Below, piece after piece: positions 1-64,000 of a stretch of 64,000 nucleotides of DNA. Under the pieces are notes generated by a model. The model was not told the origin of the DNA and did not search any database. It saw nothing but the letters and a program-made list of their open reading frames with translations. Source of the stretch: a virus; the IMG/VR virus record IMGVR_UViG_3300022745_000025, positions 7,012 through 71,011 of that record. The stretch is one strand, 5' to 3'. Made by a program: the position numbers and the translations under genes. Position 1 is the first letter of the stretch; every line of letters begins with the position of its first letter.

Positions 1-60
1 CACGCCGGTTTGCGCCGGTGAGGTGGTTTTCCAAGGCTCGAAAACAAGAGGAAATGCGCT

Positions 61-1494
61 ATGGACGCACCCAACGAGCAAGAGCAGACGTGCGTCTGCT
101 GCGGTCAAACCAAACCCCTTGGTCTATTCGGATCCTACTTTGCTAAGGGCGTACGTAAGTACAAGCTCAAGTGCAAAGAATGTCTGATGGCGTACCAACG
201 GGAGTACATGGCCAAGAAGCGTGCCGTAAGGGACGCCGAGAAGCCAAAAAAGCCACCAGTCCGCCTCTATGACGCTCATGGGAACGTGACGGATAAGTTG
301 TGCAAGGGGTGTGGGCAGTACAAGCCGCTTGCAGAGTTCAACGCCAACTCACGCAGCGCGGACAAGCGCACAAGTTACTGCAGCGAGTGTGACAAGGAGA
401 AGGCCAGGCAGTGGCGGTTGGCCAATGTCGAACGCTCACGTGCCTCTGTTAAGGCGTACCAGGCGGCACACAAAGACGAGGTGAAGGCGCGCAAAGATGC
501 TTGGCGCACGGAGAACAAGGAACACCTTCGAGCCTGGCGTCGGGCCCACTACGAAAAGAACAAGGAGGTGATCCGTCAGTACATGCGTGAGTGGGCGCAG
601 AGGAACCCCGGTAAGGTGGCCGACGCACGTGAGCGCCAGCGAATTAAGTACCAGGCGCGGGTGGAGGCTGATCGACAAATGGCCACCATCATGGATGTAC
701 CCCTGCCGGAGTGGCGCAGATCTGAGCTTCAACCGCATTGGGATGCTCAAAAAGTGCGGTGGGAATTGGACTACCAAAATACGTGGCGCAAGGCAAATCC
801 GGATAAAGTTCGCGCAAGCATGCTTCGCTGCAGGGAAGGGCGTATTGACGAACTTCGGGCGAAATGGAGGGAGAAGGCCGCAGCTTGGCGGGCTACGCCG
901 GAAGGCAAGAAGAAGAACCGAGAGAGGGCGGCCAAATGGCGGCTGGAGAACCCCGATAAGTACAGGGAAGGATACCAGTCGTACTACCGCACCAACACTG
1001 AGAAAGTTGCCTTGAGTAAGCGCCGGTGGGTAGAGCAGAACTGGGAGCACAGCAGGAACCAACAACGCGAGTACCGCAGCAAGCCCGGCGTGGCAGAGCG
1101 TCGACAGCGCCTGCACGCGCAGTGGGCTGCCAAAAACATGGAGCGCATCAAGCATCACCGCATGAGGCGGCGTGGTCGTCGTCTGCCGTGGGTGTCTCAA
1201 CTGGACTTATTGCCCGCCTACTGGGAAGCTAGACGACTGTCTCGCAAAACAGGCATCAAGCACGAGGTGGACCACATATACCCTCTGCTTTCGGAGTACG
1301 TATGCGGTCTGGATGTTCCCGCCAATCAGCGGGTCATCACACAGTACGAGAACAGGTCGAAGGGCAACAAGATACTGGATTGCCTGCTGCCAGAGATGTG
1401 CGACGTCGCTCCGTGGCACGTCCACGTAACGGCAGAGGAGCAACAACAGGTGCCGCTGCACGCAGACACTTTGAAACGGACTACCTATGCTTGA
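61..1494 (+). CDS. HNH endonuclease with N-terminal Cys motifs and long helical W/Y-x3-N repeat region
   Basis: C-terminal HEVDHIYPL...CGLDVPANQRVITQYENRSKGN HNH motif; CxxC pairs (CVCC, CKEC, CKGC, CSEC); stop overlaps the terminase start. Confidence 0.8.
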   Translation: MDAPNEQEQTCVCCGQTKPLGLFGSYFAKGVRKYKLKCKECLMAYQREYMAKKRAVRDAEKPKKPPVRLYDAHGNVTDKLCKGCGQYKPLAEFNANSRSADKRTSYCSECDKEKARQWRLANVERSRASVKAYQAAHKDEVKARKDAWRTENKEHLRAWRRAHYEKNKEVIRQYMREWAQRNPGKVADARERQRIKYQARVEADRQMATIMDVPLPEWRRSELQPHWDAQKVRWELDYQNTWRKANPDKVRASMLRCREGRIDELRAKWREKAAAWRATPEGKKKNRERAAKWRLENPDKYREGYQSYYRTNTEKVALSKRRWVEQNWEHSRNQQREYRSKPGVAERRQRLHAQWAAKNMERIKHHRMRRRGRRLPWVSQLDLLPAYWEARRLSRKTGIKHEVDHIYPLLSEYVCGLDVPANQRVITQYENRSKGNKILDCLLPEMCDVAPWHVHVTAEEQQQVPLHADTLKRTTYA

Positions 1495-3178
1495 TCCAAT
1501 CTCTCACCACCACCTTCAGCGCCTCAAAACGGCGACCACAGACCGAGTCAGCCGCACTCAACTGAGTCACTGGATTGCACGCGAGACGACCCTGAATGGA
1601 CGCCCGTACAGCTTCAAGACGCACTGGTACCAGGAAAAGCTCCTGAATGACCCATCCACCGACATCGCCATTGTCAAACCGGCACAAATTGGTGCTAGTG
1701 AGTTGTCAATGCGTTGGATCTTGGCGCTTGTGATGACTACGCCGGAGGCGATGAGGGTGGGGTACACCTTCCCAACCTACACGGCAGCCACCAATTTCGC
1801 CCGCACCCGCTTTTCCAACATCATTGAGGGTTGTCAGGCGGCCAAGGCGGCGATGAACACCAGTGACATCGATACCGTCGACCTGAAGACGTTCGGAGAG
1901 AATCGAGAGATTCACTTTCGAGGAGCTGCGGTGGGAAACGCCGCCATTTCCACGACTCTTGACCTGCTAGTGCATGATGAGCTTAGTTTTAGTGCTCCTG
2001 AAATTATAGCAGCTTACACCAGTCGAACTCAGGCGTCGAAGCACAAAGGTCGCATCGTGTTCTCCACACCAACGTGGCCGGGGGACAGTATCACAACAGA
2101 GCTGGCCAGCTCGCGTCGGAACATGCTGATGTGCCGCTGCCAGCATTGCAACAACGTGTTCTACCCGAATTACTGGCAGCACGTGAAGATCCCCGGCTAC
2201 GACAAGGACTTATCCGAGATCACCAAGGACAACCTCCACAAGATCCGGTGGCAAGAGGCTGCGCTGCTGTGCCCGTCGTGCGGGAAGCCGGCGGACTTGG
2301 AGAAGGAACACCGGGAATGGGTGATTGAGAACCCCGGCGAGAACCACACCACGTCCGGGTACAAGTTGAGCCCGTTCGACCTACCGGCTATTGTCACCCC
2401 GTCGAGCCTGATCAAGGGTTACACGAACTACGGTAACAAGACCCTTTTCCAGCAATTCGCCCTTGGGGAACCTGCGGAGGACAAGGAGCAGGGGTACACC
2501 GAGGAGGAGCTGGAGGCCGCAGGTGTTCAGTTGGCGCAAAGCCCGTTCCGACAGCACTTCTTAGGCTTAGACCTTGGTCTATACTGTCACGCCATGGTCG
2601 GCGGCCTGGATCACGAAGGTCGGCTTGGTGTGGTACACATGGAGAGGATACACCTGAGCAACGTTCGGGAGCGCTTGTCGGCCTTGACGGCGGAGTACCG
2701 GATCGTGCTACACGTGTCAGACCAGCAGCCGTACGTCGACCTCATCATGAGTCTGACAGATGAGTACCCAAACCTGTACGGCGGTATGTTCGTGACAAAG
2801 CAGGGCCTTGATTTGTTTGAGGTCCGGGTCAGAGAAGATAACCCCGACAAAGCCCAACTCAACGTCAGGCAGGTTTCACTCAACCGCGACGCTCTATTGG
2901 ACAAGTTGCTTGCAGAGATGCGCTTGGGGAACATCTGGGTGCGCAAAACGGACGAGTGGCCGATCTTCAAGGCCCACATGCAAGACATGAAGCGGGCGAG
3001 CGCCACCCTAAGGAACGGCGAGTTCAAGTCATCCTGGGTCAAGTCGGCCAAAGGCAACGACCACTATACGTTCTCCCTGCTTTTCCTCTATGTTGCCGCC
3101 CAGATGCGCGGATTGGCGTCCTTCAACCTGCCTTCGGTGCCGGGCGTCATGAAATTCAAGTTGAAAACAAGCGTGTAG
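1487..3178 (+). CDS. terL: Terminase large subunit (lambda GpA-like)
   Basis: Walker A-like VKPAQIGASE, Walker B LLVHDE, CxCxxC/CPSC zinc motifs, nuclease DLG motif; lies directly before portal. Confidence 0.9.
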   Translation: MLDPISHHHLQRLKTATTDRVSRTQLSHWIARETTLNGRPYSFKTHWYQEKLLNDPSTDIAIVKPAQIGASELSMRWILALVMTTPEAMRVGYTFPTYTAATNFARTRFSNIIEGCQAAKAAMNTSDIDTVDLKTFGENREIHFRGAAVGNAAISTTLDLLVHDELSFSAPEIIAAYTSRTQASKHKGRIVFSTPTWPGDSITTELASSRRNMLMCRCQHCNNVFYPNYWQHVKIPGYDKDLSEITKDNLHKIRWQEAALLCPSCGKPADLEKEHREWVIENPGENHTTSGYKLSPFDLPAIVTPSSLIKGYTNYGNKTLFQQFALGEPAEDKEQGYTEEELEAAGVQLAQSPFRQHFLGLDLGLYCHAMVGGLDHEGRLGVVHMERIHLSNVRERLSALTAEYRIVLHVSDQQPYVDLIMSLTDEYPNLYGGMFVTKQGLDLFEVRVREDNPDKAQLNVRQVSLNRDALLDKLLAEMRLGNIWVRKTDEWPIFKAHMQDMKRASATLRNGEFKSSWVKSAKGNDHYTFSLLFLYVAAQMRGLASFNLPSVPGVMKFKLKTSV

Positions 3179-3214
3179 GGGGATTGACTTTCGCCCATGA
3201 CCCTTCCAGTCTGG
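3178..3214 (+). promoter_or_regulatory. Putative late promoter copy 1 (before portal)
   Basis: GGGGGA TTGACT-17bp-CAGTCT GG. Confidence 0.75.
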
Positions 3215-3221
3215 ATCGGAA

Positions 3222-4757
3222 ATGGGCATCCTCAACACCGTCTTCGGCTATTTTCTGCCTGAAAAACAGGCAGCAACGCAGCTTCCCAACTTTGAACCGC
3301 CCAAGGTCAAGCCGGGAAGCAGTGCTTTGCCGTCCAGCGTCAAGCGTTCCAGCACACGCGGGACGTCCAAGCTCCAAGAGACGGACCGACGGGTAGCCAC
3401 AACGGACCTGCTGTCGTTGCGCAGCGGTACGTCCACCAAAAAGGTCGTTCATGACCTGGCGACGGTCACTCCGGACTTGTCGGCCTCGATCAACGCCTAC
3501 TTGCGCTTGGCGGTGACGCCGGAGTTCACGGCGATTGCCCGCAATCAGGATGGCACGGCCAACCCCGAGGCGACAGCGGCGTTGCAGCAGGTGTTGAACC
3601 GGTTCAACAGCCTCCAAGACTACGTTCAGGGGTTCAGCGAGATTCGCTCTGTGCACTCCGTGGCGGAGGCCATGGTCAAGGAATTGCGCATGTACGGCTC
3701 CTGCTCGATGGAGTTGGTGCTGGACAAGGCGCGTCTGCCCTACAAGTTGCAGCCGATTTCGACCACGCAGATTGGTTGGAAGGACGACGGGAAGCAGGTC
3801 TTCCCCTTCCAGAAGCCCGCCAGCGGCGATGACATCGATCTGGACATTCCGACGTTCTTCTATGAGGAGTTGGACAGCGACCTGACCAACGCGTTCTCTG
3901 TCAGCCCCATGGAAGCGGCTGTTCAGGCGACCTTGGCCGACCAAGAATTCACGAACGACATCCGGCGCGTGATCAAGCGGGCGCTGCACCCGCGGATGAC
4001 GGGCTCGATTGACTTTGAGCAGTTCCGCAAGAGCCTGCCTCCGGACGTTTCGGCGGACCCGAAGGCGTTTCAGGAGTACCAGAACCAATTCCTGACGGCC
4101 ATTCAGGATCAGGTGAACGGGCTGGAGCCCGACGACGTACTGGTGTTCTTCAACACACTGCAGTTTGAGTACCTGTCTCGCGGCAACGAGTCGCTGGAGC
4201 GGGAGTACAGCACGCTGCAGAACATCCTGAACTCCAAGATGGCGGCCGGCGCGAAGGTGCCCGGGGCGGTTTTGGGTCATGGGGCGGGCAGCCAGAACAT
4301 CGCGTCGACGGAGTCCGCGCTGTTCGTGAAGTACGCGCTGGGCACGCAGCTGCATGTCAACAGCATCCTTTCTCGGGCGCTGACGATGGCGGTGCGCCTG
4401 TTGGGTCACGATGCCTATGTTGAGTTCGCCTTCCAGAAGCCGGATTTGCGCCCTGACATCGAGCTCGAAGCCTTCAAGACCATGAAGCAGGAGCGCACGC
4501 TGGAGTTGTTGTCGCTGGGCTTGATCAGCGACGAAGAGGCGTCCATCACATTGACGGGCAAGTTGCCGCCGAAGGGCGCCCAGAAGCTCTCCGGCACAGG
4601 CTTCAAGGGCAAGTCTGCAGGCGGCGACATCAACGCCAACCCCTACAGCACCACCGGCAGCCCGGGAAGCAGCCAGTCCACCAAGGACAAGGCCAACGCG
4701 CCGGATACACCCACTCAAAGCAAGGGCCCGGCAGCGTCGTTGGTCCGCGTGATCTAA
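3222..4757 (+). CDS. Portal protein
   Basis: 511 aa; lies between terminase and head protease; helical composition typical of portals. Confidence 0.75.
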   Translation: MGILNTVFGYFLPEKQAATQLPNFEPPKVKPGSSALPSSVKRSSTRGTSKLQETDRRVATTDLLSLRSGTSTKKVVHDLATVTPDLSASINAYLRLAVTPEFTAIARNQDGTANPEATAALQQVLNRFNSLQDYVQGFSEIRSVHSVAEAMVKELRMYGSCSMELVLDKARLPYKLQPISTTQIGWKDDGKQVFPFQKPASGDDIDLDIPTFFYEELDSDLTNAFSVSPMEAAVQATLADQEFTNDIRRVIKRALHPRMTGSIDFEQFRKSLPPDVSADPKAFQEYQNQFLTAIQDQVNGLEPDDVLVFFNTLQFEYLSRGNESLEREYSTLQNILNSKMAAGAKVPGAVLGHGAGSQNIASTESALFVKYALGTQLHVNSILSRALTMAVRLLGHDAYVEFAFQKPDLRPDIELEAFKTMKQERTLELLSLGLISDEEASITLTGKLPPKGAQKLSGTGFKGKSAGGDINANPYSTTGSPGSSQSTKDKANAPDTPTQSKGPAASLVRVI

Positions 4758-4766
4758 GGAGAGACG

Positions 4767-6251
4767 ATGGCCATCGAGATCGACAAGTACTGGGCGAGCA
4801 CCGAAGAGACCCTGAACCAGCACATGCTGAATTTGGCTGTGACCATGAAGCATGGCTACCAGCCCGGTTCGCAGGCGCAGCAAGAGGACAAGTCCCGGCT
4901 GCTGGATGTGCAAGGCAGCGTAGGCGTCATCAGCATCCGCGGTGCCCTGACCAACCGCGACGCTGGTTACGGCTCCTACGAGACAACCTACCCCGAAATC
5001 CGCCAAGCCCTCATCCAGGCGGCCGCTGACCCGGCGGTCAAGGCTGTGGTGATGGACATCAGCTCCGGCGGTGGCTCGGTGGCGGGCGTCAGCGACACCG
5101 GCAAGTTGATCCGGACGGTTGACGGCATCAAGCCGGTCTACGCTTTCTCCGACTCGATGATGGCTTCGGCTGCGTACTGGTTGGGCTCGTCAGCCCGCAA
5201 GGTTTACGCCTCCGAGATGGCCGAGGTGGGGTCCATTGGCGTGATCACGACCCACATGTCCATGCACCGCCTGTACACCGAGATGGGCATTGACCCCACG
5301 GTGATCCGCGCCGGTGAGTACAAGGCTTTGGGACACCCTATGGAGCCCTTGTCCGACAAGGCCAAGGCGACGATTCAGGGCCAGCTGGACCAGATGTACG
5401 GCATGTTTGCCGGCTACGTCGCCGAGCGACGCGGTATGAACATCGACACGTTCAACAAGACGGCCGGCGAGGGTCGCGTGTTCATCGGTGCCAAGGGAGT
5501 TGAGGCCGGCCTGCTGGATGGCGTGACGAGCTTCGACAAGCTGATCTCCCGCGTGGAATCCGATATCCAACCTGAGCCACGGAACGCGTTTACGCGCATG
5601 TCTGCGCCCCAAAACGCCGTTGCACAAGCCTCTGCAGAAATTTTTGCAGCAGGGGGGATTGCTTTTTCTCAAAACCCTCTCCAGTCTGGATCGAACGTCA
5701 TTCAAGGTACCACCATGAAGAAAGCCCTCACTGAACAGCAATTGGCCGCACTGGCCGAAGGCGCCGGTGCAGCCGTAGAGGCTTCCATCGAGCAGCCTGA
5801 GCAAGCAGCTGCCCCCGCAGCGGAAGCCTCTCAAGCCGAACCGGAAGCCGCACAGGCGCCCGAAGCCGCCGCCGCCGCTCCCGAAACATCCATCGTCCAA
5901 GTCCTGCAGGCGCAGTTGCAAGCCTCTCAGGACAAGGTCATCGAGCTGTCCGTCGAGATGAAGTCTATGAAGGCTGAGCTCGAGGGCGCCAAGAACGCAA
6001 ACGCAGGTCTGCGCTCCATTGCACAGGCCAGCATTGACCGCATGAAAGTGGCTCTGGGCATGCCCGGTGGCGTGGCCGCAGCCAACGACGAGGCCTTGTT
6101 GGCCGAGCACGGCACTCTGCGCTCGACTTTCGAGGCCAAGTTCAAGTCTGGCGGTGTTGCAGCGGTTTCCGCTGCAGCGCCTCAGGAAGGGGCAGTCTCG
6201 CAGCCGGATCCGGCTCGTCAGGCCCGTATTCAAGCGACTCGCCTCAAGTAA
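4767..6251 (+). CDS. S49-family capsid maturation protease with C-terminal scaffold region
   Basis: MDISSGGGSV, MASAAYWLGS, EVGSIGV, AGEYK motifs of SppA/lambda gpC; acidic Ala-rich coiled-coil tail. Confidence 0.9.
   Translation: MAIEIDKYWASTEETLNQHMLNLAVTMKHGYQPGSQAQQEDKSRLLDVQGSVGVISIRGALTNRDAGYGSYETTYPEIRQALIQAAADPAVKAVVMDISSGGGSVAGVSDTGKLIRTVDGIKPVYAFSDSMMASAAYWLGSSARKVYASEMAEVGSIGVITTHMSMHRLYTEMGIDPTVIRAGEYKALGHPMEPLSDKAKATIQGQLDQMYGMFAGYVAERRGMNIDTFNKTAGEGRVFIGAKGVEAGLLDGVTSFDKLISRVESDIQPEPRNAFTRMSAPQNAVAQASAEIFAAGGIAFSQNPLQSGSNVIQGTTMKKALTEQQLAALAEGAGAAVEASIEQPEQAAAPAAEASQAEPEAAQAPEAAAAAPETSIVQVLQAQLQASQDKVIELSVEMKSMKAELEGAKNANAGLRSIAQASIDRMKVALGMPGGVAAANDEALLAEHGTLRSTFEAKFKSGGVAAVSAAAPQEGAVSQPDPARQARIQATRLK
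5652..5689 (+). promoter_or_regulatory. Putative late promoter copy 2 (inside protease gene)
   Basis: GGGGGGA TTGCTT-17bp-CAGTCT GG. Confidence 0.7.
5715..6251 (+). CDS. Nested in-frame scaffold protein (lambda Nu3-like)
   Basis: In-frame ATG (MKKALTEQ) preceded by AAGG and by promoter copy 2. Confidence 0.65.
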   Translation: MKKALTEQQLAALAEGAGAAVEASIEQPEQAAAPAAEASQAEPEAAQAPEAAAAAPETSIVQVLQAQLQASQDKVIELSVEMKSMKAELEGAKNANAGLRSIAQASIDRMKVALGMPGGVAAANDEALLAEHGTLRSTFEAKFKSGGVAAVSAAAPQEGAVSQPDPARQARIQATRLK

Positions 6252-6264
6252 GGAGTAACTCACC

Positions 6265-6747
6265 ATGGCGAAATTCAAGTTCGGACCCTTGGTCGATTCG
6301 ACCGAAGTCATCACTGCCCGTACCGCTGACGGTACTGGCGCATCCAACCAACTGCTGGACGCCGACACCGGCAAGTTCCTGAAGCTCAAAGGCGACAGCC
6401 AGTACGGTCTGTGCGCTGTGGGCGACGAGATCGAGGGCGTGTTGGTAGCCGCCAACTATCCCGCTCCCGCCGACGGCTACAACCTCGGCTCTGTGGCAGT
6501 TGAAGGACGCGTTCGCGTGACTCTGGACGGTCTGCAGGCTACGCCCGGCACCGGTGTGATCGCTGTTGGCGACTACGTTGTGTGTGGCACCGTTGTCGCA
6601 CGCGGCACCGCTCTGGGCACCGGTGTGTACCCCAAGGTCTGCAAGGCTACTGCCGCTGGCAACACCTTGAACTTCAAGTGGCGCGTGGTGTCTCTGGATG
6701 GCACGACCGCAGTGGGTCAAACCGCTGTGATCGAGTCCCTCTGCTGA
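6265..6747 (+). CDS. Head decoration/cement protein (putative)
   Basis: 160 aa, Gly/Val/Thr-rich, between protease and capsid; GGAG RBS. Confidence 0.6.
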   Translation: MAKFKFGPLVDSTEVITARTADGTGASNQLLDADTGKFLKLKGDSQYGLCAVGDEIEGVLVAANYPAPADGYNLGSVAVEGRVRVTLDGLQATPGTGVIAVGDYVVCGTVVARGTALGTGVYPKVCKATAAGNTLNFKWRVVSLDGTTAVGQTAVIESLC

Positions 6748-6789
6748 TCAGCGGCGCAGCTCAACAACAAGAACAACAGGAGTAACTCC

Positions 6790-7965
6790 ATGAGCCTCGT
6801 TTACATCGCCGCAAACGGCGACAAGTTGCCAGTCGACCTGTCGCTGGATCTGTACAAAGACGCCGCAGACGCGGGTCAAAGCCTGCCTCAGCTGCTGGCC
6901 AATCGCTACCCCACCAACGCCGAAAAGCATGGCTCGACCTATGAGCAGCTGATGGAACAGTGTGGTGTGTTCGTCAAGGGCAACAAGGAATTCGGCATCC
7001 GCGCAAGCACGATGCAAGAAGTCCTGGCACCCAAGGAAGCCAACGGCCTGATCACACGCGAAGGCATCCCCGCATCGCGCATTCTGTTCCCTGCCACCAT
7101 TCTCGGCATCATCGAGAACAAGCTGGCTGTGGACCTGACCTCTGACGCCGACGCCTTCAACGGCTTGGTGGCTCAGGACGACACCATCGCTACCGACAAG
7201 TTCGAGCGCCCTGTGCTCAACTTCTCCGAAGCTGAAAAGGGTCGTGCGATGCCTGTGGCCCAGTTGGCCAAGCCCCAGACCATGCTGAGCATCACTGCCA
7301 GCGACAAGTCGATGCGTATCCCCACGTGGGGTATCGGTATGGAGATCTCCGAGCAAGCCTTGGCCTCCACACCTATCGACCTGGTAGGTCTGGCCATGGC
7401 TCGTCAAGCCGCTGTGGAGAAGAACGAACGTGCCCACAACTTCATCCTGTCCCTGTTGAACGGTGACGTGGATCTGGGTATGGCCGCTCTGAGCACCATC
7501 TCCAACAAGGTCGTGACCGCTGTGTCTCTGGACAGCACCTCCACCACCGGCATCAGCCACAAGGCTTGGATCAAGTGGCTGGGCACCAACAGCAAGAAGC
7601 GCAAGATCACCCACGTGGTGACCGACGTTGAAGGCATGTTGGCCATCGAGCTGCGCTCCGGTCGCCCCAACTACAGCGACAACATCAACGGTGTGACTCA
7701 ACGCACCAACACCACCTTCAATGTGGCCAACCCCAAGTGGGAAAGCAACGTGACGGTGATCCTGATCGAAAACGCCAGCTGGCCTGCCGGCACCATCATG
7801 GGCGTCGACGCACGTTACGGCGTGCACCGCGTGTCCAGCCTGATGGCCCAGTACAGCGCCGTCGAGCAGTTCGCCCTGCGCCGTGCCACTGCCCTGCGCG
7901 TGGACTCCGGCGAGATGGCTTACCGCCTGTTCGACGAGGCGTTCGAGGTTCTGACCTACTCCTGA
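6790..7965 (+). CDS. Major capsid protein
   Basis: 391 aa, strongly biased codons, strong RBS, followed by an intrinsic terminator; position in head module. Confidence 0.8.
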   Translation: MSLVYIAANGDKLPVDLSLDLYKDAADAGQSLPQLLANRYPTNAEKHGSTYEQLMEQCGVFVKGNKEFGIRASTMQEVLAPKEANGLITREGIPASRILFPATILGIIENKLAVDLTSDADAFNGLVAQDDTIATDKFERPVLNFSEAEKGRAMPVAQLAKPQTMLSITASDKSMRIPTWGIGMEISEQALASTPIDLVGLAMARQAAVEKNERAHNFILSLLNGDVDLGMAALSTISNKVVTAVSLDSTSTTGISHKAWIKWLGTNSKKRKITHVVTDVEGMLAIELRSGRPNYSDNINGVTQRTNTTFNVANPKWESNVTVILIENASWPAGTIMGVDARYGVHRVSSLMAQYSAVEQFALRRATALRVDSGEMAYRLFDEAFEVLTYS

Positions 7966-7979
7966 TAGGTCTGAATGAG

Positions 7980-8006
7980 GAGGGCGGCTTTGGCCGCCCT
8001 CTTTTT
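7980..8006 (+). terminator. Intrinsic terminator after capsid gene
   Basis: GAGGGCGGC-TTTG-GCCGCCCTC followed by TTTTT. Confidence 0.85.
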
Positions 8007-8030
8007 CTCCACCACCGCAAGGAAACCAAA

Positions 8031-8270
8031 ATGAGTGACGTAGACACCGCCAAGACTGACCACGTGCAGCCGGAAACCACATCAGGGAAGCCACCCAAAG
8101 CAACGAAAGAAGCAAAGCCAAAGGTTGCTCGCGTGCGCTCTCTCGTCGGCGACTTCCTGATCCTGCACAGCAACACCCGCATCGGCGACGGCGAGGAGAA
8201 GAAGGTCGAGATCGACCCTTGGGTCCAGCTTCAGATCGATTCAGGCAAGCTCGAAATCGTGGTCGACTAA
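8031..8270 (+). CDS. Hypothetical protein (head module)
   Basis: AAGGA RBS and ATG at 8031; the longer track ORF start is rejected. Confidence 0.6.
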   Translation: MSDVDTAKTDHVQPETTSGKPPKATKEAKPKVARVRSLVGDFLILHSNTRIGDGEEKKVEIDPWVQLQIDSGKLEIVVD

Positions 8271-8291
8271 TACCCTTGGCGGGGTTTCGGC

Positions 8292-8786
8292 ATGGCTTTG
8301 ACACCTTACTGCACCAACGACGAAGTTCGTGCTGTCCTCGGTATCACGCAGAGTGAGATCAAGGACGAAGTGCTGGACTTGCCCATCTACGAGATGGGCT
8401 TGAAGCGAGAACTCAACCGGATCTCGCCGTCACTGCCTGCCGCTTTTTCCACCGTCAATGGGCTGTCCGCCCTGACCAGTGCGGAGCAGACCTTCAAGGA
8501 AGCTGTTCAGGTCTTCTCCGTCTACGCGGTGGCGCGACAGGCGGGAGCTCCACTTGGCCTTTCCGCGCCAAAGAGCCTCAATGACGACAAGTCCGGGTTC
8601 AGCCGATACGCAGATTCACCATACCGTGACGTCCTCGAACGAGTCGACATGATGTTCCAACAGGCGCGGCAAGACCTTGTGGATGCTTTCGCCGCCTACG
8701 CTGGGGCGACTTCAGCGGCATTCTCCGGAATGCCCGCTGGACTCGCCTTGTCGAGCCGATCCTATGACCCTGTAACCGGAGCGTGA
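8292..8786 (+). CDS. Head-tail adaptor (putative)
   Basis: YCTNDEVRAVLG N-terminus typical of head-tail connector proteins; gene order. Confidence 0.55.
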   Translation: MALTPYCTNDEVRAVLGITQSEIKDEVLDLPIYEMGLKRELNRISPSLPAAFSTVNGLSALTSAEQTFKEAVQVFSVYAVARQAGAPLGLSAPKSLNDDKSGFSRYADSPYRDVLERVDMMFQQARQDLVDAFAAYAGATSAAFSGMPAGLALSSRSYDPVTGA

Positions 8787-9619
8787 CCATGGAGCTGGTC
8801 GACGTCGCCAGCTTCTTTGACAAGATCCCTGCGCGGGATCCAGTCTCTGGCGCTTTGCTGTTTCACTGCCAGATCCTGGCCTTCGACGAGAGCAAGCGGG
8901 ACGCCTACACGGCCTACCGCCGTATCCTTTCTGTCCACCCAGACACAGTGGTTCCGGTGGGCCGGGTCATCAGCGCCTACGGCACCAAATGGATGATCGG
9001 TGAGGGACAATCTGACGGCTGGGAGAATGAACACCGCCGCAAACATGTGCTCCATAAAGTGACAGGTCAGGTGTCTGTGTACCGCCTGTCAGGCTTCCTC
9101 ACCGGTACACCTGCTGCACAGGTGTGGGGCGATATACAGTGGGTTGCGGACAAGAAAGAGATGGAGGTTTCCAGCCGGACCCCACAGAAGTTCGCCGCCA
9201 TCCTGCCGTCCAGCACCACAGTCCAGTTGGGCGATGTGATCGTTCTGGGTGAAACAACCGTTTTGGTGGGTGCACGTACCGCCCACGCCTCAGGGTTCGT
9301 GCAGGCTGAGGGCACGGAGCAGTGGATGCCTGACGCGGCGTCCGTCACCCTGACCACCCGCACATACTCCCCGGCGGCCGGCGGCTACACCAGTCCGACG
9401 AACACTACCGTCAGTGCGTGGCGTGTGCGGTGGCAGGATATGTTTGCGTACGATGACCAGCTCGACGAGCGTTACCAAGAGGGCGATTGCACCTGGGTGC
9501 TGCCAGCCTCTGCCACCGTGTCCACCGCCACAGAGATTACCTACGGCGCGTTCAAGTACACCGTGCTGGCCATCCGCGAAGAGTTTGGCTGCAAGTTGAT
9601 CCACGCGAGGCAGCGGTGA
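8783..9619 (+). CDS. Virion protein, putative head closure
   Basis: Coupled ORF in neck module; beta-rich sequence. Confidence 0.45.
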   Translation: MTMELVDVASFFDKIPARDPVSGALLFHCQILAFDESKRDAYTAYRRILSVHPDTVVPVGRVISAYGTKWMIGEGQSDGWENEHRRKHVLHKVTGQVSVYRLSGFLTGTPAAQVWGDIQWVADKKEMEVSSRTPQKFAAILPSSTTVQLGDVIVLGETTVLVGARTAHASGFVQAEGTEQWMPDAASVTLTTRTYSPAAGGYTSPTNTTVSAWRVRWQDMFAYDDQLDERYQEGDCTWVLPASATVSTATEITYGAFKYTVLAIREEFGCKLIHARQR

Positions 9620-10203
9620 AGATTGATCTGCGGTCATTCGATAAGGCCTCCGCCATGGTCATTCGCCGGGCGGAGGAGACACTCGTGGCGGAGTACCGTG
9701 ATGTTGCTAGAGAGATATTCTGGCGCATCCTGAATGAAACCCCGCAGTTCACGGGCAGGGCGACGGCGCACTGGCAGGTCGGGATAGACGCACCAGATCT
9801 GAGCTACCAAGACGACTCTGTGGGGAAGGTGGTCAATATGTTGACCGGCCGCCACAAGAAGAACGGTCAGTTCTACAAAGCAGATTCAGCTCTATCCAAG
9901 GGGCACCAAGATGCTGTAATGGCTGCGTGGGCGCGCAACGAGCACAAGTTTGATCTGATCAAGCGCAGATCCAAGGTATTCTTTTCCAACAACGTGCAGG
10001 GTGACACGGACGGCGGCAAGAGCAGTGAGAACTACATCACATCTCTGCAGGAGTCTGGGTACTGGGTAGAGAAGCTACGTGGCGTGAACAAGCCCTATGA
10101 AACAGTGGCTGAGACCATCATGTTGGTTCAGCTAGCCCGCTCACCGACTGGCCGAGGCCCGTTCACATTCAGAGGAAGCCGGCAGGCATTCACCAACCTA
10201 TGA
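9616..10203 (+). CDS. Tail completion/neck protein (HK97 gp10-like, putative)
   Basis: GTG start overlapping previous stop; ETPQFTGRATAHW resembles the TPVDTGxxRxxW motif. Confidence 0.5.
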   Translation: MKIDLRSFDKASAMVIRRAEETLVAEYRDVAREIFWRILNETPQFTGRATAHWQVGIDAPDLSYQDDSVGKVVNMLTGRHKKNGQFYKADSALSKGHQDAVMAAWARNEHKFDLIKRRSKVFFSNNVQGDTDGGKSSENYITSLQESGYWVEKLRGVNKPYETVAETIMLVQLARSPTGRGPFTFRGSRQAFTNL

Positions 10204-10604
10204 CCACGCAAGCCTTCCGATCTGCCGTCTTCTCCCTGCTCGATGGCCACCTGTCTGCCAACCACCCCGGCGTGTTCGTCATGTGGGAGAACGGGCCGGA
10301 GGTGGATGAAGCCTCCGTCGGCGACCTCTTTGTCGATGTTGAGCTGCGCTTCTATGGGGCGCAGCTGATTGAGGTGGGGCAGGGCGGCAGAGGTCGGCAC
10401 AGCGGGGCCATCAGTGTGGACGTCTACGCCAAGCAGGCCACCGGAACAGCCAGCGGGGATGAGATCGTCGATGGCTTGGTCTCCCTGTTGAAGTCCAAGC
10501 GGCTAGCAGGCGGCATCACCACGATGCCCCAGCGCAAAGTGCCCAACCCGGCAAAGGGCTGGCACCGAACAGGGGTCTTGGTTCCCTTCCTTCTCAACGA
10601 ATAA
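10200..10604 (+). CDS. Tail terminator protein (putative)
   Basis: 134 aa, directly before major tail gene. Confidence 0.55.
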   Translation: MTTQAFRSAVFSLLDGHLSANHPGVFVMWENGPEVDEASVGDLFVDVELRFYGAQLIEVGQGGRGRHSGAISVDVYAKQATGTASGDEIVDGLVSLLKSKRLAGGITTMPQRKVPNPAKGWHRTGVLVPFLLNE

Positions 10605-10616
10605 TTTTTTCGTATA

Positions 10617-10653
10617 GGGGGATTGCTTTTTTCGAAAAGCTCGTCCAGTCTGG
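10617..10653 (+). promoter_or_regulatory. Putative late promoter copy 3 (before tail tube)
   Basis: GGGGGA TTGCTT-17bp-CAGTCT GG. Confidence 0.75.
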
Positions 10654-10686
10654 TTTGAAACATTTTCTGCCTGATTGGAGATACCC

Positions 10687-11910
10687 ATGACCTACGCGTC
10701 CGGCGCCTTTGGCCAACTGCGCTACATCCCCGAGGTGACCCAAAACGTCACGCCCGTTGCCGGCAACGGTGTCAACTTGCGGGTCACCAATCCGACCTTG
10801 AAGGCTTCCGTCAAATCGGTCAAGTCCAACGAGATCTCTTCTACCCGCATGGTGTCCGGTTCCACCAACGTGGACATCGATGTCAGCGGCGGCTTCGACT
10901 TCGAGCTGTCTGGTAAAGAATACGACCCGTTCATCGAAGCCTCGGTGTACGGCGCATTCGCCCACTACGGCACCAATGGCCTCGGCTCCACTTTCTCCTG
11001 CACAACCACAGCTGGCAAGATCACTGCCGGCGCAGCCCCCACCGGCGGCTCCGCTTTCACCGGTCTGGCTGCCGGCTCTTGGTTCAAGCTGAACCCACCA
11101 GCAGGCGCGAGCGACACAGTGAAGACCTACTTCGCTGACAAGTGGTTCAAGGTGGCCTCTACTACCTCCACCGAGATCACTCTGGACGCAGCCACTCAGA
11201 TCAGCGGCGCTGGTTTGGGCATCACTGCTGTGGCTGGCTTCTCTGTGACTCAGTCTGTGGTGAGCAACGGCAACACTGCCAAGTTCTTCACGTTCGAGTA
11301 CGACCAGACCGACATCGCTCAGTTGCTGCAGTTCCGCGGCATGCAGACCAACTCCATGGACCTGAAGCTGGACGTTGGCTCGATCATCACCGGTTCGTTC
11401 GACTTCATGGGCATGTCTCACGGCATCACCCAGACCACGACTCTGCCCGGCAGCCCCGTGGCCAGCCAGTCTCTGGACCCCATGAACGCTGTGACCGACG
11501 TTGGCCTCGTGATGGAGAACGGCGCGAACCTATTGTCCGCAGGCTCTTTCATCAAGTCCGTCAGCCTGAACATCGCCAACAACCTGCGTGCCCAGAAGGC
11601 TGTCGGTGTGTTCGGCAACGCTGGCATCGGTTCCGGTGAGCTGGCCGTTAGCGGCTCTCTGGAGGTGTACTTCGAGGACGCCACCTACTACAGCAAGTGG
11701 CTGAACGGCACCACCACCAGCCTGGCAATCGGCATGGCCGACCAATTGGGCAACGGCTATCTGTTTGAAATGGACAAGGTCAAGTTCAAGGACGGCGGCC
11801 TGAAGCCCGGCGGCAAAGACTCCGACGTGATGTTGAGCTTGCCTTTCGACGCCTTCTACAACGCAGGCACTGGCCGCGGTATCCGCATCACACGCGCCAT
11901 CTCTGCGTAA
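10687..11910 (+). CDS. Major tail tube protein
   Basis: LRVT...L...SxEI...R and GGFDFELS pattern, VSGSLEVYF; followed by chaperone and tape measure genes. Confidence 0.8.
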   Translation: MTYASGAFGQLRYIPEVTQNVTPVAGNGVNLRVTNPTLKASVKSVKSNEISSTRMVSGSTNVDIDVSGGFDFELSGKEYDPFIEASVYGAFAHYGTNGLGSTFSCTTTAGKITAGAAPTGGSAFTGLAAGSWFKLNPPAGASDTVKTYFADKWFKVASTTSTEITLDAATQISGAGLGITAVAGFSVTQSVVSNGNTAKFFTFEYDQTDIAQLLQFRGMQTNSMDLKLDVGSIITGSFDFMGMSHGITQTTTLPGSPVASQSLDPMNAVTDVGLVMENGANLLSAGSFIKSVSLNIANNLRAQKAVGVFGNAGIGSGELAVSGSLEVYFEDATYYSKWLNGTTTSLAIGMADQLGNGYLFEMDKVKFKDGGLKPGGKDSDVMLSLPFDAFYNAGTGRGIRITRAISA

Positions 11911-11989
11911 TAAGAATCCGGGGGCCTCGATGCCCCCGATCCCTTCTCCCGTGGGTTACGGGTGATCTCCGCCAAGAAGAAGTACAACA

Positions 11990-12397
11990 ATGGACATTTT
12001 TGCCACATTCGCCACCGACGAAGCTCTCGAGACCGAGGGCAAATGGTTCAACATGGGTAAGACCACCCGTGTGAAGGTTGCCCGCTCCGGCAACCAAAAG
12101 TACGTCAAGCTGCTTCGCAAGAAGCTCGAAGAAAACAAGCTGGACCTAGAGACCATGGGCGACGACGCCAACGACTTGGCCGAGAAGGTTCTGGTTGACG
12201 TGATCGCTGACACCATCCTGCTGGACTGGGAAGACATTCAGTACCAAGGCAAGGAAATGGAGTACAGCCGTCTGAACGCACGTCTGCTCCTGCAGATCAA
12301 GGACTTCCGCAAGAAGATTGTTGGCTTCTCCGAGAGCTTTGAAGCCTACAAGATCAAGCAGGAAGAAGAACTGGGAAACGACTCTCAGACTTCCTGA
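11990..12397 (+). CDS. Tail assembly chaperone (gpG-like)
   Basis: Between tail tube and tape measure; ends just past slippery heptamer. Confidence 0.8.
   Translation: MDIFATFATDEALETEGKWFNMGKTTRVKVARSGNQKYVKLLRKKLEENKLDLETMGDDANDLAEKVLVDVIADTILLDWEDIQYQGKEMEYSRLNARLLLQIKDFRKKIVGFSESFEAYKIKQEEELGNDSQTS
12373..12379 (+). other. Programmed -1 frameshift site G GGA AAC
   Basis: X XXY YYZ heptamer in the correct phase; -1 frame open to 12738. Confidence 0.8.
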
Positions 12398-12738
12398 GCT
12401 GGCAGCTCAAGTGGGGCCCGCACCTGAAAGCCTTTCAGGCGCAGGCCAAAAAGACAGGGGTGGTTCCGCCGCCCCTTTTGCGTAGGCCCAAACTCAAGAG
12501 GGACGATCAAGACTTCTTGAGTGCCTTCTACGCCTGCAACCACAGTCGGCAGTCCGGGGGCATGGGCGGCCATAACCCCATCACCATCTCCGAGGTGAGG
12601 AATTATCTTGACGTGGTGGGGATTGACACCACGGACGAGAGGGCCAAGTATCTGAGGGTCATCCAGCTTCTCGACTCCATCTACCTGACAGATGCAGCCG
12701 AAAAGGTGAAGGCTCAACAGAAGAACAAGAAGCCCTAA
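12376..12738 (+). CDS. Frameshift extension of tail chaperone (gpGT-like)
   Basis: -1 frame reads KRLSDFLSWQLKWGPHLK...VVPPPLLRRP, continuous with track ORF 12460..12738. Confidence 0.75.
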   Translation, partial: KRLSDFLSWQLKWGPHLKAFQAQAKKTGVVPPPLLRRPKLKRDDQDFLSAFYACNHSRQSGGMGGHNPITISEVRNYLDVVGIDTTDERAKYLRVIQLLDSIYLTDAAEKVKAQQKNKKP

Positions 12739-12739
12739 T

Positions 12740-15700
12740 ATGAGCAACAGTGACTTTACCGTCAAAGGCTCCCTCGACATAGACCTCAATGATGCGGAGT
12801 CTGCGCTTAAGCAATTCAAGCGCATGCTGCAGGCCGCAGCCAATGACGACCCCCTGTCCCAGATCGGTAAGGGCGTAGATAAGAATTTCAGCCAGATCGG
12901 TTTGGGTCTGGTGGGTGTCCTTGAGAAGATGCACAAGGCTGTGCAGGCTTCCAACCAGCGGACAGTAGCTGAGGCCAAGAAGACGGGTAAGGATGTGGCC
13001 GATGCTATGGAAGCGGAGGTCGGCAAGAAGACGATCAAGGTCAAGATTGAGGGGCAGTACACCCCCTATAACGCGCAGACTGTGTTGTCTAGGGATCTGG
13101 CGAACAACCAGAAGGCCATACAGCAAGCGTACAACGCGATGTACACGGAGAGGCAAAGGCTCCAGAAAGAGATGGAGTCGGCTAGGAACTCCTCGGCCTC
13201 CAAGTTCTCCGAGGACGATACAAGAACTCTTTTCGGTCTTCCTTCACGTGATGGGATGAAATCCTTCGCTGCGCAGTTGAAGGCGCAGATGCAAGCGGAC
13301 CAAGCACAGCTCGTAAAGGACGCCAGTGAGAATCAGGCACGGATGCTTGCGTCGCTGAAGAACCAGACCAAGGCAATGTGGTCTGGCCAATCAGCCGATC
13401 AGAATGCAGCCCTGACCACCCTCAAGAACCAGTCCAAGGTGATGTGGGCTGAGCAAGCTCAGACGCAGCAAGCGGGCCTTGAGCGTCTGAAATCTCAGAG
13501 CAAGGCCATGTGGGCCGACAAGGCCAAGGAGCAGGCGGCACAGAAGGAGGCACTCCAGGACGACCTGAACTTCTACCACAACATCTTGAACCTGAAGGTC
13601 AAGGCAGAGCGCAAAGCGGCGGAAGAGATAGCGGCGGCGCAGAAGGCAGCTACAGCTTCAGCGGCCAAGGCCATGGTCAACCAATCCATGCAAGGTTTGC
13701 CACCAGACCACAAGGTTCGGATCGGGGACTATTCCGCATGGAACGCAACCGCTACTGGCAGTCAGCACGGCACGCTTCAATCGATTTACAGGCAAGCAAA
13801 GACACCTACCCCCAAGATCGAGTCAAACAGAGAGCCGAACTGGGCTGAGGTCATCACAGGTACGGGTGCTGCCGCTCGCGGCGCGTCGAGAGACGTGCAG
13901 ATGTTCAGTGGTCACATGAATGACCTCCACTCCGCCGCTCGCGGCGTGGCGTCAGGCTTTAATGCGATGTGGTTGACGTGGGGCAACATCGTCCCGCTGC
14001 TGGCCGGCGCAGGGTTCTCAAACATGCTGGTGCAGACCGCCAAACTCGGGACTGAGTTTGAGAGCGTCATCCGCGCTATGCAGAACCTGGGAGAAGTGGG
14101 CGGAACATCCATCAACCAGCTGTCCGCTGCAGCACTGCAGATGGGGTTGAACACACAGTACGGACCCATAGAGCTGGCCAAGGGGTTGAAGACGCTCACC
14201 CTCGCAGGCCTGGATGCCGGGGAAGCACTCGCTGCTCTGCCGCAGATGATGAGCTTCGCCACGGTGGCTGAGATGCCGCTCGACAAGGCGTCTGAGTCCT
14301 TGATGGGCATATCCAAAGCCTTCGGGTACACCGCCGAACGCGCTTCAGTGGCTGGGGATGTAGTAGCCAAGGCTGCAGCCGTCTCCATGTCGTCTGTATC
14401 GGATATGACAGAGGCTTTCAAGCAGGCGTCGACTGTCGCGCAGCAGTACGGCGTATCAGTGCAGGACGCGTCGGTGTCCCTTGCCTTACTGTCAAACCTC
14501 GGCATCAAGGGGGCATCCGCCGGCACCGCCGTGCGCAATATGTACAACGAGCTGATAGGGATGGGTAAGGAGGCGCGAAAGATCCTCTCAGAGAAGCTCG
14601 GAGTCAACGTGTTTGACGAGCAGGCGAAGGCCCTGAAACCCCTAGCCACAATCATGAAGGACCTGTTTGGTTCGCTGAGCAGGTACGACTTCGAGAGCCA
14701 GATACGCATGCTCACCAAGCTGGGCGGTGAGCGAGGAATGAAGACGTTCTCTGCTGACCTGATCGCTATGGCTACCGCAGCTAAAGAATCCGGCAAGGAC
14801 GTCAACTCTGTGTTCGACGAGATCAAGAAGCAGATGGAAGACGCGCCCGGTTTCACAGCCAAGGCTGCGGCAGGTATGGCCTCGTCTACAGAGAACATCA
14901 TGAAGCAAGTGCCAAGCGCCTTGCAGTCTGCACTTATTCAAACCTTCGAGGAGATGTCTCCGTACCTCGTCAACTACAGCATCCAGTTGCGGGACATGTT
15001 CAAATCCAACGAGTTCAAGGAAGGACTCGCTGCAGTCGTCAGAGGCGTAGGGGAGTTCACAGGCCTGCTTGTAGACGGTATCAAGTACCTGTACGAGCAT
15101 AGGTCCGCTGTAGTGCTGCTTATAGAGGCATACGCTGGGTTCAAGATACTGCAAGCACTTGGCGGGATGCTCGCCGGTGTAGCCGCGCAGACCTTGGCGT
15201 TCAACGCCGCGCTGGTAGCCCAGTCGCGAGCGGCGGCGGGCGCTGAAGCGTCAATGATGACGTTGAGAGCCGCACTGATAGGTGTCAACACTGCTATGGG
15301 TGTGGTCGGCCTGGTGCTCGCGGCTGGCGCCGCAGCGTGGGGTGTCTACCAGTGGGCGACGGCGGACGCCGCTGATCAGACCAAGGACAGCACTGATCGG
15401 ATTAAGGCGGCTGCCAGTGAGGCAGCCAAGGCCGAGCAAGCGCGTTTCGATGTGTCCATGGAGTCCATGCAGAAGGAGCTGGACAGGTTGGACGCCGTTC
15501 TAAAGGCTAAAGGCGACGATAAGTTGGCTGCCCAGATACTGAGGGACTCCGAGGCTGATCGAACGGTACAGCGATTGGCAGACCTGAACTTTGAGGAGAT
15601 CTCTCTCAAGCGCCTGGAGGCCGCCACAAAGCGAGCGGAGGCTGCAGAGGTTGCCCGTATCGGGGTGGGAGGCGGGAACCAGTCCAGAATTGCAAACCTC

Positions 15701-18700
15701 AACGCTGAGGCTGATGCTCTGGAAGGGGCTGCCAAGGCCATGCAGGATGACAACGATAGGCAGATTAACGCCTATCTGAAGATGTTGGACGCCATCCGCA
15801 CCAAATCCAAAGCGGTGGCCGACCTCGGCACGACCAATACGCGCCTGCCGAAGGGGTCAAACAAGTACAACCCAGACGAGGGCTCCAACAAAGGTCGCGG
15901 CCTCTCCCTCAAGCACGATAACGAGCTTCAGCAGGTTGAGAAGCGCTACGCCGACGAGTTGTCCACCATCAAGGGATTCGAACATAACGAGCAGAAGTTC
16001 CTGAAGGAGAGCCACAGCGCGAAGCTCATCAGCGACGGCCAGTTTTACGCGCAGGAGACCTTACTGGCCCAAGAGGCAGAGGCGGCGCAGCTTGCACTGA
16101 TAGCGAGGACTGAGACGGCCTACATGGAGTCTCAGTCGAGGCGCATCGAAGATCTGCAGGGGCAGCATGACAGGTACCTCGCCAGTATCAAGGGCAAGGT
16201 CAACTCGTCCGAGCTGAAGGCTAAAGCCGACGAGGACCTTACTCGCCAGATGGTTGACATCGGCAACGCTGCTGTGACCTTTTGGCAGAAGATGAACAAC
16301 GACGGCAAGTCAGTCGAAGACAACGCACTTGCACGCGTGCGATCACAGGCCATCAAGGCGGCAGGAGCGATTAAAGAGGTCGATACAGCCACAGAGAAGT
16401 TCTGGAGGGATGAGGCGAATAACCGGGCCAAGGCGGGTCGGGTGACGTCGGTGGAGGACGCCTTGCGTTATGCCACCCCAGAGTCGGCTGCGTACATCTC
16501 AGCTGCCGCAAGCGAAACAGAGAGGATCAACGACCTGTTGTATGCACAGGACGAGATCATCCGAGTGAAGACATTGTCGGTAGAGTCTGCAAGGGCGGCC
16601 GCAGCGCTGGAGGGGCAGGCCAACGATGAGTTGAATAAGCTGTACGAAGCTCAGCGCCTGGAGCTCGATAAGTTGATTGGGGCGAGAAAGACACTTGCCG
16701 GCATGCAAGGGGACATGGCCAACATCTCCGGTCAGCGCGCCCTCACCAAGTTCCGTAAAGACGAAGAGGCCGCTCTCAAGAACGGCGTCGCCGACGCCAT
16801 CGTTACCGGCCTGTTCGAGGGCGGGCAAGCAGGCAAAGGCAAGCTGCGCAACCTGATCATGGCCGAGCTGCGCAAGCCGATCACCGTGGTGGTGCAGGCC
16901 ATCGTCAACCCGGTCATGGGCGCTCTTCTGGGTAGCCTTGGACTGAGCAGCACTGCGGCGGCAGGGCAGGCGGGAGACTCCATGTTGGGCAGCGTGTCGG
17001 GCTCAGTCGGAAGCTCAGCCTTGAGCACGTCAATCTTTGGTCCTGGCGGTGTGTCGGGTTTCGCTACCAGCGTAGGCGAGGGCGTTGCCGCCACGATCTC
17101 CGGCACGAGTGGGGTACCGCTCGCCTCAGCCGGATCAACGGCATTCAACATCGGCGCATCTCTACCTTACGTCGGAGCAGCTCTCTTGGCCCTCAACGCC
17201 CTTGGCGCGTTCCGCACAACAAGGACAGTGGGCGGTGGCTTGTCGGGCACGCTGGGCTCTGGAGACATCCAGTCCTATGACCTGACTCGCACATCCGGCA
17301 CATTGTTCAGCGGTCCAGACTACAACATCTCCAACAAGCAGAAGTCGGCTTGGTCAGAGATGATCCAGAATGATTGGAAGTTGGCCCGCAACTCTATCAT
17401 CGACATGGCCAAGTCGCTGGATCTGGCCACAGACGGTGTCAAGAACTTCACAACCACACTGGGCACGGATGTCATCCACCCTGACACCGGAGGTCTTGGC
17501 ATCAAGCTCGACGACCTAGTGGGCAAGGGGTTGACGGACGCCCAGTACGCGCAGGAGGTGAAGAAGCGCATCTCCGAAGCAATCCTTGCCGGCTCGGACG
17601 CGATGGCTCAGGAGCTGATCGGATCCTGGAAGACCACTACTGAAGTCATCAAGACTCAGGTGCAAGGCATCTTCTCCGACGACTTCGTCACAACCGAAGA
17701 AGAGAAGACCGTCACCAAGCGCGAGTACGTGGTCAGTGAGTTTGCCCGCTCGAATGAAACTGCCATCGCGACGCTGACACGTCTGTCAACCAGCTTGTCC
17801 TCTTTCCGCAATGCAGCTGAACTGCTCGGCTACTCCACCAAGGTGGCAGGGCTGGCGGGCGCCAACGCGGCCAGCCAGTTCATCGACCTGTTCGGTAGCC
17901 TGCAAAACTTTGAGTCCCTGACGGCAGACTACTTCAAGAATTTCTATACGGATACCGAGCAGATTGCGCGGCAGAAGGCGATCCTTGACGGAAAGTTCAA
18001 TGACCTTGGGTTGGCCATGCCCACGACCAAGTCGGCATACCGAGCGCAAATGGACGCGGCAGTGTCATCAGGAGACCAGCAGAGGATCGCGGATCTGCTC
18101 AAGCTGGAACCAGCCCTCGCGGCCCTGTTTGACTCCCAAGACAAAGCACCCGAAAAGGCCGCCCAAGACGCGCAAAATGCTGCCGACGCCGCTCAGCAAC
18201 TGGCTGAAAAGTACCAACAGATCACCGATAAGCTGAACGAGGACGCTGCCCAGACTTCCATCGACACCCTGCGCGCTCTCGGTCAGAGCGAGCAAGTCGT
18301 CGCCCTTGAACGCCAGCAGGCCATCAAAGGCATGGACCAGTACCAGATCAGCCTGTACGACGCCAACCAAGCCAAGAAGCTGGAGTTGAAGGCCATCAAC
18401 GAAAACAAGGATCTTGAGGGTCAGTTGGCTGAGTTGATGGGCGACACAGCCTTCGCACGCAACAAGGAGTTGGCCGCACTCGAGCCCGGCAACCGTGCGC
18501 TGCAACAGCGCATCTGGGCGCTGCAGGACGAGAAGGACGCTCTCAGTGCCTTCTACTCCGCCACCGACAGTGCCGCCGAGGCGCTTCTCAGTCACGCAGA
18601 CCTGATCACGTACAAGTATGCGCGACAGGCCAAGGCACTGAGTGACGCCGGCGTGGGCACAGGCAACGTGCTGGCCGACGCCCAGACGCTGGCCTCCCTC

Positions 18701-20725
18701 AGCCCCCAGCAAGTAAGGGCGCTGGCAGTCGGGTTTGTCCAGACCTACGGCGCGGCCAACAAGGCCACACCAGTGGTACTGGAAGTAGCTGACGCCCTGA
18801 TCCAGTTGGCCAATGCGGCCAATCCGGTGGTTGAAGCCTTCACCGGTGCGGCTGACAACCTCCTGAAGGGTGGGGCGCTTAGTACGTTCAAGGTGTACAG
18901 CGCAACCATCGATGCGCTGAACTCTGCGAATCTCGACACAGGTGTGGCCACACAACTGACCAACACACTCGGCGCGATGTCGTCCGACGAGCTGCGTCAG
19001 GCGGCCTTCGCGTTTCTGGCTGTTGACGAGAACAGCGCGGAGGCCAAGGCTGCCGTCATCAAGTTGGCTGACACACTGATCACGATGCGTGACGCAGCGG
19101 TCAAAGCCAAAGAGGCTGCCGAAGACCAGGTGCGCAGCACCTACAAGGCGATCACCGATGCGCTCAAGGCCGAGGAGGACAAAATCATCTCCGGCCTCGT
19201 CGGCGCCCAGACCACCATCATCGACGGTGTGGTTGCCGCTCAGACCAACGTCAACAACCTGCTCAAGGAATCGGCCAACACCCTGCGCACGTTCGCCACG
19301 TCGATCACCGACTTCATCAACACGATCGACAACAGTGACCTATCTGGCAAGGACAAGCTGACTCAGTACGCGCAGGCTCAAAGCCAACTGGCGATCCTGA
19401 AAGCTCAGGCACTGGCCGGCGACGAGAAGGCCCAAAGCAAGCTCACCGACACTGCCCAGCGTGTGCTGGAGTTGGGGCGTGGTAATTCTGCAACAGCTGT
19501 TGACTATCAGCGCATCGTCGCTCAGGTCAAGAACTCACTGCAGGAAGTCGCGGATGCCGCTAACGCTCAAGCAAACCTGCTGAGCCCAGCAGACACCACC
19601 AAGCCGTTGGACGCTGCGCAGGCTGAGTTGGCAAAGTGGACCGAACTGGCCCACAAGTACAACATCAGCGACGCTACCATCCAGTACAAGCTGTCAGCCA
19701 CGCAGGACAAGCTGCTTGAGGCGGACGTGGCCATGGAGGAGTGGACACGCCTGACCAAGGACGCCGCAGTCTCGTCGGAGCGCATCGCCGCCGCCCAGTT
19801 GACCGCCGTGCAGAATGCACGCACCGATTGGCTGAAGGCGTCCGAGCTGAAGACTGAAGCTGACCGCATCATCGCTGCCAACAACCTGACTGGTGTCATC
19901 ACCGCCATCACCGAGAACCCACAGGTGAAGGCGCTGGCTGAGGCCGTGACTACCTACCAAGGTGCAGTAGCAGCGCTGAGCATCAACGTCAGCAGTCTCG
20001 GTATGGCCACCGGCGGCGTCGCCACATCTTTGGTTGCCACGCTGCAACCTCTGGTGACAGCTATCAACAACCTTGCTGAGGCTATTACAGGCATGAAGCC
20101 GACCAATGGCGGCTTGCAAGCGCCCAGGACACCTGCAGGCCCGTCGGCCCCGCTGAACCCGACAGCACCGATCACACCCAGCTCGCCGATACAGGACATC
20201 GCTGCCACGGCGAGCGACCTGCAGGCGCGGTACGGTGTGAACCAAGTGGCCGGTGCGATTGACTTCATCAACAGCGCCGTGGCTGCGGGCGATGCGCTTG
20301 GCCTTGCCCAAGCGGCCATCGCTGCCGGCGTGCCCAGCTCAGACTTGTCCAGCATGTTGGCGCTCACCGGTGTGGCCATCTCCGCGTCGGAAATCAGCGA
20401 CTGGGCCGTGGCCCAAGGCCTGCCACGCTTCGCCAGCGGCGGGTTCCACTCCGGCGGCTTGCGTCTGGTGGGTGAGAACGGCCCAGAACTGGAGGCCACA
20501 GGTGCGGCACGTATCTGGACAGCCGACCAGACGCGCAGCATGTTGAGCGGCGGTGGCGGGGATGACGACGGCGAGACGCTGGAGGTGCTGCAGGAGGTGC
20601 GCGACCTGCTGGTTTCCCTTGGGTACGAGGCCAAGGCCATTGCAGGCCACACCAACAAGACGGCACGTATCCTGACCCGTGTGACGCAAGACGGTGAGGC
20701 GGTGACCACCACACCTTTGGTGTGA
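12740..20725 (+). CDS. Tail tape measure protein (2661 aa)
   Basis: Ala-rich helical; TP901-type core (MGLNTQYGPIELAKGLKTLTLAG); C-terminal PRFASGG...VGENGPE motif. Confidence 0.9.
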   Translation: MSNSDFTVKGSLDIDLNDAESALKQFKRMLQAAANDDPLSQIGKGVDKNFSQIGLGLVGVLEKMHKAVQASNQRTVAEAKKTGKDVADAMEAEVGKKTIKVKIEGQYTPYNAQTVLSRDLANNQKAIQQAYNAMYTERQRLQKEMESARNSSASKFSEDDTRTLFGLPSRDGMKSFAAQLKAQMQADQAQLVKDASENQARMLASLKNQTKAMWSGQSADQNAALTTLKNQSKVMWAEQAQTQQAGLERLKSQSKAMWADKAKEQAAQKEALQDDLNFYHNILNLKVKAERKAAEEIAAAQKAATASAAKAMVNQSMQGLPPDHKVRIGDYSAWNATATGSQHGTLQSIYRQAKTPTPKIESNREPNWAEVITGTGAAARGASRDVQMFSGHMNDLHSAARGVASGFNAMWLTWGNIVPLLAGAGFSNMLVQTAKLGTEFESVIRAMQNLGEVGGTSINQLSAAALQMGLNTQYGPIELAKGLKTLTLAGLDAGEALAALPQMMSFATVAEMPLDKASESLMGISKAFGYTAERASVAGDVVAKAAAVSMSSVSDMTEAFKQASTVAQQYGVSVQDASVSLALLSNLGIKGASAGTAVRNMYNELIGMGKEARKILSEKLGVNVFDEQAKALKPLATIMKDLFGSLSRYDFESQIRMLTKLGGERGMKTFSADLIAMATAAKESGKDVNSVFDEIKKQMEDAPGFTAKAAAGMASSTENIMKQVPSALQSALIQTFEEMSPYLVNYSIQLRDMFKSNEFKEGLAAVVRGVGEFTGLLVDGIKYLYEHRSAVVLLIEAYAGFKILQALGGMLAGVAAQTLAFNAALVAQSRAAAGAEASMMTLRAALIGVNTAMGVVGLVLAAGAAAWGVYQWATADAADQTKDSTDRIKAAASEAAKAEQARFDVSMESMQKELDRLDAVLKAKGDDKLAAQILRDSEADRTVQRLADLNFEEISLKRLEAATKRAEAAEVARIGVGGGNQSRIANLNAEADALEGAAKAMQDDNDRQINAYLKMLDAIRTKSKAVADLGTTNTRLPKGSNKYNPDEGSNKGRGLSLKHDNELQQVEKRYADELSTIKGFEHNEQKFLKESHSAKLISDGQFYAQETLLAQEAEAAQLALIARTETAYMESQSRRIEDLQGQHDRYLASIKGKVNSSELKAKADEDLTRQMVDIGNAAVTFWQKMNNDGKSVEDNALARVRSQAIKAAGAIKEVDTATEKFWRDEANNRAKAGRVTSVEDALRYATPESAAYISAAASETERINDLLYAQDEIIRVKTLSVESARAAAALEGQANDELNKLYEAQRLELDKLIGARKTLAGMQGDMANISGQRALTKFRKDEEAALKNGVADAIVTGLFEGGQAGKGKLRNLIMAELRKPITVVVQAIVNPVMGALLGSLGLSSTAAAGQAGDSMLGSVSGSVGSSALSTSIFGPGGVSGFATSVGEGVAATISGTSGVPLASAGSTAFNIGASLPYVGAALLALNALGAFRTTRTVGGGLSGTLGSGDIQSYDLTRTSGTLFSGPDYNISNKQKSAWSEMIQNDWKLARNSIIDMAKSLDLATDGVKNFTTTLGTDVIHPDTGGLGIKLDDLVGKGLTDAQYAQEVKKRISEAILAGSDAMAQELIGSWKTTTEVIKTQVQGIFSDDFVTTEEEKTVTKREYVVSEFARSNETAIATLTRLSTSLSSFRNAAELLGYSTKVAGLAGANAASQFIDLFGSLQNFESLTADYFKNFYTDTEQIARQKAILDGKFNDLGLAMPTTKSAYRAQMDAAVSSGDQQRIADLLKLEPALAALFDSQDKAPEKAAQDAQNAADAAQQLAEKYQQITDKLNEDAAQTSIDTLRALGQSEQVVALERQQAIKGMDQYQISLYDANQAKKLELKAINENKDLEGQLAELMGDTAFARNKELAALEPGNRALQQRIWALQDEKDALSAFYSATDSAAEALLSHADLITYKYARQAKALSDAGVGTGNVLADAQTLASLSPQQVRALAVGFVQTYGAANKATPVVLEVADALIQLANAANPVVEAFTGAADNLLKGGALSTFKVYSATIDALNSANLDTGVATQLTNTLGAMSSDELRQAAFAFLAVDENSAEAKAAVIKLADTLITMRDAAVKAKEAAEDQVRSTYKAITDALKAEEDKIISGLVGAQTTIIDGVVAAQTNVNNLLKESANTLRTFATSITDFINTIDNSDLSGKDKLTQYAQAQSQLAILKAQALAGDEKAQSKLTDTAQRVLELGRGNSATAVDYQRIVAQVKNSLQEVADAANAQANLLSPADTTKPLDAAQAELAKWTELAHKYNISDATIQYKLSATQDKLLEADVAMEEWTRLTKDAAVSSERIAAAQLTAVQNARTDWLKASELKTEADRIIAANNLTGVITAITENPQVKALAEAVTTYQGAVAALSINVSSLGMATGGVATSLVATLQPLVTAINNLAEAITGMKPTNGGLQAPRTPAGPSAPLNPTAPITPSSPIQDIAATASDLQARYGVNQVAGAIDFINSAVAAGDALGLAQAAIAAGVPSSDLSSMLALTGVAISASEISDWAVAQGLPRFASGGFHSGGLRLVGENGPELEATGAARIWTADQTRSMLSGGGGDDDGETLEVLQEVRDLLVSLGYEAKAIAGHTNKTARILTRVTQDGEAVTTTPLV

Positions 20726-20727
20726 TA

Positions 20728-20765
20728 GGGGGGATTGACTGGAGCACAAAGGTGTTCCAGTCTGG
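20728..20765 (+). promoter_or_regulatory. Putative late promoter copy 4 (before tail-tip genes)
   Basis: GGGGGGA TTGACT-17bp-CAGTCT GG. Confidence 0.75.
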
Positions 20766-20823
20766 TAGCCACCTTTGAAAATAAGGCCCACGACAGGTAC
20801 GGACCTGCAAGTGGGCGTGCCCG

Positions 20824-21738
20824 ATGATCGTCCTCAAGCCCAACAAACTCAGCGCTGCCAGCCTGATCTCCACCACTGCGGTGGAGACGGTTGCGCTTTG
20901 GAACGCGGCTACGAGTTACGCCGTGGGCAACCTTGTGCGTCGGGACACGACCAACCGCATCTATGAGTGCCTGACCGCAGGTGTCGATGCGACGTTGCCG
21001 GAGGTGTCGGCGGCGCTGGCCACCGGCGCACGCTGGCTGGACACCGGTCCATCGAACAAGTACGCGATTCTGGACGAGCAGATCAACACGAAAACGTCGG
21101 CGACTACAACGCTGACCTTCGTCATCGCCCCGGGTGCATGCACCTCAATCGCGTTGTTCGGCATCGAGGGAGCCTACACAGCCACAGCCACCGTGCGTGA
21201 CGGTCTGGCTGGATCAGTCGTGTTCACGAAGACCCAGACATTGGACGCCACGATCATCACGGACTGGTTCGACTACTTCTTCGAGCTGAACGTGCCGAAG
21301 CCAGATTGGGTTGTGACGGGCATCCCGCCATACAACAACGCGCACGTGACCATCACCCTGACGGCCACCACCGGCACCACCGTCAAGTGCGGTGTATTCC
21401 TCGCCGGTTTCACCTATGACCTCGGCACCACCAACTACGGTGCGTCGGCCGGGATCATCGACTACAGCAAGAAGGACACCGACGAATTCGGCAACACCAC
21501 GTTCGTCCGTCGGGCGTACAGCAAGCGCCTGAGCGCCAAGCTGGACCTGCCGAATTCCAAGCTCAACAAGATCCAGTACGTGCTGGCTGAGCTCCGCGCC
21601 ACCCCATCCGCCTGGATGGGCACCAACGAGTTCGGGTACGACCCGCTCACGGTGTACGGCTTCTACAAAGATTTCAGCATCGAGGTGCAGTACGCCGACT
21701 GGTCGTCATGCAGCCTCGAGATTGAGGGGTTGATTTAA
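20824..21738 (+). CDS. Minor tail protein (distal tail-like)
   Basis: First gene after tape measure; beta-rich; DYSKKDTDEFGN...RRAYSK motif. Confidence 0.6.
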   Translation: MIVLKPNKLSAASLISTTAVETVALWNAATSYAVGNLVRRDTTNRIYECLTAGVDATLPEVSAALATGARWLDTGPSNKYAILDEQINTKTSATTTLTFVIAPGACTSIALFGIEGAYTATATVRDGLAGSVVFTKTQTLDATIITDWFDYFFELNVPKPDWVVTGIPPYNNAHVTITLTATTGTTVKCGVFLAGFTYDLGTTNYGASAGIIDYSKKDTDEFGNTTFVRRAYSKRLSAKLDLPNSKLNKIQYVLAELRATPSAWMGTNEFGYDPLTVYGFYKDFSIEVQYADWSSCSLEIEGLI

Positions 21739-22667
21739 TGGCAATGACCGCTTTACCTGATCCACCTTCCAGGCAGGATCCGACCACGTTCGCCACGAAG
21801 AGCGACGCCCTCCTTGGTGCGCTGCCCGCGTTCGTCACTGAGGCGAATGCCCTGCAAGTTGACGTCACTGCGAAACAGACCACGGCCAGTACAGCGGCGG
21901 GCACAGCTACGACCAAGGCTGCCGAGGCCCTCGCAAGCGCCAACACCGCCAGCGGACACAAGGACGCTGCGGCTACGTCGGCAGGTCAGGCGGCTACGAG
22001 CGCCTCCCAAGCAGCCAACTACGCTGCCGCGCTTCTCGCTACCAGCACCTCGAGCATCACGATCGGTACGGGCAGCAGGTCATTCACCACGCAGGCGTCC
22101 AAGCAATTCGCCGCCGGCGTGTGGGTGCTGATTGCCAGCGCCGCGAACACCGCGAACTACATGCACGGGCAAGTGACGAGCTACTCCAGCACGACGCTGG
22201 TCGTCTCTGTGGACAACATCGGCGGCACCGGAACCTTCGCCGATTGGGTGATCTCAGTCGCAGGTACGCGGGGAGCCGTAGGTGCGACGGGCGGCCTGAC
22301 CGGCGGGACGATGAGCGGCGCGCTGAATTACAACACTACGCAACCTGTCGCCAGCGCTTCCACAGTCGACCTCTCTCTGGTGACCAGCAACGTCGTCACC
22401 GTGACAGGCACGACCACGATCACTTCTCTGGGCACGATCGCTGCCGGTGCCGAGCGCTTGATCACGTTCGCCGGTGCCCTGACCCTGACCCACAACGCTA
22501 CCAGCCTGATCCTGCCCGGCGCGGCCAGCATCACCACGGCTGCGGGAGACACGGCGTACTTCATCTCTCTGGGATCTGGCAACTGGCGTTGCACGTCCTA
22601 CCAGAAAGCGGACGGAGCACCCCTGAGCTCTCCGGCCCTGTTCATGTTCTACATGTCAAACATCTGA
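21738..22667 (+). CDS. Tail/fibre protein
   Basis: Ala/Thr/Ser-rich linker plus beta modules (SITIGTGSRSF, TITSLGT). Confidence 0.6.
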   Translation: MAMTALPDPPSRQDPTTFATKSDALLGALPAFVTEANALQVDVTAKQTTASTAAGTATTKAAEALASANTASGHKDAAATSAGQAATSASQAANYAAALLATSTSSITIGTGSRSFTTQASKQFAAGVWVLIASAANTANYMHGQVTSYSSTTLVVSVDNIGGTGTFADWVISVAGTRGAVGATGGLTGGTMSGALNYNTTQPVASASTVDLSLVTSNVVTVTGTTTITSLGTIAAGAERLITFAGALTLTHNATSLILPGAASITTAAGDTAYFISLGSGNWRCTSYQKADGAPLSSPALFMFYMSNI

Positions 22668-22676
22668 GGTTACCCA

Positions 22677-22988
22677 ATGGCCACCGCAATATCCGGCACA
22701 ACCGCCGTCACCGCCAACACCGACACGACGCTCCTGAACGTCGCTGCAGGCAAGCAGGCAACCTGCACAGTCAACGTGTGCAACCGGGGCACTTCGGACG
22801 CCACCGTTCGCATCGCCTTGTCCGCAACAGCTACACCCGCCACGTCCGAGTACATCGAGTACGACGTGGTTGTTCCTGCGAGCGGTGTGCTCGAGCGCGG
22901 CGGGCTTGTCCGCCCCGCCAGCACCTACATCGTTGTTCGATCTTCCAGCACATCCGTCAGCTTTAACTATTGGGGGTTCCAAGAATGA
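22677..22988 (+). CDS. Small virion protein (beta-rich)
   Basis: 103 aa coupled ORF in fibre module. Confidence 0.5.
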   Translation: MATAISGTTAVTANTDTTLLNVAAGKQATCTVNVCNRGTSDATVRIALSATATPATSEYIEYDVVVPASGVLERGGLVRPASTYIVVRSSSTSVSFNYWGFQE

Positions 22989-25807
22989 GCCGCAATTTGA
23001 CCGTTACACAGGCGTCCACAGTTCAGGATGACCCCATCTACGCGACCACAGCATCCGCTGTCGCTGCCAACGATCTTCTCGTCTACGACGAGAACAACGC
23101 CGTCAAGACCGCATCCGTGTCGTCCACGATGACGGTCTACGGACCGAAACTGAACCCTTCGTATACGTTTTCAAGTGTAGGTAGATCAACCTACTACCCG
23201 TCGACAGGTGTGAACCACCTCGCATCTACCTGCCTGAACAACGGCAACATTGCCTATGTGTTCAATGACACGGGTAACTCAAACCGCGCATCCGTGACGG
23301 TGATGAGCCCGACATTGACATCCGTAGTTGCACCAATCGCGCTACATGCGTCGGCAACTATCATCACTTGCGACATCCATAGTCTGGCTGGAGGTGGGTT
23401 CGTTGTTGGTGTTTGGTTAAATACCAACGAAATCATCGTGGCTGCGTACCAGGCTGATGGTACTGTGATCTTGGCCCCTACAAACGTCGCAACTCTTACT
23501 ATCGCCGCCGGGTGCACGGTCAAAGTCTGCCGGGCCGATACCACCGGAACTGGTTTCGCTATTTTCTACTGTAATGGTGGGTCTTCCCTCACCGGTCGCA
23601 ATTACACGTCAGCTGGTGTCGCTCTAATGGTCGCCACTATCTACTCGTCTGCAGCTGCGGCCTCCCAGTTCGTCAGCTATGGGTACGGCAGCAAGTTCAC
23701 TGTCATGCGCAACCCATATGACGGTCTCATTTACTTGGCGACCTTCAACAACACAACCACCACAAGCTCCTATACAGACCACGTCTACATTGCGTCAATC
23801 TCCTCCTCCAGCCTGGCGAATAACAGCTCCGTAAACACATTCAGCTGGACAACACCAAGCGCAATCACGGCATTCAAGCGGATTGAGATGTTGCCGTGGG
23901 ATGGCACGATATTGGTATTCGTAGCAGCAGCCAAGTACTACAACAACGCGAACTACGGTGGCTATAGATTCAAGTCGTTCGCTGCCGGCAGCCTCACGTC
24001 AAGTTGGTCAGCCGAAGCCGGGTTCTTCGGGGACTCGGGGCTGTCTGAAAGCGCCTATGCGTATGGTCACGTAGGTACGATGAAAGCCTGCATAGCTGAT
24101 CACAGCACAGGCCGCTCCTTCCTTGCCTTGGCAGACCCTAACGGCAACCGCATTCGAGTGCTCGAATTCGCCCCCGGTGCGGCCACCGCGCTGGAGCGCA
24201 ACACGGTGAATCACGGCTGCAGCCCAGCCTACCCCAATATCACCATTTGTGCCAACGGTGACAACGTCTATACGATGCGCCCGGCGAGCGTGAGCGCCCC
24301 GTCAGCCGCGTCTATCTACTTTGATGCCCTCAGTGCGGCTCCAGAGGTTGTGTCCGTGACGGCGACCTATGACGCCTACGGGAAGGCTGTCGGAGTCCCT
24401 ACCGCGACTGACTACGCAGTGCCAAGTGGAGACTACAACATCCAGTACGCCCTGAAGAACGGGCAGGGTATGGTTACCGAAGATCACAACCAGTACATGC
24501 ACCGTAAATCGGTGTCGCTGCCAAACGGCGGCTTCGCGTACCTCGCCAACTCCATAACCGGAAGCAGCGAGTACAACACGTACGGCGCGGGCAATGCGCA
24601 GAGCTACGCACCGCAGATTGTGTTCCTGCACGCCGATGCATCCTCCGCCTACTCGGCGGTGATCCTGCATAAGCATGGGACCATCTATAACTGGGGACAG
24701 GCAAGCAGTAGTCCGATGTGCAATCTGCAAAGCACACTGCACTTCGTCAACAACAGGTTCTGCCTGCTGCGCAAGATCTACAACGTCAACTCGGTCTACT
24801 CACTGGAGTTGACGATCCTCGATGCGACGGGCCGCACCTGCACGTACAACGGCGATCTGTTCAACCTGTCCAGCGGGTCGACTCTCTCGCACTACGACGC
24901 AGTGGACGTTGGCGGCAATCGCCTGTTTGTAGCCTGGACCGATGTTCTTTCTACATCAAACGCCACAGGCAGGGTAGTTTGCTACAACATCACTAGCGGT
25001 GGCAGTATCTCGACAGCTTTGGCGCTCACCGCTATGACTGGCAACCAGTCATACCAGTACGGTCGTGTGGCGGTTGGGTACAACAAGACGCATGCTATTG
25101 CCGTGACGTGTCAGGATGGGTCGCCGGCAACCACACCGACCTTCAGCACCACAACGGTCCCACTGGCCACGATGGCCAGCCCGAGCCACGGGACTGTTGC
25201 CAGCCCTAACGGACTAGGCCAAAACAACGCAGCCTTGCGCATCGTGCCGTTTGGGTCTGGATCTTCAAAGTTCGCCATCTTTTTCTCTACAAGCAGCTCA
25301 TCAAGCGTCTACGAATACCTGTTCACTACCAACGGATCGAATGCTGTATACAGCACCAACACAAACGGCGTTCTTTACGGCTTCAAGGTGTTCAACAAGC
25401 CTGATGGATCCGCTGCATTCGTCTACAACCCGACAACGTCAGGCACTGCGGTGAACAACTACGGGCCAGACAAGACAACCGTGTCTACCGGGTATGCGAC
25501 TGTGGGGACCAACACTAACTACGGCTACACCTTCCGAGCAGCTGACGGCACCTTGCTGGCGCGTATCCCGACCAATACCGACTGGAGCTACTTCTCCTCG
25601 GCCGTAGTGCCGTCTGTCGCAGGTGTCGCCAAGGCGGCGGCCAACTCCGGGGACGTTGTGGGCATCGCCCGCACCGGCACCTACCGCCTGAACAAGTCGT
25701 ACGGCACGTTCGTGTTCAACAACAAGGGGAGCTCACCTCCCGGAGCCAAGGGCATTGTCACTGGTGCCACGGCCATCCTCAACTCTTCAAAAACCAACAT
25801 CAATTGA
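22985..25807 (+). CDS. Putative receptor-binding tail fibre/tip protein (940 aa, Ser/Thr/Tyr-rich)
   Basis: ATG overlapping previous stop; recurring xGGF/NGNI blade-like motifs; lower GC. Confidence 0.6.
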   Translation: MSRNLTVTQASTVQDDPIYATTASAVAANDLLVYDENNAVKTASVSSTMTVYGPKLNPSYTFSSVGRSTYYPSTGVNHLASTCLNNGNIAYVFNDTGNSNRASVTVMSPTLTSVVAPIALHASATIITCDIHSLAGGGFVVGVWLNTNEIIVAAYQADGTVILAPTNVATLTIAAGCTVKVCRADTTGTGFAIFYCNGGSSLTGRNYTSAGVALMVATIYSSAAAASQFVSYGYGSKFTVMRNPYDGLIYLATFNNTTTTSSYTDHVYIASISSSSLANNSSVNTFSWTTPSAITAFKRIEMLPWDGTILVFVAAAKYYNNANYGGYRFKSFAAGSLTSSWSAEAGFFGDSGLSESAYAYGHVGTMKACIADHSTGRSFLALADPNGNRIRVLEFAPGAATALERNTVNHGCSPAYPNITICANGDNVYTMRPASVSAPSAASIYFDALSAAPEVVSVTATYDAYGKAVGVPTATDYAVPSGDYNIQYALKNGQGMVTEDHNQYMHRKSVSLPNGGFAYLANSITGSSEYNTYGAGNAQSYAPQIVFLHADASSAYSAVILHKHGTIYNWGQASSSPMCNLQSTLHFVNNRFCLLRKIYNVNSVYSLELTILDATGRTCTYNGDLFNLSSGSTLSHYDAVDVGGNRLFVAWTDVLSTSNATGRVVCYNITSGGSISTALALTAMTGNQSYQYGRVAVGYNKTHAIAVTCQDGSPATTPTFSTTTVPLATMASPSHGTVASPNGLGQNNAALRIVPFGSGSSKFAIFFSTSSSSSVYEYLFTTNGSNAVYSTNTNGVLYGFKVFNKPDGSAAFVYNPTTSGTAVNNYGPDKTTVSTGYATVGTNTNYGYTFRAADGTLLARIPTNTDWSYFSSAVVPSVAGVAKAAANSGDVVGIARTGTYRLNKSYGTFVFNNKGSSPPGAKGIVTGATAILNSSKTNIN

Positions 25808-25815
25808 GGTGACAC

Positions 25816-26097
25816 ATGGCTACAGGAATTTTGATTGCGAACGGCAACACCAGCGTCACGTACACCTACACCCCTAACGTGGACGCCCGGGTGATCATCG
25901 CCTGCGGGTCTCCAGGCACAGTCAACGGCTACTCAATGACCGTCAACGGAGCCACCCTCTACAGCTCGAGCGGCGTCACCAGTGGTATCGCTACTCCCCC
26001 GCAGTGGGAGATTTTCGTGGGGGCAGGCCAGACCCTGACCCTTGTCTGGCCGGGATCCGCTGCCATGTCCGCCGTCGTCTCTTGCATCGAGGAGTAA
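25816..26097 (+). CDS. Small virion protein
   Basis: GAGG RBS; beta-rich. Confidence 0.5.
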   Translation: MATGILIANGNTSVTYTYTPNVDARVIIACGSPGTVNGYSMTVNGATLYSSSGVTSGIATPPQWEIFVGAGQTLTLVWPGSAAMSAVVSCIEE

Positions 26098-26101
26098 TCA
26101 C

Positions 26102-26524
26102 ATGAAAGCCATCTTCATCAAAGCCGGCGTCGTCACTGGCGTGGCCTCTTTCTCCACCGGTGCTATCGCGTCGAGCGACCCCGACGTCGTCACCATCTAC
26201 CAGCCGGACGACTTCGCTGTCAACGCCGGTGACACCTACGCGGACGGCGTGTTCACGCCCGGCACGCCCCCGGCACCGCCTGCGCCCGTGGTATCGCCAG
26301 TCCAGTTCAAACTGCTGTTCACCGCGCAGGAGCGCGTGGCCATGCGGACGGCACGCGCCACAGACCCTGTCATCGACGACTTCTTCGACATCGTCGAAGA
26401 CCCTCGCCTGACCGGTGTTGACCTCGGCATGCAGAGTACGCAAGATGCCGTCGCATACCTCAACGCTCAGGGTCTCCTGACCGATGAGCGCGCTGCGGAG
26501 GTGCTGACAGGGGTGCTGAAGTGA
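26102..26524 (+). CDS. Tail fibre assembly-like protein
   Basis: GGAG RBS at 26091-26094; C-terminal QFKLLFTAQER...LTDERAAEVL resembles fibre chaperone genes. Confidence 0.5.
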   Translation: MKAIFIKAGVVTGVASFSTGAIASSDPDVVTIYQPDDFAVNAGDTYADGVFTPGTPPAPPAPVVSPVQFKLLFTAQERVAMRTARATDPVIDDFFDIVEDPRLTGVDLGMQSTQDAVAYLNAQGLLTDERAAEVLTGVLK

Positions 26525-27405
26525 ATCAAGTCGACCTGCGATCAGCCTACGACCAGGTCTACAACCAAGGCTCCAACCCATCGTGCGGGCCTCACGCGGT
26601 GACCGCCGCGCTGGACTGCATGTACGAGCGCGTGCTTAACAAGCAGGTGCGGTTCAGCAAGGACTACATCTGGGAGTGGAGCCGCTTCCACTTGGGCCTC
26701 GCCGGGCAGTCTGTTGGCAGCACGTTCGAGTCGCTGGAGAAGACCCTGCGGGTGAACGGTGCCCGGCTCGGTGACGACGTCATCAGGGGGTTCCGACTCG
26801 AGCGCACCTTCGTCAGCGACCCCACCTACACCGAGATGCGCAACCTGCTTTGTGCAGGCTTCCCTGTCATCTGGTTGATGAAGGCCACACCAGACCTCAT
26901 CGCACTGGACGGCAAGCGCAACTGGCGGCAGCACCACCTGAGTACCGACACCTCCGAGACGTGGGGCATGCACTTCGTGGCCATTGTTGGCTATGACGAC
27001 GACGCCCAAATGTGGCTGGCTGAGAACTCCTGGGGCCCCGACTGGGGTGACGGCGGTTTCTTCGGCATCCCATACAAATCGTTCAGCGCGCTGACCGAGG
27101 GGATCATGCACATCAACGTGGCACCCATCAACCCGAAACCCGTGGAGGGATACAAGATGCCAATGGCATACATGCTCACGAACGATCGCGCCGCATTCGC
27201 CGAGCGCGTTACACCAGCCCTGATCGAGGTGCTCACCAAGGCCATGACGGACGGGGACGTGCCCGGGTTGATTGCCGCCTGCAAGAAGTGGGGTGTCGGC
27301 GACAAGCACTTGGAGACCATGCTTGGCTGGGAGCGCGGGTCTGTTCGGTCCTTCAAGACGGAGCACCCCAGCCTCGAGTGGGACGATTTCGTCTGGGAGC
27401 AGTGA
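26521..27405 (+). CDS. Papain-like (C1 family) cysteine peptidase
   Basis: NQGSNPSCGPHA (Gln oxyanion + Cys), HFVAIVGY (His), WLAENSWGPDWGDGGF (Asn). Confidence 0.85.
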   Translation: MNQVDLRSAYDQVYNQGSNPSCGPHAVTAALDCMYERVLNKQVRFSKDYIWEWSRFHLGLAGQSVGSTFESLEKTLRVNGARLGDDVIRGFRLERTFVSDPTYTEMRNLLCAGFPVIWLMKATPDLIALDGKRNWRQHHLSTDTSETWGMHFVAIVGYDDDAQMWLAENSWGPDWGDGGFFGIPYKSFSALTEGIMHINVAPINPKPVEGYKMPMAYMLTNDRAAFAERVTPALIEVLTKAMTDGDVPGLIAACKKWGVGDKHLETMLGWERGSVRSFKTEHPSLEWDDFVWEQ

Positions 27406-27641
27406 TGAGTTACTGGCTCGCCCTGTTCGTCGCCATCGATCAGCTGCTCAACGTAATGCTGTTCGGCAGCCCTGACGAGACCCTCAGCAGCCGCGCATAC
27501 CGGGCCGACCGTGACGGCAAGGTCTTCGGCAAGCTGTTCCGCCCCTGCATCGACGCCTTGTTTTTCTGGCAGGCGCAACACTGCTACCAGGCATACCTGT
27601 CCGAGCTTCGGCGCAAGCAGTACTCCGCCAATTTCAGGTAG
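27405..27641 (+). CDS. Small conserved phage protein (AIDQLLN...DETLSSR type)
   Basis: TGATG coupling; IDQxxN/DETxSSR pattern common near phage tail/lysis genes. Confidence 0.6.
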   Translation: MSYWLALFVAIDQLLNVMLFGSPDETLSSRAYRADRDGKVFGKLFRPCIDALFFWQAQHCYQAYLSELRRKQYSANFR

Positions 27642-27678
27642 GGGGGATTGACTTTGGTCCGCGGCCGCTCCAGTCTGG
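27641..27678 (+). promoter_or_regulatory. Putative late promoter copy 5 (before lysis cassette)
   Basis: GGGGGGA TTGACT-17bp-CAGTCT GG. Confidence 0.75.
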
Positions 27679-27700
27679 TTCAAACCACTGGAGCTTCGGA

Positions 27701-28066
27701 TTGGCTGAACCAACCTCGACCGCATCCATCAGCCTGACGGTCCTGGCTGTTGGATTTTTTGGCCCCTTAGCCGGGCCTTACACCGTCATTATTTTCGCCG
27801 CACTGGCTGGTGCCATGTGGCCTCTGTCCGCACACACAACAGGGAGCAAGCTGGCCGGAGCATGGCTGTTGCTGCGCTGCACGCTGACCGCTGTATTCAT
27901 GACCGGCGTATTTGCCACGTTTTTGGAGCGGCACCTGCAGGTACCGATCAATGAAGGACTTGCCCCCATCGCCTTGATCATCGGTGCCTTGGGTAATGGT
28001 TGGCGGCCGGTGTTTGAAGCCATCAGCAACGCGATGGCTGCACTTGTTGGACGGAGAGAGAAATGA
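27701..28066 (+). CDS. Putative holin (about 3 TM segments)
   Basis: TTG start with GGAG; hydrophobic segments; charged C-terminus; upstream of endolysin. Confidence 0.55.
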   Translation: MAEPTSTASISLTVLAVGFFGPLAGPYTVIIFAALAGAMWPLSAHTTGSKLAGAWLLLRCTLTAVFMTGVFATFLERHLQVPINEGLAPIALIIGALGNGWRPVFEAISNAMAALVGRREK

Positions 28067-28410
28067 CAAACTTTGATGTGCTCGCCGTCGTGGCGAGCGA
28101 GGTCTTGTGCGCGTCCCTCTTTTACGGGTGCTTTGTTCGGGCGGTTAGGTCGTCATCCGACATCGTCCTCTTCGAGGTCCGCCTGGCGTTCAACATGCTG
28201 TCGGCCGCGGCCCTGTGGGGGATGGCGGCCCCGATCTTCGGCCACGTACCAGACGTCGGCGACCTGCTCATGTTGGCGGCCATCTCATACACACAGCACA
28301 TCACAACTCGCCACTGGGAAGAGAATGTTCCGCCCAGATTCCTCAAACGTGAGTACCGCCGGCGTCGGGATGACTCCGACTTTATGACCAGCAGGATGCA
28401 CCGATCATGA
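28063..28410 (+). CDS. Membrane protein of lysis cassette
   Basis: Hydrophobic segments and basic tail; coupled to holin. Confidence 0.5.
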   Translation: MTNFDVLAVVASEVLCASLFYGCFVRAVRSSSDIVLFEVRLAFNMLSAAALWGMAAPIFGHVPDVGDLLMLAAISYTQHITTRHWEENVPPRFLKREYRRRRDDSDFMTSRMHRS

Positions 28411-28505
28411 TGTTCAATCTCCTGTGGCCACATCTCTGGCCGCGTATCTGGTGGAGGTTGGACGACGTCATCCCCCGACGACGCCGACGACATGAGTCTG
28501 CGTAG
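28407..28505 (+). CDS. Possible 32-aa Trp/Arg-rich peptide
   Basis: ATGA coupling; MMFNLLWPHLWPRIWWRLDDVIPRRRRRHESA fills the gap before the endolysin. Confidence 0.3.
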   Translation: MMFNLLWPHLWPRIWWRLDDVIPRRRRRHESA

Positions 28506-28517
28506 GAGCCTGTTGCT

Positions 28518-29087
28518 ATGAGCCCACAACAACTGCAGCTGGTGATGGGCATCAAACCCAATCTCGCCTCCCGGTGGGCCCCCTTCATCGAAAGGGCTCT
28601 TAAGCTCAGTGAGTGCAACACCAAGCAGCGCAAGGCCGCTTGGCTGGCTCAGATCGGGCACGAGTCCGGGTGCTTGCGCTACACCCGCGAGATCTGGGGC
28701 CCAACCCCACAACAACTCCGGTACGAGCCTGGCACCACGCTGGCGGCCCGCCTCGGCAACACCCAACCCGGAGACGGTGCCCGGTACATGGGGCGCGGCC
28801 TCATCCAGATCACCGGCCTCGCCAACTACCAGATGTGCACGCAGCAGATGCGAAAGCTGGTGGAGGGCCTTGAGGTGCCTAACTTCGTTCAGGAGCCTGA
28901 GCTACTGGAGCGCCCGAGCTGGGCCTCCCTGACCGCTGCCGTGTTCTGGAAAAAGAACAAGCTGAACCGGTTCGCCGACAGCGGCAACTTTGTCGAGCTG
29001 ACCAAACGAATCAACGGTGGCCTGAACGGCCTGGCACACCGTCAACACCTATACGTGGCCGCCTTGGGAGTGCTTGAAAATGAATGA
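28518..29087 (+). CDS. Endolysin, glycoside hydrolase family 19
   Basis: AAWLAQIGHESG, YMGRGLIQITG, INGGLNGLAHR motifs. Confidence 0.9.
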   Translation: MSPQQLQLVMGIKPNLASRWAPFIERALKLSECNTKQRKAAWLAQIGHESGCLRYTREIWGPTPQQLRYEPGTTLAARLGNTQPGDGARYMGRGLIQITGLANYQMCTQQMRKLVEGLEVPNFVQEPELLERPSWASLTAAVFWKKNKLNRFADSGNFVELTKRINGGLNGLAHRQHLYVAALGVLENE

Positions 29088-29649
29088 TTTGGTGACCTCC
29101 GTCCTTGGGGCGGTCTTTTCTGGTGGGGCCACAGGCCTCCTCGGTGTCCTGATCCAACGCTGGTTCGACTTCAAGCACAAGCAGCAGGAGATCGAGGTGG
29201 TGAAGCTGCAACTCGAGAACGCCAAGGAATTGGCGCAGATCGAGGCAGGCCGCAGCACCCGTGTGGCTGAGATGGACATGGAGGCCCGGTTCGTGGAGGC
29301 CGACGCCGCCGTGATGCAGGCCAGCTTCAAGCACGACCAAGCCAGCTACCTGCTTCCAGAGGCACAACAGCGCAAGGGCTTCGTGGGCGGCCTGATCGTC
29401 TTCCTGATGGCCAGCGTGGACTTTCTGCGCGGCATCTTGCGCCCGGGTATGACCGCCTACCTGTGTGGGTTGGTCACGGTGATGTTCTTCTGGGTGCGCA
29501 ACCTCGCCGCCAGCTACGGCATGTCGCTCTCATCTGACCAAGCGTTCCAACTGATGCTGCAGATCATCCTGACCATCCTGTACGTTTTCTCCACGTGCAC
29601 AACGTGGTGGTTTGGCGCCCGGCCGCCCAAAACGAAAGAGTCGTCGTAG
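29074..29649 (+). CDS. Membrane protein, 3TM-holin-like
   Basis: N-terminal TM, coiled coil, RGILRP, two C-terminal TMs ending WWFGAR. Confidence 0.55.
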   Translation: MKMNDLVTSVLGAVFSGGATGLLGVLIQRWFDFKHKQQEIEVVKLQLENAKELAQIEAGRSTRVAEMDMEARFVEADAAVMQASFKHDQASYLLPEAQQRKGFVGGLIVFLMASVDFLRGILRPGMTAYLCGLVTVMFFWVRNLAASYGMSLSSDQAFQLMLQIILTILYVFSTCTTWWFGARPPKTKESS

Positions 29650-29685
29650 GGGGATTGACTTTCGGGGCCGGACTCCCCAGTCTGG
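29649..29685 (+). promoter_or_regulatory. Putative late promoter copy 6
   Basis: GGGGGA TTGACT-17bp-CAGTCT GG. Confidence 0.75.
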
Positions 29686-29719
29686 AACGATCAGAACCCA
29701 ATATCTATGAGGTGAACCC

Positions 29720-29848
29720 ATGGCATCTGCCGAAAGCCTGTACGCATCTGATGGCTTCGCTATCTCGGCTTCTGCCGGGAGATTCAACTCTGCCTCTCCA
29801 TCGCGCCGGTGGGGTGTCAAAGCAGACCCCAACAAGTACCGAATTTAA
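29720..29848 (+). CDS. Small 42-aa protein not in ORF track
   Basis: GAGGTG RBS, ATG 29720, MASAESLYASDGFAISASAGRFNSASPSRRWGVKADPNKYRI; stop precedes the next RBS. Confidence 0.55.
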   Translation: MASAESLYASDGFAISASAGRFNSASPSRRWGVKADPNKYRI

Positions 29849-29858
29849 GGAGTAGGTC

Positions 29859-30158
29859 ATGAAAATCATGGGACCCAAGGACCCAGAAGAGTCCAAAGTG
29901 CTGGCGTTCGAGTTCGATCAGGACATCGCCAGCACTGACAGCATTGTGTCAGCGGTGGTGACTGCGTCCGTCCACGCAGGCACGGACCCGACAGCGTCCA
30001 CGTTGGTGTCCGGGGCGGCGACGTTCTCCGGCACAACCGTCTACCAGCGGGTGTCAGGTGGCGTGAGTGGGGTCACCTACAAGCTACGAGCCAAGGCCAC
30101 AGACAGCGCCGGAAATGTGCACATCTTGGTGGCCGGCCTGCATGTGGGTTGGGCTTGA
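29859..30158 (+). CDS. Putative virion fibre-adaptor-like protein
   Basis: GPKDPEE..LAFEF and VYQRVSGGVSGVTYKL pattern of small phage adaptor proteins. Confidence 0.5.
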   Translation: MKIMGPKDPEESKVLAFEFDQDIASTDSIVSAVVTASVHAGTDPTASTLVSGAATFSGTTVYQRVSGGVSGVTYKLRAKATDSAGNVHILVAGLHVGWA

Positions 30159-30229
30159 AATGGTGGTCATCTGGTGGCCACTGATGTTGAAGGTCTGGCG
30201 CTCGTGTTGGCGCGTATAGGGAGAAAAAG

Positions 30230-30586
30230 ATGAAACTGTTGATCGCACTGCTGCTCCTGCCTCTGCAGGTTTGGGCCAATACCAGCCCATTCATGGAGTA
30301 CCGAATGTGCCTGCCCATCGTCAGAACTGAAGATGGGACGATCTACCGGAGCTCAGCCATCAAAGCCGCCTTCCAGCGTCTGCACCCATGCCCATCGACA
30401 GGGTTGCAGAAGGGTTCTTGCCCGGGGTGGTCCATTGATCACGTCATCCCGTTGGCGGTGGGCGGCTGCGATGCCGTCGTCAACATGCAGTGGTTGCCTG
30501 ACCAGATCAAGTCGGCGGCTGGCACTTACCCGAAGGATCGGTGGGAGCGCAAGGTGTACGCTGACCCGATGCAAGTTGTGAAGTGA
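30230..30586 (+). CDS. Signal-peptide-bearing HNH-fold protein
   Basis: MKLLIALLLLPLQVWA signal peptide; HPCPSTG...CPGWSIDHVIPLAVGGCDAVVNMQW. Confidence 0.7.
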   Translation: MKLLIALLLLPLQVWANTSPFMEYRMCLPIVRTEDGTIYRSSAIKAAFQRLHPCPSTGLQKGSCPGWSIDHVIPLAVGGCDAVVNMQWLPDQIKSAAGTYPKDRWERKVYADPMQVVK

Positions 30587-30618
30587 TTTTGCGGAGCAGC
30601 TCCTGAATTGCGGAGCGG
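30587..30618 (+). repeat. Integrase arm-type sites, left arm (TTGCGGAGC x2)
   Basis: TTTTGCGGAGC at 30587 and TTGCGGAGCGG at 30608. Confidence 0.6.
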
Positions 30619-30641
30619 ACTGCCTGTATGATCCAGAAAAG

Positions 30642-30680
30642 AAAAAGCCAGCAAGGTCTTGATCTTGCTGGCTTTCTTGT
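30642..30680. terminator. Bidirectional intrinsic terminator next to att
   Basis: AAAGCCAGCAAG-GTCTTGAT-CTTGCTGGCTTT perfect 12-bp stem with A/T tracts on both sides. Confidence 0.8.
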
Positions 30681-30681
30681 T

Positions 30682-30737
30682 TGGTGCCCAGGAGAGGACT
30701 CGAACCTCCACGCCTCTCAGCGCTAGTACCTGAAGCT
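30682..30737 (-). mobile_element. attP core: 3' portion of tRNA-Leu(CAG)
   Basis: Minus strand reads AGC TTCAGGT ACTAG CGCTGAGAGGCG TGGAGGTTCGAGTCCTCT CCTGGGC ACCA (anticodon loop, long variable arm, T arm, CCA); no 5' half; adjacent to integrase. Confidence 0.9.
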
Positions 30738-30777
30738 GTTGAAGAATGGCTCAACCATGCGGCTTACAGCCACATTG

Positions 30778-30851
30778 CCGCTCCCCAAAATCAGGTTGAT
30801 TTCCTCTTCAACTCCGTGGGGTCGGCGCTTTTTGCGGAGCGTTCGGGGAGC
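30778..30851. repeat. Integrase arm-type sites, right arm
   Basis: Inverted CCGCTCCCCAAAA at 30778; TTTGCGGAGCG and TTCGGGGAGC at 30831-30851. Confidence 0.55.
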
Positions 30852-31852
30852 ATAGAAACCTCTCTGGCTTTGCCTGAAGCGTAATGCTCCGTCATGGTCA
30901 CACTGGCATGGCCAAGCAGTGCCTGCGCCTGCTCGATGCCACCTTGATCCCGCAAGTCCGCTGCCGCCTTTCGCCGCAAGTCTCTGAACTGAAAGGACGC
31001 AGCAGGTATTCCAGCCTTGTCTCTGGCACTTTCAAACCGGAGGCGCAGCTTGGGCTTGGTCATTGGTTTGCCCAACTCATCGACAAGCAGGGCCTTGGCC
31101 AGACTACCAACAGATCGCTTCCGCACCTGGATCCGCTGAAACAGTGAGGCCAGATCACCTACTATGGGGATTCTCATGGGTCGGCCGGTCTTGTCCTGCC
31201 CGAACACGAGCACCCCGTCGACGACGTCGTTCTCGGACAGCTTCAGGACATCGGACACCCGTTGCCCTGTCAGGTAGGCGAGATCGAGGGCATCCTTCAA
31301 ATCCTGTGAGGCTCGCCCGTAGACTTCGTCGAAAACCTTGTCCTCGATGTAGACGTTTTTGCGCCCGGGCAGGCGTTTGGTTTTGATGGCGGCCACCGGG
31401 TTCGTTGTGCAGAAGTCGCGTGCCATGCACCACGAGAACAGCATGGACAGCACGGCTTTTTCTCGCAAGGCGCGATGCTTGGATTGGGCGCTGCGCTTGT
31501 CGATGTAGAGGGTGATGTGCGAGGGCTTCACTTCGTCCAGCGGCGCCTGCCCGAAAGCAAGGGCGAGTTTGTCGAGCGCGAATTTGTAGTCGGCCTGTGT
31601 GCCACGGCCAACCTCCTCGAACTGTGGGCTGCCGAGGTACTTGGCAATGGCCCAACCAACCGTGGGCTTGGCTGTCACCGGCGCGGCATGGAGTTCGGAC
31701 CACTTGCGCACGGCCAGAACGTAGTCGGGGCCAAGTGGGATCTCTTTGCGCGGTGTGCCGCCGGTGTCATAGTAATAGTGTGTCGTGTCCCAACGGGTGC
31801 GAGCCCGCATCCGGGGCGGTAGGTTCAGGTTGGCAGTTGCGCGTCGGCCCAT
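30791..31852 (-). CDS. int: Tyrosine integrase
   Basis: TGQRVSDVL (R), FRDLRR, LLGH, TEHY catalytic motifs; next to tRNA-derived att (alternative start 31864). Confidence 0.95.
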   Translation of the reverse strand: MGRRATANLNLPPRMRARTRWDTTHYYYDTGGTPRKEIPLGPDYVLAVRKWSELHAAPVTAKPTVGWAIAKYLGSPQFEEVGRGTQADYKFALDKLALAFGQAPLDEVKPSHITLYIDKRSAQSKHRALREKAVLSMLFSWCMARDFCTTNPVAAIKTKRLPGRKNVYIEDKVFDEVYGRASQDLKDALDLAYLTGQRVSDVLKLSENDVVDGVLVFGQDKTGRPMRIPIVGDLASLFQRIQVRKRSVGSLAKALLVDELGKPMTKPKLRLRFESARDKAGIPAASFQFRDLRRKAAADLRDQGGIEQAQALLGHASVTMTEHYASGKAREVSMLPERSAKSADPTELKRKST

Positions 31853-32040
31853 GGAGGAGTCCATCCTTGAGACTTGGTCGGCCTTTGCTTGCCGCCTCCC
31901 TCAAGAACGGCCCGGGCCACGCGTGGGTGGCCGGCCTTGTTCAGGTAGAACGGAATGCGCTGGGACTTCAGGTGGGCGACCTGCTTGGTGGCCTGCCTGT
32001 AACCCGTCAGCTCGACAAGCTCGGCTTCGGTAAGGAACAT
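31825..32040 (-). CDS. Excisionase-like protein (DUF4224-type)
   Basis: MFLTEAELVELTGYRQ...IPF...GHPRV; overlaps integrase start. Confidence 0.75.
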   Translation of the reverse strand: MFLTEAELVELTGYRQATKQVAHLKSQRIPFYLNKAGHPRVARAVLEGGGKQRPTKSQGWTPPWADAQLPT

Positions 32041-32085
32041 GATCTCGACGGGCGAGGTACATAGCCTCTGCCTCTTGTAAATGAG

Positions 32086-32109
32086 AAGGCCCGCAATGTA
32101 GCGGGCCTT
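32086..32109. terminator. Hairpin/possible terminator upstream of xis-int
   Basis: AAGGCCCGC-AATGTA-GCGGGCCTT. Confidence 0.55.
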
Positions 32110-32127
32110 TGGGGTTGCGTGTTGAAC

Positions 32128-32319
32128 TCAGGAATCCGGCTGGAATACCAGAGTGCCGCGTACGGCTTCTGTCTCGCCCGGCGGGCTTGTCACCCACCGC
32201 TCAATGACGACGGAGGGAAGCCTCCCTGCCATCAGGTTGATGGAGACCCGGTGGATGTCTCCGGTGTCGGGGATGCCGAGCCGCCTGAGGATTTCGATGT
32301 TGGGGTCAGGTTGGGTCAT
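32128..32319 (-). CDS. Hypothetical protein
   Basis: Coupled small ORF with RBS. Confidence 0.5.
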   Translation of the reverse strand: MTQPDPNIEILRRLGIPDTGDIHRVSINLMAGRLPSVVIERWVTSPPGETEAVRGTLVFQPDS

Positions 32320-32525
32320 TTCGGTTCCCCTCTCGTGCAGTCCACTGCTTCCAGCAGCCAGTCATCGCAGTACTTGTCGTAGTCGTACACCTCGAACGCG
32401 ACTTGTCCATCTTCGTGGCCGAGGCTGAAGCCGTGCCTCTTGCACACGGCCAGCATCTCGACAAGGAAGGCGTCGATGTCGGGGCGTTCGACGTCGGCTC
32501 GTTTTGATCTGTTCCAGCGTTTCAT
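32316..32525 (-). CDS. Hypothetical protein
   Basis: Coupled small ORF with RBS. Confidence 0.55.
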   Translation of the reverse strand: MKRWNRSKRADVERPDIDAFLVEMLAVCKRHGFSLGHEDGQVAFEVYDYDKYCDDWLLEAVDCTRGEPK

Positions 32526-32534
32526 GCCTTCACC

Positions 32535-34646
32535 TCACAGTTGAATCAAGTGGTCGGCCACCGCCTCGGTCGCTTCTTCGTGCGACACGATGATGGTCTG
32601 CTTGAAGCCGGTCTGCGTCAAGAAGCCCAACGTCGTCGCGGTTCGCTCCACGTCCATGGCGGCGGTGGGCTCGTCCAACACCAGCAGCGGAGCATGAGGT
32701 ACGAAGGTCTTGACCAGCGCAACCCGAACAGCCAACCCCAGAATGTCCAAGGTAGAGCCTGACAGTGTGGCAGCGTTGTGGCCGTCGACGACGAACCCAT
32801 CAGGTGTCTTCGTCACCAGAGAACGGTTGCCTCGCATGTCGCTGAAGTACTTCGACACGGCACCCAACACCAAGGCCCAGAGCTTGTCGGCAATCACCGG
32901 CCGGGCGGTGCGAACAGCTTTCAGCAGAGTGTTGTTGAACTGGAGAACTCGCAGGTCTTCCTTGGCCTTGCTCAGGGTGCCTTCCACCTGACTGCGCAGC
33001 TTCAGGTACGACTCCCACTTGGCCACCGCCTCGCGGTTGTGGCTGCGGCGCTGCTCCAGCTGGGTCCGGGCCTTGTCCAAGTTCTCGCGGCGTTCGCGCA
33101 CGGCTTGCTCACGCTCCTGCTCCACACGCTGCAGAGAGCTCAGGTCGATCTCCTCCCGTCCGCCCAGCGATGTGACAGCGTGGTCCAAGTCCTGCTTGGA
33201 GGCTTCGACCGCCTTCAGCGCCTGCTCTTTGCGGGCGTTGGCCGTCTTGTGTGCATCCAGCGCCTGCTTCAGCTCCGCCAGCTCCTCTAGGGCAGCGGCC
33301 ACATCTTTCTCCACCGCCTCGAACGACACCGCTCCCGGCCACTTCAGAAGCGGTGGAGTGACGCTGGCGTCGATGTCCAGATGCTTGGCGTACTTGTTGG
33401 CGAGGTTGACGGCGGTCTTCGACTTCGAGCGGATCGTCACCAACTCAGCCTCGTCCTTCAGAGCCTGAGCCACCTTGCCGCCCAGAGAATCTGCCTCTTT
33501 TTTAAGCAGTGAAGCCTTGGCTTCGAGCTCTTCGTTCTTGGCCACAACCTCGGCAACCTCGGACACGTCCTTGCCGCACAGGGTGCAGGAGCCTGCGACC
33601 TTGAGGGCCAGAGTCGTCTCGATGGCTGCCGTCAGCTTGACGCGTTCCATCTTCCACTCGGAGGACCGCTTGCGCAGGGAGTCGATCTCCTGCTCCAGCT
33701 GCTCGAAGGTTCCTTCGTACAGGGGTTCCAAGCCCAGCGCAGGTTTAACTGCCTTGTACACGTCCTCGAGGGCGAGGGCGGCATTGCCTTCGCGGATGAT
33801 GGCCTCCTGCTTCTGGATGGCTGTGGCGGCTGGAGCCTTGGGGACTTTGATCGCCTTGAACTCCGCCTCCGACTTCGCCAGCCGCTCGTTGGCTGCCTCG
33901 ATGTTTGACTTGGCTCGCCGAATGTCGGCGTTGACTTCCTTTGCGTTGGCCAGTGCGGCGGTGGCCTCCCGGTGCTCGGTGGTGGCGGTGGCCACCAACT
34001 GGGTGCACAAGGTGACAGCGCCCTCAGCGCTCATCTCCCGTGCGCGGAGAACGACCATGTCGGGCTGCTCCATGGTGCCGAGGTTGTCCATCTGCACCTG
34101 AGCGGATTCGACAGCAGCCTCCGCGGCAGCGGTGGACCCGGTGACGAGCTTGGCCTGAATCAGGTCGATCAGGTTGTCGAGCTGGTCGAACTCGGCCAGC
34201 TTCTCGATCAGCTCCGTGGTGGCCTTAGTGCCTGCCGCCAAAGCGCCGCGGATCTCGTTCTGGTTGGCCAGAATGAGTTTGGGCGCAGCCTGTGCGTCTG
34301 TGCCCAGCAGCTTGCCGATGTAGGCGGCTGTCTCGGTTTGGCCGGTGACGGACCCGCCGGCGTAATTGATCTCAGCACCTGACTTGCCACGGGAGATGGT
34401 GTAGTCCACCCCGTCGACGACAAAGTCCAGCACCACTTTCAGTGTGCTGACGGGCTTGCCGTAGGTGACAGTGTCCTCGAGGGAGTAGGGCAGGGCCTTG
34501 GTGCCGAAGAGGGCGTAGGCCACCGCCTGAAGCAGGCTGCTCTTGCCCTTTTCGACGGCCCCACGGATGGCAATCAACCCCAGACCGAAGTCCAGTGTGA
34601 GAGCTTCATGGCATTTGAAGTTGGTGATTTGGATTCGTTTCAGCAT
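32535..34646 (-). CDS. SbcC/Rad50/T4 gp46-like SMC ATPase
   Basis: Walker A GAVEKGKS, coiled coils, zinc hook CTLC, LSGST signature, LLVLDEPT, IIVSHE. Confidence 0.9.
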   Translation of the reverse strand: MLKRIQITNFKCHEALTLDFGLGLIAIRGAVEKGKSSLLQAVAYALFGTKALPYSLEDTVTYGKPVSTLKVVLDFVVDGVDYTISRGKSGAEINYAGGSVTGQTETAAYIGKLLGTDAQAAPKLILANQNEIRGALAAGTKATTELIEKLAEFDQLDNLIDLIQAKLVTGSTAAAEAAVESAQVQMDNLGTMEQPDMVVLRAREMSAEGAVTLCTQLVATATTEHREATAALANAKEVNADIRRAKSNIEAANERLAKSEAEFKAIKVPKAPAATAIQKQEAIIREGNAALALEDVYKAVKPALGLEPLYEGTFEQLEQEIDSLRKRSSEWKMERVKLTAAIETTLALKVAGSCTLCGKDVSEVAEVVAKNEELEAKASLLKKEADSLGGKVAQALKDEAELVTIRSKSKTAVNLANKYAKHLDIDASVTPPLLKWPGAVSFEAVEKDVAAALEELAELKQALDAHKTANARKEQALKAVEASKQDLDHAVTSLGGREEIDLSSLQRVEQEREQAVRERRENLDKARTQLEQRRSHNREAVAKWESYLKLRSQVEGTLSKAKEDLRVLQFNNTLLKAVRTARPVIADKLWALVLGAVSKYFSDMRGNRSLVTKTPDGFVVDGHNAATLSGSTLDILGLAVRVALVKTFVPHAPLLVLDEPTAAMDVERTATTLGFLTQTGFKQTIIVSHEEATEAVADHLIQL

Positions 34647-34647
34647 G

Positions 34648-34863
34648 TCAAAGTCCTATCTTGTCGTCTTTGGCGAATGTGGGGTATGGCGCCCAGTGCG
34701 TCCATTCGCTGCCAGGAGTCCACTGGCCTCGGGCGGGGATGCCGCGTTTGCGGTTGATCAGCTGCAATGTGCTGCCCCGTGGGGGCATGCCTCTGGACAC
34801 TGGGATCCAGTGGTACCCGGTGTCCACCACCGCAGCTTTGTCCGTGGTGGTCTTGATGGTCAT
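34648..34863 (-). CDS. Hypothetical protein
   Basis: ATG overlapping thyX stop; WIPV...PP...W THW pattern. Confidence 0.55.
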   Translation of the reverse strand: MTIKTTTDKAAVVDTGYHWIPVSRGMPPRGSTLQLINRKRGIPARGQWTPGSEWTHWAPYPTFAKDDKIGL

Positions 34864-35669
34864 GCGAGCCTCCGCTCGATCAGCTTGCGGTGCTGGATCC
34901 ACCCGACAAAGTTGCCGCTCTGGTGGTCGGCAAACTCAGAGGGCGTGGCTTGGTGCTCCGCAGGCGATGCGTGGATTGGATGTGACCCGACAAGGCGCTC
35001 GTAAAGCTCAATGTCCTTGTTGATGTCGGGTTCCGCGCCGTCATGCGTCAGGTAGGAGACGCGTGCGCAACGTGCGGTGGACAGCTTCAGGAGGATCTCG
35101 CGCTTGTACAGATCCCGCTCACTCGCCTTGACGTAAGGCAGGTGCCACTGGTCGGGGCCCAGTCGCTCTGGTTCGGTCTCCAAAGCGACCCGCATCGCCT
35201 GTGCGAGCGCCTGAATCTCAGGCTGGGCGTCTGGATGGTCGCGCAGGTGCAGGAAGTTCTCCCATGTGGTTGAGGTGACGATCGTCCGCATCAACTGGTA
35301 GGGCTCTAGGATGCGGTTGACGATTTGCTTGTGCAGCCCAAGGGCGTTCATGAATTCAGCCTGGTCCGCAGCCTTGTTGGCAGCCTGTACCCAGAGATCT
35401 TTGGCGTTGCCGACGTGCTGCACCTCCTCCCGCGCCTGCATCCCCGGCTGGTTCTTGCCCCAGTGGATTGGCATAGCCGGGTCGTTGCGAACCTGTTGGA
35501 TCATTTTGGCCACAGGGATGGCGCGGGATGATGCTGCGTTGCGTGAGAAGACCCGGTGGGTCATGAACTCACTGTGGATGAAGCGTGGGTACTGCAACTC
35601 CAATGTGTGGATTGCCTGCCTGTAGGAGTTGACGCTTGCGGCGACGCACTTGGCGGTGATTTGGATCAT
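34860..35669 (-). CDS. thyX: Flavin-dependent thymidylate synthase (ThyX-like)
   Basis: THRVFSRNAASSR matches the (R/T)HR-x7-S signature; RDHPDAQPEI. Confidence 0.8.
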   Translation of the reverse strand: MIQITAKCVAASVNSYRQAIHTLELQYPRFIHSEFMTHRVFSRNAASSRAIPVAKMIQQVRNDPAMPIHWGKNQPGMQAREEVQHVGNAKDLWVQAANKAADQAEFMNALGLHKQIVNRILEPYQLMRTIVTSTTWENFLHLRDHPDAQPEIQALAQAMRVALETEPERLGPDQWHLPYVKASERDLYKREILLKLSTARCARVSYLTHDGAEPDINKDIELYERLVGSHPIHASPAEHQATPSEFADHQSGNFVGWIQHRKLIERRLA

Positions 35670-36742
35670 TGCTCTTGCTCCATCAATGCGCGGACAACAG
35701 CCGCTTGTTCCTCTGTCAGGCTCTCCAGCAACATCTCGACGACGTTGACGCTGCGCACGTCCTCGGCGCTCACATCCAGCTCATCGGTATCGATCAGTTG
35801 GGCCACCTTGACGGCGTTGGTCACCACAAAGGTGGAGGCCCCGATGCGCTGGCGGAAATTGGAGATCGCCTTGATGACGTCGGCGGCCTCATCCGCCTCG
35901 GCCTCGCCGATGACGCGCACAAAGGCGCGTGAGCCCTGCCGGTCCTTCAGGTCACGCCAGTCGATCTCGTCCAAGCCATCAGGGCCTGACCGCGACCATG
36001 TCTGCACCTTGTGATACCCGTCGTCGTCAAGGATCAGGGCGAACTTCTTGCCGTCTGTTTGGCCGTCGCCGTGGGCCATGCAATCCGAGATGCTGGATGA
36101 CAGCTGGTTTCCGACGATGACGACCTTGCCGCCAAAGGCGGTACGTCCTTGATGCTCGTGCCCAAAGACCACGGTGATGCCGCGATCGGTCAACTCTTTG
36201 GCCTGAGCCCGGCTCATGTTGAGCGAGTGGTCAGCCTGGGCTGCAAAGGTGCTGTCGAAGTTTACGTGGACCAGCAGGTATTTTGTACCAGTTGGTACAT
36301 TTTCCAACGCGAGGTCGAAGTGAGCCTGATTCACGAGGTGCGGCACCACATAAATGCCGTCGCCGATGTCGGTTGGCTTGTCGATCAGGGTGAAGTTGTC
36401 GGGGTGCTTCAGGTGCAGCAACGCCCCGACAAACTGCTCGGTGCCCAGCTTGGCGCTGTCCTTGGACAGCGAGTGGTTACCCAGTGCGAGGTACATCTCC
36501 CTATCTGGTTTTTCTGACAACCAGTCATCGAGGACTTGGTACATGTCCAACGCCTCCCCCAAAGGGATGTCGAACTGGTCAGTCAGGTCGCCGTTGATGA
36601 TGACCTTGTCGGGGCCCAGCCGCAGCAGGTAGGCAAAGCCTTGGAGGAGGTCGTCCTTCAGGGCTGCCGCAGACTGCGGTGTGGTGCCCGCAGAACGGGC
36701 TACGCCCAGGTGGACGTCATTCAATATGAGTGTGGGTTTCAT
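35666..36742 (-). CDS. SbcD/Mre11/T4 gp47-like metallophosphoesterase nuclease
   Basis: DVHLG, GDLTD, GNH, GHEH motifs. Confidence 0.85.
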   Translation of the reverse strand: MKPTLILNDVHLGVARSAGTTPQSAAALKDDLLQGFAYLLRLGPDKVIINGDLTDQFDIPLGEALDMYQVLDDWLSEKPDREMYLALGNHSLSKDSAKLGTEQFVGALLHLKHPDNFTLIDKPTDIGDGIYVVPHLVNQAHFDLALENVPTGTKYLLVHVNFDSTFAAQADHSLNMSRAQAKELTDRGITVVFGHEHQGRTAFGGKVVIVGNQLSSSISDCMAHGDGQTDGKKFALILDDDGYHKVQTWSRSGPDGLDEIDWRDLKDRQGSRAFVRVIGEAEADEAADVIKAISNFRQRIGASTFVVTNAVKVAQLIDTDELDVSAEDVRSVNVVEMLLESLTEEQAAVVRALMEQEQ

Positions 36743-37440
36743 GGAGTCTTTCTCTTTCTAGTTCTTGCTTCCTTGGCCAGCAACACACGCGTGGCTTGCT
36801 CGCCTTGGCGCACTTCTGTGTCCTTGCGGACCTTCTCGGCTTTCGCCTCGGGGTTCGCCCTGACTTCGTGACACTCTGGACAGCGGTACCGTTTGGTGCC
36901 GTTGATGTGGCTGAGCACTTTGAAGCCGGTGGACGGCTTGTGTGTGCGGCAGTAGTGACAATAGACAAGTCGTCCCTGCAAGTCCAACAAGTGGGAAAAC
37001 ATCTCGTGGGAGTTCCCCAACGCCTCCTGCGCCGACGGGTAGTTCGGCCAGTCCGTCAGGTTCCAGCTTCCTTTGTCTCCGAAGGTGACCAGTTCCTTGA
37101 CCTGCACCGTGCGCCAGACGTCCAGCGTCGAGTGGTGGACCAGCACGATGCAGACGCCGCCCGCCAACTCACGCTTTCGCATGCGCGGAAGTTGGGGGAC
37201 TTTGTCCCGCGCCAGACGAAAATCGTGGACGGTCTCTTTGACTTCCACCAACCCATGTGCGCCGATGGTGAAGAACTCAAAGTCGGCGGCTGCAGACTTG
37301 ACGATGCGCCCGGCGGCCCGGGTGTCCATCAGGCGGGTGAAGTCCCTGTCCGCCCGGCCGTACACCCAACGCTCGAGGGCCTTGTGAACTGCGTCCTCGG
37401 CCTTCTTTCCCCTGTCGGCAAACGCGCTCTTGAAGGTCAT
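36739..37440 (-). CDS. RecU-like Holliday junction resolvase with C-terminal zinc ribbon
   Basis: RGKKAE...ADFEFF...LVEVKET PD-(D/E)xK pattern; CHYC/CPEC. Confidence 0.6.
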   Translation of the reverse strand: MTFKSAFADRGKKAEDAVHKALERWVYGRADRDFTRLMDTRAAGRIVKSAAADFEFFTIGAHGLVEVKETVHDFRLARDKVPQLPRMRKRELAGGVCIVLVHHSTLDVWRTVQVKELVTFGDKGSWNLTDWPNYPSAQEALGNSHEMFSHLLDLQGRLVYCHYCRTHKPSTGFKVLSHINGTKRYRCPECHEVRANPEAKAEKVRKDTEVRQGEQATRVLLAKEARTRKRKTP

Positions 37441-37459
37441 TTGCGCCTCCAGAGGTTCT

Positions 37460-37693
37460 TCAGTGCTGACCAAAGCCGTCGGTACCAGACTTGGTACACG
37501 ATGGTGATGACGGCTTCGACGGGGCTGGCTCGTAGCCTCTGGCTTCTGGGCCGCAGAAGCCATACAGCGGGCTGCGGACCATGCGAGCGGCTACGGGGCG
37601 GCCGGTGACTGGATCCCTGACGTTGTCGGGGTGCAGGCAGTAGGAGATCAGTTGCGACTTGTCGCAGTGTTTGCATTCGTGACAGAAGGTCAT
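37460..37693 (-). CDS. Small Cys-rich hypothetical protein
   Basis: CHECKHC...C...CGPEAR; A-rich leader. Confidence 0.55.
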   Translation of the reverse strand: MTFCHECKHCDKSQLISYCLHPDNVRDPVTGRPVAARMVRSPLYGFCGPEARGYEPAPSKPSSPSCTKSGTDGFGQH

Positions 37694-37755
37694 CTCTTTG
37701 TTGTTCTTGTTGTGAGATGGAGGGAAAGTGGCCGCTTACGGCGGCCAGTCGTCGG

Positions 37756-38481
37756 TCAATCAGATGAGCTGTACGAACCTCCTGAGTCAGGCTTGTAGGA
37801 CTCAACCGCCCTCTGAAGGAGAGCCTTGTCCTCCGATCGCCAGTCAGAGAATCTCCTGCCGTTTGGCTGAGTGGCCACCAAGTCCTCAGTCGACCACTTC
37901 CGGTGCTTCATTCGGTCTCTTATCAATTCAGGCCCGACACCTGTAATCTCGGTCCACTGATAAAGCTGAAGTGTTCGCCCGAAAGCTGTTACGACAGTCT
38001 TCTTGGATCTGTTTCTGCAGTTCACCTGATGCGGGACCCACCTGACGTTCCCCGGTTCATAATTTCCGTCGTTGTCAATTCGATCCAATGTCATTCCTTC
38101 TGGTCTAGGTCCTACATCATTCTTGAAAGACTCGAAGGACGCTTGCCACTTCGGGTCCATACGGATACCTCTACCTCCGTATCTTGGGTAACACCTGACG
38201 TTGGGGTTGGTTGTTCTGGATTTGATGTTCATCCAAATTCCGTGCAAGGAAGTGCCACCCTCTCCGTGAGTTGTCTTGAGCCGTCTGGCTACCTCTTTTT
38301 GAATACACCCGCATGACTTGTGCTTGTCATTCAGCAGGTGGTACTTGATAGCTATAGACTCATTCCCACAGTCACACAGACAGCGCCACTTACTTGGTCG
38401 GTGTGATACTTTCTCGATGACTGTGAGCCTGTGGATCTTCTGGCCTGGAGTTGGATCTGGCGTTGGTTTCCGCGGCATCAC
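37756..38481 (-). CDS. Free-standing HNH homing endonuclease
   Basis: RLTVI..WRCLCDCGN, SCGC, YGGRGI, TLDRIDNDGNYEPGNVRW; lower GC. Confidence 0.85.
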   Translation of the reverse strand: MMPRKPTPDPTPGQKIHRLTVIEKVSHRPSKWRCLCDCGNESIAIKYHLLNDKHKSCGCIQKEVARRLKTTHGEGGTSLHGIWMNIKSRTTNPNVRCYPRYGGRGIRMDPKWQASFESFKNDVGPRPEGMTLDRIDNDGNYEPGNVRWVPHQVNCRNRSKKTVVTAFGRTLQLYQWTEITGVGPELIRDRMKHRKWSTEDLVATQPNGRRFSDWRSEDKALLQRAVESYKPDSGGSYSSSD

Positions 38482-41400
38482 TCGCCTCCAAACAGTTCTT
38501 GAACTGCTTTCAAGATGACGGCATCGTCTACCACCTCACCCACCTCGACAGGGCATGTGAAATCCCTGCCAATGGCGATTGAGCTGACGGCAGGGATACA
38601 CATGTCCGCGAACGGGGCAGTCATGTGCTTGTGCATTTCACGAATGAAAGGAACAACCTGATCGCGGTGCACACTGGCCACACATTCATCGTGGATGGTT
38701 GCAATGAACTCCGCGTCAAACTCTCCAGAGGTAAACAACCCAGAGGACCACATCCGAGACATGGCCAGCTTCACCTGAGCTGCAGAACTCCCCTGAATGA
38801 CTGCGTTACAGGCTTGGCGTTCGGCTCTGGACTCTTCTGACCTGTCTGTTGAACTAAGGGCTGCCGCTAGGTGTCTCCGGTCTCCTAAGAATGTCCTCGA
38901 GTAACCCAACAGGTGGGCCTCCTCGGTGACCTTGTCTTTCCACTTGTTGACTCCCGGGAAGGCTTCATCCAAAGCGTCCAAGAACTTCTGGGCGGTGTCC
39001 TCATCTGTCTTCAGCTGCAATGCCAGTTTCGGAGCTGCAATACCGTAGATCGAGCCAAACAGCGTGGCTTTGGCTCCCTTTCTGAGGGCGTCTGCCTTAT
39101 CTCTGATGGCCTTATCAGAAGACTTTCTCATCGCCATGAAGTCTTCGTAGGTGATGGTCTCACCCCATACGTACGGAGCAGCTCTCACCGCTACCAGCGA
39201 GTGCACGTCCTGCTTCTTTTCACCTACATAGCAACCAATCAGGTTCTGGTCCTGACTTGCGTGCGCAGTAGCTCGAATCTCCTGTGCGTTGAAGTCAAGG
39301 CTTACAACAACAGCTTCGTCGTGGTGAGCTTTCAGCACCGCCCTGAAGCCAGACACCGAAGGCAACTGCTGCAGGTTTGGGTCGCTGCTCGAATACCTCT
39401 TGGTCACTGTGGCGCATTGGTTGAAGTTGGGGTGGATACGCCCATCAGACCAATGCACAACCTTCTTGTAGGTGTTGTAGAACATCTTCATCCGCGTGGT
39501 GACCTCCTTGATCTTGAGGTACGCCTTGAGGACCTTGCGCTGGTCGTCGGTCAGGTCGTCCTTGGCCAAGGCCAAGTCGATGGCTTGGTCGTCCGTCGAC
39601 GCTTTCTTCTGCCACATCTCCCGCATGGCATCCGTGACCTCGACCTTGCGGCCTTGGTTCAGGCGCTTGAGGGCGCTGAACGCCTCACGCATCTCTTCGT
39701 TCTCACGCTCTTTCGGGGTGAGCTTGTTGTAGATGCGGGGCACCATGCCCAGAGAGCCGTACAGCAACTTCTGCACCTGACGTGGCGAGTCGAAGTTGAT
39801 CTTGGGCTCACCGTTGAAGTGACGGTCGACGAAGGCGTTGAGCGCGACCACAGAACCCTGCTCCACGGCCAGTGCGATGGCCTCGGCGGTCTCGTTGTCG
39901 GGGAACTGGAGACGCAGGTCGGCGGCCACGGCTGGCAGCTTCTTCTTGCGGGTGGTGAACTCCTCGCCCAGAACGATCTCGCACACCTGCTTGACGGCGG
40001 CCACATCCACGTCCTCAAACACCGGCTTCACGGTGCCGGACCAGCCTTGGGTGAACAGGTAGTCCCGCAGGATTTCCCAGTTCGTCTGGTAGGTGGCTTT
40101 GTCTTCGCGCTCGAGATCCATCAACGTCTTAAGGTCGACACGTACTCCCTTGACGAAGGCCAAGTTGGTCAGATACATGGGCAGCCTCTCGACTTGGTCG
40201 AATACGGCTGCAGTCTGCTCGACTCCCATAACCCGGCGGAACTGCACATGCAGCCAAGCGGTGACGATGGTGTCGTCGCAGCCGTAGTTCATGACGCGCC
40301 GGCCTGTCAGCTCGCACATCTTGTACTGCTTCTTGTACCAACCGTCCTCAGTGACGGCGGGCTTGGTCTCGATGGTGCGGGTCACTTCCACCATCTGCTC
40401 CTCGACCTCCTCCAGTCTTGTCACTTCCGTGTACTCGGCAGGCTCCACCGTCTTGGTGAACGGCCCAGCCACCACGATGCCGCCCGGGAGGATGACGTCG
40501 AGGGGGCCTTCCATGGTCGTCACCTGCTCATAGGTCTCCTGCTCGTACCCTAGAACCGCCTTGGCCCTGTGCTTCAGTCCTCTAGGCTGGTTCTCGTCGA
40601 CGTAGGATGCTTCAACCATCGTGTCAACCACGTTTGGCAGGAAACCGAACCAACCGTTGTCCTTCCACTTGTCTCCCCACGCCCGATGCAGTACGGGCCC
40701 CTCAAAGGCTGCGTTGTGCACGATCAGGTCGACAGATTTCGGCACTTCTTCCACCATTTCGCGGCACTGGTCTACGGAAATGTTCTCGGTGTCGGCATGG
40801 TTTACGCTCATGTAAACCGTGTGCTGCAGGTTGTCGCCGAAGGTCAGGGACATTCCTGTCAGCTCTGCACCCAAAACGTCGACCTTCTTTCCTCGTGCGC
40901 CGATGTACTCCAGCCACTCGTCGGACGCCTCGCCAGACGATGTCTCGATGTCCAAGGAGACAAACTCGGTCTTCTCGAGGGCGGACTTGAACCTGCTGCG
41001 GGCGGAGGCGTAGTTGAGGGCGGTCACCAAAGTCTTGGTGCCGTACCAGTGCTTCATCTGCGGGATGCGCTGCTCTTCAGGCACCTCATTCCACGGCATG
41101 GCCATGGCTGGCACCCAATCAATGGCGTGGTGCTTGGTGGCCACCTCGTCAGGCATCAGGCGTGCCACCTGCCAGCTCTTGTAGACCAGATCCTCGCTGT
41201 CGATGATCTTCTGTAGCTTGGGGAACTCGGATACATCCTCGCGCAGCTTCTTGATGTCTTGGCTGAGGATCAGCTTCTCGAGCATCTCGAGTCCATCGAG
41301 GCCGAAGATGCGCACCAGCTCCACAAAAGACGCATCCCCGAAACCGCGAGCGCCGGGGATGTTGTCAGAGGTATCGCCCACCAGCGCCTTGTAGAGCGTG

Positions 41401-41951
41401 ATGTAGCGATGGGGGAAGGCCCCGAAAGGGTTCTTGTTGAGCTCCCCGCCTTTCCAGACGTGGGTGTTGGGGTCGACGAGGACGCACAAGTCGCCGTCAC
41501 CGGTGGAGACGACGTTGGGGCGGTCGCGCAGGTCTCGCACCAACCGGGCGATCACGTCGTCCGCCTCCCGGGCCTTCACGCTGCACACCGTAAAGCCCAC
41601 CTGACGGAGCATGGGGGCCAGCATGTCACGGGCCATACCCAGCTGGATGTGGACGGCGGAAGCCTTGTCACGCCCCTGCTTGTAGGGCGGGTACATGGTC
41701 TGGCGAAAGGACTTGGCGCCGAGGCCGTCCCACACGCCGATGCAGTCTTTGGGAGCCACACCGAAGTGGTTCATCGTGTCCAAAAGCGCATCGAAAAAAC
41801 GCTCTACACCGTAGAGCGCCGTATTCACATGTTGGACCTTGCCGGTTTCGGGGTCGGTGACCATCTCGCCGTCGGGGTCCTTGCCTCCGAGGAGGGCGGC
41901 GTTGAGCATTCCGTTCAGGTCAACGATCAGCCTTACGGGTGATTTTTTCAT
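38478..41951 (-). CDS. polA: DNA polymerase I (family A) with 5'-3' and 3'-5' exonuclease domains
   Basis: EADDVI, STGDGDL, GDTSDNIPG (5' exo); SLDIET (3' exo); SDPNLQQLP, LDFNAQEIR, AKATLFGSIYG, TIHDE (pol motifs). Confidence 0.95.
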   Translation of the reverse strand: MKKSPVRLIVDLNGMLNAALLGGKDPDGEMVTDPETGKVQHVNTALYGVERFFDALLDTMNHFGVAPKDCIGVWDGLGAKSFRQTMYPPYKQGRDKASAVHIQLGMARDMLAPMLRQVGFTVCSVKAREADDVIARLVRDLRDRPNVVSTGDGDLCVLVDPNTHVWKGGELNKNPFGAFPHRYITLYKALVGDTSDNIPGARGFGDASFVELVRIFGLDGLEMLEKLILSQDIKKLREDVSEFPKLQKIIDSEDLVYKSWQVARLMPDEVATKHHAIDWVPAMAMPWNEVPEEQRIPQMKHWYGTKTLVTALNYASARSRFKSALEKTEFVSLDIETSSGEASDEWLEYIGARGKKVDVLGAELTGMSLTFGDNLQHTVYMSVNHADTENISVDQCREMVEEVPKSVDLIVHNAAFEGPVLHRAWGDKWKDNGWFGFLPNVVDTMVEASYVDENQPRGLKHRAKAVLGYEQETYEQVTTMEGPLDVILPGGIVVAGPFTKTVEPAEYTEVTRLEEVEEQMVEVTRTIETKPAVTEDGWYKKQYKMCELTGRRVMNYGCDDTIVTAWLHVQFRRVMGVEQTAAVFDQVERLPMYLTNLAFVKGVRVDLKTLMDLEREDKATYQTNWEILRDYLFTQGWSGTVKPVFEDVDVAAVKQVCEIVLGEEFTTRKKKLPAVAADLRLQFPDNETAEAIALAVEQGSVVALNAFVDRHFNGEPKINFDSPRQVQKLLYGSLGMVPRIYNKLTPKERENEEMREAFSALKRLNQGRKVEVTDAMREMWQKKASTDDQAIDLALAKDDLTDDQRKVLKAYLKIKEVTTRMKMFYNTYKKVVHWSDGRIHPNFNQCATVTKRYSSSDPNLQQLPSVSGFRAVLKAHHDEAVVVSLDFNAQEIRATAHASQDQNLIGCYVGEKKQDVHSLVAVRAAPYVWGETITYEDFMAMRKSSDKAIRDKADALRKGAKATLFGSIYGIAAPKLALQLKTDEDTAQKFLDALDEAFPGVNKWKDKVTEEAHLLGYSRTFLGDRRHLAAALSSTDRSEESRAERQACNAVIQGSSAAQVKLAMSRMWSSGLFTSGEFDAEFIATIHDECVASVHRDQVVPFIREMHKHMTAPFADMCIPAVSSIAIGRDFTCPVEVGEVVDDAVILKAVQELFGGE

Positions 41952-42318
41952 GGCGGGGTTCGCTTTCTTCTTCTTGTTGTTTTGCGAAATCGAGAGACGC
42001 AATGAAGCGTCGGCCGGTGAAGCGCGGCACACGGCGCGGCTCCATCCAGCTTGGGTAGATGGATGGCTCCATCTCTTCAGGGTCAATCACGGCGGTGGCC
42101 ATGATGTACAGGGGTTCTTTCTGCGTGGGCGTCTGGACGAGCATCACGCGACCTTCTCGCACCTCAACGGCCAGCCAACCCCACACATACCTGTGTGTCA
42201 GGCCCAGACCGGCGACCGACGCGCAGAGTCCTCGCCGGGTCTTGGGGCTCTTGAGCAGGGCGACCAGCATCTTGGTAGCCCGCTCGGAGATCTCGGTTGT
42301 GGTCGCTTTGCGTTTCAT
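41920..42318 (-). CDS. Hypothetical basic protein, possible winged-helix DNA binder
   Basis: Coupled ORF; basic N-terminal helical region. Confidence 0.45.
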   Translation of the reverse strand: MKRKATTTEISERATKMLVALLKSPKTRRGLCASVAGLGLTHRYVWGWLAVEVREGRVMLVQTPTQKEPLYIMATAVIDPEEMEPSIYPSWMEPRRVPRFTGRRFIASLDFAKQQEEESEPRHEKITRKADR

Positions 42319-42551
42319 CCCCGGTACCTCTCCCAATCCACCTGACAGAGGTAGCAGCGGCGCTTACCGAGATTCAGTCGAGCTGCCTCGATGGGCTCTG
42401 AGCAGTCCATGCAATCGGGGTAGGGGTAGGTCCCATCGGCTCGTGGCACCTGCTCAGGGCGGGCTTTCTTACGGGCCAGGTACAGGTGGTTGGCTGTCTC
42501 TCGCTCAGCCAGCTCGTTAGCCTGATCGACTTCGTCACCGACTTCTCTCAT
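42315..42551 (-). CDS. TraR/DksA C4 zinc-finger protein
   Basis: N-terminal DEVDQA (DxxDxA) and CMDC...IEAARL...CYLCQ. Confidence 0.85.
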   Translation of the reverse strand: MREVGDEVDQANELAERETANHLYLARKKARPEQVPRADGTYPYPDCMDCSEPIEAARLNLGKRRCYLCQVDWERYRG

Positions 42552-43111
42552 CTGCGGCCTCCGTGTACGGCCACAAATTCGGCGATCTTTCGCAGCTCGA
42601 CCTTCAGCTCTCCGATCGTGCCGTTGTTGTCAATGTCGAAATCGACGAGGTCGGGGTCAATCCCTCGCTCGGATGCATGGTCGGCAGCTTCGCCATTGAG
42701 TCCACCCACGTCCCGGTGCATGCGGAGGATGAAGCCGCCGCGGTCCATGATGGCGTGGGCTTCGTGGTCGAAACGAATATCGGTGACGATCACCGACTTC
42801 TCGTTCTTGTACCAAGTGTCCAGGCGGTGCATCAAGTGCCTGACCCAGATGTCATCGCCAAACACCGGCTTCATGGCGTCGTTGCCAAGCAGCTGCATGA
42901 TGCGTCGGCGGGTCATCCCCAGCCACTCCACTTCACCCTCTTTCAGGGCGTCGTGGTTCATGGCCTGAACGTGCTCGTCGGTGAGCACGGCAGCCATCTT
43001 CTTCATGGGGGTGGCAAAGGCGACGGGCGTGTACCCGAACTCCTGTTGCAAAAAGGACGCAGCTGTGTCCTTGCCGGAGCGTGCCCGCCCGGTGATACCT
43101 ATCAGGTTCAT
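42548..43111 (-). CDS. Deoxynucleoside monophosphate kinase
   Basis: LIGITGRARSGKDTAA, FATPMK, VTDIRF, DHASE, IDNNGT. Confidence 0.85.
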   Translation of the reverse strand: MNLIGITGRARSGKDTAASFLQQEFGYTPVAFATPMKKMAAVLTDEHVQAMNHDALKEGEVEWLGMTRRRIMQLLGNDAMKPVFGDDIWVRHLMHRLDTWYKNEKSVIVTDIRFDHEAHAIMDRGGFILRMHRDVGGLNGEAADHASERGIDPDLVDFDIDNNGTIGELKVELRKIAEFVAVHGGRR

Positions 43112-43177
43112 CTCGACTCTTTCTTCTTGTTTTAGGTGAGTCGCCGCTTTGTGCGGCGCGTGATGTTACCAACTTAC

Positions 43178-44308
43178 TCAGTCGACGTCATGCAGGTTGT
43201 CATGCCAGCGTTTCAGCCTCCAGATTGCGACGTTTGCGACCACCGCCTGAGGCTCCGGCTTCTCAACCAACGGGTCGATTCGGGTCAGGTCGTAGAAGCC
43301 CTTGGGACTCACCACTTCATGCCTCAGGACGTAGAAGTTGAAGAGCTCCAGCATGTTGACCGTGTAGCCCATGCGCTTGCTCAGCCTCTGCTCCCTGCAC
43401 CTGACCAAGATGTCCCCGAGTGAGGCTTCCTTGGCCAGCTTCGTGGTGTCGTACCGGTGGCGGAACGCGCCCCGACGACCTACTGGTTGTGTTCCGACTC
43501 CCTCGACTGCGTCGTACACAGAGGCAGCGTGAGCTCTCGCCTCCATGTCCGTCCTGAGCTGTCGGAAGATTTCGTTGAGTTGCGCATACTGGGACGGGAA
43601 CCTCTCCGGAAAGAGGTCCCGCATCGTGTGGTGATACGCAGCCAGAATGGTCTCGAGGAACGGGTCGTCCACGCAGATGACGTCACGAACCAACGCCCTG
43701 TAGGCGATGGGCGTGGCGATGCGAAACTGCTTGGTGCACATCTGGCCCCACCGGAGGTCCCCGGTGCCGTGGTACAGGTCCAGCCCGTAATTGAGTGACC
43801 CACCTGCGACCTCGATGAACGCTCCATTGATGGACTTGCGGCCGTTCGACAGGCTGTCGTCGAACGCTGTGATGACCCCTCGGGGCTGCAGGGCGGCTAT
43901 GACGGCTGCCACCGTTGAAAGGTTCGAGCCCTTCTTGACGTGTGGCCCGCGCAGCTTTCCTCTGTGGCCCTCCAGCGTCCCAAGGGGACTGCGCCCCTTG
44001 GTCGGCAACCCTTTCAGCACCTTGCCGAAATCACTGCAGATGTTTGCCCACTCGCGCTCTGTGATCGGATGCTGCTTGAGCAGCTGGAACAGGACCGTCG
44101 AGCCGTGCAAGCCCCACGCCATGGGGCGTGGGTCTGGTCGGTAGGATTTGGGGGCATCGAGACCGTACGCCTCCAAGCCCATATCCACCACCTCGGTGAA
44201 CACTTCGTATGCCCCGTGGTAGCGAAGCTGGCGTTGGATGGCGCCCGCCAGCTTCATCAGATCAAACTCCGAATACTCGACTGAGATCACGCAACTCTCC
44301 TTCCACAT
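43178..44308 (-). CDS. Hypothetical protein (about 376 aa)
   Basis: Long ORF with phage-like codon use filling the gap; no recognised motif; start uncertain. Confidence 0.6.
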   Translation of the reverse strand: MWKESCVISVEYSEFDLMKLAGAIQRQLRYHGAYEVFTEVVDMGLEAYGLDAPKSYRPDPRPMAWGLHGSTVLFQLLKQHPITEREWANICSDFGKVLKGLPTKGRSPLGTLEGHRGKLRGPHVKKGSNLSTVAAVIAALQPRGVITAFDDSLSNGRKSINGAFIEVAGGSLNYGLDLYHGTGDLRWGQMCTKQFRIATPIAYRALVRDVICVDDPFLETILAAYHHTMRDLFPERFPSQYAQLNEIFRQLRTDMEARAHAASVYDAVEGVGTQPVGRRGAFRHRYDTTKLAKEASLGDILVRCREQRLSKRMGYTVNMLELFNFYVLRHEVVSPKGFYDLTRIDPLVEKPEPQAVVANVAIWRLKRWHDNLHDVD

Positions 44309-44933
44309 CCCTATTCAGGGCGGCGTGGGTCGAGAAGCCGCCCTTGTATCGGTGCTTGAGCTTGGCGACATTGGTCTTCACCAGCATCGGGATGACCTCT
44401 TCGATGGTGCCGAGGTCCTGCAGTTCGGTGTCTTTGCTGTGGAGCAGCAGGAAGCCGTAGGTGGCGCAGAGCATGGCCTGCTTGGCCTGCTCGTCGTTGG
44501 GTTCTTTGTCGTACGCCAACCAACGCTTGGCGATGTCCAGCAGCGGGTTGAAGTTGAACTGCGCGGCGTCCGCCATGCTGGGTTCAATGTCATCTTCGCT
44601 GGGGATTCCGCTGTCGGGGAAGAACTGCCAAGACTCGTTGGCCACCCTGTGCGCATGGTCGTGGAGCTCATCGTCCTCGTACGTCGTCGGGGGCAGTTGC
44701 TGCAGCGCGGCCGTCATGAAGAACAGGTAGTCACCGCACTCCTCGATGAAGTTGGTGCGGTCCTTGGCTGTACAGGCTTCGTGGTACTCGGTCACCATCC
44801 CCAGGACGGCGTGAGTGAACATGGTGGATCGGGGTAGGGGGCGGAAGAGGTTGGCCACGAACTGGTCATAGGTGACGTCAGGGATACCTGTGTCGGCGTG
44901 TCGGATCATGTTGTGGGTGTCTGTGAAGCTCAT
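44262..44933 (-). CDS. MazG-like nucleotide pyrophosphohydrolase
   Basis: HAVLGMVTEYHE...EECGDYLFF acidic motifs; NVAKLKHRY.GGFS...NR tail. Confidence 0.75.
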   Translation of the reverse strand: MSFTDTHNMIRHADTGIPDVTYDQFVANLFRPLPRSTMFTHAVLGMVTEYHEACTAKDRTNFIEECGDYLFFMTAALQQLPPTTYEDDELHDHAHRVANESWQFFPDSGIPSEDDIEPSMADAAQFNFNPLLDIAKRWLAYDKEPNDEQAKQAMLCATYGFLLLHSKDTELQDLGTIEEVIPMLVKTNVAKLKHRYKGGFSTHAALNRDVEGELRDLSRVFGV

Positions 44934-45613
44934 TGTGGCTCTCCGATGATGGAGTTGATGGTGTAGAGGGTGTCGTTGTCGAGGGTCATGTTCTCTCTGG
45001 CCCAACGTAGGTAGCTCTTGGGGACGGCCTCGATGGCCTCACCCCTGTGCTTACCAAAAGGCAGTGAGGCGATGCGCATGGGCCTCTGAGCGTGCCGGGC
45101 AAGCTCAGGCAGCGTCATGTTCATGCGCTCGGCGATGTGCTTGGCCAGGTGGTAGGCCCACATCACATCGTTAAGTACACGGTGAGCGCCCCCAAAGTGA
45201 CGGGGTAGGCCGAGGGCGTAGACGCAGGTGCTGAGCTTGTGGTCGTCCATGTCGGGGTACAGCTGCCTGACGTAGCGCAGGGTGTCCAACTCGAACACCT
45301 CGCCGTCGACGTAAGGTTCGAAAGCGGGGCGGTCGAACCCGATGCGGTGGCCGATCAAGGTCACCGGGCCTTGGAACCGCTTGCCGTGCACCTCGCCGAA
45401 GAACTCGTCCAGTGTGGGCGAATCCTTGACATCGTCGTAGGTCAGGCCGTGGATGCCCGACGCCGACGGGGAGATGGGCTGCTGTGGGTCAATCAGGCTC
45501 TCCACCTGATTGATGATGTTCCACTCCGAATCGATCTCGACCCAGCCAATTTCACATACGCCGCGGTCATCCTTGGCACTGGTTGTTTCGCTGTCTGCTA
45601 CCAGCCACTTCAT
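44930..45613 (-). CDS. DEDDh 3'-5' exonuclease (ExoX-like)
   Basis: DSETT, GHRIGFD, AHRVLND; C-terminal LPFGKHRGE domain. Confidence 0.85.
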   Translation of the reverse strand: MKWLVADSETTSAKDDRGVCEIGWVEIDSEWNIINQVESLIDPQQPISPSASGIHGLTYDDVKDSPTLDEFFGEVHGKRFQGPVTLIGHRIGFDRPAFEPYVDGEVFELDTLRYVRQLYPDMDDHKLSTCVYALGLPRHFGGAHRVLNDVMWAYHLAKHIAERMNMTLPELARHAQRPMRIASLPFGKHRGEAIEAVPKSYLRWARENMTLDNDTLYTINSIIGEPQ

Positions 45614-45786
45614 GCTGCCTCCCTTTGGCGCAGGAGCGCCATGAAGTAGATTGCGCTGGCCTGGGCCAGTGGTGCCACTTCCATGGCTGCCATCTCATCA
45701 ACGGTCATGAACTTGTCGGGGTTGGCGCGGAAATTGGTCTCCCAGTCCTCAAACGCCTGGACGAGCTTTTCGTGGGTGACGTTCAT
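45610..45786 (-). CDS. Hypothetical protein
   Basis: ATG overlapping ligase stop. Confidence 0.5.
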   Translation of the reverse strand: MNVTHEKLVQAFEDWETNFRANPDKFMTVDEMAAMEVAPLAQASAIYFMALLRQREAA

Positions 45787-46751
45787 GCTGGTTCTCCGAT
45801 GTCGATGGGGTCTCGCAGGCACTCAAATGTCGCCATCCGAGGTTGGTCAATGACGCCATACGCGAGGTGCTTGATCTTGGCGATGTGGCCGACGATCGTC
45901 TCTGGGTTCTCAAAGAACGCTTTGGCCTCTGCCGCCTTCATCCGCCCAGACCCAGCCGTGATCTCTTTGCCCTTCTCGAAAAGCAGGCGCCCTGTGATTG
46001 AGCACCTGACATCGTTCAGGACTTCCCCAACAATCGCTCCAACGCTGCCGTTGGCCACTTTGCCGGCCTTCGCGCTACTGCGTTCGGTCTTTCCGAGGGT
46101 GTTCTTCTTGGCCTCGTTAGTGTTGGTCTCTTCCTCGATCAGCTTCGTGACCCGGATCTCGAAATCACCCCAAGGCTTGAAGCGCATGAACTGCTGGCCT
46201 GACTTGGTGGGCCGCCCTTCCTTCACCTTCTCACGTGGGTTGCGGAAGACTGCGCCTTCGTACCCCTCCTCCAAGCAGTCAGCGGCAAACGCTCTGGCCT
46301 CGTCGGCGTTGAGGATCACAGTGAATGGCACAAGGCGAAGCCGATCGTTTTTCAGTTTGATGATCAGCTCTCGCAGGGTGGTGTACCTGACTGCGTACTC
46401 TTGGTCTTGTGTCTCTGGCGTCACAAGGTCGAACAGCCACCAGTACAGGTTTGGCGGTTCGGTGACGCCCTTGAACGCACCGACTGCGCCAGTTGTCTGT
46501 GCACACAGGCTTTCGCCGGGGGCTGCGACAGGGTTGACGCCGAGTGTCAGCTCTCCGTCGAAGCCTCTGTGAGCGAGGTAGCTGAAGAGTTCAGTGACAC
46601 CGAAGCCCTTGAACTCATCGAGGCTGCGGCCGACCAGCTTGTCGTTGGGCTGTAGGGCGCGGACTCCGTCGATTTTGGGCATACCCCAGACGGGGTAGGG
46701 GAGGGTGTCGAAGTTCGCGTCATCCGCGAGCTGTGGTTTGATGGTGCTCAT
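45783..46751 (-). CDS. ATP-dependent DNA ligase
   Basis: PKIDGVR, FDGEL, GYEGAVFR, RFKP. Confidence 0.9.
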   Translation of the reverse strand: MSTIKPQLADDANFDTLPYPVWGMPKIDGVRALQPNDKLVGRSLDEFKGFGVTELFSYLAHRGFDGELTLGVNPVAAPGESLCAQTTGAVGAFKGVTEPPNLYWWLFDLVTPETQDQEYAVRYTTLRELIIKLKNDRLRLVPFTVILNADEARAFAADCLEEGYEGAVFRNPREKVKEGRPTKSGQQFMRFKPWGDFEIRVTKLIEEETNTNEAKKNTLGKTERSSAKAGKVANGSVGAIVGEVLNDVRCSITGRLLFEKGKEITAGSGRMKAAEAKAFFENPETIVGHIAKIKHLAYGVIDQPRMATFECLRDPIDIGEPA

Positions 46752-46776
46752 GTTCTTGTTGTTCTGTTGAGCTGAA

Positions 46777-46799
46777 GAAAAGCGGCCGCTTGGGCCGCT
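46777..46799 (-). terminator. Intrinsic terminator
   Basis: Minus strand AGCGGCC-CAAGC-GGCCGCT followed by TTT. Confidence 0.6.
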
Positions 46800-46803
46800 G
46801 GGG

Positions 46804-47079
46804 TCAGGTGCACGCCTCGCAGGTTCCTTCGCCTGACAGGTCGCATGCTTTGCCTAGTGCGAAGTCATCGGACTGGGCGGCGTGGAAGGCGTCCAGCCGC
46901 TCAGTCAGGACGGCGACGTAGTCGGTCATGATCGCCTCCTGCCGGATCAGGCGCTGCCGTTCGGCACGCTCAACTTCGAGCCACTTGTCGGAGGCGATGA
47001 AGGTTCGGAGGCTGGAGAGTCGGGTCGAAAGCTGTTCGCGTTCGGCGACCATCCGCTCGATACGGGGATCAGTCAGCAT
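46804..47079 (-). CDS. Small coiled-coil protein with Cys-rich tail (crAss001_48-like)
   Basis: ERMVAEREQL..RL..L..FI...QEAIM..Y..VL.ER; tail ACDLSGEGTCEACT. Confidence 0.55.
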   Translation of the reverse strand: MLTDPRIERMVAEREQLSTRLSSLRTFIASDKWLEVERAERQRLIRQEAIMTDYVAVLTERLDAFHAAQSDDFALGKACDLSGEGTCEACT

Positions 47080-47599
47080 GGGTTGCTCCTGTTGTAGTTG
47101 TTCTAGGAACGGGTTGGAAAGTATGAAGCTCGCGCTTCGCTTTGAGATAAGCCTCGTGGGCTTCTTCTGGGGTGGGAAACAGACCGAGGTACAACTTGCG
47201 TCCTCGTGCGCTTATCTGGGATAACCACAAACCCCTGTCAGGGAGCCAAGTTGTACCTAGCAAACCTTTGGTACGAGTCTTCCGAGTCCCGAGGTTTTGT
47301 GAGTTTTCAGCACCAGAGCACGCCCTCAGGTTGGCCAGTGCGTTATCGGACCTGACCCCATTTGCGTGGTCAATCTGGTCTGTGGGCCATTCACCGTGTG
47401 AAAAGTACCAAGCCAACCGATGCGCATAGTAGGCTTTGTTGTTGATCTGGATAGTGATGTAACCCTGAGTGTTCAAGGTTCCAGCAATTGAGCCGACCCT
47501 GACTCGATTACTGGTTGACACCTTCCAGGTGAATACACCTGTTTCAGGGTCGTAATGCAGCATCTCCTGCAGAGGTCCTGCAGTCAGTGTTTCGCTCAT
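47069..47599 (-). CDS. HNH endonuclease with AP2 domain
   Basis: YDPETGVFTW, AHRLAW, IDHANG...NLR, YLGLFPTPEEAHEAY. Confidence 0.9.
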   Translation of the reverse strand: MSETLTAGPLQEMLHYDPETGVFTWKVSTSNRVRVGSIAGTLNTQGYITIQINNKAYYAHRLAWYFSHGEWPTDQIDHANGVRSDNALANLRACSGAENSQNLGTRKTRTKGLLGTTWLPDRGLWLSQISARGRKLYLGLFPTPEEAHEAYLKAKRELHTFQPVPRTTTTGATHAD

Positions 47600-47625
47600 G
47601 TTCTTGTTTTTCTGCGAGGAAACGG

Positions 47626-47652
47626 AAAAAGCCTACGGCCGAAGCCGTAGGC
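47626..47652 (-). terminator. Intrinsic terminator
   Basis: GCCTACGGC-TTCG-GCCGTAGGC-TTTTT on minus strand. Confidence 0.9.
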
Positions 47653-47686
47653 AAGGGTGCCCGGTTGTTACCGGGACTTGGCGGGA

Positions 47687-48502
47687 TTACAGCTTGTTGG
47701 GCAAGCTGGAAGCAAAGCTGAGCTTTGTCCATTTGTTACTATTTGCTGACACCACCTCGCGGATCACGAAGAACGTGAACGGGTCTTCCGGCACAGAGAA
47801 GCCGGGCAAGCCCATAGACGCACAGCGGGCCTGATCCTTCAGGTTCTGCTGGTACTTGCTGAACGACGGGATCGAGCTCTGAGACAGAGTGATCTGGATC
47901 ACGGTGCCGATGGGGCCATCACCAGAGTCGGTCGCCAGCAGGGCGCAAGCCAAGTCGACATAACGCTTGGAGTTGGCCTTCTCAAAGCCCTCGGTCTCAC
48001 GCAAGTAGGTGATGTACTCGGCAACAGATTTGCCGACCCACTTCTTCATCTCTTCGCCGATTACGGAGTCAATCACCTGACCGTCTTTGGAGTAGGCCAC
48101 GAAGTCCTTGGTGGACTTTTCTTGGGCTCCGGGGGTGATCTCGAAGTGGTCGTCCCAAGCCAGCAGGCGAACCTTGGCCCAGCGGCCCAGGCTTGCGTCC
48201 TCTTTGCCGGTCTGGCTGATCTCTCCGTTGGAGCCTTTGAACACAGAGTAGTTGCCGTAGCTGAAGTCAGCGGCTCCTTTCATCTCGTCCAGCTCGCGCT
48301 GGAAGGCTTTGGCTTGTGCGGCGATGTCGTTCACATTGCCAACGGCTGTGCTCTGACGCACGGCGGGTACGGCGGCGGGGGTTGGTGCCGCGGCTTCTTC
48401 GCGGGCATCATTCATTGCTTCGACTGTGGTGTCCATTGTCATTTCTGTGGCTTCTTGTACTTGTTCGAATTGTGGTTCTTGTGCAGGTTTACGCAGGGCC
48501 AT
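47687..48502 (-). CDS. Replication-module protein, possible ssDNA-binding protein
   Basis: Strong RBS, biased codons, own terminator, directly after primase-helicase. Confidence 0.4.
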   Translation of the reverse strand: MALRKPAQEPQFEQVQEATEMTMDTTVEAMNDAREEAAAPTPAAVPAVRQSTAVGNVNDIAAQAKAFQRELDEMKGAADFSYGNYSVFKGSNGEISQTGKEDASLGRWAKVRLLAWDDHFEITPGAQEKSTKDFVAYSKDGQVIDSVIGEEMKKWVGKSVAEYITYLRETEGFEKANSKRYVDLACALLATDSGDGPIGTVIQITLSQSSIPSFSKYQQNLKDQARCASMGLPGFSVPEDPFTFFVIREVVSANSNKWTKLSFASSLPNKL

Positions 48503-51500
48503 GTTGTTTCACTCCTAAAATTTCACTGTCATTTGCCGCCTGCTGATTCAGCAAGCGACCCTCTTCATCGAGTAACTTCGTTGCGAAGAACCCGAAGTCT
48601 TCTGCCATAAGATCCTCGAATCTATAACGGCAAATCACGGAGGTTCCGCCTCGCCGCAGTGGGCTAAACGGAGCCGCCTTTGAAACGCATGCGGGGATTT
48701 GCCGCATGGCGTTCAAGAAACCTTCCACGTTCTGGTAGTACGTCTGCTGGTGCCTTGCACGGGCCCAGCTTTGGTACTTCACGAACACGGATCGGATGTC
48801 TACGTCTACCATCAACGCTCCAGTGGAGTCGAAGTCGTAGCAGTATTCGAATCCCTCCCTGATGGCGTACTGCGATTCCGCCAGTTCGTTGTGAGAGATC
48901 CAAGTGACATCGGCCAACGCCTTGTAAATCTCCGCTTTCGGTGCTCCGGTACGCTTGATGGCGTCCTCGTTGAGCACTGTCTTGCAGAGCTGTGCAATGC
49001 GTTTGTCGAATTCTGTAACACCTACGGCATTTAGTGTTGCACGTAGGAATTTGAGGCCACAGATCACGATGGCCATGTTGGTCAGGGGTCGCTCGTTGAC
49101 CTTCAGATCAGGGCGATCCTCGAGCATCCGCCTGACTTCATCTTTGGCGTCCTTGTACAGCTTGGCGTAGTCGGCCATCGACCACCGCAGGGTGTTCCAC
49201 AGCAGCAAGGTGCCAAGCCGGCTGACCAAGATCCGAATCTTCTCCTCCTCCAGAACCGCCCACGTGTGGGGGTCCTGGTCGGCCGGCGTCATGGGGATGA
49301 GTACACATCGCTCCATGAACGCCGTCTCATCCAACAGCGTCTCGGTCATCGTCACGATGGGCGCTGACCGTTCCATCTGGGTGATGGTGCGGAAGTCAGA
49401 GGTGGAAGAACCATCCTTGATGCCGCCCATCATCATGGCGCCACTGTTGTAGGCCGTGCGGAACTCGCCGATCCAGCGGCTGTAGTCGAACTCCGACATC
49501 CCTGACCGCTTGAACTCGTCAATCAGGGCGGGTACGGAGGCCGAGGAGCTCAGCAGAACCCGTCGGGCATGCGCCGTCAGGGAGTTGCCCACCGCGCTTT
49601 GCACCTTGGGCTCCGCCTTCGCCCAGAACATCCGGGCCAACATCTTGGGTGTCGATGTCTTTCCGGAGCCGGCCGGCCCGTAGATCTGGAGGATCGGGAA
49701 CTGGCCGTGGATTCGGTGGTGAATCTGGCGGTGGAATGTTGAGACAAACCAACCGAGAGCGGAGGCCACGGTGTACTCGGACTTGCTGAAGCTCATCAAC
49801 GCGGTCAGCATCCTGTTGACGGCTGGGCCCTCACTTGGATCCAGCGGGTCGAGGTCGATGACGTCGGGGTCGTAGATGGAGCCGTTGCCCAGGTGAGGGC
49901 GGAACATGAATCGTTCATTGGGTCGTAGGGATTCCTTTGGGTTGTCGCTCACATCACGACCGAGAACCACACCACGAGGGGAGACGAACACAAGGATGCG
50001 CTCGGCGTTTTCGGGCTTGTCGGGGTCGGTGATGACGTCCACACCCTCACGGGTCAGGACGTAGGCGATGTTGTTGTCGCGGAGTGCTTGGTCTTTGAGT
50101 GCCATACGAACGCAAGTTGCTTGAATGTCGGTGCCTGTGAAACCTGATCCGTAGCCGGACAGGTACTTGTCGAGCGCCGCTCTGGAGCCGAAAGAATCCC
50201 CGAGGATCTCGTGGCGGCCGTAGTTGGTCAGGCGACCACCGCGATCTGCCACCAGAGTGGCCTGCAGGCCCACTTCCTTCTTGCTCTCCACACTCACCAG
50301 CGTCCAAGGCATCAGGAAGCCTGTGGCGCTGAGCCTTGTCGGAACATCGTCCTTGGTCTGGACGAAGATCCCGCGGTGGTTGACGATGACGCCGTTGTGC
50401 TCCCGGCGGTCGGCCATCTTCAAGGTCTGAACGACCTCGGAGCCAAGGGCAGCGTCCGCGAGTTCGAGGAGCTTCTTGGCGTCTTTGATGGAGCCGTCGG
50501 GGTTGAAGATCTCCGCACGGGCTTCGTCGCTGATGTTGGACGGCATCTCTGGCGTCGCCATCATCAACTCTCGCCCGGGGCGCAGCTCTTCAGGGTCAAA
50601 CCCCTCCTCAGCGATCGACTTCAGGGCGCCGAACGAGAAGATGTAGCAGGGGTTGTCGTGGGTGTAGTAGAACCGCTCCCTCAGCGCATCCCTGCGTTTT
50701 CGGGGTGAGTTGTACCGGCCGTCCGAGGCGTAGTCCTGGATGATGCCCTCACAGGCTTCCAGAAACTCCGACTCGCTCTTGCCCAAGGCATGCGCCAAGA
50801 TGGACAGCTGCAGGGAGACGTTGTTGAAGCCTGCCCCATCTTTCAGGTGCAGGCCGGCCATCATCAGCTTGACGCTGGTGGGCCACTCGCCGTTGAACCG
50901 GTTCAGGTCTTTGGTTTCATCCTTGGCCTTGGCGGTTCGCTTGCTTTCCTCCTCAACCAGAGCACGCTTCTCGAGGAAGAGTGCCTGCAGCTCGGCAGAA
51001 GGTCGGCTGGTGTCGGCTGGCACCAGTGGGCGCTGCTCCGACGTCAGCTCGTCGTACAGCTCCGGGGTCATTGTCATGGCCTCGGCGTACGAGATTTGGA
51101 CCTTGTAGTGGCCGTTCTCCCTCTTGATGTTGGGCACCCTCCAGTGCCTGCCTTTGCGAGCGGAGTAGACCTTCATGTCGAGGGATCGGGTGACCCACTC
51201 GAGCACCATGTGCCGATAGACGTACGGCAGCAGGGTGACGCCTGTTTTGATGGCGTTCGCCGGGGCGAACACTTCCATCGGGATCTCGAGGTGGAAGCCC
51301 TTGCCGCCAGTGGCGTAGAGGCACATGGCGGTTGGATCCACCCTGTACTCATCGACCAACTTGGTCAAGGTTTCCTTGAAGTCGTTGATGACAGAGGGCA
51401 GCTCTTCTGCCTTGCCATCCCAGTCCATGTACAGCGGGCCGCTGTACTTCATGGCCAGATACTTCTCTCGAGTCCAGTCCTCTTGAGGGACTGCCTTTGC

Positions 51501-51617
51501 GTCCAGCACTGTGACCAGCACTGGGTGGAGAGAGGAGATGACGGATTGACGCTGCTCAGATGGAGCGAGCGTCCACTTCTCCTTCCCTCCGGTAAGTTGA
51601 TACCAGAAGAAACTCAC
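48489..51617 (-). CDS. AEP primase-polymerase fused to P-loop helicase
   Basis: YMDWD, ATGGKGFHL, WRVPN AEP motifs; GPAGSGKT Walker A; LIDEFK Walker B. Confidence 0.8.
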   Translation of the reverse strand: MSFFWYQLTGGKEKWTLAPSEQRQSVISSLHPVLVTVLDAKAVPQEDWTREKYLAMKYSGPLYMDWDGKAEELPSVINDFKETLTKLVDEYRVDPTAMCLYATGGKGFHLEIPMEVFAPANAIKTGVTLLPYVYRHMVLEWVTRSLDMKVYSARKGRHWRVPNIKRENGHYKVQISYAEAMTMTPELYDELTSEQRPLVPADTSRPSAELQALFLEKRALVEEESKRTAKAKDETKDLNRFNGEWPTSVKLMMAGLHLKDGAGFNNVSLQLSILAHALGKSESEFLEACEGIIQDYASDGRYNSPRKRRDALRERFYYTHDNPCYIFSFGALKSIAEEGFDPEELRPGRELMMATPEMPSNISDEARAEIFNPDGSIKDAKKLLELADAALGSEVVQTLKMADRREHNGVIVNHRGIFVQTKDDVPTRLSATGFLMPWTLVSVESKKEVGLQATLVADRGGRLTNYGRHEILGDSFGSRAALDKYLSGYGSGFTGTDIQATCVRMALKDQALRDNNIAYVLTREGVDVITDPDKPENAERILVFVSPRGVVLGRDVSDNPKESLRPNERFMFRPHLGNGSIYDPDVIDLDPLDPSEGPAVNRMLTALMSFSKSEYTVASALGWFVSTFHRQIHHRIHGQFPILQIYGPAGSGKTSTPKMLARMFWAKAEPKVQSAVGNSLTAHARRVLLSSSASVPALIDEFKRSGMSEFDYSRWIGEFRTAYNSGAMMMGGIKDGSSTSDFRTITQMERSAPIVTMTETLLDETAFMERCVLIPMTPADQDPHTWAVLEEEKIRILVSRLGTLLLWNTLRWSMADYAKLYKDAKDEVRRMLEDRPDLKVNERPLTNMAIVICGLKFLRATLNAVGVTEFDKRIAQLCKTVLNEDAIKRTGAPKAEIYKALADVTWISHNELAESQYAIREGFEYCYDFDSTGALMVDVDIRSVFVKYQSWARARHQQTYYQNVEGFLNAMRQIPACVSKAAPFSPLRRGGTSVICRYRFEDLMAEDFGFFATKLLDEEGRLLNQQAANDSEILGVKQHGPA

Positions 51618-51667
51618 GAAGCCCTCGTTGTAGTTGTAGTTTTCGGGCGGAAAGCGGGGTCAGAACA

Positions 51668-52168
51668 TCAGAATCGAACTTCGTCAGCCATCTCCGGGTA
51701 GTTGTCCAGAAAGCGTTTGAGGGTCAAACAATATGTGTGACCCTCAATCTGCTGGATGTCCCGGCTCTGAGACTTGATCAAAACTGCGTAATGAGCGCGG
51801 AACTCTAGTTCTCCTTTGATCTCCTGTCCAGCCCATCGGAATTCGAAGTGCTGCGGGAGGGACAAGAAGATCTCCCGGTCGGCCAGGCGACTCGGTATGG
51901 GTGAGATGAGTTGAGTCCGGTTGCGATAAACAACGCGGGCGGTTGGCACCTCTTTCAGGCCAAACGCGAACTCTCCGAAGTGGATGATCTCCGGCTTATA
52001 GGGTTTACCCTTATGGATCTCGTAGACCACCATCTTCCTGCTGGGGAAGGCAGGTTCCATCGCCATCCATTTGAAGGTTTGGAACTGAACTCGATCTCGC
52101 TGGGGCATCAACTCCACCAGCTCGTTGAAACTCTGTTTATCGTCAAGGTGACGTCGATCACTCGCCAT
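51668..52168 (-). CDS. Hypothetical protein
   Basis: Coupled ORF after helicase. Confidence 0.55.
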   Translation of the reverse strand: MASDRRHLDDKQSFNELVELMPQRDRVQFQTFKWMAMEPAFPSRKMVVYEIHKGKPYKPEIIHFGEFAFGLKEVPTARVVYRNRTQLISPIPSRLADREIFLSLPQHFEFRWAGQEIKGELEFRAHYAVLIKSQSRDIQQIEGHTYCLTLKRFLDNYPEMADEVRF

Positions 52169-54695
52169 GTATGGCCTCTCTTAATGTTTTGAGTCCCCCC
52201 GTCACCTTGACGATCGTGTCGTCCTTCTCAAGCAAGGCACGATGCATGCTTACCTGGATGGTTTTGTTTGCTACTGCGATCCGGCAGTTGACCTGCCGGG
52301 CCTGACCTTCTCGGTCCAACCGAGCATAGGCTTGTTCGAATTGTCGTGGAATAGTCGGGCACTCTAAAAAGAGCATCTCGTTGGAAACAGCCTGCAGGCC
52401 GTCCAACCCGACTCCCCCGGCATCCGGCTGGATCACCATCAGGCGACAGGTGGGGTCTTGGATGAACTTGTCGACAGCGGCGTACCGCTGCTTGTCTGTC
52501 AGGCCGCCAATGACGACGGCGGGGTTGTAATTGCTGAAGTACTGGGAGACGCCGGTGGTGGTCATTCGGTAGTTGGCCACGACCACCAGCTTCTCGTTCC
52601 CAATCTCATCCAGCACGGCATCGATCAGGTCAAAGCCAGCCGATACCTTACTGGGCTCGCCGGTGAAGTGTGCCCAGTTGTTGATGATCTGCTGGCACTT
52701 GTGATACAGGGCGCTGGCACTCAGGGCATCGATCACAGTGCCGTTGTCCATCTCCAACAGTTGCTGCTCGACCAGCGAGTTGTAGAGCTTGAGGTGCCCG
52801 GGCTCGAGGTCGTAGACGAGGGGGATGAAGTTGATGGGTTGCTCCCGGGTGGGTTCATAGAACTCCCACCCCTGCTTGAAGTTCTTCTGAAGCAGGTCGA
52901 GGTTGACCCACTCGGTGACCTTCTCGTAGTCGTCCCGCTCGCCCACATGGAGCTGCTCGAAGCGACGCTTGTTCCGATACGCCGTCGGGTTCGTGAACTT
53001 CATGTAGGTGTAGGCGTCCTCCGGCGTCGAGATGGGCGTCCCGGTGAGCAAGAGGACAGGGCGGTCGCTGAACATGCGCCAGACTGACCGGTAGTTGTCG
53101 GTCTGCATGTTCTTGATCTTGTGGGCCTCATCGGCGATCAAGCCCACTCGCTTGCCTTCGAAGTGGGACTCGATTCGGTTGAAGTCCCGCTTGAATATGT
53201 CGTACGACATCATGATGAACGTCGAGTCGAGACTCAGCTTGTACCGTTGGGTGGGGCTGCCGACGTAGAGGGTCTGGGTGACCGGCTGCCCGGTGCGCTT
53301 GTCGATGACCTTGGAGAGGAATCGGCTCCAGTTTCGCAGCACGATGGGGGGCATGATCACGATCCACTGGTTGGCGGTTCGGATCGAGCGGAGGTAGCAG
53401 GCGTGAAGCACAGCGGAGAAGGTCTTGCCGCAGTTCCCTGTTACGAAGATCCTTCCATTTCTCCTGAGGACTAAGTAGGTCGAGGGGACTGTAAAGCAGT
53501 ACATGAATCCGTCCGGACTTGACTCCTCCCAGACAATATCAGAAGCCCCTTTCTTAAGTGAACGCAGCCCGTGCCGCCCACCTCGGTCCGTACCAGATCT
53601 GTGGACCAAGTAACAGGCTCCTCCCCTGTACTTTTCGGGCCCCCTGCTGTCTGCCGACAGGCTGGTTGTTCTTCCTGTGACAGTCCACAAATACTGTACA
53701 AAGTCTGCTGACTGCTTTGAGGTGCTGCAGAAGCGTGGCCCTGCGGACGGCCTAGAGTCCTCTGACCCATCCCAAAGCATCACTTCAAGGGCAAGCACTT
53801 GACGTTGGTGCTCATCTGCGTCCCAGAACCTTGAGTCAAACTCCTTCAGTCGGAGTGGGGCTGTGAACGAAAACACGTGGTACCCGATCGCCGTGCCGGC
53901 CGTTACTACCCTTTCCTTGTACGGGACGGCAGCGTCGTCCAAGAGTACCCGGAGTCGCTCGATCTTCCTCTCTCGCTTTAAACGTACAACCACGGTTCGT
54001 GAGTTCGACCCTCGGTGGCTCCCTTGGAAGTGTCCGTCAGCGATCACAGCCACTTGCAGCCGCAAGTCAGCGTCAGACATGGCGATACCACTCCGATGAG
54101 GGGCCTTGAAGACCGTGGGGATAGCGAAGGTCTTAACGTTTACCGTACCGACCTTACCCCCCGTTCGTGATGCGGCCAGCACCGCCTCGGCGGTCGCCTC
54201 ACGAATCGTCTCTTTCTTGCAGTTTTCGTACCTACCTGCGGTCTGAAGCATCCCTACCACGCGATGCTCAGGTGACAGGAGCTGGTCAAGTCCGTACTTG
54301 GTCTTGATGCGGATCATGCGGTCGCATGGGTGCTTGATGTACGCCCTCGGTGCGACAAATTCCGCATCCCCTGATGGGGTCCACTGTGCAACTAGATCAC
54401 CCTCAACGTACTGATCGATCCGCTTCCACCCTGTTGGGGTCAGAAATTCGGTCGTGGCGTCAACACATCCCGGTTTGAAGCCGTAGCCGAGGCGGGAGTC
54501 CTTGCCGTGGGCCTCAAGGACAGCCGCCTGAAACGGCTTTGGCGGAAAGGGGAATTGGTAGTTCTCCTGAAGCAGGTCCCAGTGACCCATGGTCAGGAGG
54601 CGTTGAGGGGCGTAAACGGAAGCGGGGGAGGGTTTTGACTCCAGGGCCTCGATGTCATCTCGGAGGGCCTGAATATCTGATTCGAGCGTTGTCAT
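52158..54695 (-). CDS. SNF2-like SF2 helicase containing an intein
   Basis: Spliced Walker A KPG|CGKT, IADEAHKIKN, LLTGTP, QAYARLDREGQ. Confidence 0.85.
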   Translation of the reverse strand: MTTLESDIQALRDDIEALESKPSPASVYAPQRLLTMGHWDLLQENYQFPFPPKPFQAAVLEAHGKDSRLGYGFKPGCVDATTEFLTPTGWKRIDQYVEGDLVAQWTPSGDAEFVAPRAYIKHPCDRMIRIKTKYGLDQLLSPEHRVVGMLQTAGRYENCKKETIREATAEAVLAASRTGGKVGTVNVKTFAIPTVFKAPHRSGIAMSDADLRLQVAVIADGHFQGSHRGSNSRTVVVRLKRERKIERLRVLLDDAAVPYKERVVTAGTAIGYHVFSFTAPLRLKEFDSRFWDADEHQRQVLALEVMLWDGSEDSRPSAGPRFCSTSKQSADFVQYLWTVTGRTTSLSADSRGPEKYRGGACYLVHRSGTDRGGRHGLRSLKKGASDIVWEESSPDGFMYCFTVPSTYLVLRRNGRIFVTGNCGKTFSAVLHACYLRSIRTANQWIVIMPPIVLRNWSRFLSKVIDKRTGQPVTQTLYVGSPTQRYKLSLDSTFIMMSYDIFKRDFNRIESHFEGKRVGLIADEAHKIKNMQTDNYRSVWRMFSDRPVLLLTGTPISTPEDAYTYMKFTNPTAYRNKRRFEQLHVGERDDYEKVTEWVNLDLLQKNFKQGWEFYEPTREQPINFIPLVYDLEPGHLKLYNSLVEQQLLEMDNGTVIDALSASALYHKCQQIINNWAHFTGEPSKVSAGFDLIDAVLDEIGNEKLVVVANYRMTTTGVSQYFSNYNPAVVIGGLTDKQRYAAVDKFIQDPTCRLMVIQPDAGGVGLDGLQAVSNEMLFLECPTIPRQFEQAYARLDREGQARQVNCRIAVANKTIQVSMHRALLEKDDTIVKVTGGLKTLREAIHGE
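53433..54467 (-). mobile_element. Intein (345 aa) with LAGLIDADG-type endonuclease
   Basis: Starts CVDATTEFLTPTGW; SPEH block B; AVIADGH and MLWDGS; ends YCFTVPSTYLVLRRNGRIFVTGN before Cys+1. Confidence 0.92.
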
Positions 54696-54734
54696 GGTTC
54701 ACTTCTAAAAAGAGGCCCAAACTGGGCTGGGGAG

Positions 54735-55205
54735 TCACATGAACTTGGCGAGTACGTCCTTGGCTGCGCTGACATCGGTGATGACATCGTTGCCGAACAT
54801 GACGTCGTCGGGGGAGACGCGGCAATGGCCAAGGCGGCGGTGAGCCCGCTCAACCCAGTCTGGCATGAGCTCGGTCAGGGGCAGCTTGTCGATGACGGGG
54901 CTGTTGGATGCCCAGTTCAGGAATTCCCGTGGAGAGCGGCGCAGCAGGTCGGCAACAGTGCGCCCTGTGCTGTTGAATGGGTTCAGGAATTCGCCGGTGG
55001 TCAGGCTGCTCGCGGTCGTCTTCCACGCCGCAGCGCCCAGTGTCTTGTTGGGCCCTGCAAAGGCGGAGTAGTCATCAGGTGCTGCCAGAAGGAACAGCAG
55101 GTTGAGTGTCTCCTGACGGTTGACGGTGAGCGCAGTCGTCACCTTGCCGAGGAACTTGTCGTCGTCTGAGGGGTTGTATCGGTAGACGTTCATGGTAGGG
55201 GTCAA
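54735..55205 (-). CDS. Hypothetical protein
   Basis: Coupled early ORF. Confidence 0.55.
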   Translation of the reverse strand: MTPTMNVYRYNPSDDDKFLGKVTTALTVNRQETLNLLFLLAAPDDYSAFAGPNKTLGAAAWKTTASSLTTGEFLNPFNSTGRTVADLLRRSPREFLNWASNSPVIDKLPLTELMPDWVERAHRRLGHCRVSPDDVMFGNDVITDVSAAKDVLAKFM

Positions 55206-55525
55206 TTCATCTCTCCTTGGACAGTGAGCGTAAGATGTTCGATGAAGTCGTCGAGGTCAAGGTCCTCGTAGGGCCTGATCAGGCCGCCGGTACTCTCTGC
55301 ATAATCGCAGGCTTCACCGGCGAGGTTGTGCGCGGCCTCAACCGCCGACGCTTTCGGGGCTTGGAATTGGCGCCACATCTGCGGCGGGTTGCTCGCCACC
55401 TGTGTGGTGGCGAAAAGGGTGACAAGGTTGCCCTCTACCTTGTACCCGAGCCGGATGACAAGGTTGCCTGCGGCTAGGGTAAACCCGTAGGTGGGCTTGC
55501 TTTCATGGCTGAGCAAATGGTTCAA
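55202..55525 (-). CDS. Hypothetical protein
   Basis: Coupled early ORF; start uncertain. Confidence 0.5.
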   Translation of the reverse strand: MNHLLSHESKPTYGFTLAAGNLVIRLGYKVEGNLVTLFATTQVASNPPQMWRQFQAPKASAVEAAHNLAGEACDYAESTGGLIRPYEDLDLDDFIEHLTLTVQGEMN

Positions 55526-55802
55526 TCTTTCCTCCGGGTAGGCATCGGTATCGTCGGGTGTGACGGCCCGGGCTTGACAGGCGGGGTGTAGCCTGTATGC
55601 CGAAGTAGCGATGAGCGTGTGGGAGCTTACTCATCTGTTCCTGCGGAACGCCGTGGGCGACCAGCACTGTGCCACGCCCTCCGTTTTTTCGCAGGAACTC
55701 GAAATCCACGATCAACTGATCAGCGGTCACCTGGTCTCGTGTGTAGGTGTTGGTCACGATCCAGGTGTTGTTTTTGGTGTCGAAATCAATCTGCATGGTC
55801 AT
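55503..55802 (-). CDS. Hypothetical protein
   Basis: Preceded by a variant leader motif. Confidence 0.5.
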   Translation of the reverse strand: MTMQIDFDTKNNTWIVTNTYTRDQVTADQLIVDFEFLRKNGGRGTVLVAHGVPQEQMSKLPHAHRYFGIQATPRLSSPGRHTRRYRCLPGGKIEPFAQP

Positions 55803-55845
55803 AGGTGTAGTTCACATCTAAAGCGCCAATCTGGCGGGCGGGGAG

Positions 55846-56055
55846 TCAGCCCCAGTACTTGTCGTCCCACTCACTGATCGATCTGTAGAGGTCGACAGCG
55901 GCAGCGGCGAACATTCCGAAAAGAAACATCGGGATTCCGATCAACAAGGCGAGGCCGAGTTGCAGTGGTGCCCTGAGCAGGATGCAAAACAGCTCCAGTG
56001 GAGCCATGGTCCCGCGCCAGAAGCCAACCCAGAATGGGTGAGGGCGCCGGCTCAC
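55846..56055 (-). CDS. Small membrane protein
   Basis: Single long hydrophobic stretch. Confidence 0.5.
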   Translation of the reverse strand: MSRRPHPFWVGFWRGTMAPLELFCILLRAPLQLGLALLIGIPMFLFGMFAAAAVDLYRSISEWDDKYWG

Positions 56056-56234
56056 GCAGCTTCCTTCAGGTACTCCGTCAGGCGAGCAATGCGGTTCTGG
56101 TGATACTCCTTCATGGCCCGGGCATACTCCTCGGCGCTCTGGGCCTCCAGCAAGCGGCGCTGAGACTCCTCGAGCTCCCTCTGGGCGATGGCGTGGGCCT
56201 TGGGTTCTTTGAAAAGCTGGATCAACTTGGTCAT
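56052..56234 (-). CDS. Small coiled-coil hypothetical protein
   Basis: TTTTTTAGGAGTGAACC leader; MTKLIQLFKEP...AQRELEE...EEYA. Confidence 0.6.
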   Translation of the reverse strand: MTKLIQLFKEPKAHAIAQRELEESQRRLLEAQSAEEYARAMKEYHQNRIARLTEYLKEAA

Positions 56235-56253
56235 GTGGTTCACTCCTAAAAAA

Positions 56254-56541
56254 TCAGACTTCAACAGTCTTTTGGGTTTCGGTTTTGGTCGAGAGCTTAG
56301 GTGGTTCGATCTTTCGAAGCCACGGGGTTGGGAAGTCAGCCCAGCCGACGACAACGTAGTTGCCGGCGTCACCCAGCTGGACAATGCCCTCGCCGGAGCA
56401 GCGCCAGACGCGCCCCCACTGGCTGTGCTCACCCTGCATGGTCACTGCGATGACGCGCTTGCCGATGTTGGGGGACTTGCCGCGGCCGAGGCCGCCGATC
56501 ACCTCACACAGGTCGTTCGCTTTGATTGGCTCGCTCATCAT
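56254..56541 (-). CDS. Hypothetical protein
   Basis: Coupled ORF. Confidence 0.55.
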   Translation of the reverse strand: MMSEPIKANDLCEVIGGLGRGKSPNIGKRVIAVTMQGEHSQWGRVWRCSGEGIVQLGDAGNYVVVGWADFPTPWLRKIEPPKLSTKTETQKTVEV

Positions 56542-57923
56542 TCATCCCTTCCGAGAAACTGTTTCCGCACTGCTGCCTCGACGGCTCGCTCCCAACTCCA
56601 TGATTCGTCATAACCTGCACCCTCTTCCCATGCTCTGTAAATATCAGTCAACTGCTCATCATCCAACCGTGTCGGCGGTGTTTGCATTCCAACGATTTCT
56701 CGCACGCGCTGGGCCGAGTACCCATCTAAGGCATCGCCACGGCTGTCGAAAAACACAATGTCACCTTTGGGTAAGTCGCCAGTGAATTGCGGCGGTGTTT
56801 GTGCTGGGTAGCCAAACTCGCCAAGCAGTGAACCGAGCTTCTGGTCGATGCAAGTCAGGCATACATATCCGCCCATCGCATCAATCCGTAGTGGTGTGTG
56901 CTTGTGTTCGCCGCAGCCTGCGCACTTTGTGGCCTGAGTGCTGGAGTAAGTTGGCGGTGTTTGTGCTGTCCCTTGCGCCTCAATCTTTCCAAGGCGCTCC
57001 AACGTGTATCCACGCTGCGTCTTGACCAACGTCAGCCCAGCGTTGGCAATTGCTGCCAGAATACCGATCAACATTTCTGAGTCTGGGTTGTTCGGTGTTT
57101 GTGCTGGGGGTGTGACGGTGTAAACAGTTGCCTTGTCATGCTCTGCTTTGCATTCATCAGAGTGATGCGGCATGGCTTTTGATGCGCGGCAGTTTGAGCC
57201 TTTGCATACTTCTTTGAACTGATCCATCGAGTGACGATGCTGTCTTTCTCTGGCGTCAAACAATGTATTGCTGTCAACAATGGCTTGCAAGGCGGCTACC
57301 TTGTCAGGCTCCCCCGGCTTCGCATCAGGTTGTGCTGGGGGTGCGGCCTGAGCCTTTACTTCACCAAGATTCATAATCCTGTATCCGCTTGCTGTCTGCG
57401 CCAGTGCCAGACCAGCGTTACGAATGGCAGCAAGAACACCCTTTGGCACCTCTGGCTCAACAGGTGTTTGCGCTGGGGGTGCTGTGAACACTGGTTGCCA
57501 CACGGCATTGTCAAAAGGACGCTCAGCCCCGATGCTGAACAGGCTGGTGTGCGGGACAACCCATGCGTATGGTCTCCACTGCAACAAAGGCTCCACCGGC
57601 TTCACATCAGGTTGTGCTGGAGGTGCGGCGTAGAGTCGTCTCACCTCATACTCCCACTGCGGGTCTTGTGCCTTTTCATAGTCGGCTGCTGCCTCTTTTG
57701 AGCACGGCTCCCAAAATCCCCATCCGTTGTTTTCGCAGTGGTGATTTGTACGAATGCGAGTCCTGCTCTCGTAATAAACAGGCTCCCCCGACTTCAGCGC
57801 AGCCTCAAGTGCTGACTGCAGTGTTTCGTGACGCAGTTCAATTTCGCCCACGGTCATGCGCTGGTGTGCTGCTTCTGCGTAGTTTTCAGCCAACTCCATC
57901 AATTCGTCGATTTGTTTGGTCAT
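56538..57923 (-). CDS. Modular mosaic protein with PPAQ(T/P) linkers
   Basis: Seven Pro-rich linkers separating short domains; Ead/Nin-region style. Confidence 0.65.
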   Translation of the reverse strand: MTKQIDELMELAENYAEAAHQRMTVGEIELRHETLQSALEAALKSGEPVYYESRTRIRTNHHCENNGWGFWEPCSKEAAADYEKAQDPQWEYEVRRLYAAPPAQPDVKPVEPLLQWRPYAWVVPHTSLFSIGAERPFDNAVWQPVFTAPPAQTPVEPEVPKGVLAAIRNAGLALAQTASGYRIMNLGEVKAQAAPPAQPDAKPGEPDKVAALQAIVDSNTLFDARERQHRHSMDQFKEVCKGSNCRASKAMPHHSDECKAEHDKATVYTVTPPAQTPNNPDSEMLIGILAAIANAGLTLVKTQRGYTLERLGKIEAQGTAQTPPTYSSTQATKCAGCGEHKHTPLRIDAMGGYVCLTCIDQKLGSLLGEFGYPAQTPPQFTGDLPKGDIVFFDSRGDALDGYSAQRVREIVGMQTPPTRLDDEQLTDIYRAWEEGAGYDESWSWERAVEAAVRKQFLGRDE

Positions 57924-57926
57924 GAT

Positions 57927-58178
57927 TTATCTCCAACTGGAAACTGAACAACCTTCCCCGGTTGCTTTCGGTTCTGGCTCGGCAAGTCCAGTTTCAACAA
58001 GCCACGTGGCGTATTTAGCTGGCGGCGACTCGTCGTGAATTGAATCCATGTGCGCCATCCGGTCTGACTTGTATTCAGGAGAATCAACGTCTGCAATCAG
58101 GTCAGTTCGTTTTGCCCAGCAGGCGCATTCGATCCAGCCCAGCATGTAGGCTTTGTTGAGTAGTTCTTCTTGGGTCAT
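57927..58178 (-). CDS. Hypothetical protein
   Basis: Coupled small ORF. Confidence 0.5.
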   Translation of the reverse strand: MTQEELLNKAYMLGWIECACWAKRTDLIADVDSPEYKSDRMAHMDSIHDESPPAKYATWLVETGLAEPEPKATGEGCSVSSWR

Positions 58179-58429
58179 TTCATGGCCCTGATTCTTGATG
58201 CAAGCACGGAAGCTGCCCACTGTTCATCGTTCTGAGCAAGGCACTCCTTTTCTGGTTTTGCAGCAGCATCGCACTTCACAGCCGCTTCCTCAAGGGTTGC
58301 GTTGCGGATTAGGGCGGCGAAGGCTTGTAGTTCTTCTGGCTTTGCCACGTACAGCGGTTGCCGCTGGTTTGCTCCGTCGAGGTAGATACCTGCCTCACTT
58401 GCCCACTTGGTTATCTGTTCTGGCGTCAT
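58175..58429 (-). CDS. Hypothetical protein
   Basis: EEAAVKCD...LASRIRAM ending common in small phage ORFs. Confidence 0.55.
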   Translation of the reverse strand: MTPEQITKWASEAGIYLDGANQRQPLYVAKPEELQAFAALIRNATLEEAAVKCDAAAKPEKECLAQNDEQWAASVLASRIRAMK

Positions 58430-58477
58430 ATGTTTTGCCTCTCGTAAAAAGATTGCATCCCAGAAAGCCCTCTGGTA

Positions 58478-58741
58478 TCAGGCTTTGGAGTGATCAGCAT
58501 CCCTGCGTAGCTCTGCGTTCTCACGCTCAAGCTGCTCGATGCGCCGCTTCAACACATCAGCCCGGTGCATTCCAAGCTCTTGCCAATCGCTTGACTTCTG
58601 CACCCACTCGGTCTTGTCGAGCCACTCGGCTATCGCTTTTTCAAGCATCTCGATGTGGTCAGCAACCTCATTCAGCGTCACGGATTTACTAAGCGCTGAA
58701 CCGCCCGCCCATACACGCAGTCGTTGTACTAAGTCGGTCAT
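58478..58741 (-). CDS. Hypothetical protein
   Basis: MTDLVQRLR...ADHIEMLE pattern. Confidence 0.55.
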   Translation of the reverse strand: MTDLVQRLRVWAGGSALSKSVTLNEVADHIEMLEKAIAEWLDKTEWVQKSSDWQELGMHRADVLKRRIEQLERENAELRRDADHSKA

Positions 58742-58742
58742 T

Positions 58743-59066
58743 TCAAAACTCCAGATAAAAGACTTTGAACTGACAGCCTTCTCCGGCACCTGTTGCCAGT
58801 TCTGCGGCGCGTTTCATTGCAAGCTCTTTTGTTTCGAATAGGAAAGTCGGAGTGATTTGCCCGTACATGACATTCCCCGGATAGCAGGCATTCCAATACA
58901 TGCCCATCTTCTGGCACAGAAGCCAGCCTTTTGGTTGCACTGGGGCTGCTGCAATTTCAGCCGATCTGCTGACTGTTCCCTCTGTTACCTCTGCTGTCAT
59001 GCCAGTCCCCATCCAATTAGAAATACACCAACCAGCAGGGCAGCCATGATTGCTGCTCCTGCCCAT
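58743..59066 (-). CDS. Hypothetical protein
   Basis: ORF fills gap; start uncertain. Confidence 0.4.
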   Translation of the reverse strand: MGRSSNHGCPAGWCISNWMGTGMTAEVTEGTVSRSAEIAAAPVQPKGWLLCQKMGMYWNACYPGNVMYGQITPTFLFETKELAMKRAAELATGAGEGCQFKVFYLEF

Positions 59067-59103
59067 GCCATGCGTTTCAATGAGCGTTCTAATTCGTTGG
59101 GGT

Positions 59104-59334
59104 CTAGCATTCCTGAAACCCCTCCGTTGCTGCGAGTGCGTTTAGCACCATGCGGTCACAATCTTCCAAAGGGTTGCCGTGGTAGTCGTACTCGATGCGA
59201 GCATTCTCAAGCGCCTCCCGCAGTGTCTTAATCGCTGCGTCCTGCTTACGTAGCATTGCTGCTGCTTGCTCTTGCTCTGATTCACTCAGGCTTGATTCCT
59301 GCTCAAGCATTTCGGCCAATTCAATTGCGGTCAT
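59104..59334 (-). CDS. Hypothetical protein
   Basis: MTAIELAEMLE...AAAMLRKQ pattern. Confidence 0.55.
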   Translation of the reverse strand: MTAIELAEMLEQESSLSESEQEQAAAMLRKQDAAIKTLREALENARIEYDYHGNPLEDCDRMVLNALAATEGFQEC

Positions 59335-59513
59335 TTCAGATCCACCTTTCCGACTGAGTAGTGCAAGTAGGTATTCGGGTGGCTCATCTTTTCCTTGGCC
59401 CAAGCTGCCGCTTCTTTGCGAGTTTCAAATGTCTTGACGATTTCAAATGCAGCGAGAAAGTCATAGGTGGCGTATGGATGCCGTGGGTGTTTTCGTGCAA
59501 TCCAGATGGTCAT
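59331..59513 (-). CDS. Hypothetical protein
   Basis: Coupled small ORF. Confidence 0.5.
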   Translation of the reverse strand: MTIWIARKHPRHPYATYDFLAAFEIVKTFETRKEAAAWAKEKMSHPNTYLHYSVGKVDLK

Positions 59514-59977
59514 TGCGTCACCTTTGGAATAAATCCAATTTCAATCAGGCCAGCAACGACATTTGCAATTGCTGGGAGCGTCGGGCATTTGCCTTCTTCG
59601 GCTGGTGCGTAATTGCTGAACTCTGGAAACCTGTCAATGAATTGCTTACGGGTCGAGCAGGCTTCAACTGCTGCTTTCAGTTGTGTGATTGCGCTTTGGC
59701 GCTTTGCCCATTCAGACTTAAATGGTGCCAATACTTCCTTCACGTTTGCGTCCCCAGTTGGAAGGATTGAAAGCGAATACTGGTTAAGACCACAGTAGTG
59801 AATACGTTCTGTCCTAATGGAGTGCGGTGCCTTCCGATAAGCGGCCCTACATTCCTTGCTCATAGCCTTGTAGAGCGCATCCTTGATTTTCTTTGAGACT
59901 CCTTCTTCATCCCATTTTGGGAGGTCGTGTTCGATAGCACGGACAATGGCTTGTTTGTGGTACTGATTCAGTTTCAT
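59510..59977 (-). CDS. Nmad5-like protein (putative)
   Basis: MKLN..HKQAIV start and STRKQFIDRFPEF...P ending resemble Nmad5; recalled, not searched. Confidence 0.4.
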   Translation of the reverse strand: MKLNQYHKQAIVRAIEHDLPKWDEEGVSKKIKDALYKAMSKECRAAYRKAPHSIRTERIHYCGLNQYSLSILPTGDANVKEVLAPFKSEWAKRQSAITQLKAAVEACSTRKQFIDRFPEFSNYAPAEEGKCPTLPAIANVVAGLIEIGFIPKVTQ

Positions 59978-60183
59978 TTCAACTCTCCATAATCAACATC
60001 AATAAATTCAGGGCAGTGGCCCATTACAGGCTCACGTCCACTCAGCCAAGGCTGCCAGTGATCAGACACCTGATGCCTGAATGCCCGGCGGGCGCAGTTG
60101 TTGCAAGGAATGACTGCCGTACCATCCACTTCTTTGCCTGAGCAACGGGCTACGTCATGGGGCAGGTAGGTGAGGCGGGTCAT
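59974..60183 (-). CDS. Small Cys-containing protein
   Basis: LPHDVARC...CNNCARR...CPEFI. Confidence 0.55.
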   Translation of the reverse strand: MTRLTYLPHDVARCSGKEVDGTAVIPCNNCARRAFRHQVSDHWQPWLSGREPVMGHCPEFIDVDYGELK

Positions 60184-60611
60184 GCTCCCTCCACCTTCTT
60201 GATCATTGCGTCAGCGGCGTCGTGGCCCTTTTGCCTTGCGCCGTATGCAAGCTCTCGTCTGGCATCTTTCAGAGCCTTCAGAAGCTCGTCGTTCAGGCTG
60301 GTTAGTTTTGCCACCTCATGTCCAAGCTCTTGGAAATGGTCAGCGGCAGATTTGCCGACCTCTGTCAGCACCTCCATTGCGCCCGTGTCGAGTTCGATGC
60401 AGTAGTTCCAGCAGGCCACCAAGCGGCGGGCGTTTGGGATTGGGTCTGGCTCTGCGAACAGGTTTGGAGTGTGCGTGACGGAAAGCGCAACCATAGGCCC
60501 GCCATCGACTGCAACCCCAACTACGCAGGTTGAGCCGTAGCCGTCGTATTCGGCGCTCCAGCTACCAATGTCATTGACGACTTCCAGTCGTCCTTGTGTG
60601 TGCTGTGTCAT
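60180..60611 (-). CDS. Hypothetical protein
   Basis: HTQGRL...NARRLVACWN pattern. Confidence 0.55.
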   Translation of the reverse strand: MTQHTQGRLEVVNDIGSWSAEYDGYGSTCVVGVAVDGGPMVALSVTHTPNLFAEPDPIPNARRLVACWNYCIELDTGAMEVLTEVGKSAADHFQELGHEVAKLTSLNDELLKALKDARRELAYGARQKGHDAADAMIKKVEGA

Positions 60612-60838
60612 CCATTCACTCCTTCAATCACCCTCAGCGGGGCAATGAACTGGGGGTCGTTGGCCGCTTTCTTGCGGCGTTTGCGGAACTCCATGGCGAC
60701 CTTGAATCGCCAATCCCTGTCTTCCATGTAGCGGTCGTGCAGGGAGTCGTAATCGATCGAGTTGGGCCCGATTTCCTCGGCCACTCTGATCGAGGTGGCG
60801 TCATGCAGAAAGGCTTCGAACATGCTGATCGGCGGCAT
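60608..60838 (-). CDS. Hypothetical protein
   Basis: Coupled ORF. Confidence 0.5.
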   Translation of the reverse strand: MPPISMFEAFLHDATSIRVAEEIGPNSIDYDSLHDRYMEDRDWRFKVAMEFRKRRKKAANDPQFIAPLRVIEGVNG

Positions 60839-61300
60839 TTACTTCCTCCAATATGTCTGCGTACGTGGCCATGTGGCCACCTCGAACCAGGTTTCGGATC
60901 TTTTGGCGATCTGGAGGTACTGGCCGTAGTGGATGGACTGGCGCTGCAGGTCGTGGTACTCCTGTAGCTCCCTCAAAGCGAATACCTCGGACTGAGGTAT
61001 GCGCCAAACGTTGTTGTCGGCGAACTCTTTGCGCACCTTGGCGAGCACCACCTGGGCCTCGGCGGCCACTGGTATGACTTCGTGCCCGATGCCCATGCGG
61101 GCCATCATCTCGGCCATGTTGGTGATGTCCACCATGAGCACCCACTCGTCGTTGCCGAACTCGCCCCGGGCCATGTTGCCAATGGCCTTGAGCTCGGCGT
61201 TCTTGTACTCGGCGTTGCGTTTGGGGCTGATGACGGAGGCGTTCTCAATGGCCATCAGCACTGGGTTTTTGACTGAGGTGTACTTTCTGCGCTTTTTCAT
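60839..61300 (-). CDS. Hypothetical protein
   Basis: 153 aa coupled ORF. Confidence 0.55.
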   Translation of the reverse strand: MKKRRKYTSVKNPVLMAIENASVISPKRNAEYKNAELKAIGNMARGEFGNDEWVLMVDITNMAEMMARMGIGHEVIPVAAEAQVVLAKVRKEFADNNVWRIPQSEVFALRELQEYHDLQRQSIHYGQYLQIAKRSETWFEVATWPRTQTYWRK

Positions 61301-61445
61301 GCTTGGCTTTCTTGATCTGATCGTCGAGCACCATCAGGACGAGGCTGATGGCTTGGTCCGTCTGCCTGACCAGCCGGTCAAAGGAGGCCAGAAGGCGCTC
61401 CTGCTTGGCTTTGGGGTGTAGGCGGGTAGGTCGTTGTCGCTTCAT
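61245..61445 (-). CDS. Hypothetical protein
   Basis: ATG overlapping previous stop; overlaps the next gene by 56 bp. Confidence 0.4.
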   Translation of the reverse strand: MKRQRPTRLHPKAKQERLLASFDRLVRQTDQAISLVLMVLDDQIKKAKHEKAQKVHLSQKPSADGH

Positions 61446-61600
61446 TTCTTGCTCCTGAAAGAGATCCAGCACTTGGCGCAATACCATTTGGCTGGGGACA
61501 TCTGGATGCCGCCCTCAGGCAGGCGGAGTTGGAGGCATTTGCTGCGCTCCCGTTCTGCGCCCTCGTTCTTGAGGGATCCGGGTAGGTCGACGGTCCTCAT
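61442..61600 (-). CDS. Small hypothetical protein
   Basis: PEGGIQMSPAKWYCAKCW; coupled ATG. Confidence 0.5.
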   Translation of the reverse strand: MRTVDLPGSLKNEGAERERSKCLQLRLPEGGIQMSPAKWYCAKCWISFRSKK

Positions 61601-62514
61601 AGGTAGCAATTCCCCGCGGTGATTTCGTGGAACTCGCCCTCCCAGAAGATATGAACGTCGCGTCCGTCGATGACGATGGCGGGAACCTCGATGCCAAGTT
61701 CCTGCTCCTCGAGCAGCGAGAACTTGGCGCCCTCGCAACTCGTCCGCATGACGGAGATTGCCCGGGCCTTCTGGTCTAGACTCAGGGTGGTGTTATGGAT
61801 GTCGCTCAGATTGCGTTGGGCGCGCTTTTGGTACTCGACCCACTCTTCGTTGTCGTCCATGACGACGACGGGGAGGGTGAAGAAGTCACGCTCGTCGATC
61901 TCGTCGCAGACAAAGGCGGCACCGTAGCCGCCGTCGCTGTACCAATTGAACCCAGCGGCGTGGATGGAATCGACGCGGGCGGCGTCACGCCAATACTCGT
62001 GAGTGATCTTCAGTGCGTAGGGCTTGGTGAAGCCCCACCGGGCGTCACACCCACCGTGCACCATCACAATCAGGTGAGTGGGCTCGTAGTCATCGTCGGT
62101 GTACACCTCCCAGAACTGGATGTCCTGACTGAGATCCCAGTCGGAAGGTGAGTTGTAGGTGTAGGTCACCCTCGGCTCACACTCGGTGGAGAACTCGGTG
62201 GCGACCTTCTCGGCGGTGTCGAACCAAGTGCCATCTTCGTCGGCGTCGATGGCAGCCTGCATCTCGGCGTCGGGTTCGAAATTCAGTTTGAGCCAGTGGT
62301 ACAGGCTGATGCTGGCGGTGTAGCCCTGAAGGCGGCCCTTGTAGACCTGCCAGTCCACCGTTGTGCTGGGCTCCGACTCGAAGTCCTTGCCTTGGTTGCG
62401 CTGCCAGGCTCGGCCGTAAATGCCGCCAGAGTCAACGATGCAGCTGCCGGTGTTCTCGGTCAGCATTTGAGCGGCCAATTCGGCCATCGATGTTTGGGTC
62501 ACGGTCGTGTCCAT
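61597..62514 (-). CDS. Hypothetical protein (305 aa)
   Basis: LTENTG...DSGG.YGR.WQRNQ; preceded by the conserved leader. Confidence 0.65.
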   Translation of the reverse strand: MDTTVTQTSMAELAAQMLTENTGSCIVDSGGIYGRAWQRNQGKDFESEPSTTVDWQVYKGRLQGYTASISLYHWLKLNFEPDAEMQAAIDADEDGTWFDTAEKVATEFSTECEPRVTYTYNSPSDWDLSQDIQFWEVYTDDDYEPTHLIVMVHGGCDARWGFTKPYALKITHEYWRDAARVDSIHAAGFNWYSDGGYGAAFVCDEIDERDFFTLPVVVMDDNEEWVEYQKRAQRNLSDIHNTTLSLDQKARAISVMRTSCEGAKFSLLEEQELGIEVPAIVIDGRDVHIFWEGEFHEITAGNCYL

Positions 62515-62518
62515 GGTT

Positions 62519-62552
62519 GGTTCACTTCTAAAAATGCCTCAATACGAGGCGA
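62519..62552. repeat. 34-bp direct repeat copy A
   Basis: GGTTCACTTCTAAAAATGCCTCAATACGAGGCGA, identical to 63214-63247. Confidence 0.95.
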
Positions 62553-62917
62553 AAAGGGTGGTGACTACTCGCTGCGTCAGGTGGGCCTAGTCAGTACCGG
62601 CTGTGAACCGGGTGAAAAGGGGAGTCGTGTTCCACCTGCATCCGCTTTCGATCACCAAGGAAGCCGGCCGGTCTGGACTCCCGGCACCTCCGCGCTATTT
62701 GCTCGGCGGGCTACTTCTAAACCCCACGGCTTTCTTGGTGACCCCCGGCCTTTCACCGGGGTGGTTGTCAGGGCTTACACCTGCATCGGCCGGGTCGGTC
62801 CCAACCTAGATCCGTAGCGTGGATCGGACGGCCTGATCACAAGGGAGAAAGGGGAACCCTTGCTCAGGCTGCCGGTGTTATTGTCCCCACCGCCGGCTGG
62901 GGTCTCAGCGTGGTCAA
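62553..62917 (-). ncRNA. Candidate large structured ncRNA
   Basis: ORF-poor intergenic region with about 10 helices and several crossing pairings found by eye. Confidence 0.6.
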
Positions 62918-63208
62918 TCAGTTCGCATGGAGTCGGAGAGTGGTGACGGGCTCACCGACTTTGGTGTAGGTGTCGACGATTTCGGGCGGAGCTTTGAGCT
63001 CAGCGGCAACCGACCTCCAGTCGACAGTGATTCGGGGTTTGGATGTGGAGATCACGGCCTTGACGAAGGTGCCCTTGATGGTGGGCTCACCGGCCGCCAC
63101 TAGCTGTGCTTTGAGTGTGGACATCTCGGCTTCCACCTCACTGATGTGGGCGTGGAGCTCAGCGTACCGGTCAACAATATCCGTCATGGAAACAATGCTC
63201 ATAGTCAT
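62918..63208 (-). CDS. Hypothetical protein (96 aa)
   Basis: Preceded by the 34-bp repeat leader; MTMSIVSMTDIVDRY. Confidence 0.6.
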   Translation of the reverse strand: MTMSIVSMTDIVDRYAELHAHISEVEAEMSTLKAQLVAAGEPTIKGTFVKAVISTSKPRITVDWRSVAAELKAPPEIVDTYTKVGEPVTTLRLHAN

Positions 63209-63213
63209 GGTGT

Positions 63214-63247
63214 GGTTCACTTCTAAAAATGCCTCAATACGAGGCGA
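63214..63247. repeat. 34-bp direct repeat copy B
   Basis: Identical to 62519-62552. Confidence 0.95.
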
Positions 63248-63254
63248 GGGATGG

Positions 63255-63283
63255 ACTGTATTGCAACCTGGGTCGAGGTGCAA
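63255..63283 (-). promoter_or_regulatory. Sigma70-like early promoter with overlapping inverted repeat
   Basis: Minus strand TTGCAC-17bp-TACAGT; TTGCACC...GGTTGCAA imperfect dyad. Confidence 0.6.
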
Positions 63284-63997
63284 TCAGGTGGGAATATGCT
63301 TGTGGAAGAAGATGCGTTCGACCTTCTTCTTGGACGCCCCGTGGGCACGAAATCCGATAACTGCTTTGCGGTCCTTGCTCTGGCACAGGCCGCAGTCCTT
63401 GCATTGCACGGACTCGGAGATGGTGGCTGGGCAGATGGCGACGTGCCGACCATTGGGCGTCTTGAGTGCCTTGACCTGGTCGATAGGCAGGGCGGTGACG
63501 ACGGGGCCGATGCCGAGATCCATGTAGGCGTCAACTTCGGCGAGGGTCTCACTCGAGAGGTTGATCGTGAGACCGGTACCGCGATTGACCTCCCGAATGA
63601 TGTCGTGGTTGCGAAACTCGAACGGATCGAAGTGGCTGAAGGTGAACCCATCGGTGTGCGATGAGGCTTCAGCCAACATCCTGAGCGAGCGCACATCGAT
63701 CAGGCCGTCATCCGCCTTGGGCAAGTCGCCCGCTTGGGCGTGCCGCCATAGAGTGGCCCTGCGCAGGCTGGAGATGTGGTCGCAGGTCTGCTCAATAGTT
63801 AAGCCTGCCGACGGGTCGTCAAGTTTGCGCCATTGGAGGGCCATTGGCCCGCCGGCTGCAGCGTAGCAGCCGCCACCCTTGTATGAGCACTCGTCGGGGC
63901 AGCTGTAGCGGCTGATGGTTGTTGCTGGGATAGGGCCCAGCTTCCTGTTTGATGACACCTTAATGAAGGCGTAGCGATGCCTGGAAATAGATTCCAT
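63284..63997 (-). CDS. Cys-cluster protein (GP88/DUF7227-like, putative Fe-S)
   Basis: SSNRKLGP...SCPDECSYKGGGCYA, WRHAQAGDLP, CPA...CKDCGLC. Confidence 0.5.
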   Translation of the reverse strand: MESISRHRYAFIKVSSNRKLGPIPATTISRYSCPDECSYKGGGCYAAAGGPMALQWRKLDDPSAGLTIEQTCDHISSLRRATLWRHAQAGDLPKADDGLIDVRSLRMLAEASSHTDGFTFSHFDPFEFRNHDIIREVNRGTGLTINLSSETLAEVDAYMDLGIGPVVTALPIDQVKALKTPNGRHVAICPATISESVQCKDCGLCQSKDRKAVIGFRAHGASKKKVERIFFHKHIPT

Positions 63998-64000
63998 CTT

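What the first reader, a model, noticed from the sequence alone, without database searches (positions are those of the whole stretch)
62553..62917. Candidate ~365-nt multi-pseudoknot ncRNA in the early region
Seen in sequence (plus-strand coordinates; RNA read on the minus strand, downstream of the 63255-63283 promoter). A 15-bp helix (62652-62666/62727-62741, one mismatch) closes a four-way junction with hairpins at 62667-62685, about 62690-62706 and 62708-62724. Further hairpins lie at 62743-62761, 62769-62783, 62793-62806, 62809-62825, 62831-62869 and 62597-62611. One downstream strand, GACUCCC-CUUUUCA (62626-62613), is complementary in tandem to two upstream hairpin loops, GGGAGUC (62682-62676) and UGAAAGG (62755-62749). 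CAGGUGG/CCACCUG (62638-62632/62584-62578) crosses UGACUA/UAGUCA (62593-62588/62567-62562), a topology recalling group I intron P3/P7 (GACUA/UAGUC) but with no P4-P6 domain. Inference: a folded functional RNA (ribozyme, scaffold, anti-defence RNA or protein sponge) that I cannot match to a known class. High GC can create chance helices, but the tandem loop-strand matches are hard to attribute to chance.
Basis: partly seen in the sequence, partly recalled or inferred. Interest (0 to 1): 0.88.

Follow-up and report, generated by a model that had tools for sequence, protein, structure and literature searches.

The report
Modular structured phage RNA, Proteo-phage-1 relative
The 400-base gap between two early genes of this freshwater phage encodes a real, conserved, heavily folded RNA that is a long, divergent relative of an orphan phage RNA motif (Proteo-phage-1) found in hundreds of phages, including P22, and its function is still unknown.

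Summary
Six syntenic relatives, whose flanking proteins are only 50-93% identical, keep the RNA with compensatory base changes: 14 of 43 pairs in the 5' domain and 7 of 31 in the four-way junction.

The 5' end is an H-type pseudoknot followed by a hairpin with a pyrimidine-rich loop. This core recurs in more than 117 viral contigs and about 80 bacterial species (prophages, mostly Proteobacteria). It aligns below threshold (20 bits, cut-off 42) to Rfam RF03044, Proteo-phage-1. I also found an unannotated relative in phage P22.

That tail is replaced in the closest relatives, and its matches are no better than chance (22% of shuffles). No ribozyme, group I intron or tRNA signature was found.

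The RNA is sense-oriented and lies in the 3' UTR of a 96-aa gene. Contigs from two metatranscriptome libraries cover its 5' domain. In three relatives an intrinsic terminator follows it.

My best guess is a cis-acting operon-internal control RNA that binds a conserved host factor. A stable trans-acting RNA carrying swappable modules is nearly as likely.

This scan has met the same superfamily before in at least 32 other genomes.

The parts
62918..63208 (-). Upstream 96-aa gene. The RNA starts 15-18 nt after its TGA stop, so it lies in this gene's 3' UTR.
   Evidence: ORF list. Weak match to the C-terminus of phrog_434. Syntenic small gene in L019-L025. The RNA-library contig X7 spans 62800-63143.
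62869..62904 (-). H-type pseudoknot. S1 pairs 62900-62902 with 62886-62888. Loop CAGCCGGCGGU. A-rich linker. S2 pairs GCCGG (62893-62897) with CCGGC (62871-62875).
   Evidence: S1 pair 3 covaries in 177 unique homologues: 95% paired against 48% when shuffled. S2 compensatory variants are GUCGG/CCGAC in L023 and four other loci, and GCCAG/CUGGC in P22. Aligns to RF03044 hairpin 2 plus its 3' tail.
62831..62869 (-). P2/P3 extended hairpin with a pyrimidine-rich loop (UUCCCCUUUCU) and GUGA on the 3' side.
   Evidence: 6 of 7 P2 pairs are compensatory across 19 diverse phages. 80% of 130 cores carry CUCC/CCUC/CCUU(U)C here, against 38% of shuffles. The core model R1 scores 73 bits on 62829-62906.
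62809..62825 (-). P4 hairpin, loop ACGCUAC (ACGAGAC in relatives).
   Evidence: 3 of 4 pairs compensatory. A hairpin with the same loop type recurs in unrelated phages L037, L043, L139 and L240.
62788..62806 (-). P5 hairpin GGUUGGG/CCCGGCC.
   Evidence: 100% of cells paired, with one-sided G-C/G-U/U-A changes consistent with RNA pairing on this strand.
62769..62783 (-). P6 hairpin, loop UGUAAG (UGAAAG in relatives).
   Evidence: 2 of 4 pairs compensatory.
62743..62761 (-). P7 hairpin CCCCGG-UGAAAGG-CCGGGG.
   Evidence: 100% paired, 1 compensatory pair. Short unrelated contigs in DNA runs X4 and X6 match 62742-62794 only.
62652..62741 (-). Four-way junction domain. A 15-bp closing helix P8 encloses hairpins P8a (loop UAGAAGU), P8b and P8c.
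   Evidence: Alignment A2: 7 of 31 pairs compensatory, 96.8% paired. Present only in WIN, L019, L020 and L021 among 3 Mb of related loci. Not tRNA-like according to ARAGORN or Rfam.
62553..62651 (-). Variable 3' tail.
   Evidence: Different in L019. Replaced by 67-75 other bases in X4 and X6. The loop matches are at chance level.
62518..62552 (-). Leader element before the next gene: hairpin GCCUC-GUAUU-GAGGC plus U5 (terminator-like), then AGAAG and the start codon. An exact 35-nt copy lies at 63213-63247.
   Evidence: The hairpin covaries in relatives: GCCCUC/GAGGGC and GCCCA/UGGGC.
61597..62514 (-). Downstream 305-aa gene (phrog_11344, unknown function), used as the synteny anchor.

Best explanation
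Shown. Window 62652-62904 (minus strand) encodes a genuine, evolutionarily maintained structured RNA. It consists of a 5' H-type pseudoknot, a P2/P3 hairpin with a pyrimidine-rich loop, four further hairpins, and a four-way junction closed by a 15-bp helix. It is a long, divergent member of a phage RNA superfamily. The front module of that superfamily is what Rfam calls Proteo-phage-1. Accessory modules come and go between close relatives. The RNA lies in the sense orientation, 15-18 nt behind the stop codon of a 96-aa early gene. No promoter of its own was detected.

Inferred. The RNA is made as part of the early-operon transcript and acts in cis on that transcript or on the transcribing complex. 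The compact, sequence-invariant pseudoknot would bind a conserved host factor such as RNA polymerase/Nus, Rho, an RNase or the ribosome. That binding would decide whether expression continues past the terminator or terminator-like hairpin that follows it, into the 305-aa gene and the downstream genes on the same strand. This is a put/nut-like or attenuator-like logic. It is not a ribozyme, an intron or a tRNA mimic.
For: Covariation in every helix.

The nucleotide sequence is conserved although the flanking proteins are only 50-59% identical.

The core occurs in more than 117 viral contigs and 86 species genomes. It is co-oriented with the coding strand in 98 loci against 5. The upstream stop codon often lies 2-23 nt before it, and the next start codon lies about 70-90 nt after the pseudoknot.

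The flanking genes differ between phages but are mostly replication or recombination genes. This argues for a generic transcript-level role rather than control of one specific gene.

In L020, L021 and L024 the RNA is followed directly by an intrinsic terminator, and no promoter consensus stands before the next gene.

The classical relative in Pseudomonas phage phiAH14a sits in the late leader between two terminators. The P22 relative lies inside the late operon.

RNA-library contigs cover 62727-62901 and 62800-63143, and nothing else in a 2-kb stretch.
Against: No experiment bears on the function, and the binding partner is unknown.

Across all cores, terminator-like sites are no more frequent downstream than upstream: 22 against 18 of 144.

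The window's own copy lacks a strong terminator.

In GC-rich prophages the core lies in frame inside apparently real ORFs. That is awkward for an element that must fold on nascent RNA.

The many accessory domains are more than a simple cis switch needs.

Contigs from RNA libraries do not prove transcription, because DNA carry-over is possible.
Confidence: 0.4

Rival explanations
1. A stable, trans-acting non-coding RNA. It would be released from the 3' UTR by termination and processing, and would serve as a protein-binding scaffold or sponge. The conserved pseudoknot core would be the scaffold. The long-stem-closed inserts (the four-way junction here, other inserts and even a tRNA in relatives) would be exchangeable payload modules, for example decoys against host defence or RNases.
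For: Terminators follow the RNA directly in L020, L021 and L024. The classical relatives are terminator-bounded units of 230-260 nt, and Rfam types RF03044 as an sRNA.

The modular gain and loss of domains between relatives, and the tRNA-Leu embedded in L020, imply that the parts work separately after processing.

The 175-nt RNA-library contig starts at the base of the pseudoknot.

Earlier agents of this scan described swappable cassettes on look-alike stems in this family.
Against: Most cores have neither their own promoter nor a terminator, and sit tightly between cistrons or inside ORFs. No target or partner is known. The four-way junction is restricted to four loci.
Confidence: 0.32
2. An intercistronic mRNA stability or translation element. 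The mechanically stable triplex-like pseudoknot would block RNase scanning or exonucleases. Alternatively, the anti-Shine-Dalgarno-like loop would sequester ribosome-binding sites and so tune expression of the neighbouring cistrons.
For: The CUCC/CCUUUC motif is enriched in the P3 loop, 80% against 38%. In AT-rich phages the upstream stop codon and the downstream ribosome-binding site are both close by. The A-rich linker and invariant G-C pairs are typical of compact pseudoknots (from my own knowledge of luteoviral and riboswitch pseudoknots).
Against: In the window the next start codon is about 315 nt beyond P2. Within the window's clade the loop is not consistently complementary to the downstream leader. 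Strict sequence invariance of the pseudoknot loops is not needed for a mere roadblock.
Confidence: 0.15
3. A DNA-level element, such as a single-strand initiation or origin structure in the replication module.
For: It is frequently located among helicase, SSB, polymerase and recombination genes. It tolerates being inside ORFs.
Against: G-U pairs occur on the sense strand only. The classical relatives are bounded by terminators. Relatives also lie in late operons of P22 and phiAH14a. RNA-library contigs cover it. The pseudoknot topology is unusual for DNA.
Confidence: 0.06
4. Chance helices in a GC-rich spacer or a decayed gene, with no function. Alternatively, a self-cleaving ribozyme or group I-like intron.
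For: The folding z-score is only -2.29. The 3' tail pairings are at chance level.
Against: There is extensive compensatory covariation and wide conservation. No ribozyme or intron family matched at E<=10. There is no split gene to be spliced.
Confidence: 0.04

Closest known systems
Rfam RF03044, Proteo-phage-1 RNA (candidate sRNA, function unknown; from the motif set of Weinberg et al. 2017, PMC5737381)
   Same: Hairpin 2 carries the loop AGCCGG..GUG, and the 3' tail AAnAACACCGGCAGCC is identical in the window. Both occur in phages and prophages of Proteobacteria. Loci matching a pattern I derived from the RF03044 consensus share downstream modules with the window's family: P2/P3 with a CUCC loop, a hairpin with an ACGNNAC loop, and a GAAAGA hairpin. 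The core model R1 cross-detects one subgroup of them at 30-37 bits.
   Different: The window scores 20 bits against a cut-off of 42. It lacks the family's first hairpin. Its loop reads CAGCCGGnGGU rather than AUAAGCCGGuuAGUG. It carries about 190 nt of extra conserved structure, including a four-way junction. The Rfam model covers only the first 82 nt of what are much longer RNAs.
Unannotated relative in Salmonella phage P22 (NC_002371, 40196-40330, after rha in the late operon)
   Same: It has the same pseudoknot topology, with S2 compensated (GCCAG/CUGGC), the tail AAAAUAACACUGGCAGCC, P2 GCCAC/GUGGC, an ACCUCC loop and a GAAAGA hairpin.
   Different: It lies in the late operon, not the early one. 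It is compact (about 130 nt) with no four-way junction. The R1 score is weak (15.6 bits, E 0.05 in 42 kb).
Cis-acting antitermination RNAs of lambdoid phages (HK022 put, lambda nut/boxB); works-like comparison from my own knowledge
   Same: Both are sense-strand structured RNAs inside phage operons, upstream of terminators and long gene strings. Relatives carry G-C-stemmed hairpins with GAAAGA or GAAGA loops that recall boxB.
   Different: There is no sequence or model match. Contact with RNA polymerase or Nus factors is untested. Some copies lie inside ORFs.
GOLLD and ROOL, large phage-associated RNAs often next to tRNAs
   Same: Both are large, ornate, phage-borne RNAs of unknown function. 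Some family members abut tRNA genes, and L020 embeds a tRNA-Leu.
   Different: There is no Rfam match to either. The window's RNA is much smaller and has a different architecture.

Membership tests
Rfam RF03044 Proteo-phage-1 | Covariance-model score at or above the gathering threshold (42 bits) | tested here: not met
   20.1 bits in the window, 22.3 in L020, 20-26 in other carriers.
Rfam RF03044 Proteo-phage-1 | First hairpin (model positions about 7-34) | tested here: not met
   Deleted in the window's alignment to the model. A weak candidate exists only in L020.
Rfam RF03044 Proteo-phage-1 | Second hairpin whose loop contains GCCGG, plus the conserved 3' tail AACACCGGCAGCC | tested here: met
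   Loop-tail pairing is supported by compensatory variants.
Group I intron | P3-P7 pseudoknot with P4-P6 domain and flanking exons | tested here: not met
   No Intron_gpI match at E<=10. The proposed P3/P7-like pairs lie in the non-conserved tail. No split gene is present.
tRNA or tRNA-like element (for the four-way junction) | Cloverleaf with T-loop and D-loop signatures, detectable by ARAGORN or Rfam tRNA | tested here: not met
   ARAGORN found none in the window. No tRNA match at E<=10. The closing stem is 15 bp.
Known self-cleaving ribozymes (twister, pistol, hatchet, HDV-like, hammerhead) | Match to the family model | tested here: not met
   No match at E<=10 over 62300-63300. Cleavage itself is not testable here.
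Metabolite riboswitch | Conserved aptamer consistently upstream of functionally related genes | tested here: not met
   The downstream genes are diverse: HTH proteins, methyltransferases, DpdA, polymerase, exonuclease and lipoprotein. Some copies lie inside ORFs.
Processive antitermination RNA (put-like) | Acts in cis on RNA polymerase to suppress downstream terminators | not testable with these tools
   The only support is positional. Terminators follow the RNA in L020, L021 and L024 and in phiAH14a.

The most novel reading that the evidence does not exclude
The conserved pseudoknot core is a universal docking scaffold, and the long-stem-closed inserts are exchangeable RNA payload cassettes. 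Here the insert is the covarying four-way junction. In relatives it is a different insert, an extra domain or even a tRNA. These cassettes would be an RNA counterpart of phage accessory ('moron' or anti-defence) genes, swapped between phages at a fixed slot.
Probability: 0.2. Interest if true: 0.85.

Novelty: new variant of a known kind. Interest (0 to 1): 0.55.

Why it matters
An orphan 82-nt Rfam motif turns out to be the front end of a much larger, modular RNA superfamily. The superfamily is carried by hundreds of phages and prophages across the Proteobacteria. It sits inside early/replication or late operons, and it is present in the model phage P22, where it is unannotated.

The pseudoknot sequence is invariant across hosts with 40-70% GC. 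This points to a conserved host target. Finding that target would reveal a general layer of phage gene control or host manipulation that works through RNA.

This window adds a well-supported long variant with a new four-way-junction module. It also gives direct evidence that modules are exchanged between near-identical phages.

Tried and rejected
- Rfam at gathering thresholds over the whole window gave nothing. A relaxed search gave only the sub-threshold RF03044 match.
- blastn of the region against 50,697 phage records gave no match.
- nhmmer and blastn against the DUF7227-anchored loci L004-L018 gave nothing. Relatives came only through the 305-aa protein.
- RF03044 was searched in 5 carrier genomes and in 151 genomes of the same class as one carrier, a Pseudomonas (Gammaproteobacteria). 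No match reached the threshold.
- nhmmer with the four-way junction against 3 Mb of family loci found only the three close relatives.
- Frameshift or read-through signal: the distance from stop codon to pseudoknot is not kept in frame, there is no slippery site, and any extension would be at most 15 aa. Rejected.
- Pairing of the P3 pyrimidine loop with the GGnGG segment of the pseudoknot: no covariation. Rejected.
- Kissing between the P7 loop (GAAAGG) and the P3 loop (CCUUUC): not maintained in L021, L022 or L024. Left as unsupported.
- Enrichment of terminators downstream of the core across the family: none.
- Sigma-70 promoter scan of 62300-63400: none found.
- The supplement of Weinberg 2017 is not held, and the main text does not discuss Proteo-phage-1.
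- Literature searches for the motif name and for sequence strings found nothing relevant.

Full report
**Setting.** The window is bases 7012-71011 of a 76.7-kb, 96%-complete viral contig. Near-identical sequence occurs in freshwater metagenomes. The phage is a siphovirus with a 2661-aa tape-measure protein. Its polymerase, primase and helicase genes lie on the minus strand.

The finding lies in the 403-nt gap 62515-62917. Upstream is a 96-aa gene (62918-63208). Downstream is a 305-aa gene (61597-62514). Both are on the minus strand, downstream of a DUF7227 gene.

**The observation.** The energy is only modestly better than that of shuffles (z = -2.29, 2 of 100 shuffles as good). Folding alone therefore proves little. 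No Rfam family reaches its threshold and no tRNA is present.

**Relatives.** Homologues of the 305-aa protein at 93% to 50% identity led to seven contigs with the same gene order: DUF7227, small gene, gap, 305-aa gene. The gap varies from 142 to 599 nt. Its sequence is conserved at the nucleotide level even where the flanking proteins are only 50-59% identical.

On the alignment of the 5' domain, 95.2% of cells pair, against 26-51% when the partners are slid. 14 of 43 pairs change on both sides.

The four-way junction is present in the window, L019, L020 and L021. There, 96.8% of cells pair against 22-49%, and 7 of 31 pairs are compensatory. These changes are spread over the closing helix and two of the three hairpins. 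G-U pairs occur on this strand, so the folded strand is the sense strand.

These are few sequences and they are related to one another. The shuffle counts are therefore not probabilities. Even so, the slid controls and the number of double changes are clear.

**What is not conserved.**
- It differs completely in L019, whose neighbouring protein is 93% identical.
- In two 2025 freshwater DNA runs the flanks match at about 93-95%, yet exactly 62554/62563-62653 is replaced by 67-75 other bases.
- In dinucleotide shuffles of the tail, 75% give at least one loop match of 7 bp or more, and 22% give two within 16 nt.

The "tandem loop-strand matches" are thus not beyond chance.

**The core module and its family.** The relaxed Rfam search aligned the window's first 36 nt to the two ends of RF03044, Proteo-phage-1 (20 bits, cut-off 42). 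In L020 the alignment shows what is shared: the family's second hairpin, whose loop contains GCCGG, and the tail AACACCGGCAGCC. The loop GCCGG pairs with the tail CCGGC, which makes an H-type pseudoknot.

Most of the genomes are alpha-, beta- and gamma-Proteobacteria. The several Nocardia hits lie in a conserved coding gene and look unrelated.

Evidence for each part of the core:
- **S1.** In 177 unique copies the third pair covaries (GC 102, CG 49, UA 9, AU 6), 95% paired against 48% when shuffled.
- **P2.** Across 19 diverse phages, 6 of 7 pairs are compensatory.
- **S2.** A U in the loop strand was always accompanied by A in the tail: four genuine loci plus L023, and no U.G case. The one-sided C.A variant occurred in one or two loci. 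P22 has GCCAG/CUGGC.
- **P3 region.** The region enclosed by P2 carries CUCC, CCUC or CCUU(U)C in 80% of cores, against 38% of shuffles.

None of 20 carrier loci holds any Rfam family at this element.

A second pattern, which I derived from the RF03044 consensus, hit more than 120 further contigs. Whether these loci reach the family's threshold was not scored, so "classical" below means matching that pattern. They are units of 230-260 nt with a terminator before and after. They share downstream modules with the window's family: P2/P3 with a CUCC loop, a hairpin with loop ACGNNAC (62809-62825 in the window), and a GAAAGA hairpin.

My core model R1 scores 73 bits on the window. It scores 64 on Ralstonia phage DU_RP_II, 47 on Cronobacter phage JK004, 30-37 on one classical subgroup and 14-18 on the other.

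The window's RNA is therefore a divergent, extended member of a superfamily of which the Rfam model describes only the first 82 nt.

**Context.**
- The core is co-oriented with the coding strand in 98 loci against 5.
- In AT-rich phages the upstream ORF stops 2-23 nt before the core, and the next gene starts about 70-90 nt after the pseudoknot.
- The neighbouring genes are helicase, SSB, RecE/RecT-like proteins, methyltransferases, DpdA, DNA polymerase and a Cas4-type exonuclease.
- In GC-rich prophages the motif lies in frame (Q-P-x-V..N-T-G-S) in the linker of ORFs that look real.
- In Pseudomonas phage phiAH14a the classical form lies in the late leader, in this order: promoter, terminator, small ORF, RNA, terminator, lysis genes.
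- Following a lead from earlier notes of this scan, I found an unannotated relative in P22. It lies right after rha, with all the core features.

Terminator-like sites are not enriched downstream of cores in general: 22 against 18 of 144. In the window's own clade, however, L020, L021 and L024 have a terminator directly after the RNA. No sigma-70 consensus precedes the next gene in the window.

**Expression.** Two metatranscriptome libraries from different studies each hold one contig on this 2-kb stretch. One is 62727-62901 (100% identical), starting at the base of the pseudoknot. The other is 62800-63143, joining the 96-aa gene to the RNA. This fits co-transcription and accumulation of the 5' domain. 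Contigs cannot exclude DNA carry-over.

**Modularity.** Within the clade, modules come and go:
- L022 has only the 5' domain.
- L023 has only the pseudoknot, P2/P3 and one hairpin.
- L021 and L024 carry insertions between P4 and P5.
- L024 has a different insert on a 14-bp stem.
- L020 adds another long-stem domain, a tRNA-Leu(CAA) and a second copy of P7.

Earlier agents of this scan described the same behaviour as swappable cassettes in other genomes. Those notes hold 33 findings in at least 32 genomes, so the scan has met this superfamily before.

**Mechanism.** Nothing here identifies the partner or the activity. The facts that constrain it are these:
- The element is on the sense strand and lies inside operons.
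- It has no promoter of its own.
- It is indifferent to which genes flank it.
- Its pseudoknot loops are invariant across hosts of very different GC content.
- It carries an exposed pyrimidine-rich loop.
- In several lineages it is followed by a terminator.

I therefore favour a cis-acting, host-factor-binding control element of operon expression, with read-through or attenuation logic (0.40). A stable trans-acting scaffold carrying exchangeable modules comes next (0.32). An mRNA stability or translation element follows (0.15). DNA-level, chance and ribozyme readings are unlikely. The frameshift and loop-pairing ideas were tested and dropped.

**Verdict.** This is a real, conserved, structured phage RNA and a new long variant of a known orphan kind. 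The extra pseudoknots and the intron analogy are not supported.

Noticed in passing
window 62518-62552 and 63213-63247 (a third copy, 88% identical, at G000:C1:75681-75714, outside the window): An exact 35-nt direct repeat brackets the cassette of 96-aa gene plus RNA. It consists of a short hairpin (GCCUC-GUAUU-GAGGC), a U5 run and AGAAGUGAACC just before the start codons. The hairpin covaries in relatives. It could be a weak terminator or processing site, or a recombination seam for cassette exchange.
   Followed up: partly
L020:2655-2740: A tRNA-Leu(CAA) gene is embedded inside the homologous RNA locus of a relative, between two RNA modules. tRNA processing would therefore cut that RNA into separate parts.
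   Followed up: partly
L054:3720-4331, L059:426-1730, L062:9849-11006 and others: In GC-rich prophages the pseudoknot-P2/P3 core lies inside long ORFs, in the same reading frame in 13 of 16 examined (Q-P-x-V..N-T-G-S), within a low-complexity linker between two protein domains. This suggests dual coding of an RNA structure and a protein linker.
   Followed up: partly
window 62443-62454 (weak R1 match 62411-62476): The 12-mer AACACCGGCAGC of the pseudoknot tail recurs inside the N-terminal coding region of the 305-aa gene, where it encodes E-N-T-G-S. The core model gives a weak match there (13.8 bits, E 0.94). This may be chance or a remnant.
   Followed up: no
L370 (phage P22, NC_002371) 40196-40330: The RefSeq record of P22 annotates nothing between rha and orf25, yet a compact member of this RNA family lies there.
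   Followed up: partly
L145, L157, L163, L176, L188, L213, L221 (Nocardia genomes): The pseudoknot search pattern also matches a conserved stretch inside a Nocardia coding gene. That stretch lacks the P2/P3 context. It is probably an unrelated coincidence and should be excluded from family counts.
   Followed up: no
window 62712-62720 (P8a loop): The loop UAGAAGU of one four-way-junction hairpin repeats the core of the early-gene leader UUUAGAAGUGAACC. The loop is CAGAAGU in L020 and L021, whose leaders read UUUAGGAGU (L020) and UUUGGAGU (L021). The likeness is therefore only partly maintained.
   Followed up: partly
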